Positions 1 through 64,000 of a stretch of 64,000 nucleotides of DNA are shown here, piece after piece. Below the pieces are notes generated by a model. That model was not told the DNA's origin and ran no database searches. It worked only from the letters and a program-made list of their open reading frames with translations. This DNA is from a virus. Both the position numbers and the translations under genes were made by a program. Where the stretch lies: the IMG/VR virus record IMGVR_UViG_3300013232_000047, positions 56,023 to 120,022 of that record, one strand, 5' to 3'. How positions within the stretch are numbered: the stretch's first letter is position 1; every line of letters starts with the position of its first letter.

Positions 1-7274: not shown

Positions 7275-7589
7275 ATGAACGCATCAATAAGTTTTCAGGA
7301 TTGTGAAAGAAAAAGTCCGCCCGTGAATTATCCGATCATGTTTCTGGACGCTAAACCGTCTGGGATTGATCTTAAATTCAGCAAAGAAACCGATCCACGC
7401 AGCCGTCGTCCTAACGTCTACACTGTTTCTTTGACGCCAGCTGTTAAGATGGGCGAGTGGAACAATGTCGAAGGCGACGAAGGCGACATTGAACAAGTGC
7501 AGTCTACAAAGCTTCCGCAAGGTACCCGAGTTGAAGGCATTTGGTGCGAAGCCGGGGAGCGACGCATCGTGGTGCTAGAATACGTTTGA
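7275..7589 (+). CDS. hypothetical protein
   Basis: 104-aa ORF preceded by GTTCTATTTAAG. Confidence 0.65.
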   Translation: MNASISFQDCERKSPPVNYPIMFLDAKPSGIDLKFSKETDPRSRRPNVYTVSLTPAVKMGEWNNVEGDEGDIEQVQSTKLPQGTRVEGIWCEAGERRIVVLEYV

Positions 7590-7594
7590 TTTTT

Positions 7595-7682
7595 GGAGGA
7601 TTGCTAGAGTACTAATAGGCCGACCTGCTAAGTCGAGGCCGTCGTAAAAGGCGCACAGGTGGAAATCCTGTATCCTCCGCCA
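7595..7682 (+). tRNA. tRNA-Ser(GCT)
   Basis: cgac-ctGCTaa-gtcg, long variable arm, G73, CCA. Confidence 0.85.
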
Positions 7683-7689
7683 TTTTAGT

Positions 7690-7767
7690 GGACCCGTAGC
7701 TCAATGTTTAGAGCACCAGACTCATAATCTGCGAGGTTGTGGGTGCGAATCTCCACCGGGTCCACCA
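7690..7767 (+). tRNA. tRNA(CAT), Ile2 or elongator Met
   Basis: ggacccg/cgggtcc, ctCATaa, CCA. Confidence 0.8.
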
Positions 7768-7769
7768 AC

Positions 7770-7854
7770 GGGCACGTGGCTAAGAGGGAATTAGCAGACC
7801 CCTGAGCTTGAGAAGTTCAGAACCTTGGGAGTGCGAGTCTCCCCGTGCCCACCA
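7770..7854 (+). tRNA. tRNA-Leu(GAG), atypical
   Basis: tgagc-ttGAGaa-gttca, expanded D region, short variable region, CCA. Confidence 0.7.
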
Positions 7855-7860
7855 ATTTTC

Positions 7861-7934
7861 GCCTTGCAAGCATTAAAGTGATGCAGCGCGCTTTTAACGC
7901 GCAGAACACGGAGCGTTACCGTGGCGGGGCACCA
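7861..7934 (+). tRNA. tRNA-Lys(TTT)
   Basis: gcgcg-ctTTTaa-cgcgc, CCA. Confidence 0.8.
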
Positions 7935-8391
7935 TTTCATAGTTCCAGACTCTGCTGTTTTCGGTTCCTTTTTTAGGGCTAACTTTTTCTCGGATTATTT
8001 CGTAAGAATACAGTTTGAGTGGCAACGACCATACGTGCGTTTTACATCTGTTGCAGTAGCAGCCGAACAGGACCCACGAAGGAGACCGGCGACGCCACAC
8101 ACCGCGTGGCTGATGAGGTGTAATGTAGCGAGGGTAAGTTATGATTTTGTCTAATTTGCTTTCGCAGTGAGCGCAAATTAGTTTCTTTTTCTGACGTTCC
8201 AGCCATCCACGTTTCCAGAGGCGCTGGGCGGTTGAAACGCTGCGGTCGATGGCAGTGCCCACTTGTTCCCAGCTCTGACCTCGTTCGCGAAGTTCACACA
8301 TTAACTCCCAGCGCCGGGCTGAGTTTCTCCTAGCCCATGACCCGGCGTGTAATCGAAAAAGTTCGCGTTTGCTTACGACATCTGCATTCAT
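7894..8391 (-). CDS. HTH + Zn-ribbon protein
   Basis: LRERGQSWEQVGTAIDRSVSTAQR HTH and two CxxC motifs; 3' end overlaps tRNA-Lys. Confidence 0.6.
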   Translation of the reverse strand: MNADVVSKRELFRLHAGSWARRNSARRWELMCELRERGQSWEQVGTAIDRSVSTAQRLWKRGWLERQKKKLICAHCESKLDKIITYPRYITPHQPRGVWRRRSPSWVLFGCYCNRCKTHVWSLPLKLYSYEIIREKVSPKKGTENSRVWNYEMVPRHGNAPCSAR

Positions 8392-8432
8392 ACTTAACTA
8401 AAGAACAAACACCCCGCCGTTGCGCAATATTT

Positions 8433-8981
8433 ATGAACATGCTGGAACAACCAGTTTTGGTGCTAAATGCCTATTGGCAACCATTGGATGAAATCACAGT
8501 AGAGGCTGCTTTGTGCAATCTGTGCAAAGGATCTCTGCGTGGTATCGACACGACAGCTATGCGTGCCGTCCTGTGGGCTGAATGGCTTACCCTCCCTATC
8601 AGATCGAATGACCAGTCTATTCGGTCTATTCGAGGTGTTGTGCGCATTCCACGTGTCACTGTGGCGTTTTACGAAGGGATGCCAGAGCGGATGCCACGAA
8701 CAATTGCGGAGCGTGACAACTACATTTGCGCCTACACAGGTGAGCATTGTCCGCCACATATCGGCTCGGTGGATCATATCGTGCCTCGGGATCAAGGAGG
8801 CTCCAATGACTGGATGAACAAAGTGTGGTCACGCCGGGATGTTAACAACAAGAAGAGCAACAGGACGCCTGCCGAGGCTGGTTTAAAGCTGCTTCGGCCA
8901 CCGCGTAAGCCTAAGCCTATCAAGGCATGCCTGAAGATTAAGGCAAAGCATCCGGAGTGGGCTTTGTTCACCTACGTTTGA
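8433..8981 (+). CDS. HNH endonuclease (McrA-like)
   Basis: VLVLNAYWQP...RDNYICAYTG...DHIVPRDQGG...NNKKSNRTPAEAGL. Confidence 0.88.
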   Translation: MNMLEQPVLVLNAYWQPLDEITVEAALCNLCKGSLRGIDTTAMRAVLWAEWLTLPIRSNDQSIRSIRGVVRIPRVTVAFYEGMPERMPRTIAERDNYICAYTGEHCPPHIGSVDHIVPRDQGGSNDWMNKVWSRRDVNNKKSNRTPAEAGLKLLRPPRKPKPIKACLKIKAKHPEWALFTYV

Positions 8982-9320
8982 CATGTAAACGTAAACACGC
9001 GCAAGTGGCACAAAAAGTCACTTGCGCGTTTCGTCTGTACACACTAGATTGTATACGTGGACATCAATGCAACATCTCGTGGTTGTCAGTGCGAGCTCTG
9101 CCACCCAAACTGGTATTTGGGATGGGATGGCGGCTTTACGCCTAATCAACCTGAAACTTTTCCTGTTTTAAAGCGGGAAGAGGAAGGGGACGAAGCGCTT
9201 GTTACCAGATCGGCTCAAATGAGTCCGGTAATGGCAAACTAAAAATCCGACCTCTTAGGCCGGGTGTGCTAGCAAGTGTGGGGGAACCTTTGTCTTTAAA
9301 CTACCTTTGATAGTTAAGGC

Positions 9321-9779
9321 ATGAGTAGCGAACAGATTGTCCGCCGTTTACTGGGCGAGAGTGACATGACTTTTACGACGCGGCTTAAGCAGCGCACAGA
9401 AGTCGATGTCTATCATAGCTCGGAGTGGGTGGACGGAAATGCTGAGGTATTAATCGAGTGGTCATTACAGCTGGACGTCCGCTCTTTCGGCATTAAATCC
9501 TTCGATGTAACTGTGAACAAGGTCACTGCTTACATGTGGCTTATAGACGAGCTGGATAGAGAGCATCAAGAGGTTATTACGGTTCCGTCTGTAGCACCTG
9601 AAGCACCTGCTGAGGGCGATATTCGCGGGGAGCTTTTGCACTATGGAAGACCGGACGATTATAAAATCGTAACCAAGTTTAATACGCGGGAGGCCGGTAG
9701 TAACGATTACATGTTGGGTGTGATGCCGCTCCACGCTGAGATTGATATGCGTAAACGGCGCATCGAAATTTCCTTTTGA
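9321..9779 (+). CDS. hypothetical late protein, putative internal head protein
   Basis: TAGTTA 10 nt upstream; N-terminus IVRRLLGES. Confidence 0.7.
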   Translation: MSSEQIVRRLLGESDMTFTTRLKQRTEVDVYHSSEWVDGNAEVLIEWSLQLDVRSFGIKSFDVTVNKVTAYMWLIDELDREHQEVITVPSVAPEAPAEGDIRGELLHYGRPDDYKIVTKFNTREAGSNDYMLGVMPLHAEIDMRKRRIEISF

Positions 9780-9811
9780 CAGAACAGGCGTTTGTATACA
9801 TACTGTGCGGC

Positions 9812-10111
9812 ATGACTGAAGCCGACCTGAACTACTGGAGAAATTGGAAACCGGATCAAGTAGCCATAGACTTTATGCTTGGGCTAATCAGCAGCTCAAA
9901 AGCGGGATGGAAGATACCCCGTAACGGAACTGTTTACAGATTTGATCGGGAACGAAAAGCCTTTGTGCTCATAGAGGGCCAGATTGATGGGCTGTTCTAT
10001 ATGAACAAGAAAGTACTGGAAGCAATCGGCTGGACGATCGAGGTAGATCCCCTCGCTGCGTTGTTATCTGTTGGTCACGGTAAAACACAAGCGGTTATCA
10101 CAATAGCATGA
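9812..10111 (+). CDS. hypothetical protein
   Basis: ATG follows the TTGACA-17-CATACT promoter at 9776. Confidence 0.65.
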   Translation: MTEADLNYWRNWKPDQVAIDFMLGLISSSKAGWKIPRNGTVYRFDRERKAFVLIEGQIDGLFYMNKKVLEAIGWTIEVDPLAALLSVGHGKTQAVITIA

Positions 10112-10326
10112 CCTATCGACTCGTAGACCGTTTCTTTTCACGTCTCTGGCGCAGGACCAAGCGCTATTCTGAAAAGGAATTGCGCTGGCAGGCGCGAAAG
10201 CACGGTCTCACGCTGCGCCTGAAAGGCGATACGATTGAACTGACACACCCGGCTACCAAGCAGGTTGTGGCTCATTTCAAAGGTAAAGAAGATTCTGTTC
10301 TAGTCCTTCCGTTTGGTACCCGATGA
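10108..10326 (+). CDS. hypothetical protein
   Basis: ATGA overlaps at both ends. Confidence 0.6.
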   Translation: MTYRLVDRFFSRLWRRTKRYSEKELRWQARKHGLTLRLKGDTIELTHPATKQVVAHFKGKEDSVLVLPFGTR

Positions 10327-10781
10327 AATTTTTAATTTTAGCCCTATTGATGTTGCTCGACCCTGTGTTGTACGCTCAGCCCTATCAGGAGAAGGTTGTG
10401 GCTGCTGTGCTGGTTGCTGAAGCTTCCAGCGAAGGCGTGCGTGGCATGAAAGCTGTAGCGGAGGTTATCCGGCAGCGATCTAGAGACACGAGTAAAACAC
10501 CTTTGCAGGTTGTGACCAAAGGTAACAGGCAACGACGAGCTTTCAGCTGTTTGAATGGCAAGACTCCTGACAGCCTTTACAGGCATTGGTGCCGGGATGA
10601 GAACTACGGCAACGCTTTGAAAATAGCTGCTACTCTCGTGCATAATCCACAAAGTCTTGGCAACAGTACCTATCAGGCTACGCATTATACGCGGAAACGA
10701 GAAAAGCCTTACTGGGCTAGAGGCAAGAAGCCTGTGGCTGTGATCGGCCAGCACGCTTTCTACAAGTTGAGCGACTATTGA
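10323..10781 (+). CDS. SleB-like cell wall hydrolase (Hydrolase_2) with signal peptide
   Basis: AEASSEG..GM.AVAEVIRQR, AFSCLN, ATHY, PYWA, IGQHAFY. Confidence 0.88.
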   Translation: MKFLILALLMLLDPVLYAQPYQEKVVAAVLVAEASSEGVRGMKAVAEVIRQRSRDTSKTPLQVVTKGNRQRRAFSCLNGKTPDSLYRHWCRDENYGNALKIAATLVHNPQSLGNSTYQATHYTRKREKPYWARGKKPVAVIGQHAFYKLSDY

Positions 10782-10825
10782 CTTTTAAGGTTGACAGCAG
10801 TCGTCAGTGTGTATACATTCTTGGG

Positions 10826-11392
10826 ATGGATAAGATTGAAATTGTGCGCGGTTTGATGATGCCTTTCTACCCCATGCTACCTTTGAATGGCCGTTCGATC
10901 CGAACTTCCAAGGCTGTCAACGAGCTCTATGCGGAGATTGAAGACGGTGAATGGATTTGCCAGCCGAATGTGAATGGCGATCGGGCCTGTATAGGCGTGC
11001 TCGATAAACAGGTCTATATTCAGGATCATCAAGGTGGATGGTACCCCCATTCGGTTAAAAATGTTTCAGTTTATGCCGGGCTGCCGAATAGGACGTGTTT
11101 GGATGGTGTAGTTTTCGAAGACAACTTTTACCCGTTTGAATGCTTGGCAGTGGGTGGTAACTTGTTTACGTTTTTTACCATAGATGAGCGGGAGACAGCG
11201 GCTTGTATGCTAATGCGACTTATTAACCAGCCGTGGATTTTTGATACACCTTCTAAAGAATGGCTGCTAAAGCGGCGTGCTAACTTGCCAAAGTTTGAAG
11301 GTGTGATACTGAAGCGATCCAACTCACCTTACGTGTTTCAGAACGGTCCTAACAAATCTAGTCCTGATTGGTTAAAGCGTAATTGGGATTAG
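10826..11392 (+). CDS. ATP-dependent ligase-like nucleotidyltransferase domain, motif-I Lys replaced
   Basis: QPNVNGDR, LDG, FEGVILKR, WLK motifs. Confidence 0.7.
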   Translation: MDKIEIVRGLMMPFYPMLPLNGRSIRTSKAVNELYAEIEDGEWICQPNVNGDRACIGVLDKQVYIQDHQGGWYPHSVKNVSVYAGLPNRTCLDGVVFEDNFYPFECLAVGGNLFTFFTIDERETAACMLMRLINQPWIFDTPSKEWLLKRRANLPKFEGVILKRSNSPYVFQNGPNKSSPDWLKRNWD

Positions 11393-11444
11393 TATGCTTA
11401 CTTATTTCGTATGGAGTACACCTGTTTTCTGTTCTTTAGGGTGT

Positions 11445-12467
11445 ATGACAAAAGAAGCGCCCGAAGGTCAAACGTATACAACTGGATACTACAACAGCAA
11501 AAGTTGGCCCATTCAGCTGGTGGTGTCGCGATACAACGTAACACTGTACTTGCCTCCCGGCGAGTTTTTGCGAGATAGACAAAAGCGCAAGATTAACGAC
11601 CCATTTTTCGAGGTCTACGTGAAAGGTGGCACGCTCGCCCGCGAAACTTCTGATAAGCCCGTTCCTATTTTGCATGTGCCAATCCCAACACCGGTGGTTG
11701 GTCCAGCCAACGATGGTCAGTCTGTGCGCTCGGTTACCGAATTTACGACAGATTCCAAAGGTCAAAAGCAGCCAGTCATACCGCAGCCTAAACCGTCTAC
11801 TGAGCAGTCTATCAACAAGCCAGCCTACGTTGGTATGTCCATGGATGAAGCAAAGAAGATGGGTTTGGTGCGTAAGGTTCGAGAAGTGCCGGAAGATTAC
11901 GGTGTACCGGACAACAGCTCAGCTACACCGCCTCGTACGCCTCCTCCTCTGCGCATTGCAATGGATACTGACCAGCCTGCGCGTCCCAGCGCTCCAGTTC
12001 TTCCGATTCAGCCTCCACCTCCACCTGCTGCTGTTCCTGTTGCCAAGACTGCTGCACGTAAGCAAATGCAAGAGCAACTAAGGAGAGGAGCCGTGGAGAC
12101 CAAGGAACTGGATAGTGAGACTGGGTTCATGAACGTCGCTATGCAGAACATTCCTGCGGGCGTGGGTTTCGCTCAACCTGAAATAGCTATGCAAGCTCAA
12201 GAGCAGGTGTTTGAAACGGATGCGTTGCCTACTCCAAATATCGGAGCTGACGAGGTTCTTCCAGTTCCGCAGGAAGATTCAGATACCGAAGAACAAGCTT
12301 CGATTCCTCAGCCAACAGTTAAGCCTGCTCGTGTTCCAGTTCGTGCTAACAAATTTGCTTGTATGGAATGTGGCCAGACCTTCAAGTTACGGCCTGAGCT
12401 GGTAGGGCACGCTAAACGCGAACACGCGGAACAGATCACCGCGATTCTAGCTCCCTATCCCGGTTAA
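11445..12467 (+). CDS. Pro-rich protein with C-terminal C2H2 zinc finger
   Basis: FACMECGQTFKLRPELVGHAKREH; GTTCTTT motif upstream of ATG 11445. Confidence 0.75.
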   Translation: MTKEAPEGQTYTTGYYNSKSWPIQLVVSRYNVTLYLPPGEFLRDRQKRKINDPFFEVYVKGGTLARETSDKPVPILHVPIPTPVVGPANDGQSVRSVTEFTTDSKGQKQPVIPQPKPSTEQSINKPAYVGMSMDEAKKMGLVRKVREVPEDYGVPDNSSATPPRTPPPLRIAMDTDQPARPSAPVLPIQPPPPPAAVPVAKTAARKQMQEQLRRGAVETKELDSETGFMNVAMQNIPAGVGFAQPEIAMQAQEQVFETDALPTPNIGADEVLPVPQEDSDTEEQASIPQPTVKPARVPVRANKFACMECGQTFKLRPELVGHAKREHAEQITAILAPYPG

Positions 12468-12518
12468 ACACGTGTAGCTTTTGTGTTGCTTAATCGGGTG
12501 CCTAATGTAAGATAAGAC

Positions 12519-13739
12519 ATGTCTGAAATTTACGGCAGGTTGACGGTACTAGAGCGAAAAGGAAGAAAATGCCGTTGTGTCTGTGCGTGTGGCAAACAGG
12601 TAGATAAGAACTGGTACGACGTCAAGAGGGGCGCGTCGCGCAGCTGCGGATGTCTGCGCGTGGAGGATCTTAAAGAACGCACTGTAAAGACAATAGAAAC
12701 CGGGACTATCTATGGCAGGCTGACGGTTGTTTCTTACGAGGGTAAGCGCTGCAAATGTCAGTGTGCGTGCGGAAATATAGTCAAGGTAGCTTCCACAAAA
12801 CTTCGAACCGGGCACACCCAGAGTTGCGGTTGTTATCAGAAAGATAGAGCGCGGGCAGCGGCGCTTAAAGTTGTGACTCCCGGCACGTGTTTTGACCGAT
12901 TGACTGTGCTCAGGCAAGAAGGGGAATACTGTGTTTGCCGTTGTGTCTGTGGGCAGGAGGTACGCGTAGAAACGAAGAAGCTGCGTATTGGTCACGTGCG
13001 CAGCTGCGGTTGTCTACGCGTAACGCAGGCACAGGTGATGACTCAAGCTAAAATGTTGCCAGCCGGGGAAACTGCGTTCAACAGCCTCTATGCGCAATAC
13101 CGGGTGCAAGCAAGTTTGAGACAGCATGTCTTTGAACTCACGCCGGACGACTTTAGAGCTCTGACTAAGCAGCCATGCTACTACTGCGGGGTTGAGCCCG
13201 CTCAAATCAAACGTACTCCCGGTTCTGCTGGAAACTATGTCTACAATGGCATTGATCGGCGCGACAACAATCTAGGCTACACTGTGCAAAACTGTGTTTC
13301 TGCTTGCTGGATGTGCAATGGTGCAAAGTCGGAAAAAAGTGAGAAAGAATTTTTGGAGTGGGTTGTACTTCTGGTAACGCCTCAGAAAGATTCACGATCT
13401 ACACCCGCACAGATGACGGTGCCTTATCGGAATTTGTACCGACGGTACGGGAATACCGCTAAGTCCAAGAATCTGGTATTTGAAATCGACCCAGCTCAGT
13501 TTCTGGATTTGGTTTCATCTCCTTGCCGGTACTGCGGTAGACCTGCTCATCGTAAAATCTCAGAATCGAAACCAGATTTGTACACGGGCATAGACAGGCT
13601 GGATAATCGTACAGGTTACGTCCTTAAAAATGTGGTACCCTGCTGTTGGGATTGCAATAACGCTAAAGGCTGCGGTAGCTTGGAGGATCTTAGAGCTTGG
13701 GCTGAACGTGTAGTTAAGTGGAAATATGCTTACAAGTAA
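12519..13739 (+). CDS. HNH homing endonuclease, three Cys-rich repeats plus two HNH domains
   Basis: 3x (G/D)RLTV...C.C.CG...SCGC; 2x GIDR.DN..GY...N.V..CW.CN.AK. Confidence 0.88.
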   Translation: MSEIYGRLTVLERKGRKCRCVCACGKQVDKNWYDVKRGASRSCGCLRVEDLKERTVKTIETGTIYGRLTVVSYEGKRCKCQCACGNIVKVASTKLRTGHTQSCGCYQKDRARAAALKVVTPGTCFDRLTVLRQEGEYCVCRCVCGQEVRVETKKLRIGHVRSCGCLRVTQAQVMTQAKMLPAGETAFNSLYAQYRVQASLRQHVFELTPDDFRALTKQPCYYCGVEPAQIKRTPGSAGNYVYNGIDRRDNNLGYTVQNCVSACWMCNGAKSEKSEKEFLEWVVLLVTPQKDSRSTPAQMTVPYRNLYRRYGNTAKSKNLVFEIDPAQFLDLVSSPCRYCGRPAHRKISESKPDLYTGIDRLDNRTGYVLKNVVPCCWDCNNAKGCGSLEDLRAWAERVVKWKYAYK

Positions 13740-14489
13740 TAGCAGTACGCCTGTAAAGACCAGTGCAGACAGCCCTGATACGCTGCCTATTAGAGGCTAC
13801 ACTTGCGACCAACTCTCAAATTACATAATACGGCAGCTCGGCGGGCCGGTGTGGAATGTCGAGCTGAGCAAGCAAATGATTTTGGACTGTATACAGGATT
13901 CATTGGGTTTGTACTCACAGTGGGTGCCTAACCTGAAAGTTGGCAATGTGGTGATGGTTCGCGGCCAGTTCAAATATCTTCAGGGACAGGACATGGGTCT
14001 AGGTATTATTCAAATAGACTTTGTCGAACCTAACCCTGTGCCAACTGAGATTTTTTATATGGGAACCTCATTAACCCGGCTCCCCTGTTTCGTACTGGAT
14101 TGGATGAGTACGATACTTTCCTTCGTTGGCGCAAAACTTGGGCACGTGTGACGAGTATACGGCCAGACTGGTTCTACGATGAGATGGAACAGGCGCTTTA
14201 CATCCACAATCCTATCGAGCGCTATCAGGCAGGCATTTACTGTTACTGGCCGCACGAGCGCACAGAGAACTTGACCTACACTGGAGCAGATTGGGTGAAG
14301 CGCTATGCGACGGCCAAAGCAAGGTTTTTACAGGGTGAACTTTGGTTGAAGTACTCTGGTGCTATTCCCGGCCCGGTTAAGGATATTCAGCTGGACGTGA
14401 GTAAGCGTGACAAAGCCCAAGAGGAAATGAATATGCTGATGGAGCAGCTCAAAGGTATGCAGCGCAGCGTCCCGGCTATGATTGACTAG
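13726..14489 (+). CDS. neck protein (T4 gp13-like), split by a frameshift near 14055
   Basis: YIIRQLGGPVWNVELSKQMILDCI and WVKRYATAKAR...KYSGAIPGP...PAMID halves; removing 2 nt at ttttatatggg gives FYGNLINPAPLFRTGLDE. Confidence 0.75.
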
Positions 14490-14498
14490 GCAGCCAAA

Positions 14499-14843
14499 AT
14501 GAACTCTTTGGTCCGAAAAGTCATGGGTGAAGCTTACAATTTTCCTGACTATGGTGAGCAGGAAAATCCGGAGCACTGGGCGGACGTATATCCTCAAGGA
14601 TTTGTGGCTATTCGTCCGGAGGACCCTACTGATAAAAGAGAGTTTAGATTCGAAGAAGAGCAGTATAAAGGCCGCGTCTCTCGGGGTTATTACCTCTCAG
14701 TGTTTTGGTCTGCTTATGGAAAATCGCGACAGCTCTTGCGAGGGATATGTCATGAGGTTGGATCTCCGGAACAGGCTAAAAGACTTGTAGCACGCGAGGT
14801 TAAGAAACACCAAGATCAAGGCTGGCAGATTAAAATGCTATGA
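14499..14843 (+). CDS. putative internal head protein
   Basis: N-terminus MNSLVRKVMGEA. Confidence 0.7.
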   Translation: MNSLVRKVMGEAYNFPDYGEQENPEHWADVYPQGFVAIRPEDPTDKREFRFEEEQYKGRVSRGYYLSVFWSAYGKSRQLLRGICHEVGSPEQAKRLVAREVKKHQDQGWQIKML

Positions 14844-15082
14844 ATCCATTAATTCGACGGATTATAGGCGAAAGTATCGACGAGAACGCCGTTATAAGAA
14901 AACAACGTTCCGAGGATTATTCCGTCTGTCCACATTGTCACAAAGAGATTTACGAGAAAAGCACTTATAGCGAGGACGGGGGCGCTACAATGCGTCACAA
15001 CTGCGGCGGCGTTGTTGAGTTCCCGAGTGCCCCACCGCCTAAAGGATTCGTGATTGGAGACACCACGGGTACGTCTCTATGA
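14840..15082 (+). CDS. putative internal head protein, Zn ribbon
   Basis: N-terminus MNPLIRRIIGES; CPHC. Confidence 0.7.
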   Translation: MNPLIRRIIGESIDENAVIRKQRSEDYSVCPHCHKEIYEKSTYSEDGGATMRHNCGGVVEFPSAPPPKGFVIGDTTGTSL

Positions 15083-15414
15083 ACCCGGTTGTCCGAAAAG
15101 TAATCGGTGAAGGTGCAGACGATTTCGATGCCAAGCAATACTTGATGTCCATGCCACAGGAGTATGACGGCTACAAGGTCCACATCAGTGCCGATCCTAT
15201 GTTTTGGAATGAAGCTAGCTGGGAACAGTGCCTGCTTTATGCCAAGAAAATGGCAGAGATGCTTACGTATCAGTTTCCCGGCATTGAAACAGACGTATCT
15301 CTTAATCCTAACACTTTTCCAAGCGGCGGAGAAGACGCTGAAGTGCTGGAACTGATAGACAGTTGGATTAATGACCATTTTGTTGAGGCAATCCGGGCTG
15401 TCGAGGGCAATTAA
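15079..15414 (+). CDS. putative internal head protein
   Basis: N-terminus MNPVVRKVIGEG. Confidence 0.7.
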   Translation: MNPVVRKVIGEGADDFDAKQYLMSMPQEYDGYKVHISADPMFWNEASWEQCLLYAKKMAEMLTYQFPGIETDVSLNPNTFPSGGEDAEVLELIDSWINDHFVEAIRAVEGN

Positions 15415-15467
15415 AAAATCCATTTTTTCTGGTTGACGACAATGTTGGCGTAGTCTACATTGTAGCC

Positions 15468-16886
15468 ATGAACTACATGCTTTACGAAGCCAACGTCGCT
15501 GGACTCATTGCTCGACTTGAAAAATTGAACAAGCGCTGCGCTCGTCTGGGTGTGGCTCCAATCACGTGGACTATCCTCGGCCACGAAGACGTGCCTGTGG
15601 ATGGCCAGCCCGGCAGGGTTGAGCGCAGAGTCAGCATTAGCGTGAACGGTGAAACGCCGAAGTTCAATGGTTGGTCTTTCATTGGCACGCTAAATCATAC
15701 GGTTGAAGGCAACGTTATTCGCGCCATTCCCGGCGTTGAGGTGCCTGTTCAGCTCCGTAACCGCCAGCCAGTGTGTGATCATTGCCAGTGTAACCGGAAT
15801 CGCCGGGACACCTACATCGTCCGTCACGATGACGGCACCCACAAACAGGTTGGATCGAGCTGCCTCAAAGACTTTCTAGGTCACACCGATCCATCCAAGC
15901 TTGCAGCGGCTGCTGAACTTATTTTGAACGCGTTTGAGGTCTGTTCCTCCCACACCGGTCGTTGTAATGGATCGGTCGATACCTACCGTATTGATCTGCC
16001 AGAATACCTGAACGCAGTCGCTACTGAAATCTTGCGTTCTGGTAGCTTCATTACGCGTAAGATGGCTAGAGAGAGTGCTACACCTCTTATACCTACAGCC
16101 GATACAGCCATGAACATGTTCAATACCTACCGTTTTCACCCTACCCATTGGACTGCGCAAGCTAAAAAGCTGGCTACAGACGCTCGTGAGTGGGCTATCA
16201 GCAAGTATGCGCCTCACTTGTGTGAAACAGGTAGTGACGCCGATTTCAAATCCGCTCTGCTCAACTTCGTGACGAATCGCAACGATAGCCTCAGTGACTT
16301 CGAGCATAACCTGCTCATTGTAGCTTCTTGCGAAGCCATCGAACCGAGAATGATTGGGGTCGCCGCCTACATCATTGAGGCTTATCGCCGTGCTCAGCCA
16401 AAGGCGCAGGCCACGCAGTTGAACACCGCCGGGCTGAGTGTCATTCTCGGCATGTTCAGTAAGGCCAAGGAAAATTTGAAGTTCCCGGCTATTCGCCTCA
16501 TGGACGATAGTCGTAACGAATACCAGCTTTCTCTCGCGGGCGCAGCCAGCAAGAATGCGGGTTGCATTTACGTCAAAGGTGAGAAAGTAGACAACGATGA
16601 AGAGGGTGCCACCCGGCCCTACCTTGGCAAAATTACTCCTCAAGGGCGTTTCTTCCCTGCCCAAGACTGTCCTCGCAACGTTGAAAGTGAGCTTCAGAAG
16701 TTTGCCGCCGATCCTGAAGGTCTGGCTACTAGATATGGGCGCATGACTGGTTGTTGCTGCTTCTGCGGACGCAAGCTCACAGATGCCCGGAGCACCGACG
16801 TCGGTTACGGTCCTACGTGTGCCGATAAATTTGGTTTAGACTGGGGTTCTAAGGCTATTGAGGCTCCTGCTGTGGTGGCTGCCTAA
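15468..16886 (+). CDS. early phage protein with C-terminal DUF6011-like Zn finger
   Basis: CDHC..NRNR, VGSSCLKDFLG, CCFCGRKLTDARS..VGYGPTCA; leaderless after TTGACG-17-TACATT. Confidence 0.8.
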   Translation: MNYMLYEANVAGLIARLEKLNKRCARLGVAPITWTILGHEDVPVDGQPGRVERRVSISVNGETPKFNGWSFIGTLNHTVEGNVIRAIPGVEVPVQLRNRQPVCDHCQCNRNRRDTYIVRHDDGTHKQVGSSCLKDFLGHTDPSKLAAAAELILNAFEVCSSHTGRCNGSVDTYRIDLPEYLNAVATEILRSGSFITRKMARESATPLIPTADTAMNMFNTYRFHPTHWTAQAKKLATDAREWAISKYAPHLCETGSDADFKSALLNFVTNRNDSLSDFEHNLLIVASCEAIEPRMIGVAAYIIEAYRRAQPKAQATQLNTAGLSVILGMFSKAKENLKFPAIRLMDDSRNEYQLSLAGAASKNAGCIYVKGEKVDNDEEGATRPYLGKITPQGRFFPAQDCPRNVESELQKFAADPEGLATRYGRMTGCCCFCGRKLTDARSTDVGYGPTCADKFGLDWGSKAIEAPAVVAA

Positions 16887-16895
16887 TTTTGAAGT

Positions 16896-16929
16896 AAGGT
16901 GGCTCGCTTAAAGTGAGCCACCTTATTTT
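16896..16929 (+). terminator. intrinsic terminator
   Basis: taaggtggctc...gagccacctta + tttt. Confidence 0.7.
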
Positions 16930-16969
16930 CCAGTTGACTGCATCTCAAAACTTGTATACTTTAATTTTT

Positions 16970-17179
16970 ATGATTTATCCTGCGTCTAGTACTGTGCGCA
17001 CCAAGCCTACACCTGTTACTTTCACGCTAGAGTCAGCTCGACGGCTTAAAGCTGTCTACATTGAGGAGTGCAAGACTAAGACCAAGCATGATTCCTTCTT
17101 TTTTGAAGGGGATGAGTACGTGCTAAGCTACACCAAGTACCTCATCGAATATTTAGAAACCTTGTTTGGAAAGTTATGA
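16970..17179 (+). CDS. hypothetical protein
   Basis: ATG after TTGACT-17-TACTTT. Confidence 0.65.
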   Translation: MIYPASSTVRTKPTPVTFTLESARRLKAVYIEECKTKTKHDSFFFEGDEYVLSYTKYLIEYLETLFGKL

Positions 17180-17443
17180 GTCAAGGCACATCTCAAAGCC
17201 CTCAAGGTAAGCTATCTTCGGGTCTTTCGAGTCCACGTGTATATGTACGCCTAGTGCTGTAGGTGTACTTTTAGGCGGTGTAGGCGTCAATTCTCGGCAT
17301 TCCACTGGGATTCCATTCCATACCAGCGCAACGCTGCGTCGTAATCCCAGAGATACCAACGCTAACGGATCAACGAATATCCGACTTGGCATCCGGTTGT
17401 GCTTGGCTCGGAATTGCTCCACCAGTTGGCTTAAAATCTTCAT
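17174..17443 (-). CDS. hypothetical protein
   Basis: 89-aa ORF filling the gap. Confidence 0.5.
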   Translation of the reverse strand: MKILSQLVEQFRAKHNRMPSRIFVDPLALVSLGLRRSVALVWNGIPVECRELTPTPPKSTPTALGVHIHVDSKDPKIAYLEGFEMCLDS

Positions 17444-17631
17444 TCAGTTTGGCTTTCAATTTGTCTGCGTGTTCCAGCAGGCGGTTGGTCAGTTGACGCT
17501 GCTCCATAATGACTTCGCAGGCGATTAGAAGCATGTTTGCTTTTTGTCCTGTCACATTTGCAGCAGCTTTTAACGCCAAGTGTTCTCTTTCAAGTTCAGT
17601 TGTCATAAATACTCTGTTCTTAGAGAACACA

Positions 17632-19215
17632 ATGAATTCGGAACACGTGCCAACATTTTCACTGGCGTACACTTCTGTTCGCCCGGCTTTAATTCCACAA
17701 GTGGTTAACCTTTGGACCACCCGCGCTAAGCGTCCGTTTGAGATTGAGTGGGTGATATCTGTAGACGAAGGTGACGCTGAATCTCTAGCTGCGGCTATGT
17801 CCTGTATGCCTTTGGCTGAGCCTCTTGAGCCCAAGTGTGGGGCGGTTAAGGTCCGCATCAATAACGGAGCTAAAACCTGCGTGGCCGGGTGGAACGTTGC
17901 AGCTGAGCATACAACTGGAAAAATCATCATCGCTGTGGCGGATGATTTTAATCCGCCAATAGGCTGGGATGACTTGCTTCTTTCGGCTGTGCCTCCGAGC
18001 AAACAGGATGGGGAATACGTCATCCACGTAAATGACGGATACGTGCAATCTCTCTGCACTTTAGCCATCTTGTCGCGCAAGCGCTATGATCGGTTTGGTT
18101 ATCTTTGGTACCCCAAGTACGAGAGTATGTTTGTTGACACAGAATTCGGTGAAGTTGCTGTCAGGGATGGTGTCGTCATCGAGGCCATGCATCTTTTATT
18201 CGAGCATCTTCACCCGGACTGCGGTAAGCGTCCACGTGACCAGCAGGACATTAAGCATGCTTCTCAGACGCGCTGGCAGACTGGCGAAACGTTGTTTAAT
18301 TATCGCCGTGCTATTGGCTTCCCTATTGATGACGGTCCCAAGGCTGTTAGAGCGCCGATCGCATCGCCTAAGCAAGTTGATACTACTGGTTTTTGTGCCT
18401 ACATGCAGGTCACGCGTGATGACATATGCCTGTTTGAGGTCTGTAACCGAATGAAGGAGGAAGGTGTTAATGACATCTTCTGGGCAGAGCCTGACGAATA
18501 CTGGTCCGGTGAACCTTTGGAACCTAACTGCAAAGATGAGCTGGACGCCGCAGCGGAACAGGTGCGGAAAGTAGGCATTAATTTGCGTAGGCGTACTTTC
18601 AACGTGAAATCTAACAGGATGCCCGGCGATTCTCGCATTACCGTTGAAACCCGCGTAAGGAACGACAGTTTACGCTGGATTCGCAGCGAAGGCTTTAAAC
18701 ATATCTTGATTGTAGACGGTGACGAGCTGTGGAAGCGGGGTACGCTGGCAACTATTAAGCCCTACATTGATCAAGGTCATTCAGCTGTGTTGACATACAT
18801 GATTCCGGTTATTGGACTGCCGGGCTGGCCCGTGGGCGAAGCTGTAGACACTGCTGTCGTGTACATTGGTGGGACTTCCTTGTTCAAGTGCTGTCGCTCA
18901 CCTTTGGGGCGTCTCGTTATCGTGCCAGCACCGTTGGTGATTCATTTTACGGGCACTCGTCGCACAATGGAGGACACTATTGTAAAGCACACTCGTTCTG
19001 GTCACTACGATGATAAGGACTACCTCTTTGATCTCTGGATAAAAGACGTGTTGCCTAACATTAAGCCGAATTGGACATACAAGTGGCCTAACGGCATCGA
19101 AGGTCTGCACATGTTTCAGCCAAAACAAATTTGGCCTCGGGTTCGTGAGTGGCTACCTGACGAGCTTGCTGCCATACCGGATAGTGTTCGAAAATATATT
19201 GGAATGACTCCCTGA
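17632..19215 (+). CDS. two-domain GT-A (family 2-like) glycosyltransferase
   Basis: VAGWNVAAEHTTGKIIIAVADD, YESMFVDTEF, second domain ILIVDGDE. Confidence 0.85.
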   Translation: MNSEHVPTFSLAYTSVRPALIPQVVNLWTTRAKRPFEIEWVISVDEGDAESLAAAMSCMPLAEPLEPKCGAVKVRINNGAKTCVAGWNVAAEHTTGKIIIAVADDFNPPIGWDDLLLSAVPPSKQDGEYVIHVNDGYVQSLCTLAILSRKRYDRFGYLWYPKYESMFVDTEFGEVAVRDGVVIEAMHLLFEHLHPDCGKRPRDQQDIKHASQTRWQTGETLFNYRRAIGFPIDDGPKAVRAPIASPKQVDTTGFCAYMQVTRDDICLFEVCNRMKEEGVNDIFWAEPDEYWSGEPLEPNCKDELDAAAEQVRKVGINLRRRTFNVKSNRMPGDSRITVETRVRNDSLRWIRSEGFKHILIVDGDELWKRGTLATIKPYIDQGHSAVLTYMIPVIGLPGWPVGEAVDTAVVYIGGTSLFKCCRSPLGRLVIVPAPLVIHFTGTRRTMEDTIVKHTRSGHYDDKDYLFDLWIKDVLPNIKPNWTYKWPNGIEGLHMFQPKQIWPRVREWLPDELAAIPDSVRKYIGMTP

Positions 19216-19233
19216 AAATAAGTTCTTTATCAC

Positions 19234-20466
19234 GTGCAAGAATCTAAACTACCATCCAATTCGCAGTACGTAATCGTTACAGTGAACAAGCCGGTAATGT
19301 TCATGCAGACAGATGACGAAACGTGGCTGTTTAACCCTAACCGGCGTTACATTATTAATGCTTCTCGGATACCTTCGATTCATCCATTTATTGAGTCAGT
19401 TTCAGAGCTAGACAATAGCTCAATGCTCAATCCCTTACGGGCTGGTAAGGCTGTGACTGGTGCGAAGATTCTGGTTGAGCGTTTTCGTGAACGGGGCATT
19501 GGTGACCTTCTATTTCTGACAGGTCCGTTGAGCTACATCCATCACTGCTCAGGTGCGAACTGCGAGATTGATGTGTACGCCTTCAGTGATCGGGGCTTGG
19601 TGTTGACACACGCACCGTTTTTGCACAATCAAACAGTGTATTGCGGGCCTATTGAATACGACCAATTGAAGATGTACAACTACCATTGGTTTGTAGGCTC
19701 GGTGACTGAGTGCGATGAAGAGGGCGATCAACTTAATGTGTACGATGCCTTGTTTAAGCAACTGGGCTTTGAACCGGATACTATTGACGCTCGCTGGAAG
19801 AAGCCTACGGCTACACTGGTACCTTCAGATTACCGAGACCTAGATGCGCTTTTGAAGTGGATTTTCGACGCTAAAAAATTGGACATGCGTCGTATGCCCT
19901 ATTACGTGGTTGCACCGTTTTCCAACAGTTCCCTGCGGTGCGCCAAGTACTCTACATGGTTGCACGTTATCAAGCAGCTGTCTCAGCGTCGTCCGGTAGT
20001 CGTGATTGGAACGTCTACAATGCGTTTGCCTGATACAGACATGAGCGTTGGAACCTTTATGCAGGCACTGGACAACTATGGCGGTAGCGGCGTCATAAAC
20101 CTAGTAGACAGGACACCCTCTGTGCGTTTGTTGATGGCTCTTATTGCACGTGCCAAAGCCGTTGTATGCCTAGATTCGGCTCCACTATACATAGCCGAGG
20201 CTGTTGGCACCCCGGCTATTTCTCTGTGGGGCAGCCATGATCCCGGCGTGCGCATTGGATATGACGAGAATTATATGCGTTATGCCATCTGGAATCGCAA
20301 TGATTGCAACTGTTCTCCTTGCTATGCCTACTCGACATTTCCAGCAAATAAGTGTCCAGATGGGCCAAAGCAAAAAATTTGTGAGTGCTTTGAAAATATC
20401 GAGGCAGATCAAGTTCTCAAGGTCATGGATGACGTGGAAAAAGACACAGGTCTAACAACTAAATGA
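19234..20466 (+). CDS. GT9 (heptosyltransferase-like) glycosyltransferase
   Basis: RGIGDLLFLT, LDSAPLYIAEAVGTPAISLWG, CSPC. Confidence 0.88.
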   Translation: MQESKLPSNSQYVIVTVNKPVMFMQTDDETWLFNPNRRYIINASRIPSIHPFIESVSELDNSSMLNPLRAGKAVTGAKILVERFRERGIGDLLFLTGPLSYIHHCSGANCEIDVYAFSDRGLVLTHAPFLHNQTVYCGPIEYDQLKMYNYHWFVGSVTECDEEGDQLNVYDALFKQLGFEPDTIDARWKKPTATLVPSDYRDLDALLKWIFDAKKLDMRRMPYYVVAPFSNSSLRCAKYSTWLHVIKQLSQRRPVVVIGTSTMRLPDTDMSVGTFMQALDNYGGSGVINLVDRTPSVRLLMALIARAKAVVCLDSAPLYIAEAVGTPAISLWGSHDPGVRIGYDENYMRYAIWNRNDCNCSPCYAYSTFPANKCPDGPKQKICECFENIEADQVLKVMDDVEKDTGLTTK

Positions 20467-20966
20467 ATACCTTAATTCCACCCTTAAAGAAGTTCAAGGT
20501 AGGCAACGACGAGATGGATATTGACGCGCTTCTTAAGCGTGACTATTCGGATGTGCGCGAGGCCAGTCAGGTGCTACCGGCAGCCATGTCATACCTTGGC
20601 TGGCAGCGCAGCTACTACAGGGAGCAACAGTACCTTGCGGAAGTGGCCGTCAAGGAAATTAAGGCTAGGCTGACGCTCAAGTACAAAATGGAGGGAATGG
20701 ACAGCGATGGTTACATCGGTGTTAAACCGACTGAAGGCGCAATTGAAGCAGCGGTGCTTGTTCACCCTGACGTGGTTGATGCCCAAAATCGTGTCGGAAA
20801 ATGCCTGCGTATCGTCGATAACTTATTCGCTCAGATTGACGCTTTCAAATACAAAATAGAGTTAGTTCGTTCAGGTGAAGCAACGACGCGGCAGGCTGCT
20901 GCTCACGAATTACCGTCGGACGAAGAACTCGAAAATCGGTCACAAAACCAACAAACGGGAGACTAA
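20463..20966 (+). CDS. UvsY-like recombination mediator
   Basis: KPTEGAIEAAVLVHP helical protein upstream of SSB and RecA. Confidence 0.55.
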   Translation: MNTLIPPLKKFKVGNDEMDIDALLKRDYSDVREASQVLPAAMSYLGWQRSYYREQQYLAEVAVKEIKARLTLKYKMEGMDSDGYIGVKPTEGAIEAAVLVHPDVVDAQNRVGKCLRIVDNLFAQIDAFKYKIELVRSGEATTRQAAAHELPSDEELENRSQNQQTGD

Positions 20967-20968
20967 AA

Positions 20969-22390
20969 ATGCAAAGAAACGCACCAAGTAAAATAGATCC
21001 TGAAATACTGGGTGAGCTGCACTATGAGCAGAACTTCACTCAGTCTATTAGCAACACCAAGCGCCAAGTCAAATTGGAAAAAGGCAAAATGTGGCGTATT
21101 CGTTATCTGCCTGCGAAGCTGGGTCCTAAAAAGACTTTCTTCGCTCGTATTGCCAAACATTGGTTGGCAACTAAGCCTGTTGTTTGTCCCCGGCAAACCT
21201 CACCCGCTTTTGGAGGTGATCCAGATTCGTATTGTCCAGTTTGTGATCGTTCCCATGAGCTTAATGAAAGTACCAACCAAGCAGAAAGTCAACTTGGTTA
21301 CGAGAGCCGATCAAATCCACAGTGGCTTGTTTACTGTGTCGTATTTGAAAAGGACGGCTCTGAGCAGTCCATGCAGGAGGTGCTTGTGCCTTACGAGCAT
21401 TGGATGTACAAAAGCACGTGGGAGGAACTGAAAGCCTTTTACATGGCAGGCGGTCAAAAGTCTCCGCTCAGCGTGTTGGACTACAAGTTGGGCAACGACT
21501 TCATAGTCAGCCGCACCAGTAAAGGCTTCAAACTCGATAAGCAGGACTCAATGCCTATTTTTGATTCTAACGATTCAAAATACGTAGATTGGATTAAGAA
21601 AATCGAGGAACAGCTTAAAAATCCTCGTGTTCAAATGCCCAAAGACGAGGAGCTACAAGCGTTTGTCATCAAGTTAGAAGAACAGGTAAACCAGCTCCGT
21701 GGTATTCGCGGCAGTGCTCGCCGGGGCCAGCCTTCTGTTGGACTTGAAGAAGAAGAAACGCAGCCTCAGCACGAGGAGAACGTGGATGATCCAGAGTCTC
21801 CGTCTCGCGCACCTGCTGCAGCCGCCCGTCCAGCCGCTCGCCGTCCAGCGCCAGCGCCAGCACCAGAACCCGAACCAGAACCCGAACCAGCCCCTGAAGA
21901 CGAAGATCAGATTCCCGGCGCTGAAATGCCTGCCAAACCGGCTCCCGCTCGCGCAGCTGCTCCAGTTGCAGCCGCACGTCCAGTAACTCCAGCTCCGGCT
22001 CCCGCTCGCGCAGCTGCTCGTCCAGTAGATTCAGCTCCGGCTACGCGCCGCCCTGCTCCTCAACCCGAACCGGAGCCTGAGCCTGAACCACAAGATCCGG
22101 ACTTTGAGCCCGAGCCAGCACCTGCACCGCGAGTTCAAGCCGGGCGTGCTGCGGCTCGTCCCGCAGCTCCTGTGGCTACTCGTCGGCCTGTTTCACAACC
22201 TGAGCCCGAGGCCGAGGACGATCCTTTGCCTCCGGACGAAACCAGCGATCAAGCTCCTCCAGCACCCTTGGATGGAGTAGAAGACGAAGGCGAGCCTGCT
22301 GCTGCGCCTCCTACAATCAGCCGCAAAGGCGCTGCTTTAGGTAGCGCTATCAGAGACAAGATTAACGCAGTAAAAAATCGTGGCTTATGA
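20969..22390 (+). CDS. gp32-like single-stranded DNA-binding protein with long Pro/Ala/acidic tail
   Basis: IRYLP...KHW...CP...CPVC...DYKLGNDFIVSR. Confidence 0.8.
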   Translation: MQRNAPSKIDPEILGELHYEQNFTQSISNTKRQVKLEKGKMWRIRYLPAKLGPKKTFFARIAKHWLATKPVVCPRQTSPAFGGDPDSYCPVCDRSHELNESTNQAESQLGYESRSNPQWLVYCVVFEKDGSEQSMQEVLVPYEHWMYKSTWEELKAFYMAGGQKSPLSVLDYKLGNDFIVSRTSKGFKLDKQDSMPIFDSNDSKYVDWIKKIEEQLKNPRVQMPKDEELQAFVIKLEEQVNQLRGIRGSARRGQPSVGLEEEETQPQHEENVDDPESPSRAPAAAARPAARRPAPAPAPEPEPEPEPAPEDEDQIPGAEMPAKPAPARAAAPVAAARPVTPAPAPARAAARPVDSAPATRRPAPQPEPEPEPEPQDPDFEPEPAPAPRVQAGRAAARPAAPVATRRPVSQPEPEAEDDPLPPDETSDQAPPAPLDGVEDEGEPAAAPPTISRKGAALGSAIRDKINAVKNRGL

Positions 22391-23778
22391 GTAAGAAAGA
22401 AAAGATCGAGGCTCCACCGCCCACTTTTCAAGAGCTTATTCTGGCTAATCTGCGAAAACATGCACCCCGCAGTGAGAACAGCGGGGTGTATGAAATCAGT
22501 AGCACGAATGAACAAGTTTTGTCTAAAATCCAGTACGTTTTAACAACCGGTAATCCTGCCTTCGATGAACTCGTGGGCGGGATGCCCTTTGGTAGAATCG
22601 TCGAGGTTTATGGACTGGAAGGCTGTGGAAAGACGGCGTTGGCTATCCGTTGCGCCGGGCGAGCTGAGCGTGGTTTTGTCAGCGAAATCATTCGAGACGT
22701 GGACGGCAACGTAACATACCGTCAGCTTGACCCCGATGAGTTCGATGTCGGCGTTATCTACATTGACAACGAACGATCACTAGACGATGACCGAAAGCTT
22801 ATTGTCGATGGTCAGCGTATCAACGTGGGTTTAGCCTACTGTGATACAGTGGATAAGCTGTTCAAGCAGATTGATGATTCCATCGGGACTATTGAGGCGT
22901 TGGAGAAAACTGTGGCTGGGCGTAAGAAGCTTCATTTCCTTGTCATCGTGGTAGATACAATTGCATCGACCAGCAATAAACAGGAACAGGCTCAGGCATG
23001 GGGTAAGGTTGATTTTAACCGTGCTCCGCAGGCTTATAGCCAAGGTTTCCGCAAGCTGATGAGCAAGGTTAACAGTCACAACGTCTGTCTTATCTGCACC
23101 AATCAGGTTCGCGTGAACTTCAAAGCAGCTCAGCAGGCCCAGCAAATGGGCCGCCAATTGTCTGGCACCAGTAGCTTTGAGTACACCAGCTACGGTGGCT
23201 ACGCATTGCGTTTTTACGCCACGCATCGCATTTTTATGCATGCCAATCAGGCGAAGTACAAACTGTTGCCCAGCGCTCAGTTTGCTGCGGGTATCGTGGT
23301 GGGTTTCCACAGCGTTAAAAATCGCATCAAGATGCCGTTCCGCGACGGGAAGATGGTTTTGCTGCTTGATCCTGAGCAGGGTGGCCTTCATCCTGTTTTT
23401 AGCATGCTGGAAACCTTGGTTCTGCTAAAGGCCATTGAGGTTAAATCGAAGGAAAAGGGCTGCAACTTTGTCTGTAAATTCGCGGCTTGCGGAATCACGC
23501 CGACCACCTTTGACCCGGATCAGCTAGATACTTCGTTAGACGAAGATGACGATAAACCTAAACGCCGGGGCGCTCCTCGTGAAAAGAAGGAGGTTGGTTT
23601 CAAATATCGTGCGGATTGGCCTGCGTTCTACGCGCAGCATCAGGCTGATTGTGATCTGCTTTGGAAAGCTGCCGTGACCGGTGCGTTCGTAACTGTGGGA
23701 CTAGACGGACAAACTGACGAAGAAATAGACGCTGATGACTTAATCAGCAATCCAGTCCTACCTGAATTGGAAGATTGA
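22387..23778 (+). CDS. recA: RecA/UvsX recombinase
   Basis: GGMPFGRIVEVYGLEGCGKT, VIVVDTIA, TNQVR, GGYALRFYA, KNR. Confidence 0.92.
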   Translation: MSKKEKIEAPPPTFQELILANLRKHAPRSENSGVYEISSTNEQVLSKIQYVLTTGNPAFDELVGGMPFGRIVEVYGLEGCGKTALAIRCAGRAERGFVSEIIRDVDGNVTYRQLDPDEFDVGVIYIDNERSLDDDRKLIVDGQRINVGLAYCDTVDKLFKQIDDSIGTIEALEKTVAGRKKLHFLVIVVDTIASTSNKQEQAQAWGKVDFNRAPQAYSQGFRKLMSKVNSHNVCLICTNQVRVNFKAAQQAQQMGRQLSGTSSFEYTSYGGYALRFYATHRIFMHANQAKYKLLPSAQFAAGIVVGFHSVKNRIKMPFRDGKMVLLLDPEQGGLHPVFSMLETLVLLKAIEVKSKEKGCNFVCKFAACGITPTTFDPDQLDTSLDEDDDKPKRRGAPREKKEVGFKYRADWPAFYAQHQADCDLLWKAAVTGAFVTVGLDGQTDEEIDADDLISNPVLPELED

Positions 23779-23780
23779 TT

Positions 23781-24395
23781 ATGGCAAAGAAAACTGAATA
23801 TGTAACAGATGAAGAACTGACTAATGCTGTTAGTCAGCTGCTTACCACCGTTCCTCAGCTTAAGGCACTTCGTGATTGCGATGTGGTTATCCTTTGCTGC
23901 ATGCGTGTTCGCATGGATGATAATGGTGAAACTGAACAACCGAAAGGCTGTCCAGTTAAACTCAAGAAGTTGTCGGATTTGGAGCGTTTGTTCGTTGAGG
24001 GCAATGCGCACTACATTCTGACGATGGATTATCATTTCTGGAAAAACTCCAATGAGAGGCAGCACACTGCTCAGTTGTTCGATGAACTGATGGGCATCAA
24101 GGTTGAAACGTCTGAAACAGGATTGAAGCTCAAAAAGCGTGATGCGACTGTTACAGTGCGACACGTTGAAACTGTTGAGCTGTTTGGCGCATTTGACGAC
24201 CCTACACTGGCACTTCGTGAAGCCATGAAAAACGTGGGAAAACGAATGAAAGACTTTGTAGACGATATTACCCCGGCAGCGTCATCTGCCGATGATTCTG
24301 ATCCGGAACAAGCACCCGAATCGGGGGAACAGCCCGAAGATGCTGACGAAGTTCCAGTGTCAAAACAAAAGGTAAAAACTGTGCCTAAAAAATAG
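23781..24395 (+). CDS. putative phage metallopeptidase-like protein, HExxH degenerate
   Basis: YILTMDYHFW...QHTAQLFDELMGI...HVETVELFG. Confidence 0.55.
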   Translation: MAKKTEYVTDEELTNAVSQLLTTVPQLKALRDCDVVILCCMRVRMDDNGETEQPKGCPVKLKKLSDLERLFVEGNAHYILTMDYHFWKNSNERQHTAQLFDELMGIKVETSETGLKLKKRDATVTVRHVETVELFGAFDDPTLALREAMKNVGKRMKDFVDDITPAASSADDSDPEQAPESGEQPEDADEVPVSKQKVKTVPKK

Positions 24396-24470
24396 TGAAT
24401 ATTTTTTGATTATCCATCTTGTCAAAAGTTTACAATTGCATAGCCTTGGAGCTAGCAACATCAAATTTTT

Positions 24471-25196
24471 ATGAGCAGTAAACCAATAACTTTTGGCCGA
24501 TATCAAAAGGTTGAAGCCATTCTAGAGGCGGATCGAGCGATTAAAGCCAAGCTAGGTCCAAAGACTCAAATTGTCTGCCGACCCCCGCCCAGCAATGAAA
24601 AGGTTTTTTTCGCTAAGCCCGTTGTTTACATAACGGAGACGCTACACGCCAACGGCGCAGATGCCCATACGACCAGTAGGACGGATGTGCTGAAGCTCGC
24701 GTTGAAACTTATGCAGGAAGGTGACGGTGTGTTTAAAGTCCCTGATATCATTCACCCACCTGCTGCGCTTGAAACAGGCAAGCCTGTTGCAGAACCAAAG
24801 AAAGAAAAGCCTGAAAAACCGAGTCCTGATGTTCCAAAGCCAGCTGTTAAAAAGGCTGCTTCAGGACTGGCAAAAGCGACAGCTGCTACAAAGAGTCCGG
24901 TTGCTAAAAAAGAGGACAAAGTTGTTCCAAAAACCGAAGAGGATTTAACTCGACCTCCACGTCCGGAACTGATAGAGGGCATTAAGAGGATGGCCACTCT
25001 TGATCCAACGCTTCCGTACGCTTATGGGATAAGCATGTCAACCTTGTTGATGACGGCAGATCAAATAGCAGAGGCTCATGACCGTTCTCCCGGTCGTAAG
25101 GAACGTCAGCAGAAATTGGCCGAATTGATACGTGATTACCAAGCTCTGACGATAATTCCAAAGGGTGTTAAAGAAAATAGTTCAGGTTCTGAGTAA
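24471..25196 (+). CDS. hypothetical protein
   Basis: 241-aa Lys/Pro-rich ORF. Confidence 0.7.
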   Translation: MSSKPITFGRYQKVEAILEADRAIKAKLGPKTQIVCRPPPSNEKVFFAKPVVYITETLHANGADAHTTSRTDVLKLALKLMQEGDGVFKVPDIIHPPAALETGKPVAEPKKEKPEKPSPDVPKPAVKKAASGLAKATAATKSPVAKKEDKVVPKTEEDLTRPPRPELIEGIKRMATLDPTLPYAYGISMSTLLMTADQIAEAHDRSPGRKERQQKLAELIRDYQALTIIPKGVKENSSGSE

Positions 25197-25245
25197 CCGC
25201 GTTGATCGCCATTCTTAAACTGTATGGCGATCTTGTTTAAGCCAC

Positions 25246-26259
25246 ATGCCTAAGAAAGCAAATGACCTTAGTCCGTCACCAGAGGGGGAACATATTTTCC
25301 CAGCCTCTCAGCTTACGCCTCTTGCTGTCCGGTGGAAGGAACTTTCCGCCGCCGGGCGGCATAAAGAGGCCATGTTCGTTTTAGAGCAAATTGTCGAGGG
25401 ATCAACTGCCATGTTTCAACGGTTGGCCCAGTTCGAAGACTTTCACTATACGGTTGACCTGCCTATCCTCGTCAGCGCTGCGCAGGAGAAGGTGGTAAAG
25501 TGGCTTCAAAAGTGGCAGCCAAAGAAGGGTCGTTTATTCTCGTGGTTTTCAAAGTGCGCTAAAAACGCTTATCGTTCCGAACTGGTTAAGGTGATTCAGT
25601 ACCGTAAGCGCTACCACGTCACGAGCGACAATCTAGAAAAATTTTATGGTCACGAAGATCATGCTATCGACAAGCATGATCTTGCTCAAGAGTTTCAAAA
25701 CAAGTTAAAGCAGATGACTTGTCGCTGGGGAGATCCACAGGAAATAGCTACCATTCGATACCATATAGACTGCATTGTTGATGATGAGCGCGACAAACAA
25801 GGTGCTATTAGAGGAGCATCTTATGCCTACGGATTGAGTCTGGAGAGTTCAAAATTTTTCTACGGTTGGACTTTGGCAGCTATGCGCCATGAGCTGTACA
25901 GCAAAATTCATGTGCCTTTCACAGAGCAAGACTTGTTTCGGGCAGCGTGTTCTTACGAGCCTGTGGTCGATCTACTGGAATACGTGTCTTGGGACACTCT
26001 AAAGAGAATCATCACACGCTATCAAGGGACCCGGCTTAAATTCCCTACGCTTGCTTACTTGGCAAAGATACATGAGAACTACGCGATTCATCGAGATATT
26101 GAAAGAAGCGACCTTGATCCGGATGCTGTCGCGGAAGTAGCGCGGAAACGGAAACGCACTGCCCGTTCAGCGCAAGAAATATTTAACGATATGGTGAAAA
26201 TTTTAGATCCAAACCGTACGGGAGAATATGGAATTTACGAACACGGAGACGACAATTGA
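25246..26259 (+). CDS. sigma-factor-like protein (T4 gp55-like region 2)
   Basis: AQEKVVKWLQKWQPKKGRLFSWFSKCAKNAYRSEL. Confidence 0.7.
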   Translation: MPKKANDLSPSPEGEHIFPASQLTPLAVRWKELSAAGRHKEAMFVLEQIVEGSTAMFQRLAQFEDFHYTVDLPILVSAAQEKVVKWLQKWQPKKGRLFSWFSKCAKNAYRSELVKVIQYRKRYHVTSDNLEKFYGHEDHAIDKHDLAQEFQNKLKQMTCRWGDPQEIATIRYHIDCIVDDERDKQGAIRGASYAYGLSLESSKFFYGWTLAAMRHELYSKIHVPFTEQDLFRAACSYEPVVDLLEYVSWDTLKRIITRYQGTRLKFPTLAYLAKIHENYAIHRDIERSDLDPDAVAEVARKRKRTARSAQEIFNDMVKILDPNRTGEYGIYEHGDDN

Positions 26260-27712
26260 GTGGTCATCTTTAAGACTGACCGACAGAAATTTCAGGTTGG
26301 TGTTGTATCAAGCACCTAACCTGCGCCCACCAGTGCTGGACGAGATGATGCCTGACTGTGAACGACTGATACATTCAGTTGCTCAAATTTATTCTGACCA
26401 AAGCAGCCCCCATTTGCAGTTTGAGGAAATGGTTGGGGAAGGCCGGTTAAAGCTAGCTGAGATCATAGACAAGGGTCATGTGATGAAGCAGCCAACCCGC
26501 AGTAATTTTTTCAAATTTTTCAAGGCATCTCTTCAGAATCATGCCAAGTCCAGAGTTCAAAAGTACAGGTTCACTGAAAAGCGCACAGGGGTAAAACCTC
26601 CTCCTAGAAAAGAACGCTTCGCTGTAACCCTTCCCGGCGTGACTTCTGAGGAGGAAGAAAAGCAGCGCCCAGCTTATCATAAGCAGGTCGAGCTGAGCTT
26701 AGACGATACGGACCTCCATCTTCAAGTCGCGGATACCAGTGATGATGAAGCAGAGCTGCGAGAAGTTGCAGAAGATTACGAGGTACTCCTAGGCGAGGTA
26801 GAGAAAGTTGTGTTTAGGCAGCTTTACTGGCCTAATGAAAAAGCTCGCTGTATTGCCTTTGTAGACGCTCATTTTCAACGGATGTCCGGAAAATTTTCTG
26901 TTAAAATAAAACACAGTCATTTAGCTGAAGGACTAGAAATATCCTTAGAATTGTTTGAAGAAACTGTTCTAAGGATTAAGAAGAAGATTGCCGCTTACCA
27001 AGCTATGACTGATGCAGAACAATTAGACAAAGCGCGTCAAAGCGCAGTGATTTCGCAGTTGAAGTCTGTATTTGGTGTGCAGATTCCACCAACTGCGGAC
27101 AGTATGCTTATACGCCGATTGTTTACACTAGCAGCGCGTGACCAGCATACAAAGGTAAACCAGCAGGTTGCTGAGATGCTGGAAATCATTGGTGCAAAAG
27201 TTCCGCGTCTACACAAGGACATGATCTCTTGTTACGGCGTGTTGTATACAGCCTACGATCGCCGCTGTCAGTCTTGTGGTTTGAAGAAAAGTTGTTTTGT
27301 AGAGGCTTCCAATCTTGGGCTGACTAAGATAACGCTCAGTCCCCTGTTGCTCGGCTCTCGCCAGCAGCGCAGTCCAGTTATACTGCCGACTATTGAAGGG
27401 GAAGAAACGCCGGGCGCAGCCAGCTACGACGAAGCTGAGATTCTCAGTTATCTTGACGAGTACTTCAAGAGATTCAAACGGGGTGACACTATCTACTACG
27501 GCCATCCGACCGAGGATGCTGATAAGCAGGTCCTCCTGTTCTGTCTTGGTGCTCAGACCAGTCCGCTTGTGATTCGTTTTTGCAGCCCAAGTGAGTCACT
27601 GAAAAAGAAACTGGTCGCTAAAGGCAAAAGCTGGTTTGCGCCAGATAATACGCCTACAGCGGCCATAACTGCGTTGATAGATCAACACGCCAAGGATAAT
27701 CTTAATGGCTAA
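26228..27712 (+). CDS. second sigma70-like protein with C-terminal extension
   Basis: RLIHSVAQIY...FEEMVGEGRLKL...FFKFFKASLQNHAKS (region 2); EKVVF...HLAEGLEIS...RIKKKI (region 4); CYG...CQSCGLKKSC. Confidence 0.7.
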   Translation: MEFTNTETTIEWSSLRLTDRNFRLVLYQAPNLRPPVLDEMMPDCERLIHSVAQIYSDQSSPHLQFEEMVGEGRLKLAEIIDKGHVMKQPTRSNFFKFFKASLQNHAKSRVQKYRFTEKRTGVKPPPRKERFAVTLPGVTSEEEEKQRPAYHKQVELSLDDTDLHLQVADTSDDEAELREVAEDYEVLLGEVEKVVFRQLYWPNEKARCIAFVDAHFQRMSGKFSVKIKHSHLAEGLEISLELFEETVLRIKKKIAAYQAMTDAEQLDKARQSAVISQLKSVFGVQIPPTADSMLIRRLFTLAARDQHTKVNQQVAEMLEIIGAKVPRLHKDMISCYGVLYTAYDRRCQSCGLKKSCFVEASNLGLTKITLSPLLLGSRQQRSPVILPTIEGEETPGAASYDEAEILSYLDEYFKRFKRGDTIYYGHPTEDADKQVLLFCLGAQTSPLVIRFCSPSESLKKKLVAKGKSWFAPDNTPTAAITALIDQHAKDNLNG

Positions 27713-28073
27713 GCCTATTGAACCAACGTCGCCTGCAACGCCCACGGCGCAGGCACAGCCAATGCAGCCAATCAGTCGTTTTGAAGCTCAGCGTAGTCTT
27801 GGTTTATTTGCCAAATGGGACTACACCATGTTCGGTTTGATACTGTTCACGTGGGTTAGTGTCCTTTACTACTGGCTTCTGCGTCCTGAACCCAGTTTCA
27901 GTATTATTCTGTTTGGTTTGTTGATAACGCTGTTACTCGCTGTTGCGTGGCTTATTGTGCTGGTTTACCGGGTGCTCGTGTTCATTCTGGATGTACACGC
28001 GGACATCATGTTACTCCCGGAGGCTGCTTCACGCATTGTGCTCGGATACTACGAAGGTCGAACTAAAAAATGA
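27705..28073 (+). CDS. membrane protein (2 TM)
   Basis: Two hydrophobic helices. Confidence 0.7.
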   Translation: MAKPIEPTSPATPTAQAQPMQPISRFEAQRSLGLFAKWDYTMFGLILFTWVSVLYYWLLRPEPSFSIILFGLLITLLLAVAWLIVLVYRVLVFILDVHADIMLLPEAASRIVLGYYEGRTKK

Positions 28074-28366
28074 AAGCTTACACACGAAATAACCTCGCGG
28101 ATGACTTAGCTGATCACCTTAAATTACCAGTCAGTCAGGTAAAGCCTACAGTGGAATTTATCATTGATCGTTTGGCTCAGGTCATGGTTGAAGGTCAAAA
28201 AGTTGAATTTCGCGGTTTTGGCATTTTTGTGCCACAAATTCGCAAAAGCAAAATTGGAAGGAATCCAAAGTGCCCGGAAGCGGGTACCTATGTAATTCCT
28301 GCGCGGAAGGTGATTCGGTTCCGAGTTGGCAAGGAACTGGATATTAAGCTCAATCCTTCAGTGTAG
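28070..28366 (+). CDS. HU/IHF family DNA-binding protein
   Basis: KVEFRGFGIF...RKSKIGRNPK...IPARKVIRFRVGKEL. Confidence 0.93.
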   Translation: MKAYTRNNLADDLADHLKLPVSQVKPTVEFIIDRLAQVMVEGQKVEFRGFGIFVPQIRKSKIGRNPKCPEAGTYVIPARKVIRFRVGKELDIKLNPSV

Positions 28367-28388
28367 GCGGTCGGCAACTCAAGCCTAA

Positions 28389-28421
28389 AGCGGTTCGTTT
28401 CTCCCGGCGAACCGCTTTTTT
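28389..28421 (+). terminator. intrinsic terminator
   Basis: agcggttcg...cgaaccgct + ttttt. Confidence 0.75.
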
Positions 28422-28435
28422 CGTTCTTACATACT

Positions 28436-29362
28436 ATGAAATCAGCTATTGCCATACTCACGTATCGTCGAATTAACGCGCTCAAAACCATGCTCGAAGG
28501 CGTCGAAAAACACTGTCCACAATATGCAACAGCTATAATGGAAGACTGTGGTCAACGAGATGGCACAGCGGATATGCTGTGCGCTGGGCGGTCACCTGAA
28601 CCTCAAAAGCATTTGATGGCGACCCAGTGGATTCCAGAGGATTCAGAAAAGGCTAATTACCCAAACGTGGATGTATACATGGGTGATCGTAATTTGGGCG
28701 TGGCTGGAAATTCTAACAGGGCACTCAAATGGTTTTTGGACGGTGACTGCGATCATTTGTTGCTCTGTAATGACGACCTATTTGTGCTGGGCGATTTCGC
28801 TGATCTTTACGCACGGGCACACCAAGATTTGGGCGTCGGCATGTTCGCTTTTTGTGATTTTACGGAGGCTTCTCCTGCCATATCAGGTGCTCCAGAATCA
28901 TACAAGTGGACGACTTACCCGGTGCGAGGGTGGAATGTGAAATTCCTGCCTCGGTTTACAGGCATAATGATGTCTGTAACACGTAAGACTGTGGAGGCTG
29001 CTGGTTACTTTGACGCGAGCTTCGGTCAGTTTGGTGAGGAGCACTGTGATTGGACTATCCGTTGTCGTTTAGCCGGTGGCATCCGGTTGAATAATCAAGA
29101 CATGAACTGCCTCGATGTCGAGCACGCGAGGCTTAGACACCAAGATGTTGAGACATCCATGCCACGGGGCGTAGAACGTCAGATGGCAGATGAAGAAGCT
29201 AGCCGGGTCATGCAGGAGGCAGCACGATCGTATGCTTACCGGCATTTTTATCGTCCGTTTCGGTTGAAGTTGCCAAGTAAAGCGGGCGGGTACCGTGGAG
29301 GAGGTATCTCGGTTTCGCGCCTTTTAGACTACGACTATAACCTTGTAGTGGATCTCGTGTAG
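28436..29362 (+). CDS. GT2 glycosyltransferase
   Basis: IAILTYRR, NLGVAGNSN, LLCNDD, FGEEHCDW. Confidence 0.88.
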   Translation: MKSAIAILTYRRINALKTMLEGVEKHCPQYATAIMEDCGQRDGTADMLCAGRSPEPQKHLMATQWIPEDSEKANYPNVDVYMGDRNLGVAGNSNRALKWFLDGDCDHLLLCNDDLFVLGDFADLYARAHQDLGVGMFAFCDFTEASPAISGAPESYKWTTYPVRGWNVKFLPRFTGIMMSVTRKTVEAAGYFDASFGQFGEEHCDWTIRCRLAGGIRLNNQDMNCLDVEHARLRHQDVETSMPRGVERQMADEEASRVMQEAARSYAYRHFYRPFRLKLPSKAGGYRGGGISVSRLLDYDYNLVVDLV

Positions 29363-29371
29363 TTAGGCTAT

Positions 29372-29968
29372 ATGGTAAACAAATGGTTAAGCCGTGTCAT
29401 GGGACAGGCCGTGGTCGAATCTGTGCCTGCGCGTAGGGTGTCTGCACTGACTAAAGTGCTCGGTGAAGCCGAGGATAGTGAAGACGAGAAGGCTGACAGT
29501 CCTGAACCCGAGGATAAGCAGGAAAGTCCTAAACAGGAGCCTTTACCTGCACCTGCTACCGATAAGCCTGAAGCAGCTGTAGACGCCGACATCGAAGCCG
29601 GTGCGGAATCGAGCGCAGACGACACCGTGATCAGTCAAACTGTTGCCCACTTGGTTTCAGCTTGGGAGAGCGGCAGTAAAATGGACGTTGCCTCTGAGCT
29701 GTTGTATACGGCGGTAAGTTACACAGATTTTGTGAGGATGCTATTTCAGATCGGTGAGCAGGCTGGCGTGGAACTGGGCGGGATGCTTGACGAGCTTTCT
29801 GAAGTGCAGCCCAGTATAGACCAGCCGGGCGGTGGCAGACCACCTGAAGCCGATCAAGGGAATAGTGCCGGGCGAATTTTGTCCCGCGTTGCTCAGCATC
29901 GTAGAACCGAGAAACCGGTAATTCAGCCTGCTGGTGAATCTTCTCCTGAACTTGATACAGCACCATGA
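29372..29968 (+). CDS. acidic late protein, putative prohead core
   Basis: TAGTTA upstream; LSRVMGQ / LTKVLGEA motifs. Confidence 0.7.
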   Translation: MVNKWLSRVMGQAVVESVPARRVSALTKVLGEAEDSEDEKADSPEPEDKQESPKQEPLPAPATDKPEAAVDADIEAGAESSADDTVISQTVAHLVSAWESGSKMDVASELLYTAVSYTDFVRMLFQIGEQAGVELGGMLDELSEVQPSIDQPGGGRPPEADQGNSAGRILSRVAQHRRTEKPVIQPAGESSPELDTAP

Positions 29969-30777
29969 GCAATTCAATTCTTGACCAAGTGATGGGGCGC
30001 AAGCCTCGTGTGAATGAGGATGTGCCAGTGCCTTGTGCTGCTTTGCCGCGTCGCAGCTATCGAGATCGTTTGGAACAACAGCGCTTGCGTCGTGATCCGG
30101 AGGGCACTGAAACTAACAAAAAACGCGAGGAAGATAGTATGGACGCTGATTTGCGTGCTGCTGTGGGTGAGTCAGAGGAAGAATCGAGTAGTGACACAAA
30201 ATCTATCATACCAGATGGTGCCGAAGAAATAGACGGCGCAACGAACGTCATAACGACCCGGCTTAAGCCTATCAGGGACGTTGTTCAGGAGCCATCTTAT
30301 CCATCTGGTGCGAAGGAAAAGCTGCTTACACCCTACGCGGCGCTTACAGCTCCAGATGCTACACCAGAGGGAATGTCGCCGTTGGACCCGTCAAAAGTGC
30401 CGGGCATGGCGTCGCCGAATAAGTTTTCATGGTCGGAGTTGCAGAAGGCTGCGCCAGAACCTCCGCAGGAAACGGTAATACCTTCTACTGGCGGTGATAC
30501 AGCTGTTAACGCCATGGACGTGCTGCTTGGACGTAATCGTGGTGCTGGGCGGCCTCCGGTGGATGCAGCGGAAATGGCAGCCGCAGGTCAGTTTGCTACC
30601 GAAGAAGCGGCATTGGCGTCCATGGGCATTCAAAATCCAGCTATAGTAGAAGAAGCGGCTGCAAAAGCTTCAGCCGCATTGGTTGCTAATCCTGATCCAA
30701 CAGGCGGCAGTTTGATGCCGGAACACGTGCCTGCAGACATCAAAAAAGTTTGTGAGGCAGCTCGTAAATGGATCTGA
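29965..30777 (+). CDS. late protein, putative prohead core
   Basis: ATGA overlap; ILDQVMG...VNED. Confidence 0.7.
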   Translation: MSNSILDQVMGRKPRVNEDVPVPCAALPRRSYRDRLEQQRLRRDPEGTETNKKREEDSMDADLRAAVGESEEESSSDTKSIIPDGAEEIDGATNVITTRLKPIRDVVQEPSYPSGAKEKLLTPYAALTAPDATPEGMSPLDPSKVPGMASPNKFSWSELQKAAPEPPQETVIPSTGGDTAVNAMDVLLGRNRGAGRPPVDAAEMAAAGQFATEEAALASMGIQNPAIVEEAAAKASAALVANPDPTGGSLMPEHVPADIKKVCEAARKWI

Positions 30778-30837
30778 TTTGTATACATTCGTTTATTACT
30801 CACTTTGAATGGGAAGCAATTGTAGGCGTTTACATCT

Positions 30838-31128
30838 GTGTCAACTACTGTAGAGCAAAAACTTTCTGAACCGATCGAGCCGTTGGGTTTACACGTTTTG
30901 GTAACTCGTGAGCCTTGGTCTGATTTTTTCGTGCTTACACTTGACAACGGTCATTCCGAAGAGCTTGAAGTTGAGGATACTAGGACTTGGTTTAAGCAGC
31001 GAGGAGCGAATATGGATCTTATCGAGAAGGCTCTTGACCAATGTTGGAATTTCCAAAGATGCGAAGTCATTATCGACAATCCTAAAGATCCTTCGCTGCC
31101 TCCCCTGCCATACGCTCCTCGTTTATAA
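30838..31128 (+). CDS. hypothetical protein
   Basis: 96-aa ORF. Confidence 0.6.
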   Translation: MSTTVEQKLSEPIEPLGLHVLVTREPWSDFFVLTLDNGHSEELEVEDTRTWFKQRGANMDLIEKALDQCWNFQRCEVIIDNPKDPSLPPLPYAPRL

Positions 31129-31237
31129 AGTGTTTGGATTGATTTTCAATTCTCTTAGATGCGGTTTACGCGTCTCTAACATGGTCTAAGGAGTTTTCAG
31201 CATAGTTTACAGCAAGCAGTGAAGTGCTGTAAACATC

Positions 31238-33127
31238 ATGCGACAATACCTAGTTGAAGGCGCTACAGGCGCATTTCCTTTCATCGTAGACCGGAGTAAA
31301 CCTCCGGTTGTCGAAAGCAAGCCTACTGGTGGATCTTTAACGCGTATTCCCGGTAGGTTTTCAGTCTGTGACTGCGTGAATGGTAATAACCGGCGTTATT
31401 CACGCCGGGTCTGGGAGAAAAATTTGACGGACGGTTCTCTGCTTCAAGGGTCCATTAAGCGCAATGCTGCATTCGGACTTCTGGAACATCCCAAGGACGG
31501 AATAGTAACGCTGCTTTCTCCCATATCCCACCACGTCACGATGGCACAGATGGTCGAAGGCAAAGACTCGACTGGAAAGTCTATCAGTGAAGTCGTCGGC
31601 GAAATCACGCTTCTGGATACCGTCGAGGGAAACAAGCTCAAGGCGCTCATAGAGGGCGGCTACAATCCACTTGTTTCAAGCCGTGGTTACGGCTCTTTAC
31701 AACGCGCCGGTGACGGTGTGGACGAAGTTCAGGAGGATTACGTCTGTGAAAGCTGGGACGTGGTGATTAAGCCTTCTTTCGAACAAGCTGAACTTATTCC
31801 GGATCGCAGCTCTACTACAGCAACGATGGCAGAGCCTGTTAAACCTCAAGCTGAATCATTTGTTGAAGATCCTTCCAAGTTTGATCCTAGCGCATGTCCT
31901 GAATGCGGTCTTGTTAACAAGCTGGAAACCAATCGCTGCTCGTGTGGACACACCTTCGTTAAACCTCCGGCCAATATTCCGATAGAGCAGATGCCTGATG
32001 ACGTGAAAGCGAGCCTGCTGGCTCAGCTACAGGCTTGGCGTAAAAATAAAGCTACAAAGATCCCAACCTTCGGTAGCGGTAACGAGGAGATTTCATTTTC
32101 CGAAACCTTAAATTTGAAGGAATCGACGCCTTCAACTGGTACGGCACGCCCGGCCAGCGAAACCAAAACAAAGACAAACCATATGGAACTGAACGAAATC
32201 AAGTTGCGCGTTGATGCCCTTCGCAACATCGACCCGGCGAAGCCACGGTTCGCTGAGTCGATGGCGCAAGTCGAAGAATTGCATCAGAGTGTAGCTCAGT
32301 GGGCCGCTACGGACGCTACCCGTTCGTGGGAGGCTCAGAAGCTCCACAAGGAACTTGAGAGCGTTAGTGAAGCACTCACTAACAGTATCAAGGCACCTGT
32401 TAAAGAGGCCAAGCGCCTCAGTGAACAAAACCTGAAGCTGATGAAGGTCATCAACGCTGTTGCACAAACTGCGCTGACCTACAAGAAGCGTGTCGGCGAG
32501 TCCATGAAGTCCACGACAGAAGGTCAAAAACTCAAAGAAGAACTTACCCGCCGGGGACAAGGCTGGAAGCGCGTTGCTGAAGAACGCGGCCAGAAGCTGT
32601 CGGTGCTGGAAAAAGACTTCTCTGACTCCTGCGAAGCTCTCGATGCCATATCGAAGCGGTATCACGAAGATACCACTGAGCTGGCTCGACGTCTCATTGT
32701 GCTGGAGTTCAAGGAAAAGGCGGCAGCCCCTGAAATCCAGAAGTCGCTCAAGGAAGCTACTCGCCTTCGTCATATCGCGTCAATTCGCGAGACGTTGGAA
32801 GGCAAGAATACTCCTGTGGTAACTGAAGAAGAAGGCAAGAAAGCCGCTGGAGTTGGCAAGCCTGCGGACGGAGAGAATCCGACGATGGCGAAGAAGACAG
32901 GTGACAAGAAGAAAGAGGGTGAAGGCGATTGCGTTGCCAAAGAACCCGGCAGTGTCACTAACGAGTCGAAAGACAAAACGGCTTCGGAAACTACCCCGTT
33001 GGTGGAATCCAAAGAGAAACAGCCTGTCAACGAGACAGGTGCGAAGCTCGTGTACAGCACCCGCGACCCACGCTCTATTAATGAGAGCGTAGACCTCGTG
33101 AAGCGCCTGAGCACAGCCGCCAAGTAA
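31238..33127 (+). CDS. prohead protease (gp21-like) fused to coiled-coil scaffold
   Basis: NGNNRRYS, GLLEHP, ISHHV, VSSRGYGS, WDVVIKPS; helical C-terminal half; directly upstream of capsid gene. Confidence 0.9.
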   Translation: MRQYLVEGATGAFPFIVDRSKPPVVESKPTGGSLTRIPGRFSVCDCVNGNNRRYSRRVWEKNLTDGSLLQGSIKRNAAFGLLEHPKDGIVTLLSPISHHVTMAQMVEGKDSTGKSISEVVGEITLLDTVEGNKLKALIEGGYNPLVSSRGYGSLQRAGDGVDEVQEDYVCESWDVVIKPSFEQAELIPDRSSTTATMAEPVKPQAESFVEDPSKFDPSACPECGLVNKLETNRCSCGHTFVKPPANIPIEQMPDDVKASLLAQLQAWRKNKATKIPTFGSGNEEISFSETLNLKESTPSTGTARPASETKTKTNHMELNEIKLRVDALRNIDPAKPRFAESMAQVEELHQSVAQWAATDATRSWEAQKLHKELESVSEALTNSIKAPVKEAKRLSEQNLKLMKVINAVAQTALTYKKRVGESMKSTTEGQKLKEELTRRGQGWKRVAEERGQKLSVLEKDFSDSCEALDAISKRYHEDTTELARRLIVLEFKEKAAAPEIQKSLKEATRLRHIASIRETLEGKNTPVVTEEEGKKAAGVGKPADGENPTMAKKTGDKKKEGEGDCVAKEPGSVTNESKDKTASETTPLVESKEKQPVNETGAKLVYSTRDPRSINESVDLVKRLSTAAK

Positions 33128-33159
33128 CAAACCAAAACCCCAAAGAAACAGAAATACAT

Positions 33160-34635
33160 ATGGTAATCCTCTCTGAAAGTGGACGGCCAGTTCTGGCGAG
33201 TGATGGCGGGCATATCAGCCGCTTCACCGACATTCTGGAGTGGGGCTACCGTCTGGCGGAAACGCCTGTCGGCATCCCTGAGAAGAATCCTCGTGGCTTA
33301 TGGGAAGCGCGTGGCTGGAAAGAGTTCGTGGCGCACATGCCCGAGCACAAACGGCCTATCGCTGCCATCATGCTCGAAAATTGCCGGTCTCGCTTCGGTC
33401 GTCTCGACGAAGTGACCCGCACGACCTCACTCGGCACGTTCGATAAATGGATTTTCCCCATTATCGCCAACATGTCTGAGAATGATGTCATTGACCAGCT
33501 GATTGCCCTCCAGCCTATGGCTGGCCCGGTCTCTCAGATCGTCTACATGGACATCGTGACTGGTCGCCGAAAAGGTCGCACCCCGGCTGGTTCGCCCATG
33601 TGGCGTGCTCTGCAGGGCGCGGTTGACCGTGACGACGACGCTGATGAGCTGATTCAGGACGAGAGCGGAACCACAAACGGTTCTGGCGTACTCGTGCTGG
33701 AATGGACTCCTATCCGCGCCGGGACTGTTACAGGCACCGTGGGTGCAGCTTCTGTTGCTGACGATGGCAATGGTAACATGATCAACGTCGCTACAAACGC
33801 CGTTGTGGGTGCTATCATCTATCAGGGCACAGGCGCTGGTGCAGTTAACTTCACCTTGGGTGGTGGAGCATACCAGAACGCGGCTTACAGCCTGACGTAT
33901 GCGTTCAATTCTGAAGGCAACCTCGCCATTCAGGACTACGAAATGAAGCTCAGTTCGACTCCTGTCACCGCAAAGGTGATGAAGTTGAAAACGCTGTGGT
34001 CGGAAGAAGCCGATCAAAACTTGCAAGCGATGTATAACATCAAGGCGGAGAGCGTCCTGCTCAATGCTCTGACAAATGCGTTGCAGTACCAGAAACATCG
34101 TCAGGTCATCTTTGACTTGCGTGCCAAGGCTGATGCAGGTTTCGTGGTTTGGGACGCTATCGCCCCGGCGAGCGTTAACTACCAGACGCATAAGTTCTCC
34201 ATCATTGATGCCTTCGAGACTGCCTCGAACTTCATCTTTGGAAGTACAAACATGGTTGCTGGTAACTGGTTGCTGCTTGGTCTCCAAGCTGCGACTGTTG
34301 TGGCCACGCTGCCTCAGTTCGTACCCAAGAATGCTCGCACCCAAATGCAAGGAATTACTTATTTGGGTGACCTCGGAAACAAGAAGGTCTTTGCTGATCC
34401 TCACTATCCGAACAACGAGTTTCTGGTTGGTCACAAGGGCGATCAGTTCTTGACGACTGGCTACGTGTTGGCTGAGTACCAAAAGCTGTACACCACGCCT
34501 GATATCGTTCTGCCTGATTTCATCCATCAACGCGGGTTTGCTACGAGTTTCGCTCGTAAGATGATCAACGCGAAGATGTACTGTCGCGGCCTCATTCAGA
34601 ATAGTCCAACGGCATTCGGTCAAACTATTGGCTAA
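33160..34635 (+). CDS. major capsid protein (T4 gp23-like)
   Basis: AIMLEN, LQPMAGPVSQIVY, VTAKVMKLKTLWSEEADQNLQAMY, VFADPHY, FLVGHKG. Confidence 0.95.
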   Translation: MVILSESGRPVLASDGGHISRFTDILEWGYRLAETPVGIPEKNPRGLWEARGWKEFVAHMPEHKRPIAAIMLENCRSRFGRLDEVTRTTSLGTFDKWIFPIIANMSENDVIDQLIALQPMAGPVSQIVYMDIVTGRRKGRTPAGSPMWRALQGAVDRDDDADELIQDESGTTNGSGVLVLEWTPIRAGTVTGTVGAASVADDGNGNMINVATNAVVGAIIYQGTGAGAVNFTLGGGAYQNAAYSLTYAFNSEGNLAIQDYEMKLSSTPVTAKVMKLKTLWSEEADQNLQAMYNIKAESVLLNALTNALQYQKHRQVIFDLRAKADAGFVVWDAIAPASVNYQTHKFSIIDAFETASNFIFGSTNMVAGNWLLLGLQAATVVATLPQFVPKNARTQMQGITYLGDLGNKKVFADPHYPNNEFLVGHKGDQFLTTGYVLAEYQKLYTTPDIVLPDFIHQRGFATSFARKMINAKMYCRGLIQNSPTAFGQTIG

Positions 34636-34653
34636 TCTGTTTGGTAGAAATTC

Positions 34654-34686
34654 AAAAGCCCCCGGAGTTTCCTCCGGGGGCTTTTT
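34654..34686. terminator. bidirectional intrinsic terminator between capsid gene and array
   Basis: aaaa-gcccccggag-tttc-ctccgggggc-ttttt. Confidence 0.85.
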
Positions 34687-35801
34687 CGCTTATAACCTAT
34701 GGTGCTTTAACCCTGCACGGCTCGCTCTCACGTGTTGGTGCTCTCTACCTATCTGGCTCGCTCTGTAGTATCGGTGCTCTTGCTCGCTCTGGCTCGCTCA
34801 TCTATAATGCTACTTTCACTTATTTTGGCTCGCTCGTTCATCACGGTGCTCTCATGTGTGACGGCTCGCTCACATCTCGTGGTGCTCTTCGCGGCTGTGG
34901 CTCGCTCTTCAGTTTTGGTGCTCTCTCGGTCTCTGGCTCGCTTCTTTACGTTGGTGCTCTCTACCTATCTGGCTCGCTCTGTAGTATCGGTGCTCTTGCT
35001 GGTTATGGCTCGCTCGTAATCTTTGGTGCTCTCAGCTTCCCCGGCTCGCTCTATTTCATCGGTGCTCTCTGAAATTGCGGCTCGCTCAGTCGCTTTGGTA
35101 CTCTTTGTGGCCCCGGCTCGCTCTTTCATCTCGGTGCTCTACTTCGCAATGGCTCGCTTCTTTCCTGTGGTAATCTCTTAGGCTATGGCTCGCTCTATCG
35201 TTTTGGTGCTCTTCCTTTCAAAGGCTCGCTTCCGCATTTTGGTGCTCTCGGGTTCAATGGCTCGCTACTCCTGCTTGGTGCTCTTTGGCGATTTGGCTCG
35301 CTCTGTGTCTTTGGTGCTCTCCGACATGGCGGCTCGCTCGCGCTCTACGGTGCTCTTCAACGGATTGGCTCGCTCCTGCTGGTTGGTGCTCTCTGTCGGC
35401 ACGGCTCGCTCTACTGTTTTGGTGCTCTCACGGTCTCTGGCTCGCTTATTCTTTTTGGTGCTCTCCTGCCATTTGGCTCGCTATCTTACTGTGCTGCTAT
35501 TGTCATTTTTGGCTCGCTCGGGTTCTACGGTGCTCTATGCGTCCTTGGCTCGCTTTCCTGATGTGGTGCTCTAGCTTCTTGTGGCTCGCTCATCTATAAC
35601 GTTGCTGTCACCTTTTCTGGCTCGCTCAATCTTCGTGGTGCTCTCTGGCTTTGTGGCTCGCTCATCATCTCTGGTGCTCTCCCTTGAGGTGGCTCGCTCC
35701 TAGACTTTGGTGCTCTTCGTTTACGTGGCTCGCTCTCGCATCACGGTGCTCTCGTATGTAATGGCTCGCTTGCATTCAACGGTGCTCTACGTCTGTTTGG
35801 C
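34683..35801 (-). repeat. TIGR-type dual-repeat guide array 1 (31 units of 36 bp)
   Basis: On +: GGTGCTCT-N10-GGCTCGCT-N10, exact 36-bp period from 34701 to 35781, spacers variable, stop codons present; minus strand reads AGCGAGCC(A)...AGAGCACC(A). Confidence 0.92.
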
Positions 35802-36059
35802 TTAAATTCGTCGCCATTCTGCAATTGCTCGCATGTTGCTGGAAGGAACTTGGCTGGGTGCGTATCGACCCGTTTTTTCAATCAATTTGTCTTTTCTAGC
35901 TTGTCGAAAAACGCATCCCCAAGCGTTGGGATGCGCTGGATTTGCAGATTGGTTTTGATGTGCCTTAATGCGGATATCATCAGAGTTAAAGAGTGTTCCG
36001 ATGGGAATCCGGATGATGAGACGCATAATTTCCTCTTGCCATGCGCTGTGGTGTTGCAT
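35802..36059 (-). CDS. small putative winged-helix protein between the arrays
   Basis: HPNAWGCVF..A....LIEKTGRY..S...W motif seen in small phage proteins; TAA abuts array 1. Confidence 0.7.
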   Translation of the reverse strand: MQHHSAWQEEIMRLIIRIPIGTLFNSDDIRIKAHQNQSANPAHPNAWGCVFRQARKDKLIEKTGRYAPSQVPSSNMRAIAEWRRI

Positions 36060-36061
36060 GT

Positions 36062-36976
36062 CTAGCTCGCTTTCGCTTCTGTTGCTTGTCTGTCTAAAAG
36101 GTCATTCAGTTTAAGGACTAGGCGCTGTAGTGCCCTGTAGTCTTTCAGGTGGGTATAGTACTCTGTGACGATATTTTCAACGGTTGCTGTGTCAAAGGAC
36201 GTACCGTCGATGATCAGGTTTTTGTCACTGAATCCCCAGCGGCAGGATTTGATCTTTTGAACCTGCAGCGTAGCTTGTGCCTCTTTCAAAATCGTAGCCT
36301 TGTCTTGGACGAGCTTCTTGCCCGGCAGGATGATTCTGGACTGCCACGCGCTGATCTTGTCCTTGTCTACGGCCTGTTCCACTACGATCTTAGTCTTGCC
36401 ATCCGTTGTCACCTTTCTAGGGATAAGGAGAGTTTTGGTTTTAAGGATGTGATCCTGTGTATCGGCGGTGGCTTCTGTCATTATGACGCGCTGATAAAGC
36501 GGGCATCGGGACGTGAAAAACTGATAGCTTATACGGTTACGGCCAATCGCGTCTAAAGCACGCAGAAAACCTGCGTCGATGCTGGGACAGTTCCGAAGGA
36601 TATCAGCATCTATTTCAGCTTGTTGTCCGGACGGCGTGCGATCAATCCAAGCGACATAGAGAATTCCGGTAGCTGTCCATGCCAGATGTCCAAGGTTAAT
36701 GCCTCGTATGAACGCTTTTTTAAGTTCCCCGAGGTCAGTCGGAACTAGCAGACGCGATTTAACAAATTCATACGTCGTCACCGCGTCTGGTGTTGTTGTG
36801 AGCAATTCCTGTAAGGACTGCTTGTCGTTAGTTTTAGTGTTTGTGTTTGTTGGTTTAGTCATATATTCGCGCAACTCCTGTGTTTGTGCGCCCAGTCGGA
36901 ACTGGGCGCGGTTATGTTGCCGGGCCATCATCGACCCGCGCATTCTGGATATGGCGTTGTTTAATGCTTCGCTCAT
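36062..36976 (-). CDS. hypothetical protein between the arrays (alternative start 36862)
   Basis: 304-aa ORF; first ATG lies in the last unit of array 2; AGGAG precedes ATG 36862. Confidence 0.75.
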   Translation of the reverse strand: MSEALNNAISRMRGSMMARQHNRAQFRLGAQTQELREYMTKPTNTNTKTNDKQSLQELLTTTPDAVTTYEFVKSRLLVPTDLGELKKAFIRGINLGHLAWTATGILYVAWIDRTPSGQQAEIDADILRNCPSIDAGFLRALDAIGRNRISYQFFTSRCPLYQRVIMTEATADTQDHILKTKTLLIPRKVTTDGKTKIVVEQAVDKDKISAWQSRIILPGKKLVQDKATILKEAQATLQVQKIKSCRWGFSDKNLIIDGTSFDTATVENIVTEYYTHLKDYRALQRLVLKLNDLLDRQATEAKAS

Positions 36977-37436
36977 TTATTTTGGTGCTCTCTGGCTTTG
37001 TGGCTCGCTTGCGCATCTCGGTGCTCTCTTCCGCAATGGCTCGCTCTTTGGTTCTGGTGCTCTCATCCTGCTTGGCTCGCTCTGGTAGACTGGTGCTCTC
37101 TCCTGATGTGGCTCGCTCGTGTTGTTTGGTGCTCTCTGGTCCATTGGCTCGCTCTTTGTCCGTGGTGCTCTCCTTTGGTATGGCTCGCTTGCGTTCAACG
37201 GTGCTCTCCTTCACTCTGGCTCGCTTACATTCGGTGGTGCTCTCCTGCAATTCGGCTCGCTCCGCAATAGTGGTGCTCTCCTGCATTCTGGCTCGCTCTT
37301 ACGGTTTGGTGCTTTCGCCTTGCGCGGCTCGCTCTTTGGTTCTGGTGCTCTCATCCTGCTTGGCTCGCTCTGGTCAGTTGGTGCTCTCCGGTGTAATGGC
37401 TCGCTCATCGGTGTTGGTGCTCTCCCTAATCATGGC
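36966..37436 (-). repeat. TIGR-type dual-repeat guide array 2 (13 units of 36 bp)
   Basis: Same repeats, exact 36-bp period 36984-37416, starts at the stop codon of the Nop-like gene. Confidence 0.92.
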
Positions 37437-38579
37437 TTAAGCTGCATCTGCGTTACGCTGCGCATCTGTGTTAAGCTGTGCTTCTGCCTTATTTTTTCCC
37501 AACGGATCTTGCAGGTGGGCATGGCCCAGATGTGAGAAAACATAGGGCTTAGGAGGTTCTTTGTGGAAGTGTTGGCGGTACATTTCTTGTTGAAAATCAG
37601 CCAAGAAACGTTTTGCCACCCAGCGTAAAACTCGGTTGTGGATGTGGCCGGGAGCTAGCTTTCCCTGCTTAAGGATGGCGCGTTGCTCGTGATCGGGTAC
37701 CTCCCGTAACTTGGCAGCAGCTTGAGCGGCGTACAGTCCCGCTTCGTTACGAGCTGTTTCATAGGCTTTGCGCTCATCGTAGCTAAGGCTGTAGGTACTG
37801 GCGTCCACAAAACCTTTATTTTTACAGAATGAGTCACCGATGTAATGTTGAAGCACTTTGCACCGAGCATTCCAAGGACGCAGCGCCAAAGTTTTCACAA
37901 TCTGATCTCGTGTCAGCTTGACGCGTTTACCCTTGGCATCGGTGGTGGCGTATTTAAGCATCGAATGATAGTTGCGGTGAAACGTTTCAGACGCACGTGC
38001 CAGAATTTCCAGCGGGGTGCCCTTCTGGGCTTTTACCCATGCTTTTGATTTGTCAGCTCCCAACCACTCCTGCTGTGGATTTACTCCGAAAATGGACCAG
38101 ACATCGCCTGCGGTGAGGGCTTTTTCTGGATCAATGTAAGCCACCAGTGCGGCAGCAATTCCGTGCGAGATGCCTCTGAATTGCATCGCCCATCGGGCCA
38201 TGGGCTGTTGCTCGGCCCAGTAACGAACTGCGGTGTTAATCAGCTGTTCCTGCTTGGCAGCGTTTTTGTGGAACCATGTGAGGACTGCAGGCTGGCGCTG
38301 CTCTTCTTTTGGTTTGTGTTCCTCGCGTTTTTTAAGGCTTTTAACCTGATTCCCGGCGCTGATTCGCTTGTCCATGGCTTGCAGATATTCGCCTATCAAT
38401 ATCTTGGCTTCGAGCCGTGGCATTACGCGGACGTCTTCTGCCATGCCTTTCGGCATTTCAGTGTAGCCGATCGCTTCGGCTATTTTTTCCATGTCAGTGA
38501 GAAAGCAGCTCTCTGTGATTCTCACGTCCACTTTTCTTGGTTTGGTCTTGTCCACTTTTCTCTTAATTTTTTTATCCAT
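37437..38579 (-). CDS. Nop/IS110-like RNA-binding protein without nuclease domain (TasA-like)
   Basis: Coiled coil (EYLQAMDKRISAGNQ), HhH-like RGISHGIAAALVAYID, VWSIFG..P, PWNARCK, YDERKAYE, HIHNRVLRWVAKRFL; no RuvC DEDD or HNH seen; abuts array. Confidence 0.85.
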   Translation of the reverse strand: MDKKIKRKVDKTKPRKVDVRITESCFLTDMEKIAEAIGYTEMPKGMAEDVRVMPRLEAKILIGEYLQAMDKRISAGNQVKSLKKREEHKPKEEQRQPAVLTWFHKNAAKQEQLINTAVRYWAEQQPMARWAMQFRGISHGIAAALVAYIDPEKALTAGDVWSIFGVNPQQEWLGADKSKAWVKAQKGTPLEILARASETFHRNYHSMLKYATTDAKGKRVKLTRDQIVKTLALRPWNARCKVLQHYIGDSFCKNKGFVDASTYSLSYDERKAYETARNEAGLYAAQAAAKLREVPDHEQRAILKQGKLAPGHIHNRVLRWVAKRFLADFQQEMYRQHFHKEPPKPYVFSHLGHAHLQDPLGKNKAEAQLNTDAQRNADAA

Positions 38580-38619
38580 ATGTTTGAGGTATCTATAAGG
38601 TTTCTACGTTTGCGGGGTA

Positions 38620-38649
38620 AGACTACTACAGAAGTGTATACTCTGTCAA
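38620..38649 (-). promoter_or_regulatory. sigma70-type promoter for the tas-array operon
   Basis: TTGACA-18-TAGTCT. Confidence 0.6.
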
Positions 38650-38690
38650 ATAAAAGTTCACACAAAAATTTAGTGTGGGATTTAGCAGGC

Positions 38691-38725
38691 ACTCAGTCTT
38701 CTGTCCAAGTGACAGAAGACTGAGT
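38691..38725 (-). terminator. hairpin after GHKL gene
   Basis: actcagtcttctgtc-caagt-gacagaagactgagt, 15-bp perfect stem. Confidence 0.6.
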
Positions 38726-38739
38726 TGATCTGTTAAGCC

Positions 38740-40779
38740 TTATTGAATGCCTTTACCGGCTTTGATAGTTCCAAAAATGCCTTGCGCCGCCTGCTGCAAA
38801 GGCCGTATACCTGCTACGATACTGGTCAGTGCTTCAGGACTGAAAAGCTTGTCGCGCAGATGTTGACGTCCATTTTTGACGAATGTCCACAAGTGAGTGG
38901 TCGCTAACCTTACGTGCAGCTCTACCTCTTGGTAGAAGGCTTGTTCAAACGTGTCGAGCTGTTCGATTGGTACGCCATTCTTTTGTACTAGGCGCTGTTT
39001 GCATGCTTGCCATGCCGCCTGAATCATAGGGTGCCGCAGATGGATTTCAATTGTGGGACCTTGGTTTGGATTAAGGTCCGAGTTTTGCTGTAATGGCAAC
39101 GCATCCTTATCTTTTGGATCGTAGGGCTTGTCCACAGTTATGGCCTCTAGCAAGCCGTACGGAACTTTGAATAGTCTACCACTACCACGACCTGTTTCTT
39201 GTGAGGGAATACGGGGACCGCCCGTGCCAATCGGTATATATGCTTCACCCGCATTGTCATTGTCTAGCTCATGACGACGACGACGACGTGTTCCTTTGTA
39301 TCGCTCTACAAGGATAGTGTTCATGTAGGGCAAGTACTGTTCACCAACCCGGCGTAGTGTTTCATCGTCTATTTCTCCTCGCATGCTTGCGAAATCGGCA
39401 AAATAGTCGTTAATGGCATTCGTAATGAATTGAGGTCGTTTAGACTGGTAGCTGGCTGTCCACTCTTCGACAGGCAGGTCAGCACCACCTTTGATTCGGT
39501 CTTGGTAGTGCAGTGTTCGACGAGACGGGTCAGGAAAAACCTTCGCATCATCTGTGCTTAAAGGCTCCACTACAATAGCGAGCCGACGGCGTACGGTGTC
39601 TGTATTGACCCATGGAAATAGTGCTGTTTTACCACGAGCATGCGTCTGAACGCCGAAGGCTTCAATGATGCCGGGATGGGCTTCGTGTATGTAGGCAAAG
39701 ATTGGCACAGATGGTGCGTCTCCAGACTGGTAGCCTGTCCAGCTGTCCTGTCCGGGTTTGCTTTCACCTATGTTAGGAAAAAGATAAGTCGTTACGTTGG
39801 CAGAGACGGTGCTATCTCCGTTAATAAGGACTGTTTCTGTGAAGGGATCGGTGCTAGCCGTTTTTTGCTTACGACGTCCCATTTCAGCATAGTGCTGTAG
39901 GCATTTTTCCATGCCACAGACAGTCCGTTTGTTCACGCCCTTACTTTGTTGTGTTTTCGGCCAGTATTCCTTTTTGCGCCAATCTTTATCTGACTCCGGT
40001 GTCTGTACTGTGATAGTCACGCCTTCTGGCAATCTGTAAAAACGTGAGTTAAGGTATTCAGTTAAGGCGTACTTTGAATTTCCTTCAGATTCGCGGTGTG
40101 GATCACCTTTTACGGTATCGTCTTCACCGGTATCACCAAGCAGCACGATTACCGTACCATGCCCGGCTTCCCAGACAAAAGGTGGAATGACTTTCATCCA
40201 GTCTATTCCATCTACAGTGAAATCCTCAAAGTAGTCTGTTAAACGATCAAGAGGAAGGACAGCCAGTGCTTCATTTGCTGCTTCGAAAGTGGAAGTCCAA
40301 TCGGCTATAAAATCGTCTTCACCGCCTACTTCTTCAGTGACCAGTTCTCGTGCGCCGTAGTCTACGTTACCCTCTTTGGTTAGACCTCGGTGGAGCCACA
40401 TCATACTGGCTCGTTTTACACCCTCAGCATCTGTCACGACAGAGAGGACAACAACGCCGTTAAAGTTCCACGGAAGGATGCTGGTTTTTAGGCCGATGCC
40501 GTAGTTGCCGGTGATGTCTCCGATGGTTCGACCTGAACCTCCGTATTTGTTCAGAAACGCGGGCATTGCCTGTGGTGGCATGCCGCACCCGTCATCGGCA
40601 ATGATACGCCGATAGACTCCTTTTTGTTTTACGGCTTGCCATTCTATGCCGAACTGGATGTTTGTTGCTCCAGCTTGAATTGAATTGACGACGGCTTCCC
40701 GTGCCCATTGATGTGATTCTGATTGCGCGTAAGCCCGATTAACGTGGGTGTATACACCCACAGCTTGCATTGGTAGCAT
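38740..40779 (-). CDS. GHKL (HATPase_c/MORC-like) ATPase
   Basis: REAVVNSIQA, IADDGCGM, GNYGIGLK, GHGTVI; own TTGACA-17-TAAATG promoter near 40860. Confidence 0.85.
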   Translation of the reverse strand: MLPMQAVGVYTHVNRAYAQSESHQWAREAVVNSIQAGATNIQFGIEWQAVKQKGVYRRIIADDGCGMPPQAMPAFLNKYGGSGRTIGDITGNYGIGLKTSILPWNFNGVVVLSVVTDAEGVKRASMMWLHRGLTKEGNVDYGARELVTEEVGGEDDFIADWTSTFEAANEALAVLPLDRLTDYFEDFTVDGIDWMKVIPPFVWEAGHGTVIVLLGDTGEDDTVKGDPHRESEGNSKYALTEYLNSRFYRLPEGVTITVQTPESDKDWRKKEYWPKTQQSKGVNKRTVCGMEKCLQHYAEMGRRKQKTASTDPFTETVLINGDSTVSANVTTYLFPNIGESKPGQDSWTGYQSGDAPSVPIFAYIHEAHPGIIEAFGVQTHARGKTALFPWVNTDTVRRRLAIVVEPLSTDDAKVFPDPSRRTLHYQDRIKGGADLPVEEWTASYQSKRPQFITNAINDYFADFASMRGEIDDETLRRVGEQYLPYMNTILVERYKGTRRRRRHELDNDNAGEAYIPIGTGGPRIPSQETGRGSGRLFKVPYGLLEAITVDKPYDPKDKDALPLQQNSDLNPNQGPTIEIHLRHPMIQAAWQACKQRLVQKNGVPIEQLDTFEQAFYQEVELHVRLATTHLWTFVKNGRQHLRDKLFSPEALTSIVAGIRPLQQAAQGIFGTIKAGKGIQ

Positions 40780-40990
40780 TTGTTTTTATTTCCAGTCCCA
40801 CCGGTTGATTCCAGCAGGTCCGGTTAACCAACATTTATCAAAAGAGTTTACAGCTGTCAACAGCGGTCTGCACAAAAAATCAAAAATAAGAGTGCTTGAT
40901 TAAAACGTGTTGTTAGTGCCTGCGTGTTCGGCAGCCCTGAAGGAATGACAGGCTGAAAAGAGGCTAGTCTGTACCGACTTTTTATGGAAT

Positions 40991-41632
40991 CTACTTGAAT
41001 ATGCTATGCTTTTTAAGCTGTTTTATTTCGGTTTCCGTAGGCAGCTGAAACACCCACAAGTAGGAATGACATTTACGTGCGTGCTTTTGTACTTTGTGCT
41101 GAATTACGGGCCTGTTCTGTTGTAGAAGCACAAATAAGTCTTTTCCAAAAAATCCAAGCTGGATGCCCATTTCGTAGACTTCTATGTGTGACCAGCGCTG
41201 AAAGCTTGATTCTATTTCGTCTTGTGTTTTTACCCACATCTGGCTGCAGGGCTTAAGAATTCTGCGTGCTTCCGTCATGCTGTCAAAATAGAGCTGCATT
41301 ATGTCTTTGTGATACATGCCTGTAGTTGTGCTCGCGTTTTGGTAGCTGCTGTCAACAATCATTTGGCCCGGATTGTGTGCGTAGGGGAGATCCAGCACAA
41401 CTAGGTCAAACGTGGCGTTTGCGTGAGGCAAGTGTCGGCAATCCCAGTTTTTGCCGGGGCACGTGACTTTATCTGACGCATGCATTTCAACCGTGCTGAG
41501 GTCTACTTTTTTCCAAAATACACCTTTCCCCCAAGTTGGATCACATACGAGTGCGCCGGGTCGGAGATACATTGCAGCTACCTCTTTAAACAGGTCAGCA
41601 TTGGTACCTTGATAGCATGTGTACGTAGCCAT
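40991..41632 (-). CDS. SAM-dependent DNA methyltransferase-like protein
   Basis: DPTWGKGVFW, DLVVLDLPY, EARRILKP; TAATG coupling with the upstream ORF. Confidence 0.8.
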   Translation of the reverse strand: MATYTCYQGTNADLFKEVAAMYLRPGALVCDPTWGKGVFWKKVDLSTVEMHASDKVTCPGKNWDCRHLPHANATFDLVVLDLPYAHNPGQMIVDSSYQNASTTTGMYHKDIMQLYFDSMTEARRILKPCSQMWVKTQDEIESSFQRWSHIEVYEMGIQLGFFGKDLFVLLQQNRPVIQHKVQKHARKCHSYLWVFQLPTETEIKQLKKHSIFK

Positions 41633-42324
41633 TATAAGCGTGCTGTAAGTTGTTTGGCCATACTGTTCATCAACTGCGCTATTGTAAGCTTTTGGATACT
41701 TCCGTACCAAAAGTCAAAGATGAGGCGGCTTAGCTCCGCACCCATAAGCGTGTGCGTAGCTAACCAGCTTTTACAGAGTCTGTCATCTTTGTTGTCGCCT
41801 CTAACATAGAGCACGAATCTGACGTATGGACTCAAGTTATTCTTAAGCACAGTGCAATCGAACATGTCACACGCTGCCGTGGAGCTTGGTCTTTGTTTTT
41901 GGTGCAACTTGTGAATGTCTAAGGCTATCTGGAAGATAGAAGCGCATTCTTTTAGGTATCGCTCATGTACGGTAGTATGCGACACCAAAATTGTTTTCAC
42001 ACAGAGGGCGGCTTGACTGCCTGTGACATCCGTTGCAGTCGCGCTTATTTCTAAAAGTTCCCTGTAGCCTGCTATTTTTATGTCGGATAGACTTCCGTCC
42101 GGCATGTTAAATCTGAAAGGGACTCTGCCTTTTTGAGCGGTGAGCTTAGAGTACCTGAACGTAACGTTGTGACCATTACACCGAACGTCTCTTAGGTTGT
42201 TAACAAAAGCGCTGTTCAGCATGTCTAATCCGCCGTTATGCGCACGGTTGCATTGGCTCTGCCTGTCTTGTGCTCCTCCTGTGGTATTAGCAAGCGGCGA
42301 TTCTTCTGTCAGTGTCGTATGCAT
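41632..42324 (-). CDS. hypothetical protein between two methyltransferases
   Basis: 230-aa ORF, coupled stop/start. Confidence 0.6.
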   Translation of the reverse strand: MHTTLTEESPLANTTGGAQDRQSQCNRAHNGGLDMLNSAFVNNLRDVRCNGHNVTFRYSKLTAQKGRVPFRFNMPDGSLSDIKIAGYRELLEISATATDVTGSQAALCVKTILVSHTTVHERYLKECASIFQIALDIHKLHQKQRPSSTAACDMFDCTVLKNNLSPYVRFVLYVRGDNKDDRLCKSWLATHTLMGAELSRLIFDFWYGSIQKLTIAQLMNSMAKQLTARL

Positions 42325-43129
42325 ACATTCTTTCTTTCGTTTCCATGTGAGCGTTTAATCTCTCCACGCATTTCAGGAAGAACGCGCTTTTAATTTCTGC
42401 ACCTGTAAAATTTCGATTTAAATCGCTGCATGCAATAAGAGTGGTTCCGCTGCCCATATGCGGATCGCACACGTGGCCATGAGGAGGGCACCATTTGCGA
42501 ACAACGCGTTGTGCCAGCTTGGTGGGAAAAGGCGCATTATGCCAATTCCTTTCCTTTGGAATTGTCCATAAGTTGCTGCGGCTGTCTGAGTCACCATCAG
42601 CTGCGTTGTCAAAATAATATCGGTAGTCTTCAGGTCGTTTGAAGACATACAAAAATTCAGTATGCCCCCAGAGCTGTGTTTTATCGTGATTATGCGTACT
42701 TTTTCTGTTCCAAATTACGCGATCAACCAGTGTTAGTTCTTTTGGGAACCAAGTCTCTGGCGAAATCATTCGGCGATTTTTTCTTCTATCCTTATGATTG
42801 TAAACGACTACGCCGCTAGGCAGCAGATGCTTTGAACACCAGATTAAGAAGTTACGCTGTTGTTCTTGGTATTCTCCTTCAGGCAGGCTGTCTGCATAGT
42901 CAGTGACACCTCGAAAACTTTTCGGATCAAAGATGCCGATACTGCGTAACCCTTTGATTTTAGCTGGCCCACTGGAACCTATGTTGTACGGCGGCGATGT
43001 GAATATGAGGTTAAATCGGCCAGTTAGTGCAAGGCTGTAATCAGCGTTGTACATCTCAGCCGTAAAGTCTTTGTAAGCGTGAATCTGCTTTTCATACCTA
43101 CTTGCTATTTTTATCGTATTTGTATGCAT
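42287..43129 (-). CDS. N4-C/N6-A DNA methyltransferase (beta class)
   Basis: FTSPPYN, H.APFP..L, DPHMGSGTT, GAEI. Confidence 0.92.
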   Translation of the reverse strand: MHTNTIKIASRYEKQIHAYKDFTAEMYNADYSLALTGRFNLIFTSPPYNIGSSGPAKIKGLRSIGIFDPKSFRGVTDYADSLPEGEYQEQQRNFLIWCSKHLLPSGVVVYNHKDRRKNRRMISPETWFPKELTLVDRVIWNRKSTHNHDKTQLWGHTEFLYVFKRPEDYRYYFDNAADGDSDSRSNLWTIPKERNWHNAPFPTKLAQRVVRKWCPPHGHVCDPHMGSGTTLIACSDLNRNFTGAEIKSAFFLKCVERLNAHMETKERMYAYDTDRRIAAC

Positions 43130-43156
43130 ACTGTTGGAGTGTTGGTTTTAGATTTT

Positions 43157-43534
43157 TTACGGTTGTGTACACTTGTTTGTCCATAGCCCATTCGCATTCT
43201 TTTCGAACAGCTCTTTGTTTCGGTGAAGGCACATGTTTACGGTGGTGACAGGGACGCTAAGCTTGTTGGAAAGATCCGTACAGGTCATCTCTGGTTGAAG
43301 TGACAGTTGTTTGGCGATCCGTCCGCGCAGAGTGTGCTTATGAGTTAAGGAAGGGGCACCCAGCTGTTCGCGCAGACGCAAGAAGCCTTCTAGAATGCCT
43401 TCTTGTACCGTCAGCTGGTAGCGCATGACAAATACGGCGCGTTCCTGTTCAGTGATTTTTCGTGTTAATAGCTCGATACGTTCTGCATCTGTACTGGCTT
43501 CATTAAAGCTCTCATCTAAGGATATTTCATTCAT
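43157..43534 (-). CDS. coiled-coil + winged-helix protein
   Basis: MTCTDLSNKLSVPVTTVNMCLHRNKELFEK..NGLW. Confidence 0.65.
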   Translation of the reverse strand: MNEISLDESFNEASTDAERIELLTRKITEQERAVFVMRYQLTVQEGILEGFLRLREQLGAPSLTHKHTLRGRIAKQLSLQPEMTCTDLSNKLSVPVTTVNMCLHRNKELFEKNANGLWTNKCTQP

Positions 43535-43546
43535 GGTATTTATTTT

Positions 43547-43807
43547 ATGGCTGAACCAACACCGTGGCAGAGTGCCGCTCGGAAGAAACCGACTTACGAA
43601 AAGAGAATCGAGGCTCGGTATGATCCTTACAATTTTTCTCACATGACCACAAGTAACGGTACGAATCCACCGTTGAGGATACCTTGCACTGGGCCGGGTT
43701 CTGCCGGGGCCGTTCCGCCCAGCTCGACACCGCAGATTGATACGATAATCGTCGTGAGCCATGGAACCGATGCTCCGATATACGGTTCCAATTTTGCCAG
43801 ACCGTAG
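43547..43807 (+). CDS. small Pro/Gly-rich protein
   Basis: Shares ARYD with the two downstream paralogs. Confidence 0.6.
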   Translation: MAEPTPWQSAARKKPTYEKRIEARYDPYNFSHMTTSNGTNPPLRIPCTGPGSAGAVPPSSTPQIDTIIVVSHGTDAPIYGSNFARP

Positions 43808-43838
43808 TTAAGGGTGAACAGTTAAATTGACTTGAGTT

Positions 43839-44096
43839 ATGGCAACAGCAAATTACGACCCGAACGCTCGTTACGACAATGGCCCTAATGCTGCAGGCAG
43901 CAACGGCTGTCCTCAAAATATCAACCCGAGTTATCCGTATCAGCCCGGTCTGTCCGACGATCGCTCTCCCGGCTTGATGCACGACTACACTTTGACTTAT
44001 GCGAATCAACGTGTGGGATTCAATGCCGCCGGGCACCACCGTGACAACAGTGGACCTAACGTGGCTGGCGCTCCGCGCAGCATCAACGGCATTTAA
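43839..44096 (+). CDS. small late protein, paralog A
   Basis: MATANYDPNARYDNGPNAAGSNGCPQN; TAGTTA upstream. Confidence 0.75.
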   Translation: MATANYDPNARYDNGPNAAGSNGCPQNINPSYPYQPGLSDDRSPGLMHDYTLTYANQRVGFNAAGHHRDNSGPNVAGAPRSINGI

Positions 44097-44129
44097 GTAG
44101 GTAATATCGGTCCAACAAAGCATTAGGCT

Positions 44130-44402
44130 ATGGCAACACTGAATTACAATCCGAACGCTCGGTATGACAACGGGCCGAACGCAGCTGGCAGTAACGGCTG
44201 TCCTCAAAATGTTTCCCCGAATCCGACTTACCAACCCGGATTGTCTCAAACTGTCAGCGAGTACGTGGTTTTGAATGGTTTGGGATCTGACGGCTCGTTG
44301 GGTTACGCGCATCAGCGTGTGGGCTTTAGCGCGGCTGGTGTCAGCCGTGCGAACGGTGGCCCCAATGTCGCTGGTGCTCGTCGTAGCATTAACGGTTTGT
44401 AA
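44130..44402 (+). CDS. small late protein, paralog B
   Basis: MATLNYNPNARYDNGPNAAGSNGCPQN. Confidence 0.75.
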   Translation: MATLNYNPNARYDNGPNAAGSNGCPQNVSPNPTYQPGLSQTVSEYVVLNGLGSDGSLGYAHQRVGFSAAGVSRANGGPNVAGARRSINGL

Positions 44403-44404
44403 GA

Positions 44405-44608
44405 TCATCTTTCCTCCAGAGGCGGCCTCTGCTTTTCGCGGATGGCCGTCTCGTAGTCCCGGACGATGTGGCGTATTGCTCGTAGGACTTCTCTCCAATC
44501 CTGCCCTTCATTGACTCTGGCAGTAAGATCCAGCCTTACGTTTTCGTAGTCGCCTGTGCGTATAGTCTTGCCCCAGCTGACTTCAGTGATGTCGGGTTTT
44601 ATGTCCAT
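44405..44608 (-). CDS. hypothetical protein
   Basis: 67-aa ORF, GKTIRTGDYENVRLD. Confidence 0.6.
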   Translation of the reverse strand: MDIKPDITEVSWGKTIRTGDYENVRLDLTARVNEGQDWREVLRAIRHIVRDYETAIREKQRPPLEER

Positions 44609-44617
44609 GGCTTTTGT

Positions 44618-45019
44618 TTATGCATTAAAGGGTCGTGACACAGGGTAGGGCACAACTTGACTTGGTTTCTTGGGTGCTGGAGGACGTACCCATGGCGCAG
44701 CTAGTTTCAGCCGGGCAGAGAAGCCTTCGTTAAGAGCGATGTGTGCTGCTTCGTTCTCGCGTTTGAGTCTGCCCAGCTCGCTGGCCAAGGCTTCGCCTTC
44801 GGCTACTTCCATGATCCTTGTAGGGGCTACATAGACGCCTTGCGTTGGGATGCGGGCCATGCCATTAGCCTCCAGTAAGCCGACTCCGCCGTGAACGTAT
44901 GGAAACTCGTCACTTGCCCAGAAGACGAACTTCCGAACGGACGTGTCTACGGTGCTGTGTTTGGATTTGGCGGCTTTTTTGTTCATGGATAGAAGAGGGG
45001 CTGGTGTGGCCAGCCCCAA
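44618..45019 (-). CDS. hypothetical protein
   Basis: 133-aa ORF in early operon; start uncertain. Confidence 0.6.
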   Translation of the reverse strand: MGLATPAPLLSMNKKAAKSKHSTVDTSVRKFVFWASDEFPYVHGGVGLLEANGMARIPTQGVYVAPTRIMEVAEGEALASELGRLKRENEAAHIALNEGFSARLKLAAPWVRPPAPKKPSQVVPYPVSRPFNA

Positions 45020-45030
45020 TCAGATGTGAC

Positions 45031-45801
45031 TTACACGTCAATCGTAGTGACCTTGGGAGCAGAGGTTACGCCAAAGCCGACTTGATGATCCATCATGCCA
45101 TGCAGGCGGATGGTGCGCTGAGGTAAAAGGGTTAAGGATGACTCTTTCGCAACTTCAGTAAAGGCATTGAACAGTCTCCATGCCGACTTATCGGCACCAA
45201 ATTCTGGATGCCGGGGAGTGCGCCATTCGGTTAAAATGTGCGGCACCTGTTGGATAGGACACACGTTCAGGTCCACAGCACGGATAAGAAAGTCATGGAC
45301 GACAGAATCAGTCAGCATGACTTGCTTATACTGCGCAATGCGGTCGTTCATTACAGACCACGTGCTGGCGAGCATTGCTACTGCGTCACATGTCAGCTTG
45401 GGGAGGTCCTTTTCGATGAAACGGGTGTGCTTGCGGGCGATTGTGATTTCCCCAGAGAAACTGAGGTTATCACAAACGAATACGCTGGCTCCAACAGCCA
45501 ATGAGGCTGTGAAGGACTTGTCATGGGCATTGCGGAGGCCCAGCACGTAGGCGTAGTCATCAGCGGTTTTTTGGCAGTTGGCCACGCGGAGCAGCCCGAA
45601 ATAGCGGTTGCCTTCCTTGGTGAGCCCGTGGGCTTGTTCCACGACCCTCATGTTCAACGCAGTCAAAGCTTCTTCGACGCGGTTGATGAGGGTGCTGTGG
45701 GCGATAGGAAACCAGCTGTTTGTCGGTGCTGGAGTCTTGGTTTCGTTGACTTGTTCGCGGGTGACACTAGAGGCACCGCAATGGAGCATTAGACCTTGCA
45801 T
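45031..45801 (-). CDS. DUF932 family protein
   Basis: GLMLHCGA, LGLRNAHDKS, VFVCDNLSF, RKHT, WRLFNAFTE. Confidence 0.85.
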   Translation of the reverse strand: MQGLMLHCGASSVTREQVNETKTPAPTNSWFPIAHSTLINRVEEALTALNMRVVEQAHGLTKEGNRYFGLLRVANCQKTADDYAYVLGLRNAHDKSFTASLAVGASVFVCDNLSFSGEITIARKHTRFIEKDLPKLTCDAVAMLASTWSVMNDRIAQYKQVMLTDSVVHDFLIRAVDLNVCPIQQVPHILTEWRTPRHPEFGADKSAWRLFNAFTEVAKESSLTLLPQRTIRLHGMMDHQVGFGVTSAPKVTTIDV

Positions 45802-45809
45802 AGTTTTGG

Positions 45810-45980
45810 TTAGTTTAGTTTTAAGGGCAGTTTACAGGCGTTACGGAAACGGTTCGGATCGAAAAGGGCGTTGTCTTGTGAGGCAACTTTGATGATGACT
45901 TCACAGGCGAACCTGCGTTTGGCTTCGTCAGCTTCAGCGGCGATTTCTTTTGCCAGTGCGATAAAGTGTTTTTTGCTCAT
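45810..45980 (-). CDS. small early phage protein (56 aa, not in ORF track)
   Basis: MSKKHFIALAKEI...DNALFDPNRFRNAC; follows the promoter at 46017. Confidence 0.7.
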   Translation of the reverse strand: MSKKHFIALAKEIAAEADEAKRRFACEVIIKVASQDNALFDPNRFRNACKLPLKLN

Positions 45981-46036
45981 GTGTCGTAAGTGTGTACTAT
46001 CGTTATGTGCTAGTCAACCAGAAAAAACACTTATTT

Positions 46037-46417
46037 TTAAACGGCTGGAATTAAGTTATGCGTAATGAGCCACGCGAGCCCAAAGCTGGTGTCCCGGCTG
46101 GTGAGCTTTTGAACGGCTTCTGATTGAGCTGCGCTCAGCGCGGAATAGCCGCTGCGTTCGATAAGGTAGTGCTGCTCATTGAGCACCATGATGTCTCCTG
46201 TAGTCGTAGCGCAGCATTGTGAGCCGTTAGGACGCTCATCTATGTTGGTGGCACAAAAAGCGTTTTCGAGGGTGGCTTCGACAGAGCTTTCGCAGGGAAC
46301 TTCTACGTGGTACTTGAAGTTTCTGTCCCGGCCAAGGGCTGCGCCTTCTATTCCTTCTATTTTGGACCAGATGGAGATGATGGTTACAGTTGCTGTAGCG
46401 TTTAATGTTTCGTTCAT
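46037..46417 (-). CDS. hypothetical early protein
   Basis: ATG after TTGACT-17-TACTTT. Confidence 0.65.
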   Translation of the reverse strand: MNETLNATATVTIISIWSKIEGIEGAALGRDRNFKYHVEVPCESSVEATLENAFCATNIDERPNGSQCCATTTGDIMVLNEQHYLIERSGYSALSAAQSEAVQKLTSRDTSFGLAWLITHNLIPAV

Positions 46418-46537
46418 ATTCGTAAAAGTATACATACTCCGCTGTTCAGTCAACTAGAAAAAATGGATTTTTGAAACTATTTTTAGCGATGTCTTTGCTT
46501 GGTTTTGGACAGGGGGTGGCGTATTTAAGGGTAAGAT

Positions 46538-47359
46538 ATGCCATCATTATCGAAAGCACAGCAGGCGGCAGCGGGCATTGCCCACGCCGTGGAAAAGGGC
46601 GAACGGCCTAAGAGCACGCTCAAGGGCGCGTCCAAGCAAATGTACAAGGGTATGGCCGGGAAGGGTGAACTCAAGAAGTTCGCTTCGACCAAGACCGGCG
46701 ATCTACCTAAACACGTAAAGGAAGGCACAGAAGCTGTTGCCAACTTGTTCGGGAGAACCCTCTTAGGCGAAGGAGGCCACAAATCTGGTTGCACCTGTGG
46801 ATGGTGCAAGAATAAAGGCTCCTTCGGTAAAAAGGCCAAAGAAGATGAAAAGGCCAAAGAAAAGAAGATGGACGAGCCGTCAGAACCGGAGGTTAGCGAA
46901 GCTTCCATCCAGCAGAAGCCCTACATGAACAAGACCGACAAGCAGCGTAAGACGTCACAGGTTCAACGAGGCCAGCCGGAGACTGTTGATTTTCTGCAGA
47001 ATGTCGGCGGGGGGCACACGTTAAAAACGAAGATCCCGTTTTACAAAGCCAACATTCCAATTAAGTCCAGTATTCCAGTCAAAGAGGACGCAACAGATGT
47101 GAAGCTGAGCAAAGGCGTTAACCTCGGCGGTAAAGCAGCCAGTGCTTACCACAACATGACTTCCAAGCAGGCCATGACGCCCGGCTGGAAGCCCAAGGCT
47201 TATATAAAAGCAGCTGGTGAACTGTCTGGTAATACCAAGCACGGCCAGATGAAGGGGTTCAAGAATAGAAGCGCGGCAGAGACTACAACTGGCAAGCACA
47301 TTGAGTCGAAGGTGCCGGGAGTTGCTGCTAAACAGATCATGGAGGCGCTGCTGGGTTAA
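46538..47359 (+). CDS. basic late protein with DUF3008-like N-terminus
   Basis: MPSLSKAQQAAAGIA...LKGASKQMY...LKKFASTK..DLP; TATTTAAG upstream. Confidence 0.75.
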   Translation: MPSLSKAQQAAAGIAHAVEKGERPKSTLKGASKQMYKGMAGKGELKKFASTKTGDLPKHVKEGTEAVANLFGRTLLGEGGHKSGCTCGWCKNKGSFGKKAKEDEKAKEKKMDEPSEPEVSEASIQQKPYMNKTDKQRKTSQVQRGQPETVDFLQNVGGGHTLKTKIPFYKANIPIKSSIPVKEDATDVKLSKGVNLGGKAASAYHNMTSKQAMTPGWKPKAYIKAAGELSGNTKHGQMKGFKNRSAAETTTGKHIESKVPGVAAKQIMEALLG

Positions 47360-47742
47360 AAGGGCCAGTGCCTCGGGTCAGTTATCCAGTCGATGCCAGC
47401 CATGATTGAGACTACGAAAGCAACTACGACAGAGACGAAAATTATGACTCCTATGAAGGAGGTGAAGGCGTCGGCGCTGTTGTTGCTATCGTTCGGACGA
47501 CCCAACAGGGCTCTATCTCTATGCTTACAGCACACATTGCAGGAGCATTCGTTACCTTGTGCCATGTTCCTTTGGTGTATGCCTTTCATCATGCCGTTTA
47601 ACTTAATTTCGGAAAAAAAATAGAGAACCAGCATGAACACTCCAAAGGGAGGGAACAGAATTCCGAGTAAAACTATCCAGAACATAGTGTCTGGAACGTA
47701 CACACTGACAGAAATACTGTCAACATAAAAAAATGGCCGCAC
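47356..47742 (-). CDS. membrane protein
   Basis: Hydrophobic segments; start uncertain. Confidence 0.5.
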   Translation of the reverse strand: MRPFFYVDSISVSVYVPDTMFWIVLLGILFPPFGVFMLVLYFFSEIKLNGMMKGIHQRNMAQGNECSCNVCCKHRDRALLGRPNDSNNSADAFTSFIGVIIFVSVVVAFVVSIMAGIDWITDPRHWPF

Positions 47743-50084
47743 CGACTATAGATGAGCTGACCGCAGGTATTCACCGGCTTTCTGACGACATGCACAAAAG
47801 TCGGGAGAGTGCCACAGGCATGGTTGACCAGTTTAAAAATTTGGTAAATACACTGGTTCCATTAGGTGTTGCTACTAAATTTTTGAGCACTTTGCTTGGT
47901 GGTGTCGTGTCGCAGTATGCTTTTGCGGCACGATCCATTGTTACTTCTGGCCATGAACTCCGGCAACAGCGCATGTCGGAACTCGAAAAGCTTAGAACAA
48001 TGCGTGCGGAGGTTGCGACAGGTGAGATTAGCCTGCGTCAATACAGGGATGCTCGTTTTCTTTACGCAGTCAATCGCGACGTTTTTAAGGCTCAATCTCA
48101 GCTGGTTAGAGAGATTGAAATAGCAGGTCGTAGAACACTTGGCATTGCGGCGCTTCTCGCAGGCACTGCGATTAAGACACTGGACACGACAGTTCAATAC
48201 AACGAGGCTCTATTGCAAGCCAATACGACATTTTTCCGTCGTTTGGAACTGATGCAGGCAATGGGTCGAGTTCAGGTAGCCACAGGTACCGCGCAAGCAA
48301 CTTTAGTCAATTCGACACGGGCACTTGTTCGTTACGGCTTGGAAAACAAGTCTTCTTTCGAAGCTAACCTCAAGACTGTGGTCATGCTGCATGATGCGGT
48401 TGGGCTTACAGCCGAAGAATCTGCACATTTGGCAGCGGTAACAGAGAACTACGCCAAGGCCAGTTTCCAAGAAGTGGCTGATGTGGTAGCCACAATCGTA
48501 GATCAGACGGCGTTGGCGGCGTCTGAGGTTAAGAATCTAGGTGTTGAGCTGCAGCGGGCACTGGGTGTGATTACGCCCGGACAGACCAATTTACCGCAGG
48601 TTGTTCAAGCTCTGGGTGGATATGAAGCAGCCCTGAAAGAAGTGACTGGGCGCGTAGGGTCATTTCAGAAGCTAGTTACCAACTTGGCTACACCAGAAGG
48701 TATGATGCAGGCCGGGATGTTGGGCGTCACGCCGGAAATGATAAAGACCAAGGAAGGCATTGATCTAATCATGCGCCGATTTGAGGGCTTGGTTGATAGG
48801 GTAGTCGGCAATTCTGAAGGTTTGAATCGGGTGTGGCGCTTGGACACTGTTGCCAAGATGATGAATTTGAGTCGTGAAGAAGTCAGCGAAATGGTCCGGG
48901 CAATGGAACTCAAGCGTGGCATGGACATAAAAGATTTGACGCTTCAAGAGATGTATACCCGTCAAGTCGGTAATTTGAATCAAGGAGTTTCCCGGCTGGT
49001 GAATAGTCTTATGAGCCTGTTGCAGCAGGGGCTTTATCCGTTTGTGCGTGTAGTGGCTGGAGCAACTAATTGGTTGGCTTTGCTTATACAAAAGATGGCT
49101 GATTGGAAATACAGCTTTTACGTTGCTGTCGGAGTGGTAGGCATTTCAATTGTCGTAGTCGTTAATCGGCTCAAAGCTGCTACACGTGCCTTTTTAGAAT
49201 TGGCGGCAGCAGCTCAAATAGCTACTGTTAACATACGTGCTAGAGCGATGGCAGAGCTTGCTTCAAAAGGGGTCTCTGGTGCTTCAGGCGCTTCAGGGGG
49301 CTGGATATCCCGGTCGTTGCTGTGGTTGGCTACGCCATTTACAAAGGCATGGGGAGGCATCGCGGAGATAGGCCGTCAGATATCGTCGTTCGTTGGCATC
49401 TACAAGATGGGGTTCACTTCATTTGGACAAACTCTCGTGTCGATATCACGAATTGTTGTGTCAGGTTTTGCCGGTTTGACAGCAGGCGTGGCTATTGTAG
49501 GCGCAGTGGTTGGTTACCGATTGTACCAACTTTGGCGTATCAATAAAGATTCTGCAGATGAAACAGCACGAGTAAACCGGTTGTTAGCTACGCGTAGCCA
49601 GAGTCTGGAACAAAAGCGCCTTGATCTGGCATACATGAACATGCGTTCTGGAAATGCTGAAAATGCTGTAAAACAGATCCAGCTCGCGGCGAGTACTGCT
49701 GGGACAGATGCTCTTAATCTAGGAAAATCTCCGGAAGAAGTGCGACAGGCTATTGAAGACGCGTACTCAAAAGGTAGAGACCTTTTAACACGAGCCAAAT
49801 ACACTGAAGCCGTAATGAGTCAGAAGTTTGCTGAAGGTAAGGCCGATTTGACACAGTGGGATGCAGAGATGCTTGATGCGATGGATAGGACTGCCATAGC
49901 TGCGGAAGCTACACGTAAGAATGCCGAAAGAGACATACAGGCGGCTAAAGAAGCTGCTATGGAAGACGAAAAGGCTAGGGATAACGCTTGGCTTAGGTTT
50001 AAGCAGGAGGTAATCGTCAATCGTCCAAAAAATCCAGATGCGGCTGCTAACTGGGGTAGCTGGCCAATAACATTAAAACAGTAA
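47733..50084 (+). CDS. tape measure protein
   Basis: 783-aa helical Ala-rich protein with hydrophobic segments, in the tail region. Confidence 0.75.
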   Translation: MAAPTIDELTAGIHRLSDDMHKSRESATGMVDQFKNLVNTLVPLGVATKFLSTLLGGVVSQYAFAARSIVTSGHELRQQRMSELEKLRTMRAEVATGEISLRQYRDARFLYAVNRDVFKAQSQLVREIEIAGRRTLGIAALLAGTAIKTLDTTVQYNEALLQANTTFFRRLELMQAMGRVQVATGTAQATLVNSTRALVRYGLENKSSFEANLKTVVMLHDAVGLTAEESAHLAAVTENYAKASFQEVADVVATIVDQTALAASEVKNLGVELQRALGVITPGQTNLPQVVQALGGYEAALKEVTGRVGSFQKLVTNLATPEGMMQAGMLGVTPEMIKTKEGIDLIMRRFEGLVDRVVGNSEGLNRVWRLDTVAKMMNLSREEVSEMVRAMELKRGMDIKDLTLQEMYTRQVGNLNQGVSRLVNSLMSLLQQGLYPFVRVVAGATNWLALLIQKMADWKYSFYVAVGVVGISIVVVVNRLKAATRAFLELAAAAQIATVNIRARAMAELASKGVSGASGASGGWISRSLLWLATPFTKAWGGIAEIGRQISSFVGIYKMGFTSFGQTLVSISRIVVSGFAGLTAGVAIVGAVVGYRLYQLWRINKDSADETARVNRLLATRSQSLEQKRLDLAYMNMRSGNAENAVKQIQLAASTAGTDALNLGKSPEEVRQAIEDAYSKGRDLLTRAKYTEAVMSQKFAEGKADLTQWDAEMLDAMDRTAIAAEATRKNAERDIQAAKEAAMEDEKARDNAWLRFKQEVIVNRPKNPDAAANWGSWPITLKQ

Positions 50085-50085
50085 T

Positions 50086-51141
50086 ATGCTTTTACCGCAA
50101 AATGATGAGTCGTTACCGATTTCAAGGTATCCAAATCCTGTAGTCGGCAGGTTGATCGCGATGCCTACAACTGAGGGCAACATGACTGTGGAGGGGCTTA
50201 GAAAAATTTCAGGATGGAGGACAGGAGTTATCGCGTTTGATTTTCCTTCAATGCCTGACGTTATCGAACTGGCTCGCAGCGCGGATTATTACACGAACTA
50301 CAGCCCTGTTATGCCTGATGGCATGCATCAGTACAGAGGCACAAAACCGTTGGAAATTCCGTTGTCGTTCAGGCTTCATGCGATGGATAAAACGTTTTGT
50401 CCGTATGGATCTCTCACGCTGTTACAGCTGGCGTCCCGGCTTCATAGTTTTGTTTTGCCTATCACTCCTGATGGTTCTACCGGGGCAGTTTTGTCGCCGT
50501 TACTTGCTGGTGATCTTGTCAAAAATTCGCAGTCTTCTCCTCAGAAAAGTGAAAGTCCAGTCGGAAAGGGAGGTTCGACGGATACACAGGTTTACGATAC
50601 AGCGCTTAATACTCCTGTTAACAGGCTCAGGCTTGGTAATGGCCAATTTGGCACGCCTTATCCTCCGGTAACTTGCATGCTGAGTCTGATTTGGGTAGCA
50701 GAAAATCAACCCGGTATTGCTTGTATGGGCTACGTGCGTGATGTTCGCGTGAAGCTGATGGGGCCTTGGTTACGCGGACCTACAGGTGAGTTCAATCTTC
50801 CATCCGCTGGAGAGTTCGAATTTACCTTTATTCATCGGCCTTCGCACAATAACAGCGCAGGATTTAGTAATGACAGCTCGACAGGGCAATTCAACATGCC
50901 CTCAGCAACATCAGAAATTCAGGCTTACGCGACCGATGTTCGCAATCAACTCTATAACACGCGGAATCTCGTGTACATGGCAAATTATCACGGTTTCAAC
51001 AAGTCTCCGACTTCAGCACGCGTAAAGACTAGCGATCTGTTAAATAGCAGCGAACCACCCCAATACGTACCGGAACCATCCAACGTTACTAACCCTCCGA
51101 ACACCCCGAATGGGCCTTATACTCTGGTACCAGTATCGTAA
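50086..51141 (+). CDS. baseplate/tail-tube-initiator-like protein
   Basis: Follows tape measure; YRGTKPLEIPLSFRL...PYPPVTCML...GYVRDVRVK. Confidence 0.6.
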   Translation: MLLPQNDESLPISRYPNPVVGRLIAMPTTEGNMTVEGLRKISGWRTGVIAFDFPSMPDVIELARSADYYTNYSPVMPDGMHQYRGTKPLEIPLSFRLHAMDKTFCPYGSLTLLQLASRLHSFVLPITPDGSTGAVLSPLLAGDLVKNSQSSPQKSESPVGKGGSTDTQVYDTALNTPVNRLRLGNGQFGTPYPPVTCMLSLIWVAENQPGIACMGYVRDVRVKLMGPWLRGPTGEFNLPSAGEFEFTFIHRPSHNNSAGFSNDSSTGQFNMPSATSEIQAYATDVRNQLYNTRNLVYMANYHGFNKSPTSARVKTSDLLNSSEPPQYVPEPSNVTNPPNTPNGPYTLVPVS

Positions 51142-51164
51142 TAAGGTAGCAATAACTGTGGAAC

Positions 51165-53138
51165 CTAAGCCAATTCAGCTTGGCCTTCGAATTTGGCTGT
51201 TCCTGTGACGTTTGGAGGAGTGCCACTCTTTTCCACCGTTAACACGTAATCTGCGTAGTTGGCTGCGTTTGGATCGTGGGTGACAAGGAATATGACGATG
51301 CCAAGGCGGTTGCTGATTTGTCGGAGATACTGGTAGATGTTTTTGCAGCTAACTGGATCTTGGTTGGGGAGCACTTCATCGTACCACCTGAAGCCAATGC
51401 GCCGCGATACTTGACCCACTTCGTTAAGCGTTTCAGCGATGATCAAGTTGGTCAGTCCGGATTCACCTTTGCTGCTGCCTCGGAGGTTTTGACTGCCTAG
51501 TTTATTGTCTACTTTTACGACAAGTTGGGCTTTCTCCATGCCAGAGGCCAGTTCCCTGCGGGTGTCGTAGGTAACGTCGATTGTGCCGCCTGTCATTACG
51601 CTGGATACGCGTTTGGCTTCACGGTTGAGTGGAGCAATGGCGTCGCGCAGCACCATGTTCGGGATGCCGTAGGGAGAAAAGGCCATGTGCCAGTATTCGA
51701 GCACGCCCAGCATGGCTCCGCTGCTGGCTAATTCTGCAGCAGCTTTTGTTACAGATTCCTTGGCTTGTTCAAACACACGCTGACGTTCTTTCAGCGTGGC
51801 CTGTGCTTCTTTAAGCGCAGTGTCACTGACAGAGGACTGGGCGGTAGTCAGTGCTATATGCATTCGGTGAATTGAGGTCTGTAAGGTCGCTACGGATTCT
51901 TCAAGACTCTCGTCTTCACTCCTGAGCTTTTCCATTTCTTCTTCAACGCCTAGTGCGGCATTGCGCTGGCGGTTCTGTTCCAAAAGGTCTTGCTGAGCTT
52001 GAATCTTTCCACGGAGTGCTTCGTATGCTTTCTGTTTTTCGTCTACAACGATCTGAGTCGCTGAAACAGCTTCGGCAAGTTGAGCAAGACGAGTTGCGTC
52101 GATAGGTTCTGTCATGGCCCGGCGACAGGTTGGACAGACTTTGGAACTGTTTTTGTAGCTGCTGTGGACAGTCTCAGCTTGAGTGTGCGCTCTAAAGGCT
52201 GCATCACGTTCTGTTGCCAATGGGCGTGTTTTAGATTGAAGCGAATGTATACGATCGTTAATGGCGTTAGCTTCGATTTCCAGCTTGTGGTAGTCGCTGG
52301 CTTTGGCTTTAACGCTTTCTTCTACCAGTTTAGCGATCGCTTTCCGGCGTTCCTGCACCTTTAGTAATTCGGTATCTTTTGCGGCAATGCTGACAGCGTA
52401 CTCTTTGACTATTTTATCGTTTTTGGCCTTTTGCTGCGTGTAGGCTTCTTTTTGAGTGTCTACTGCACTCTGGGCATCTTCCACGTCTTGTTGGCTGTCT
52501 CGAACTCGTCGCGTGGCTTCCGCGTGTGTGGCTTCATCTCGGGCGATCGCCTGTTTGAATTTGCCTAGAGATTTTTTGCTCGCCTCATGGTAATCGCTCC
52601 AAGGTGGCTGGCGTAAAGCGCTCATAACCAATTCTACCGACTCTGCTTGGCTGAGCTTGCTGAATTTCAGGTTATCGCCGTCTACAAATACGGTCCAACG
52701 AGCCAGTAGCTGAGGTACACCTAAAAGTTTTAGCAAGTCATCGCGGGTTTGCTCTACCCGACCTCTTGATACAGGTTTTCCGCCATCGTAGGTGTACTGT
52801 AGCGCTTCACCGCTAGATTTCAGTTCTTTACACTTGTAGCCCATTTCTATCTTGAGCGGTTTTCCTAGGAAATCGGCTTCTAGACAGACGTAGGTGTCAC
52901 CATTAGTGTCTAGGCTGTAGTCTCCTACGTGGTCAAAGTGACTGGATACACCTAGTAGCGTGTGGCAGATGGCTTCTCCGAAGCCGGTTTTGCCTGCTCC
53001 AACGCTTTGGAGCGCCCCTTGGGACGCGAGATTGTGGCCGGTTACTATGACTAATCCACGTTCTGGAAATTTAAGGTGTACATTTCGGAACTTCATCCAT
53101 TTCCGTATTTGTATGCTTTTAAGTTTTAAGTCAGGCAT
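51165..53138 (-). CDS. SbcC/Rad50/gp46-like ATPase
   Basis: GAGKT Walker A, coiled coil, CPTC Zn hook, SKGE signature, WYDE, VTH; true start MPDLKLKSI. Confidence 0.9.
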   Translation of the reverse strand: MPDLKLKSIQIRKWMKFRNVHLKFPERGLVIVTGHNLASQGALQSVGAGKTGFGEAICHTLLGVSSHFDHVGDYSLDTNGDTYVCLEADFLGKPLKIEMGYKCKELKSSGEALQYTYDGGKPVSRGRVEQTRDDLLKLLGVPQLLARWTVFVDGDNLKFSKLSQAESVELVMSALRQPPWSDYHEASKKSLGKFKQAIARDEATHAEATRRVRDSQQDVEDAQSAVDTQKEAYTQQKAKNDKIVKEYAVSIAAKDTELLKVQERRKAIAKLVEESVKAKASDYHKLEIEANAINDRIHSLQSKTRPLATERDAAFRAHTQAETVHSSYKNSSKVCPTCRRAMTEPIDATRLAQLAEAVSATQIVVDEKQKAYEALRGKIQAQQDLLEQNRQRNAALGVEEEMEKLRSEDESLEESVATLQTSIHRMHIALTTAQSSVSDTALKEAQATLKERQRVFEQAKESVTKAAAELASSGAMLGVLEYWHMAFSPYGIPNMVLRDAIAPLNREAKRVSSVMTGGTIDVTYDTRRELASGMEKAQLVVKVDNKLGSQNLRGSSKGESGLTNLIIAETLNEVGQVSRRIGFRWYDEVLPNQDPVSCKNIYQYLRQISNRLGIVIFLVTHDPNAANYADYVLTVEKSGTPPNVTGTAKFEGQAELA

Positions 53139-53622
53139 AGATTTGGTTGGTTTTGGCAAATTCTCTAAAGAGGCACACAGCTGCTTCATTGTAGGCAGTA
53201 GCAGCTTGTTGTTCGTCTTGGAAATAGCCAAGATGGCGCAAGTGGGCATTGACACGGATGTAGGCACGCCATTTGGCTGCTTTCTTGTCCCAGCTAACGC
53301 CTTTAAATTTACTGGAGCATGCGGCACGTTTGTGTCCGTTTTGATTGTTTTGGCTGCGAGCGGCTGGTCGCAGGTTGTGTCGCTGATTATTCAATCCATT
53401 GCCATCACAATGGTCAGTGTCAAAGCCAGCCCTAGCTGCGATTTCACGATGCATGTATACGCTCCGTTGCTGCTCTCCTTGATACTGTGTTCGCATCGCG
53501 TACCAAACTGTTCGGTTTTTGAAAGTGCATTTTCGGGCGCACCACTTCCATTGGTTTAGCCAGTGGAAGTCTGCGTCGTCTACTTGGGCCACTTTGTTCT
53601 GACTTAATGGAATTAGAGTCAT
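53131..53622 (-). CDS. HNH-AP2 homing endonuclease
   Basis: MHREI...DHCDGNGLNNQRHNLR; SSKFKGV..WRAYI..LGYF..AYN. Confidence 0.92.
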   Translation of the reverse strand: MTLIPLSQNKVAQVDDADFHWLNQWKWCARKCTFKNRTVWYAMRTQYQGEQQRSVYMHREIAARAGFDTDHCDGNGLNNQRHNLRPAARSQNNQNGHKRAACSSKFKGVSWDKKAAKWRAYIRVNAHLRHLGYFQDEQQAATAYNEAAVCLFREFAKTNQIYA

Positions 53623-53657
53623 ATAGGCAAAGAACCTGATTAACGAGTAGTTAAGGC

Positions 53658-54764
53658 GTGCGTAGAGCTGAATATATTGTTGCTCGTCTGTTGGAAGCCT
53701 CGGCGAAGGGAACCACCCTCCGCTTTGGGCCGGGAGATGATCCTTACGGAGAGGAATTTGTCAATTTCGCGCAGGCTTTGGAAGGCAATCAAGAGAGTGA
53801 AATGCTGACAAAAGGCTATTCGTTTGCAGTTCTGAAAAATCCGGTGGATGTAGGTGTATACAGCCTTAAGCCACAAATTTTAACGATGGAACGCGGTGTT
53901 GACCTTATTGCGCAAACGTTCGGGATAGAGCCTGAAACCAAAGTTCATTTCGCTAAAAATTCTGGATCACCCGGCACGCCCATACCTTTGAAGGACGTGT
54001 TCCGCGAGCGTCCTATGCACAAAAAAACAGGTGAAGTAGAGCCGGGTCGCAAAAACCCTGTTAAGGTATCTGGTATCGCATCTCAGCCTGCTGACGAACC
54101 TTTGGAAATGACACAGCCAGATCCGAAGCGCGAAGCTTACATTCAGTCACTCCAAGGTAGTCCAGTGGTTCAGAACACACCGTTGGATTTTGGCATGGAA
54201 GTAGACACCACATCACCTGAAGGTGGTGTAAAAATAAATTACGTGATTCCCGGCGGTCCTGCGTCTCAGGCAGGCTTGAAGAACGGAGACCGCATTACGC
54301 GGGTTTCGTTTGAAACCAGCACTGGTTCGTGGGGGCCTTACAAGGTAAAAACTCTCGCTGATTTTAAACAACTCCGACAATTTTTTGAGCCGGGGTACAC
54401 TGTTGGTGTGAAATACGTACGGGGCAGCCATGAGTATCCTGCAGGCATCCAATTTCAAGACGTTGAACCAACGCCTACAAAAAGTCGTGAGCTACAAAGA
54501 GCAGAAGCTTATTCAGACCCAGAGTACGGGGATAAGTTCAGGAAAGCTGTATCGGATATGGAGCAGCATAAGGCCGATCTATCCAGTTTAACGGTGGACG
54601 AGCTGTCGAAGTACTACAGTATTACTCCACAGGAGGTAGTCCATCTGTTGCATTATCTAGGAGCACGAACACAGGACTATATTCCCAGCGAAGAACAGCC
54701 AAACGAACGTGACCCGGCCCGTGTGACAGGTAACCAACCCGTTAATCCCAGCGCATTAACATGA
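53658..54764 (+). CDS. late protein with PDZ domain
   Basis: FGMEV...GVKINYVIPGGPASQAGLKNGDRITRV; TAGTTA 10 nt upstream. Confidence 0.8.
   Translation: MRRAEYIVARLLEASAKGTTLRFGPGDDPYGEEFVNFAQALEGNQESEMLTKGYSFAVLKNPVDVGVYSLKPQILTMERGVDLIAQTFGIEPETKVHFAKNSGSPGTPIPLKDVFRERPMHKKTGEVEPGRKNPVKVSGIASQPADEPLEMTQPDPKREAYIQSLQGSPVVQNTPLDFGMEVDTTSPEGGVKINYVIPGGPASQAGLKNGDRITRVSFETSTGSWGPYKVKTLADFKQLRQFFEPGYTVGVKYVRGSHEYPAGIQFQDVEPTPTKSRELQRAEAYSDPEYGDKFRKAVSDMEQHKADLSSLTVDELSKYYSITPQEVVHLLHYLGARTQDYIPSEEQPNERDPARVTGNQPVNPSALT

Positions 54765-64000: not shown

Follow-up and report, generated by a model that had tools for sequence, protein, structure and literature searches.

A probable dual-repeat TIGR-TasA system with two arrays in an uncultured large tailed phage

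The window analyzed here comprises 64,000 nucleotides (positions 56,023 to 120,022) of IMG/VR record IMGVR_UViG_3300013232_000047, a viral record that totals 120,022 b, with an estimated completeness of 53%. The carrier is a large tailed phage, uncultured, with genes for a major head protein (33160..34635, plus strand; phrog_138, E = 2.1e-26) and a head maturation protease in the neighbourhood of the locus. On the minus strand lie, in order, tasA (37437..38579; 380 aa), which encodes a Nop-domain Tas protein without a nuclease domain; TIGR array 2 (36969..37438; 13 units of 36 bp); ORF304 (36062..36976; 304 aa, from a small family); ORF85 (35802..36059; 85 aa, phrog_27658); and TIGR array 1 (34686..35803; 31 units of 36 bp), both ORFs being placed between the arrays.

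An earlier note on this DNA had drawn these elements as one operon with a promoter and a terminator. The terminator was recovered: array 1 is followed by a hairpin of 14 pairs (34654..34685, no strand assigned), preceded by an A-run and followed by a U-rich tail, with a folding energy of -32.1 kcal/mol (z = -5.9), a stability reached by 0 of 200 shuffled sequences. The array operon and the major head gene converge on this hairpin, and it can therefore probably act in both directions. The promoter was not, a consensus scan giving no sigma-70-like site upstream of tasA; promoter-like words found by eye, TTGACA (38649..38644) and, 18 nt further on, TAGTCT (together 38620..38649, minus strand), are a candidate only, on which the scan is silent because the second hexamer matches at just 3 of 6 positions. 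A second strong hairpin (38691..38725, minus strand; -29.3 kcal/mol, z = -5.95, 0 of 200 shuffles folding as well) lies just 3' of the upstream 679-aa gene. No U-tail follows it; the transcript of the 679-aa gene may end here.

Read directly on the minus strand and parsed in phase, the two arrays reproduce the 31 and 13 units that had been reported, with an unbroken 36-bp phase and no indel over all 44 units; Tandem Repeats Finder gives periods of 36, 72, and 108 over both stretches. The unit in both arrays is AGCGAGCC-R-N8-G-AGAGCACC-R-N8-G. The base R is A in 34, G in 9, and T in 1 of the 44 units after AGCGAGCC, and A in 32 and G in 12 of the 44 after AGAGCACC; the last base of the spacer, after eight variable bases, is G in 30/44 units following AGCGAGCC-R and in 32/44 following AGAGCACC-R. 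The alternating dual repeats and spacers of the earlier note thus stand, and its 10-nt spacers do not, the fully variable part being about 8 nt in each, as in SpTIGR.

All 42 full copies of the edge repeat AGCGAGCC are exact, unit 1 of either array carrying a 5'-truncated copy (..AAGCC). Of the 44 loop repeats, 37 read exactly AGAGCACC, and the seven variants are AAAGCACC (twice), ACAGCAAC, ATAGCAGC, AGATTACC, AGAGTACC, and AAAGTAGC, in agreement with the drift listed before. Three of these (ACAGCAAC, ATAGCAGC, and AAAGTAGC) lack the CC of box C, so that the guides of those units may be defective. Edge and loop repeats both follow (G)AG....CC(A/G), opening with box D and closing with box C, and the assignment of the invariant repeat to the edge and of the drifting one to the loop fits the edge-repeat description in the relevant passages of Faure et al. 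(PMC12045711).

Truncated edge repeats border both arrays. Array 2 starts with a 5'-truncated copy that overlaps the tasA stop codon (cTTAAGCC) and ends, with no terminator there, in a 3'-truncated copy (AGCGAagc) that supplies codons 2-3 of ORF304, the start of which reads ATG-AGC-GAA-GC; array 1 starts with a 5'-truncated copy containing the ORF85 stop codon (tTTAAGCC) and ends in a 3'-truncated one (AGCGAaaa). Truncated edge repeats at both ends together with a terminator are a published pattern for TIGR arrays (excerpts of PMC12045711), matched here. The word AGCGAGCC occurs 48 times on the array strand of the 120,022-b record, 42 times in arrays 1 and 2 and 3 times in a third array, which lies at the start of the record, outside the window. 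The earlier figure of about 44 guides holds as a count of units; 43 of these guides are distinct, and at least 3 further guides lie in the third array. The spacers are purine-rich, and some are duplicated.

TasA scores 125.4 bits (E = 3.1e-36) against NCBIfam model NF052498.1 (TIGR_Tas_endo), for which the curated cut-off is 100 bits; the model is named for an endonuclease, and the TasA described here is without a nuclease domain. In a phmmer search of PDB, TasA matched TasH (21kl_A, E = 1.2e-6) and TasR (9mty_A, E = 2.3e-4). With its AlphaFold model (pLDDT 86.8, pTM 0.80), Foldseek returned TasH or TasR chains at all of ranks 1-10, each with probability 1.00, and nothing else at 1.00. Structural alignment with VIA-align gave Z 17.3-19.1 over 194-235 residues for TasH and TasR (best, TasH 9vzx_A: Z 19.1, 232 residues aligned, rmsd 3.9; TasR 9mty_B: Z 17.3, 194 residues aligned, rmsd 2.3), Z 13.9-14.4 over 176 residues for the IS621 and ISCro4 recombinases, and Z 7.5 for the first unrelated match. 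The Nop/IS110-like protein proposed from the letters of 37437-38579 is thereby borne out.

The reading frame of tasA is uninterrupted over its full length and retains all 18 positions that are invariant in the family. Its product contains a coiled coil formed by helices 55-86 and 98-123; a helical insertion of about 60 residues (~173-232), shared by 12 of 31 homologues; and, in its C-terminal loop, Y346 and H353. Where SpTasH has its HNH nuclease, TasA has about 50 poorly ordered residues; most of residues 1-30 are poorly ordered in the model. Because no Pfam domain is found in TasA at E <= 1 and the fold alignments begin at residue 51-55 of TasA, level with the beginning of the Nop part of TasH (those to TasH at 51-53 against TasH residues 64-66, after the HNH part), we conclude that no HNH or RuvC domain is present; as a Tas protein without a nuclease domain, it belongs to the TasA subtype.

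In the HMMER alignment, Y346 and H353 fall on Y289 and H296 of SpTasH, the catalytic residues for pre-tigRNA maturation according to parts of PMC13421893; a C-terminal Tyr/His processing loop is found in dual-repeat systems and absent from stem-loop ones. H353 is invariant in 31/31 homologues; position 346 is Y in 22/31 and F in 9/31, suggesting either that the tyrosine is not essential or that the alignment is locally loose. The Tyr/His processing loop of TasA is a prediction from this alignment, and the C-terminal loop is modelled at low confidence (pLDDT < 50 at residues 347-355).

Arrays accompany this protein family elsewhere. In 67 of 80 viral tas loci, whose encoded relatives are 29-37% identical to TasA, a region with a period of 34-37 bp (36 in 59 of the 67) lies no more than 1.5 kb from the gene; the other 13 loci have none. 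For consensus reading, 30 of these arrays were hand-picked for a strong periodic signal; most of their consensus units have two repeats that start with GA or AG and end with CA. Both repeats end in CG in three loci (L022, L057, and L065), and since they switch together, the two ends covary.

Array anatomy, protein family and fold, conservation of the Tyr/His dyad, and co-occurrence of family and arrays are what the sequence data show directly, and every testable part of the TIGR-Tas reading in the earlier note (protein family, fold, array anatomy, edge and loop repeats) passed. We therefore read the locus as a dual-repeat TIGR-TasA system of a large tailed phage, in which TasA would cut the transcript into 36-nt guides and bind matching DNA without cutting it, and give this reading a probability of a little under 0.9. 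TIGR-Tas systems, a family of DNA binders guided by RNA, entered the literature in 2025; the present locus is real, well built, and of an already-known kind.

By analogy with published relatives, RNA processing and DNA binding at this locus would most likely run as follows. A single minus-strand transcript would begin upstream of tasA, continue over array 2, the two ORFs, and array 1, and end at the hairpin terminator; of the sequencing runs listed for this DNA, none is recorded as RNA. TasA would dimerize via its coiled coil, one protomer sitting on the edge repeat (G-AGCGAGCC-R) and the other on the loop repeat (G-AGAGCACC-R), with the shared AG...CC-R repeat ends used as box D and box C. 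The precursor would be cleaved within each full edge repeat by Y346 and H353 of the C-terminal loop, giving up to 44 guides of 36 nt. As TasA has no nuclease domain, the complex would bind and bend its site rather than cut it, and transcription or replication of the target would be blocked, making TasA a repressor or blocker. Published precedents are the binding of 36-nt RNAs by FpTasA and, in parts of preprint 10.64898/2026.09.09.750476, guide-dependent repression of transcription by a TasA. The precedent for repression is this one preprint, on a distant relative, apparently of the stem-loop type.

What the guides would recognize was sought in the phage itself. The target order revcomp(B)+A given in the earlier note is probably a mirror image: because the published 8-nt 3' overhangs and 'C-5 rule' fit A+revcomp(B), the latter is, by our own derivation, probably the true arrangement. 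No guide target was found when spacer 18-mers were searched against the 120,022-b phage record. Matches with <=2 mismatches numbered 1 for A+rcB and 0 for rcA+B, with 0.35 expected for each from re-paired spacers; at 3 mismatches there were 2 and 5 against an expected 5.1 and 4.75; and the 16-nt cores of 47 guides had no match at <=1 mismatch. Biological activity can therefore not be argued from targets, and with none in 120 kb of the phage, the guides are most likely directed at host genes or competing mobile elements. These counts also weigh against self-regulation, in which the phage would time its life cycle by guide-directed repression of its own genes and the targets would lie in the part of the genome, roughly half, that is outside the record. 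The completeness estimate leaves room for such targets, regulation of the viral life cycle is among the possible roles named in sections of preprint 10.64898/2026.09.09.750476, and G000:C1:239-256, in the ORF preceding the third array, agrees with the guide of unit 35122 at 16 of 18 contiguous bases; on balance we think self-regulation improbable. The lack of a target, with seven drifted loop repeats (three of them in box C), would also suit a decaying relic, TIGR-Tas by descent and no longer working. An intact tasA with 18/18 invariant positions, 42/42 exact full edge repeats in unbroken phase over 44 units, and the contigs of a ~90% identical relative, which keep the genes, make that very unlikely. 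Least credible of all is that there is no guide-RNA system here, and that the locus is an IS110-type transposase with a bridge RNA, a CRISPR array, a translated 12-residue repeat, or a set of protein-binding DNA iterons. A PHROGs family labelled 'transposase' (phrog_4285, E = 6.8e-25), Pfam PF02371 on some homologues, a fold resembling the IS621 recombinase (Z 14), and a period equal to 12 codons speak for it; the NCBIfam Tas model, passed above its cut-off, speaks against it as a whole. An IS110-family transposase was rejected because Pfam finds no DEDD/RuvC catalytic domain, only residues 125-320 of IS621, its C-terminal RNA-binding part, align with TasA, and 44 array units are not one bridge RNA; CRISPR-Cas was rejected because the repeats are 8-10 nt long and of two alternating kinds, against the 25-36 nt of CRISPR repeats (Faure et al., in part; PMC12045711), and because PADLOC models match 0 of 4 proteins scanned (tasA, ORF304, ORF85, and the upstream 679-aa gene), in line with the absence of cas genes reported before. 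Translation of the repeats is contradicted by stop codons in all six frames of both arrays (per frame, 14-22 on the minus and 3-7 on the plus strand of array 1; 3-7 and 1-3, respectively, in array 2).

A question within the TIGR-TasA reading is whether the two interposed genes belong to the system. Because their start or stop codons overlap truncated edge repeats, translation of ORF304 and ORF85 might be coupled to guide processing, with ORF304, and perhaps ORF85, serving this TasA subclade as dedicated partners or effectors, a role proposed for the ParB-like TasParB in other TasA operons; we hold this possible but doubtful. Besides the coincidence of the ORF304 start codons with the terminal truncated edge repeat, the closest homologue of ORF304, P0033 (56% identity), keeps the N-terminus MSEALN and, judging from the same source and same size, probably shares one 6,552-b contig with P0002, the closest Tas relative (64% identity). 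Metagenome locus L082 (Tas 47% identical) repeats the order tas, array, ORF304-like gene, the last (25% identity over 151 aa, E = 5e-8) beginning directly behind a truncated AGCGA. Proteins resembling ORF85 are encoded at 5 of the 80 viral tas loci, directly upstream of tas in three (L050, L059, and L070, the first two near-identical, with Tas at 98%), and published TasParB operons carry arrays between genes. However, the ORF304 profile had no match at E <= 1 among the ORFs of the 80 viral loci, so that tas and ORF304 are linked only in a few close relatives, whose shared gene order could simply reflect common descent; and other multi-array loci hold ordinary-looking phage genes between arrays (e.g., L022, with five arrays over 9 kb), so that arrays may simply fill intergenic space. 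Nor does a known domain or fold point to a role for ORF304: Pfam gave no match at E <= 1 for ORF304 or ORF85, and none at E <= 0.1 for ORF304 relatives save two sub-threshold ones, neither ParB; a profile search of PDB sequences gave no match below E = 1.1 and no ParB similarity; and the structural model is too poor for a judgement of the fold (pLDDT 53, best Z 4.9).

Among the known systems close to the TIGR-TasA locus is SpTIGR-TasH of Salicola phage CGphi29 (PDB 9W03, 9W04, 21KL; PMC12045711, PMC13421893), which is likewise phage-borne. The SpTIGR array, as given in Table S1 of PMC12045711, reads AAGCGAGCCA-N8-AAGACAACCA-N8; both have 36-nt dual-repeat units with a AGCGAGCC core in the first repeat and about 8 variable bases per spacer, and the second repeats are similar (AAGACAACCA in SpTIGR, GAGAGCACCR here). 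A GCGAGCCA core is also present in the SpTIGR, TaTIGR, and ParTIGR arrays of the same Table S1, where it is the edge repeat by our own reading of the structure text. SpTasH is the best fold match to TasA (Z 17.6-19.1), with an identity of only 17-22%; it cuts DNA with an N-terminal HNH nuclease, whereas TasA has no nuclease domain and carries the helical insertion of ~60 residues as an extra. TasR repeats start with UG and end with CCA. FpTasA of Flavonifractor plautii and MbTasA (Faure 2025; preprint 10.64898/2026.09.09.750476) are, likened by description, solo Nop-domain Tas proteins with arrays, as here: FpTasA binds 36-nt RNAs, and MbTasA, in the relevant parts of its source, binds its target DNA and, leaving it uncut, represses transcription. 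MbTasA is apparently of the stem-loop type in that account, whereas the present locus is dual-repeat. The 44 units in the window compare with 5-15 per array as the most common size in parts of PMC12045711.

TasA-TasParB operons combine tasA with another gene, as here, and have dual-repeat arrays upstream, downstream, and between genes, with repeats of 10 nt; the partner gene is ParB-like there, whereas ORF304, the gene between the arrays here, shows no ParB similarity by Pfam or by profile search of PDB sequences. IS621 and ISCro4 of the IS110 family (PDB 8WT6, 9T56) have in common with the locus an RNA-binding Nop-like domain and a two-part guide logic; IS110 recombinases have a DEDD domain and a single bridge RNA, whereas neither is present here, the guides are many and short, and no element ends are apparent. 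Nuclease-free CRISPR systems of type IV and type V-M on mobile elements share the proposed principle that guided binding blocks a competitor and leaves it uncut, an analogy drawn by Faure et al. in their discussion (PMC12045711, in part). Their proteins, guide architecture, and strand reading are unrelated to those of the locus, and the likeness is one of function only.

On the minus strand, two stretches of the region 34400-38900 are built from AGCGAGCC, a word of eight bases, and AGAGCACC, which follow each other in turn at intervals of ten bases. An in-phase parse gives 13 units in the upstream array (array 2, 37438..36969, minus strand) and 31 units in the downstream array (array 1, 35803..34686, minus strand), the same counts as in the earlier note, and the 36-bp phase is unbroken throughout both; periods of 36, 72, and 108 are returned over both stretches by Tandem Repeats Finder. 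AGCGAGCC is exact in 42 of 42 full copies and AGAGCACC in 37 of the 44 units; the 7 variants of the latter are those from which a drift of the second repeat had already been described. The base 3' of the first repeat is A in 34 and G in 9 of the 44 units, the base 3' of the second repeat A in 32 and G in 12, and the base 5' of each repeat is mostly G (30/44 and 32/44, respectively). Because of this purine after and mostly G before each repeat, the unit is best written as 10 + 8 + 10 + 8, i.e., G-AGCGAGCC-R and then G-AGAGCACC-R, each followed by eight free bases (R, A or G). Rfam gave no match above gathering thresholds.

Each array opens with a 5'-truncated first repeat (..AAGCC) containing the stop codon of the preceding gene (tasA ends in cTTAAGCC, ORF85 in tTTAAGCC), and closes with a 3'-truncated first repeat (AGCGAagc in array 2, AGCGAaaa in array 1). 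In array 2, this terminal truncated repeat forms codons 2-3 of ORF304 (ATG AGC GAA GC). Array 1 runs directly into a hairpin of 14 pairs with a U-rich tail (-32.1 kcal/mol, z = -5.9), which separates the array operon from the converging major head gene and corresponds to the terminator predicted at this end of the operon. The truncated ends match the edge repeat as described in PMC12045711, so that AGCGAGCC can be identified as the edge repeat and AGAGCACC as the loop repeat, in agreement with the earlier note. Arrays in Table S1 of PMC12045711 share this core, as AAGCGAGCCA in the Salicola phage array and TGCGAGCCA in TasR arrays, where it is probably the edge repeat as well. The first 134 bases of the 120,022-b record (G000:C1:1-134), 56 kb ahead of the window, belong to a third array, identical in strand and in its two repeats; three full units and one partial unit are present, cut by the record end. 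Like arrays 1 and 2, it starts at a stop codon (TAA-AAGCC), here that of a 124-aa lipoprotein-like ORF (G000:C1:506..132) with a signal peptide and a lipobox-like LTGC. With 44 units in the window and more in the third array, the locus is unusually guide-rich.

The gene preceding array 2 (37437..38579, minus strand) encodes 380 aa. The protein had been taken for a Nop- and IS110-related Tas protein, and the searches agree: no Pfam family was matched; the score against NCBIfam NF052498, "TIGR-Tas system RNA-guided endonuclease", is 125.4 bits, above the curated cut-off of 100; PDB sequences of TasH and TasR are matched with E = 1.2e-6 and E = 2.3e-4, respectively. From 5.8 billion searched, 31 proteins including the query were retained, the closest being 64, 54, 45, and 48% identical. 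The AlphaFold model built with the alignment of these 31 proteins has a pLDDT of 86.8. Its ten best PDB matches in Foldseek are all TasH or TasR (probability 1.00), and VIA-align gives Z 17.3-19.1 to TasH/TasR, Z 13.9-14.4 to the bridge-RNA recombinases IS621/ISCro4, and 7.5 for the next match. As the structural alignments start at residue 51-55, opposite TasH 64-66, i.e., past the HNH part, and the first 50 residues are largely poorly ordered in the model and match nothing, the protein is, on the predicted structure, TasA, a Tas without nuclease.

A helical insertion at about residues 173-232 is present in 12 of the 31 aligned proteins. Y346 and H353 align with Y289 and H296 of SpTasH, from the Salicola phage system (HMMER alignment); H353 is invariant among the homologues, position 346 is Y in 22/31 and F in 9/31. 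Y289 and H296 of SpTasH are reported to cut the guide precursor [PMC13421893], and a Tyr/His dyad is described as typical of dual-repeat systems [preprint 10.64898/2026.09.09.750476]. GenBank phages gave no match by DNA (8 kb, megablast) or by protein. A search of the supplementary files of PMC12045711, with Table S1 covered in part, gave no match to any of three peptides from this TasA, which is not proof that the locus is uncatalogued.

Viral contigs were scanned with the TasA family alignment, and the best 80 of 550 confirmed stretches were taken. In 67 of these 80 loci, a 34-37-bp periodic region lies ≤1.5 kb from the gene, according to a detector used without an unrelated-DNA control; the period is 36 in 59 loci, and 13 loci have none. 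According to a separate word-chain detector, most of the same best 80 also have an array of period 34-37 next to the gene. Thirty relatives' arrays were hand-picked for strong signal; most of their consensus units have two repeats that start with GA or AG and end in CA. In three loci (L022, L057, L065), one repeat ends in CG and so does the other, which by sequence is the edge/loop covariation attributed to a symmetric protein dimer in the published TasR structure work. In some relatives (L022 again, with L028, L044, and L015), the arrays consist of four to seven segments over 7-9 kb, with ordinary-looking phage genes of 100-650 aa between them; given this scatter, it may be common in this family for an array to follow the stop codon of one phage gene or another.

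The published accounts describe 36-nt RNAs with ends in the middle of the edge repeat, bound by TasA, TasH, and TasR; each of the two DNA strands is paired with a different spacer, one with A and the other with B. SpTasH cleaves its own precursor [PMC13421893]; binding to target DNA and a reversible repression of transcription have been described for one TasA and two dead TasR proteins [preprint 10.64898/2026.09.09.750476]. At the present locus, a single transcript would extend from tasA to the terminator, TasA would cleave it at the 42 full edge repeats, and the guides would direct a TasA dimer to 16-18-bp sites, with binding and bending and no cutting; these steps are predicted from the family to which the locus belongs. 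The C-5 rule and the 8-nt 3' overhangs described for relatives lead us to infer a target strand in which the reverse complement of spacer B comes after spacer A, A+revcomp(B), the mirror of the order revcomp(B)+A assumed in the earlier note.

The 18-mer target search that this note had proposed was made, as A+rcB and as rcA+B (rc, reverse complement), on the 120,022-b record, whose completeness is estimated at 53%; matches are at the level of re-paired spacers, which served as control guides, in both arrangements. Sites of 18 nt with ≤2 mismatches number 1 for A+rcB and 0 for rcA+B (0.35 each expected), those with 3 mismatches 2 and 5 (5.1 and 4.75 expected); the 16-nt cores of 47 guides have no match at ≤1 mismatch, and 2 and 2 at 2 mismatches (3.27 and 3.9 expected). 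The guide of unit 35122 matches 16 of 18 contiguous bases at G000:C1:239-256, as A+revcomp(B), inside the 124-aa lipoprotein-like ORF and about 105 bp upstream of the third array; as one match against 0.35 expected, it may be chance. Contigs of other viruses were searched with the only guide occurring twice (units 37369 and 37081): 4 contigs were matched as A+rcB, counted as one virus because they are 100% identical over 218 nt, and 0 in the mirror arrangement. In the 364,554-b record of that virus, this guide has a perfect 18-base match, as A+revcomp(B), at G001:C1:303912-303929. Since none of the other guides (47 searched) is above the re-paired controls in that record (2 mismatches, 1 vs. 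0.75; 3 mismatches, 16 and 20 vs. 12.05 and 13.75), and its G+C content is 36% vs. 49% in this phage, the virus as target of the duplicated guide was set aside and the match treated as chance. Short TIGR spacers are stated to yield many false matches [preprint 10.64898/2026.09.09.750476].

The 88 spacers include 5 identical pairs and 10 pairs with ≤1 mismatch, compared with 0.08 and 1.25 expected from shuffles, 0 of 500 of which reach either observed value. Some of the related pairs bridge arrays 1 and 2, and some join an A position with a B position. Array 1 has two copies, 216 bp apart, of a 39-nt block that spans an edge repeat, array 2 has two copies of one whole unit at a distance of 288 bp, and spacer ACAAAGCCAG is common to both arrays; duplicated spacers lie at 34744-35014, 37045-37405, and 35626-35698. 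Growth by duplication and reshuffling is the simplest reading of these spacers, which bear on how arrays grow without Cas1/Cas2-like genes. The spacer cores (34686-35803, 36969-37438) are 63% purine on the transcribed strand, compared with 50% for that strand of the window; this bias is not a family trait, the variable columns of the 30 hand-picked arrays having a mean of 0.54 and their loci 0.54. In one sequencing run, a freshwater-sediment metagenome, contigs about 87-93% identical cover tasA, ORF304, and ORF85 (34600-38750), and the arrays are represented only by short pieces that link units lying far apart and in which the repeat words are kept but the bases between them differ; these pieces, from one run with fragmented contigs, hint that a close relative carries different spacers. 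Three DNA runs, this one included, contain small shares of the stretch (0.05-0.06); none of the runs listed for the stretch is recorded as RNA.

ORF304 (36062..36976, minus strand) and ORF85 (35802..36059, minus strand) fill the space between the arrays with no spare bases. ORF304 has no match in Pfam, NCBIfam, PADLOC, or PHROGs, and only unnamed phage clusters in the protein atlas. An exhaustive HMMER search returned 8 proteins, 4 of them credible relatives, none having a Pfam family above its cut-off; the AF2 model, with a pLDDT of 53, has no fold match reaching Z 5 among 48,161 chains. Some six proteins of the ORF304 family are known, and neither a domain nor a fold is recognisable in it. 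The nearest relative of ORF304 (P0033) also starts with MSEALN and, judged from equal length and source of the contigs, seems to share one 6,552-b contig with the nearest Tas; in the metagenome locus L082, the order is a Tas gene (47% identity), an array, and an ORF304-like gene. Relatives of ORF85 (phrog_27658) occur in 5 of the 80 viral tas loci (L050:2235-2588, L059:5368-5721, L070:5608-5925, L017:10891-11229, L076:1671-1937), and in L050, L059, and L070 the gene immediately precedes tas, although L050 and L059 are nearly the same phage. In the protein atlas, ORF85 falls in unnamed clusters, and winged-helix families are weak leads (scores 0.77-0.79).

TasParB has been proposed as a partner of TasA. 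The recurring association of ORF304 and ORF85 may, by analogy, reflect such a partnership, or merely shared ancestry. The present TasA subclade, marked by an N-terminal extension and a 60-residue insertion, could form a three-gene unit, in which ORF304 and ORF85 would be new TIGR accessory proteins whose production is tied to guide loading; we consider this unlikely, at roughly one chance in five. As codons 2-3 of ORF304 are formed by the truncated edge repeat at the array end, the ORF304/ORF85 mRNA would then start with the last guide unit in unprocessed form, and TasA on this leader would couple production of the partner proteins to guide loading. If true, ORF304 and ORF85 would be the second kind of TasA partner after TasParB, and the coupling would be the first case of guide processing governing translation of a neighbouring gene. 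The conserved embedded genes are in any case a small set testable as TasA partners; together with the spacer duplications, they are modest leads.

Upstream of tasA on the minus strand (region 38740-43129), a 679-aa protein has a faint likeness to GHKL ATPases, with E about 2e-3 to the MutL and Topo VI-B N-terminal models, far below cut-offs. Beyond it, two DNA methyltransferase genes lie at 40991..41710 (phrog_24333) and 42287..43129 (phrog_67), both on the minus strand. The TIGR operon may thus be flanked by an accessory or anti-restriction block made up of these three genes.

Other explanations of the locus were weighed. A translated 12-residue protein repeat is ruled out by stop codons in all six frames of both arrays (14-22 per minus-strand frame in the long array). 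An IS110 element is rejected for want of a catalytic domain and of a single bridge RNA, and CRISPR is rejected on the repeat length of 8-10 nt, the presence of two kinds of repeat, and the lack of any defence-model match among the four proteins scanned. As far as can be judged from sequence, the earlier note was right, and the locus has all the testable defining features of a dual-repeat TIGR-TasA system. The TIGR-Tas family was first described in a 2025 paper covering 20,096 tas loci [PMC12045711], and 6,685 annotated TIGR arrays were reported later. Natural targets, spacer acquisition, and partner proteins of TasA are stated as open in PMC12045711 and the preprint 10.64898/2026.09.09.750476; the present locus belongs to a large phage, and its neighbouring genes are known. 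As a system, it is nothing categorically new; it is a well-preserved, guide-rich member of a known family.

Follow-up and report, generated by a model that had tools for sequence, protein, structure and literature searches.

Two genes packed between the guide arrays of a phage TIGR-TasA locus

Layout of the locus

The window analysed here is a stretch of 64,000 nucleotides from the IMG/VR virus record IMGVR_UViG_3300013232_000047, in which positions 35799-37439 form the central part of a compact unit on the minus strand that belongs to a genuine dual-repeat TIGR-TasA system of a large phage. On the minus strand the order is tasA, array 2, a 304-aa ORF (ORF304), an 85-aa ORF (ORF85), array 1 and a terminator, with zero intergenic bases (Table 1). 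The TIGR unit is 36 nt long and holds two 9-nt spacers, with the edge repeat GAGCGAGCC alternating with the loop repeat GAGAGCACC at an exact spacing of 18 nt on the minus strand, and the register is perfect, there being no indels across the 13 + 31 units. In array 2 the cores AGCGAGCC and AGAGCACC alternate at exactly 18 nt and the unit register runs from 37442 to 36975; that of array 1 runs from 35807 to 34692. Array 1 is followed on its 3' side by the terminator hairpin, whereas after array 2 comes ORF304 and no terminator. Folding of a 91-nt stretch of RNA containing the hairpin (34730-34640) gave -37.4 kcal/mol (z -4.72) and none of 200 shuffles was equally stable.

Table 1. Features of the tasA-array unit, in order of minus-strand transcription
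Feature	Positions	Strand	Remarks
tasA, 380-aa Nop-domain-only Tas protein	37437..38579	-	NF052498, phrog_4285; stop TAA 37439-37437 overlaps first half edge repeat
TIGR array 2	36969..37437	-	5' half edge AGCC (37437-37434), 13 units x 36 nt, 3' half edge GAGCGA (36974-36969)
ORF304, very small orphan family	36062..36976	-	G of the ATG common to terminal half edge repeat of array 2
Edge-repeat-like 9-mer AAGCGAGCT, 8/9 match	36064..36072	-	ORF304 stop / ORF85 start junction
ORF85, small phage protein, possibly winged-helix	35802..36059	-	stop TAA 35804-35802 overlaps half edge repeat of array 1
TIGR array 1	34686..35802	-	5' half edge AGCC (35802-35799), 31 units x 36 nt, 3' half edge AAGCGA (34691-34686)
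Intrinsic terminator	34647..34685	-	14-bp G+C-rich hairpin (34685-34654), then UGAAUUU

The identification of a nuclease-less TIGR-Tas locus, made in an earlier note from the sequence alone, is borne out by the match of TasA to NCBIfam NF052498 (TIGR_Tas_endo) over residues 60-333 with 125.4 bits, above the cut-off of 100 (E 3.1e-36), and to phrog_4285 (E 6.8e-25). For comparison, 117 other viral loci with the same repeat cores were assembled, giving 156 non-redundant array starts and 148 array ends, and Tas homologues of about 30% identity are encoded in 82 of these loci. Residues 178-233 of TasA are a private 56-residue insertion that 67 homologues do not have and that might offer a surface for binding a partner. 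Residues P345, Y346, H353 and H355 are conserved and are candidate processing residues, no more than suggestive of the Y/H loop published for Tas processing. The 120-kb record has a single tas, and a third array with identical repeats begins one base past the stop of a lipoprotein-like ORF some 92 kb away (contig coordinates). In a relative of 87-92% identity from an independent metagenome run, tas, ORF304 and the junction between ORF304 and ORF85 are kept and the array spacers differ.

Codons at the array borders

The earlier note stated that both arrays begin directly at a stop codon, and TAAGCCA does indeed read at both 37439-37433 and 35804-35798, its TAA being the stop of tasA in the first case and of ORF85 in the second. 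At both joints the last A of the stop codon together with GCC stands in exact register with the final four bases (AGCC) of the edge repeat. The companion statement, that the end of array 2 supplies the start of ORF304, is equally correct: the half repeat GAGCGA (36974-36969) lies within ATG-AGC-GAA-GC (36976-36966), which opens the frame. An in-frame TAA (36979-36977) immediately precedes this ATG, which is therefore the first possible start, and the start site is further supported by the homologue P0002, 56% identical to ORF304, which likewise opens MSEALN. Given this kept MSEA start, P0002 may also be sited behind an array.

Chance is excluded as the cause of these joints both by their register and by comparison with the other loci. 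An array start was counted as stop-fused when an open frame of 60 codons or more had its stop at that half-repeat position; 45 of the 156 starts were of this kind, against 38 of 3120 random positions (1.2%). The upstream gene was tas in 28 of these and another open frame in 17, and the non-tas genes included an SNF2 helicase (L023), a ResIII/DEAD helicase (L013), a YqaJ recombinase (L017) and an SU10 portal protein (E 4.8e-143; L037). At the other border, ATG or GTG was fused to AGCG at six of 148 array ends, compared with 1.1% of random positions (p=0.006). No common accessory family was found among the array neighbours of the 117 loci, only lineage-specific clusters. Zero-spacing joints are thus the normal boundary grammar of the TIGR family with these repeats and nothing special to ORF304 and ORF85; since portal, helicase and recombinase genes elsewhere have arrays fused to them likewise, zero spacing carries no weight as an argument for an accessory role.

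The same borders bear on the history of the locus. A two-gene cassette might have entered one ancestral array by recombination at an edge repeat, as the earlier note had offered as an alternative, or an array might have been duplicated around the cassette. With either event GAGCGA would remain on the upstream side and (A)GCC on the downstream side, and the arrangement would be an accident of array dynamics; this reading, being a matter of origin, would be compatible with the genes as passengers or as accessories. GAGCGA (36974-36969) joined to GCC (35801-35799) does give back an edge repeat without mismatch, and both joints are flanked by AAGC. The two arrays also have in common the spacers ACAAAGCCA (spacer A of units 37010 and 35663) and ACATCAGGA (unit 37118 as spacer A, unit 35591 as spacer B), as well as near-identical units, and the edge-like 9-mer AAGCGAGCT lies at the junction of the two ORFs, where it has one mismatch to the 8-nt core, a post hoc observation to be set against a background of 2.8e-4 such cores per nt outside the arrays. 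However, half-repeat borders of the same kind flank tas and unrelated genes in many loci and so are no scar specific to this cassette, the GC contents of ORF304 (0.491) and ORF85 (0.461) are like the genome average (0.491), and the arrangement is kept in the diverged relative. An insertion into an array is indistinguishable from the family-wide boundary grammar, and we regard it as quite improbable.

The enclosed genes and their possible role

Repeat arrays yield spurious ORFs in all frames and contigs often break within arrays, and on these grounds ORF304 and ORF85 might be dismissed as chance open frames or as an assembly artefact. This is scarcely credible in view of the homologues found for both, which confirm them as real genes: P0002 matches ORF304 over its full length with conservative substitutions and four more distant relatives (P0003-P0006) were recovered, ORF85 matches a PHROG family and 15 phage genes, and contigs from an independent run span both ORF304 and its junction with ORF85.

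ORF304 is an orphan and probably a non-enzymatic protein, to judge from its sequence and those of its few relatives. Searches against Pfam, NCBIfam and PADLOC gave no match, and PHROG returned three rows only, with E values of 0.21-0.30. Structure prediction, which the earlier note had proposed, gave a model with a pLDDT of 53 and neither a nuclease nor any other fold match, the model being too poor for a test of fold. Ten columns are invariant across the six family members (M1, L127, L138, A143, R148, Q174, P186, G193, L222 and Q224), and none of them is an acidic, His, Lys, Ser or Cys residue, although with so small an alignment this is an indication only. A search of the 117 loci by tblastn, phmmer and profile HMM, which covers arrays with identical repeat cores only, found no homologue. 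The notion of ORF304 as an effector in trans or a TIGR-specific accessory is therefore not upheld, both on this count and for want of an invariant residue of catalytic type.

Residues 19-84 of ORF85 match phrog_27658, a family of unknown function (E 7.5e-08, 34 bits), and tblastn recovered 15 phage records at 29-35% identity, one of which is annotated as an HTH DNA-binding domain. The whole collection holding these records gave no tblastn match to Tas, and in these tas-less phages the homologues are placed in early or lysogeny-control regions. The ORF85 model (pLDDT 68) gave as its top VIA rows Zur/Fur DNA-binding domains, Stn1, the ORC2 WH and histone H1/H5 domains, with Z scores of 5-5.9 for the winged-helix matches (at best Z 5.9, with an rmsd of 3.0 A over 65 residues), where the tool advises caution below about 8; Foldseek returned nothing at E <= 0.001. 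ORF85 may be a small winged-helix DNA-binding protein. The earlier note had proposed asking whether homologues co-occur with TIGR loci, and for ORF304 none was found in the 117 loci, whereas homologues of ORF85 occur on the same strand as tas and within 1 kb of it in two of the 82 other Tas loci; the stop of the homologue abuts the tas ATG in L051, and in L040 the homologue follows tas at a distance of about 940 nt. Some 7.6% of the searched sequence is within 1 kb of tas, and the probability of both matches falling there by chance is about 0.006. With homologues also present in Tas-less phages, this amounts to a weak hint of an association between the ORF85 family and TIGR.

We consider it fairly probable that ORF304 and ORF85 are ordinary phage accessory or early genes that travel as passengers on the TIGR transcript, a reading that is preferred because arrays of this kind are normally packed so tightly against their neighbours. 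An array opens with the 3' half of the edge repeat, (G)AGCC, and closes with its 5' half, GAGCG(A/T), these being the portions retained in mature 36-nt tigRNAs. Adjacent coding sequences are packed up to the half repeats, such that the first half repeat absorbs TAA, TAG or TGA and the last supplies ATG/GTG or a GGAG ribosome-binding site. Transcription would run from upstream of tasA to the hairpin, and TasA would bind and cut at every full edge repeat, freeing a bicistronic ORF304-ORF85 RNA that carries a single guide unit at either terminus. In these products the final guide unit of array 2 would contain the start codon of ORF304, and the stop codons of tasA and ORF85 would each border on the first guide unit of an array. 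The suggestion that guide processing would excise the mRNA of the two genes fits the published self-processing of Tas by its Y/H loop and the four conserved TasA residues. Of the further claim that the genes are co-transcribed accessories, the first half is plausible, the genes being on one strand with no space for a terminator before the hairpin, and the second is not supported for ORF304. The anatomy of the locus, the family membership of its Tas, the boundary grammar and the spread of homologues are shown by the data, and we infer co-transcription, processing and passenger status; neither protein resembles a trans-acting nuclease, or a factor for processing or acquisition.

An unlikely but not negligible alternative is that ORF85, with or without ORF304, forms a dedicated accessory module as a partner or regulator of TasA, in which ORF85 might act on the RNA-guided DNA-binding complex as an anchor or modulator, or else regulate the operon, the interleaving with arrays tying expression to Tas processing. 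Such a module would accord with the shared strand, the zero spacing and the position between two arrays of one system, with the tas-adjoining homologues in L040 and L051, with the repeat-encoded MSEA start kept in the diverged P0002 and with the retention of the arrangement in the relative despite its different spacers; there is also a precedent in tasParB, which is described as operonic with tasA, with arrays sometimes between them (PMC12045711). Against this, the ORF304 family is absent from all 117 loci and has no conserved catalytic residues in its six members, the ORF85 family adjoins so few tas genes yet occurs in 15 phages of a Tas-negative collection, Pfam searches gave no ParB_N domain in either ORF or in the 120-kb record, and portal, helicase and recombinase genes are fused to arrays just as tightly. 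It is rather doubtful, too, that the interleaving is itself functional, with TasA cleavage at edge repeats punctuating the polycistron and making tasA and the enclosed genes dependent on guide maturation for their expression, with ORF85, beside tas in three unrelated loci, as an undescribed partner or regulator of the nuclease-less TasA, and with ORF304 as what could be a second subunit.

The locus shows that genes can pack between arrays in such a way that half repeats contain their stop and start codons, and that such packing is a family rule over 117 viral loci, core phage genes included, which cautions against calling every array-embedded gene an accessory. Two questions become testable, namely whether Tas processing near stop and start codons regulates neighbouring genes, and whether the small winged-helix-like protein beside tas in three loci is a real partner.

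Comparison with known systems

TIGR-Tas was first described in 2025, usually as one protein with an array, and the published text treats the role of nuclease-less TasA as unclear and the origin of the arrays as an enigma. The closest counterpart is the dual-repeat TIGR-TasA type (Faure et al. 2025, Science, PMC12045711; e.g. the FpTasA locus), described there, as found here, with a solo Nop-domain Tas and arrays downstream of or around genes. [quoted passage not shown] The present locus differs from the published type in having two non-tas genes between two arrays, a third array far from tas, and a TasA of 380 aa with its private insertion. In that account TasA is described as being without clear associations with other proteins, ParB aside, and TasParB was identified by HHpred (PMC12045711). 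No ParB signal was obtained here in Pfam searches at E up to 1 for the proteins of the window and up to 10 for the six ORF304 family members, and PF02195 is absent from the 120-kb record; nor do the ORF304 family (0/117 loci) and the ORF85 family (2/82 Tas loci) show the recurrent operonic co-occurrence with tasA that marks TasParB.

ORF85 matches by sequence the small winged-helix/HTH proteins of phage early regions (phrog_27658; Arthrobacter phage BrayBeast gp39, Xanthomonas phage CP2 ORF39), its model being weakly winged-helix-like, although those phages are without detectable Tas, unlike the present one. Arrays may also overlap the tas coding sequence, and a link between tigRNA maturation and translation has been suggested (Xu et al. 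2026, preprint 10.64898/2026.09.09.750476). The tas-overlapping units of that preprint resemble the present case in that guide units share bases with coding sequence, but as described there they are whole units within tas, mainly in stem-loop systems, whereas here the overlap is limited to 1-9 bases of a half repeat at a stop or start codon, and non-tas genes are included.

Organisation of the locus and the ends of its arrays

The record is 120,022 bp long and 53% complete as estimated by CheckV, the window being its right-hand 64 kb. On the minus strand the gene for the 380-aa Nop-domain protein Tas, an array of repeats (array 2), ORF304 (304 aa), ORF85 (85 aa), a second array (array 1) and a hairpin follow one another with zero intergenic bases (see the table of features). 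Scripted location of the repeat cores showed that two 8-nt cores alternate at exactly 18 nt with no indels, each unit consisting of the edge repeat GAGCGAGCC, a 9-nt spacer, the loop repeat GAGAGCACC and a further 9-nt spacer, and that the 13 units of array 2 and the 31 units of array 1 are all in register. Both arrays open with TTAAGCC, which combines TAA, the stop of the preceding gene, with AGCC, the bases that end an edge repeat in register; both close with AGCGAA, the 5' part of such a repeat. In array 2 this terminal half repeat runs from the G of the ATG through the next codons of ORF304 (ATG AGC GAA GC), with an in-frame TAA directly upstream of the ATG. The earlier note had claimed that genes and repeats are fused in this way, and a register printout of both arrays, on which the stop and start codons were read, bears it out to the base. 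After array 1 come a G+C-rich hairpin of 14 bp and a U-rich tail, and the 91-nt stretch that includes the hairpin folds at -37.4 kcal/mol (z -4.72).

Coordinates of features in the window and in related loci (G000, the whole 120-kb record; L numbers, other IMG/VR viral loci with the same TIGR repeats)
Feature	Position	Strand	Remark
tas (380-aa ORF)	37437-38579	minus	
ORF304	36062-36976	minus	
ORF85	35802-36059	minus	2 nt from ORF304
91-nt stretch with terminal hairpin	34730-34640		after array 1
Edge-repeat-like AAGCGAGCT (8/9)	36064-36072	minus	exactly at ORF304 stop, 4 nt before ORF85 start
12-bp perfect hairpin without U tract	38690-38730	minus	between GHKL-type ATPase gene and tas
GHKL-type ATPase gene	38740-40779		HATPase_c_3, E 6.6e-07
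56-residue insertion in Tas (residues 178-233)	37881-38048		
Sigma-70 scan site	36195-36168		inside ORF304, upstream of ORF85
Weak TTGACA-18-TAGTCT	38649-38620		upstream of tas
Third array	G000:C1:1-135	minus	outside the window, ~56 kb before window position 1
ORF85 homologue	L051:5850-6167	tas strand	directly upstream of tas, stop codon abuts tas ATG
ORF85 homologue	L040:2147-2395	tas strand	~940 nt downstream of tas
TnpB/IS605 OrfB gene	L107:1403-2527		between tas and arrays; OrfB_IS605 1.1e-26, Cas12f1-like TNB 7.4e-22

That this arrangement is not an artefact of assembly, and is kept in a close relative, follows from Logan contigs of one independent freshwater-sediment run (X2), which cover tas, ORF304 and the ORF304/ORF85 junction at 87-92% identity. 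The X2 contigs break or jump inside the arrays, indicating that the spacers differ there, and one contig of 279 nt continues past array units to include 20-26 bases at the start of ORF304, short of the 31 per side required of a bridge.

A number of smaller observations concern the repeats and their surroundings. Within positions 34692-37442 the units at 37370 and 37082 are identical, unit 37010 of array 2 and unit 35663 of array 1 both have ACAAAGCCA as spacer A, ACATCAGGA serves as spacer A of unit 37118 and as spacer B of unit 35591, and array 1 contains several near-identical spacers. Before the edge-repeat-like AAGCGAGCT at the ORF304 stop stands GAAGCGAA, similar to the truncated repeat of the array ends; an array may once have separated ORF304 from ORF85 and left this site behind, or Tas may cleave here, a post hoc suggestion to be read against a background of 2.8e-4 per nt. 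A perfect hairpin lies upstream of tas, and Rfam gave only chance microRNA-like rows there and only sub-threshold chance rows overall. A search of the 120-kb record for spacer self-targets found four pairs in which both spacers of a unit match within 30 nt, compared to a mean of 1.5 (maximum 4) for shuffled spacers, which is not significant.

Array boundaries in other viral loci

A DNA pattern of the two repeat cores at the right spacing identified at least 117 loci in IMG/VR, 82 of which encode a Tas homologue (~30% identity) among the matches listed. Taking the first recognisable unit of every array and removing duplicates gave 156 array starts from the 117 loci among these matches, and a stop counted as fused when it ends an open frame of 60 codons or more and has an offset of +1 to +3 from the boundary core (TGAGCC, TAGCC or TAAGCC). 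Among the matches listed, a stop was fused to the half repeat at 45 of the 156 starts (29%) and lay within -12 to +8 at 76 (49%), compared to 38 (1.2%) and 293 (9.4%) respectively of 3120 random positions in the same loci. The fused frame was tas in 28 of the 45 listed cases and another open frame in 17, about five of which seem spurious, either because they follow the array frame or because they are very short (L008, L009, L034, L063 and L107); the remainder include genes for an SNF2 helicase (L023), a ResIII/DEAD helicase (L013), a YqaJ-like recombinase (L017) and an SU10-type portal protein (L037, E 4.8e-143).

At the other end of the arrays the half repeat GAGCG(A/T) is the rule among the matches listed. 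A fused start, ATG or GTG followed by AGCG, was present at 6 of the 148 listed array ends, several of them tas genes, compared to 1.1% of random positions (p=0.006), and in many other listed loci the half repeat and the bases preceding it yield a ribosome-binding site of GGAG type a few nucleotides ahead of the following start codon. The record itself provides a further example in its third array, built of the edge and loop repeats of the other two, which starts one base past the TAA that ends a lipoprotein-like ORF (signal peptide, lipobox LTGC), comprises at least 3.5 units, runs off the start of the contig and is ~92 kb in contig coordinates from tas, the only tas gene in the 120 kb.

The fusion of genes to repeats is therefore real and non-random, and constitutes a boundary grammar of this TIGR family whatever gene adjoins the array; since it occurs with any adjoining gene, it is uninformative as to the function of the genes enclosed. 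Searches of the main texts of PMC12045711 and of the preprint 10.64898/2026.09.09.750476 and of full-text literature found no description of such a fusion as a rule. They likewise yielded no account of arrays directly adjoining genes for a portal protein, helicase or recombinase, and the quantified grammar is a by-product of modest interest. The same boundaries bear on the proposal that ORF304 and ORF85 were inserted into one array by repeat-mediated recombination. The two half repeats that bound the pair join to a perfect edge repeat and the two arrays have spacers in common, but tas and unrelated genes are everywhere bordered in the same way and the two ORFs have the GC content of the genome; a purely historical insertion is considered quite improbable.

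Genes between arrays are not peculiar to this locus: in 23 of the 117 locus-strand rows among the matches listed, a crude ORF map shows an ORF of 60 aa or more, other than Tas, with an array on both sides or with tas on one side and an array on the other. Those scanned are heterogeneous and include an SNF2 helicase, a TnpB, a Cro/C1 HTH protein, a weak terminase match and several unknowns. The embedded ORF of L097, with a weak Transposase_20 match, is probably a divergent Tas, and a 326-aa ORF of L068 with no Pfam match is Tas-like from its N-terminal sequence only. A 472-aa neighbour in L075 that had been read from its sequence as ParB-like was set aside as lacking Pfam support. All-against-all clustering of 861 ORFs adjacent to arrays or tas gave only lineage-specific groups, the largest of 10 loci among the matches listed, and neither ORF304 nor ORF85 was in any group.

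The enclosed ORF304 and ORF85

ORF304 is a real gene. Another assembly encodes a homologue of 307 aa with 56% identity along the whole length; the MSEALN with which both begin, and the conservative exchanges over the first 20 residues, favour translation from the repeat-fused ATG. HMMER, run exhaustively over 1.84 billion representatives, added only four distant members (E 6e-16 to 3.5e-11), three giant repetitive proteins among the matches being taken as spurious, and a profile search from the family alignment found zero new members. No match was obtained by tblastn against 50,697 phage records or with the models of Pfam, NCBIfam and PADLOC; PHROGs gave three rows only (E 0.21-0.30), a profile search of the PDB a single row (E 1.1), and the ESM Atlas unnamed viral clusters with one DUF3102 row at 0.91, within the chance range of the tool. 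An AlphaFold model from the six sequences was poor (pLDDT 53); Foldseek of the model against the PDB and BFVD returned nothing at E <= 0.001, and the best Z in a wide VIA search was 4.9, from terminal helices only. An A-[VI]-G-E-x-R motif was considered as a ParB GERR box and rejected, its flanking pattern and predicted secondary structure being a misfit and profile support absent; a ParB_N domain was undetected in ORF304 and throughout the 120-kb record.

The suggestion that ORF304 acts as an effector in trans for the nuclease-less Tas fares poorly, with no fold or family match and with ten invariant columns in the six-member alignment that include no acidic residue, His, Lys, Ser or Cys, which, as far as so small an alignment indicates, argues against a nuclease or other enzyme. 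Nor were relatives of ORF304 found at the 117 listed loci, whether by tblastn, by phmmer of nearby ORFs or by a profile HMM on six-frame ORFs. Searches for relative loci produced none in viral contigs (ORF304, its homologues P0003, P0004 and P0006, and alignment A2), in metagenome contigs (the closest homologue P0002, and A2) or in genome contigs (P0004 and P0006), and a search of viral contigs for Tas by peptide patterns gave no match.

ORF85 belongs to a recognisable family. It matches phrog_27658 (E 7.5e-08), and tblastn found it at 29-35% identity in 15 phage records from Xanthomonas CP2-like, Xylella and Arthrobacter phages; the homologue in BrayBeast is annotated as an HTH DNA-binding domain protein and lies just downstream of an excisionase, and that in CP2 directly precedes a replication initiation gene. 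Its model (pLDDT 68) resembles winged-helix domains, namely Zur/Fur DNA-binding domains and those of Stn1, ORC2 and histone H1/H5, at Z values of 5-5.9 that are below the caution level of the tool. As Tas had no tblastn match among the 50,697 phage records of the collection that holds these homologues, the family exists without TIGR-Tas. A homologue of ORF85 is on the tas strand in 2 of the 82 Tas loci among the matches listed. About 7.6% of the searched sequence is that close to tas on the same strand, and by rough arithmetic both matches would arise by chance with p ~0.006. Comparison hints at a link only through this proximity, in two loci. That small proteins of one winged-helix-like family stand next to tas at three loci (the present one, L040 and L051) is a by-product of modest interest. 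A predicted complex of Tas, ORF304 and ORF85, with ORF85 as the partner (score 0.05, mark 0.32), is evidence neither way. A dedicated accessory role, chiefly for ORF85, is on balance unlikely, and the two are probably passenger genes, a reading held with moderate confidence.

A proposed single processed transcript and published TIGR systems

One strong terminator stands at the far end of the unit, and there is no room for another between its parts. For the passenger genes it is envisaged that a single transcript would run from upstream of tasA to 34650, and the phage may use promoters of its own. A sigma-70 scan called 2 sites where shuffled sequence would give 5.4, and the one within ORF304 is uninformative; a weak promoter-like sequence seen by eye upstream of tas was absent from the calls of the scan. 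TasA would bind the units and cut at each full edge repeat, releasing an ORF304-ORF85 RNA that begins with the final unit of array 2 (its 5' leader) and finishes with the opening unit of array 1 (its 3' trailer). The start codon of ORF304 would lie inside that leader unit, with GAGAG of the loop repeat, 11 nt upstream, as the only Shine-Dalgarno-like element. If half repeats were also cut, the stop codons of tasA and ORF85 and the second codon of ORF304 would be struck. According to the main text of PMC12045711, each tigRNA starts halfway through one edge repeat and stops halfway through the following one, and full edge repeats are needed for the processing of minimal arrays.

The 380-aa protein passes the curated NCBI model for TIGR-Tas, NF052498 (125.4 bits, cut-off 100), and Pfam and NCBIfam found no nuclease domain in it. 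It is longer than its homologues (median 283 aa) and carries an insertion common to fewer than 20% of the 67 with which it was aligned. P345, Y346, H353 and H355 are 93-100% conserved in this alignment; such C-terminal residues would be compatible with a Y/H processing loop. [quoted passage not shown]

The closest precedent for a second gene among arrays, in the main text of PMC12045711, is tasParB; the ParB domain that defines it was not detected in ORF304 or ORF85, and ORF304 was not seen to recur with tasA at the 117 listed loci. Searches of the two main texts and of full-text literature found no account of non-ParB genes between dual-repeat arrays. The system as a whole is of the published dual-repeat TIGR-TasA kind, and its array, including the 36-nt units, matches those of PMC12045711 in every respect described in the main text.
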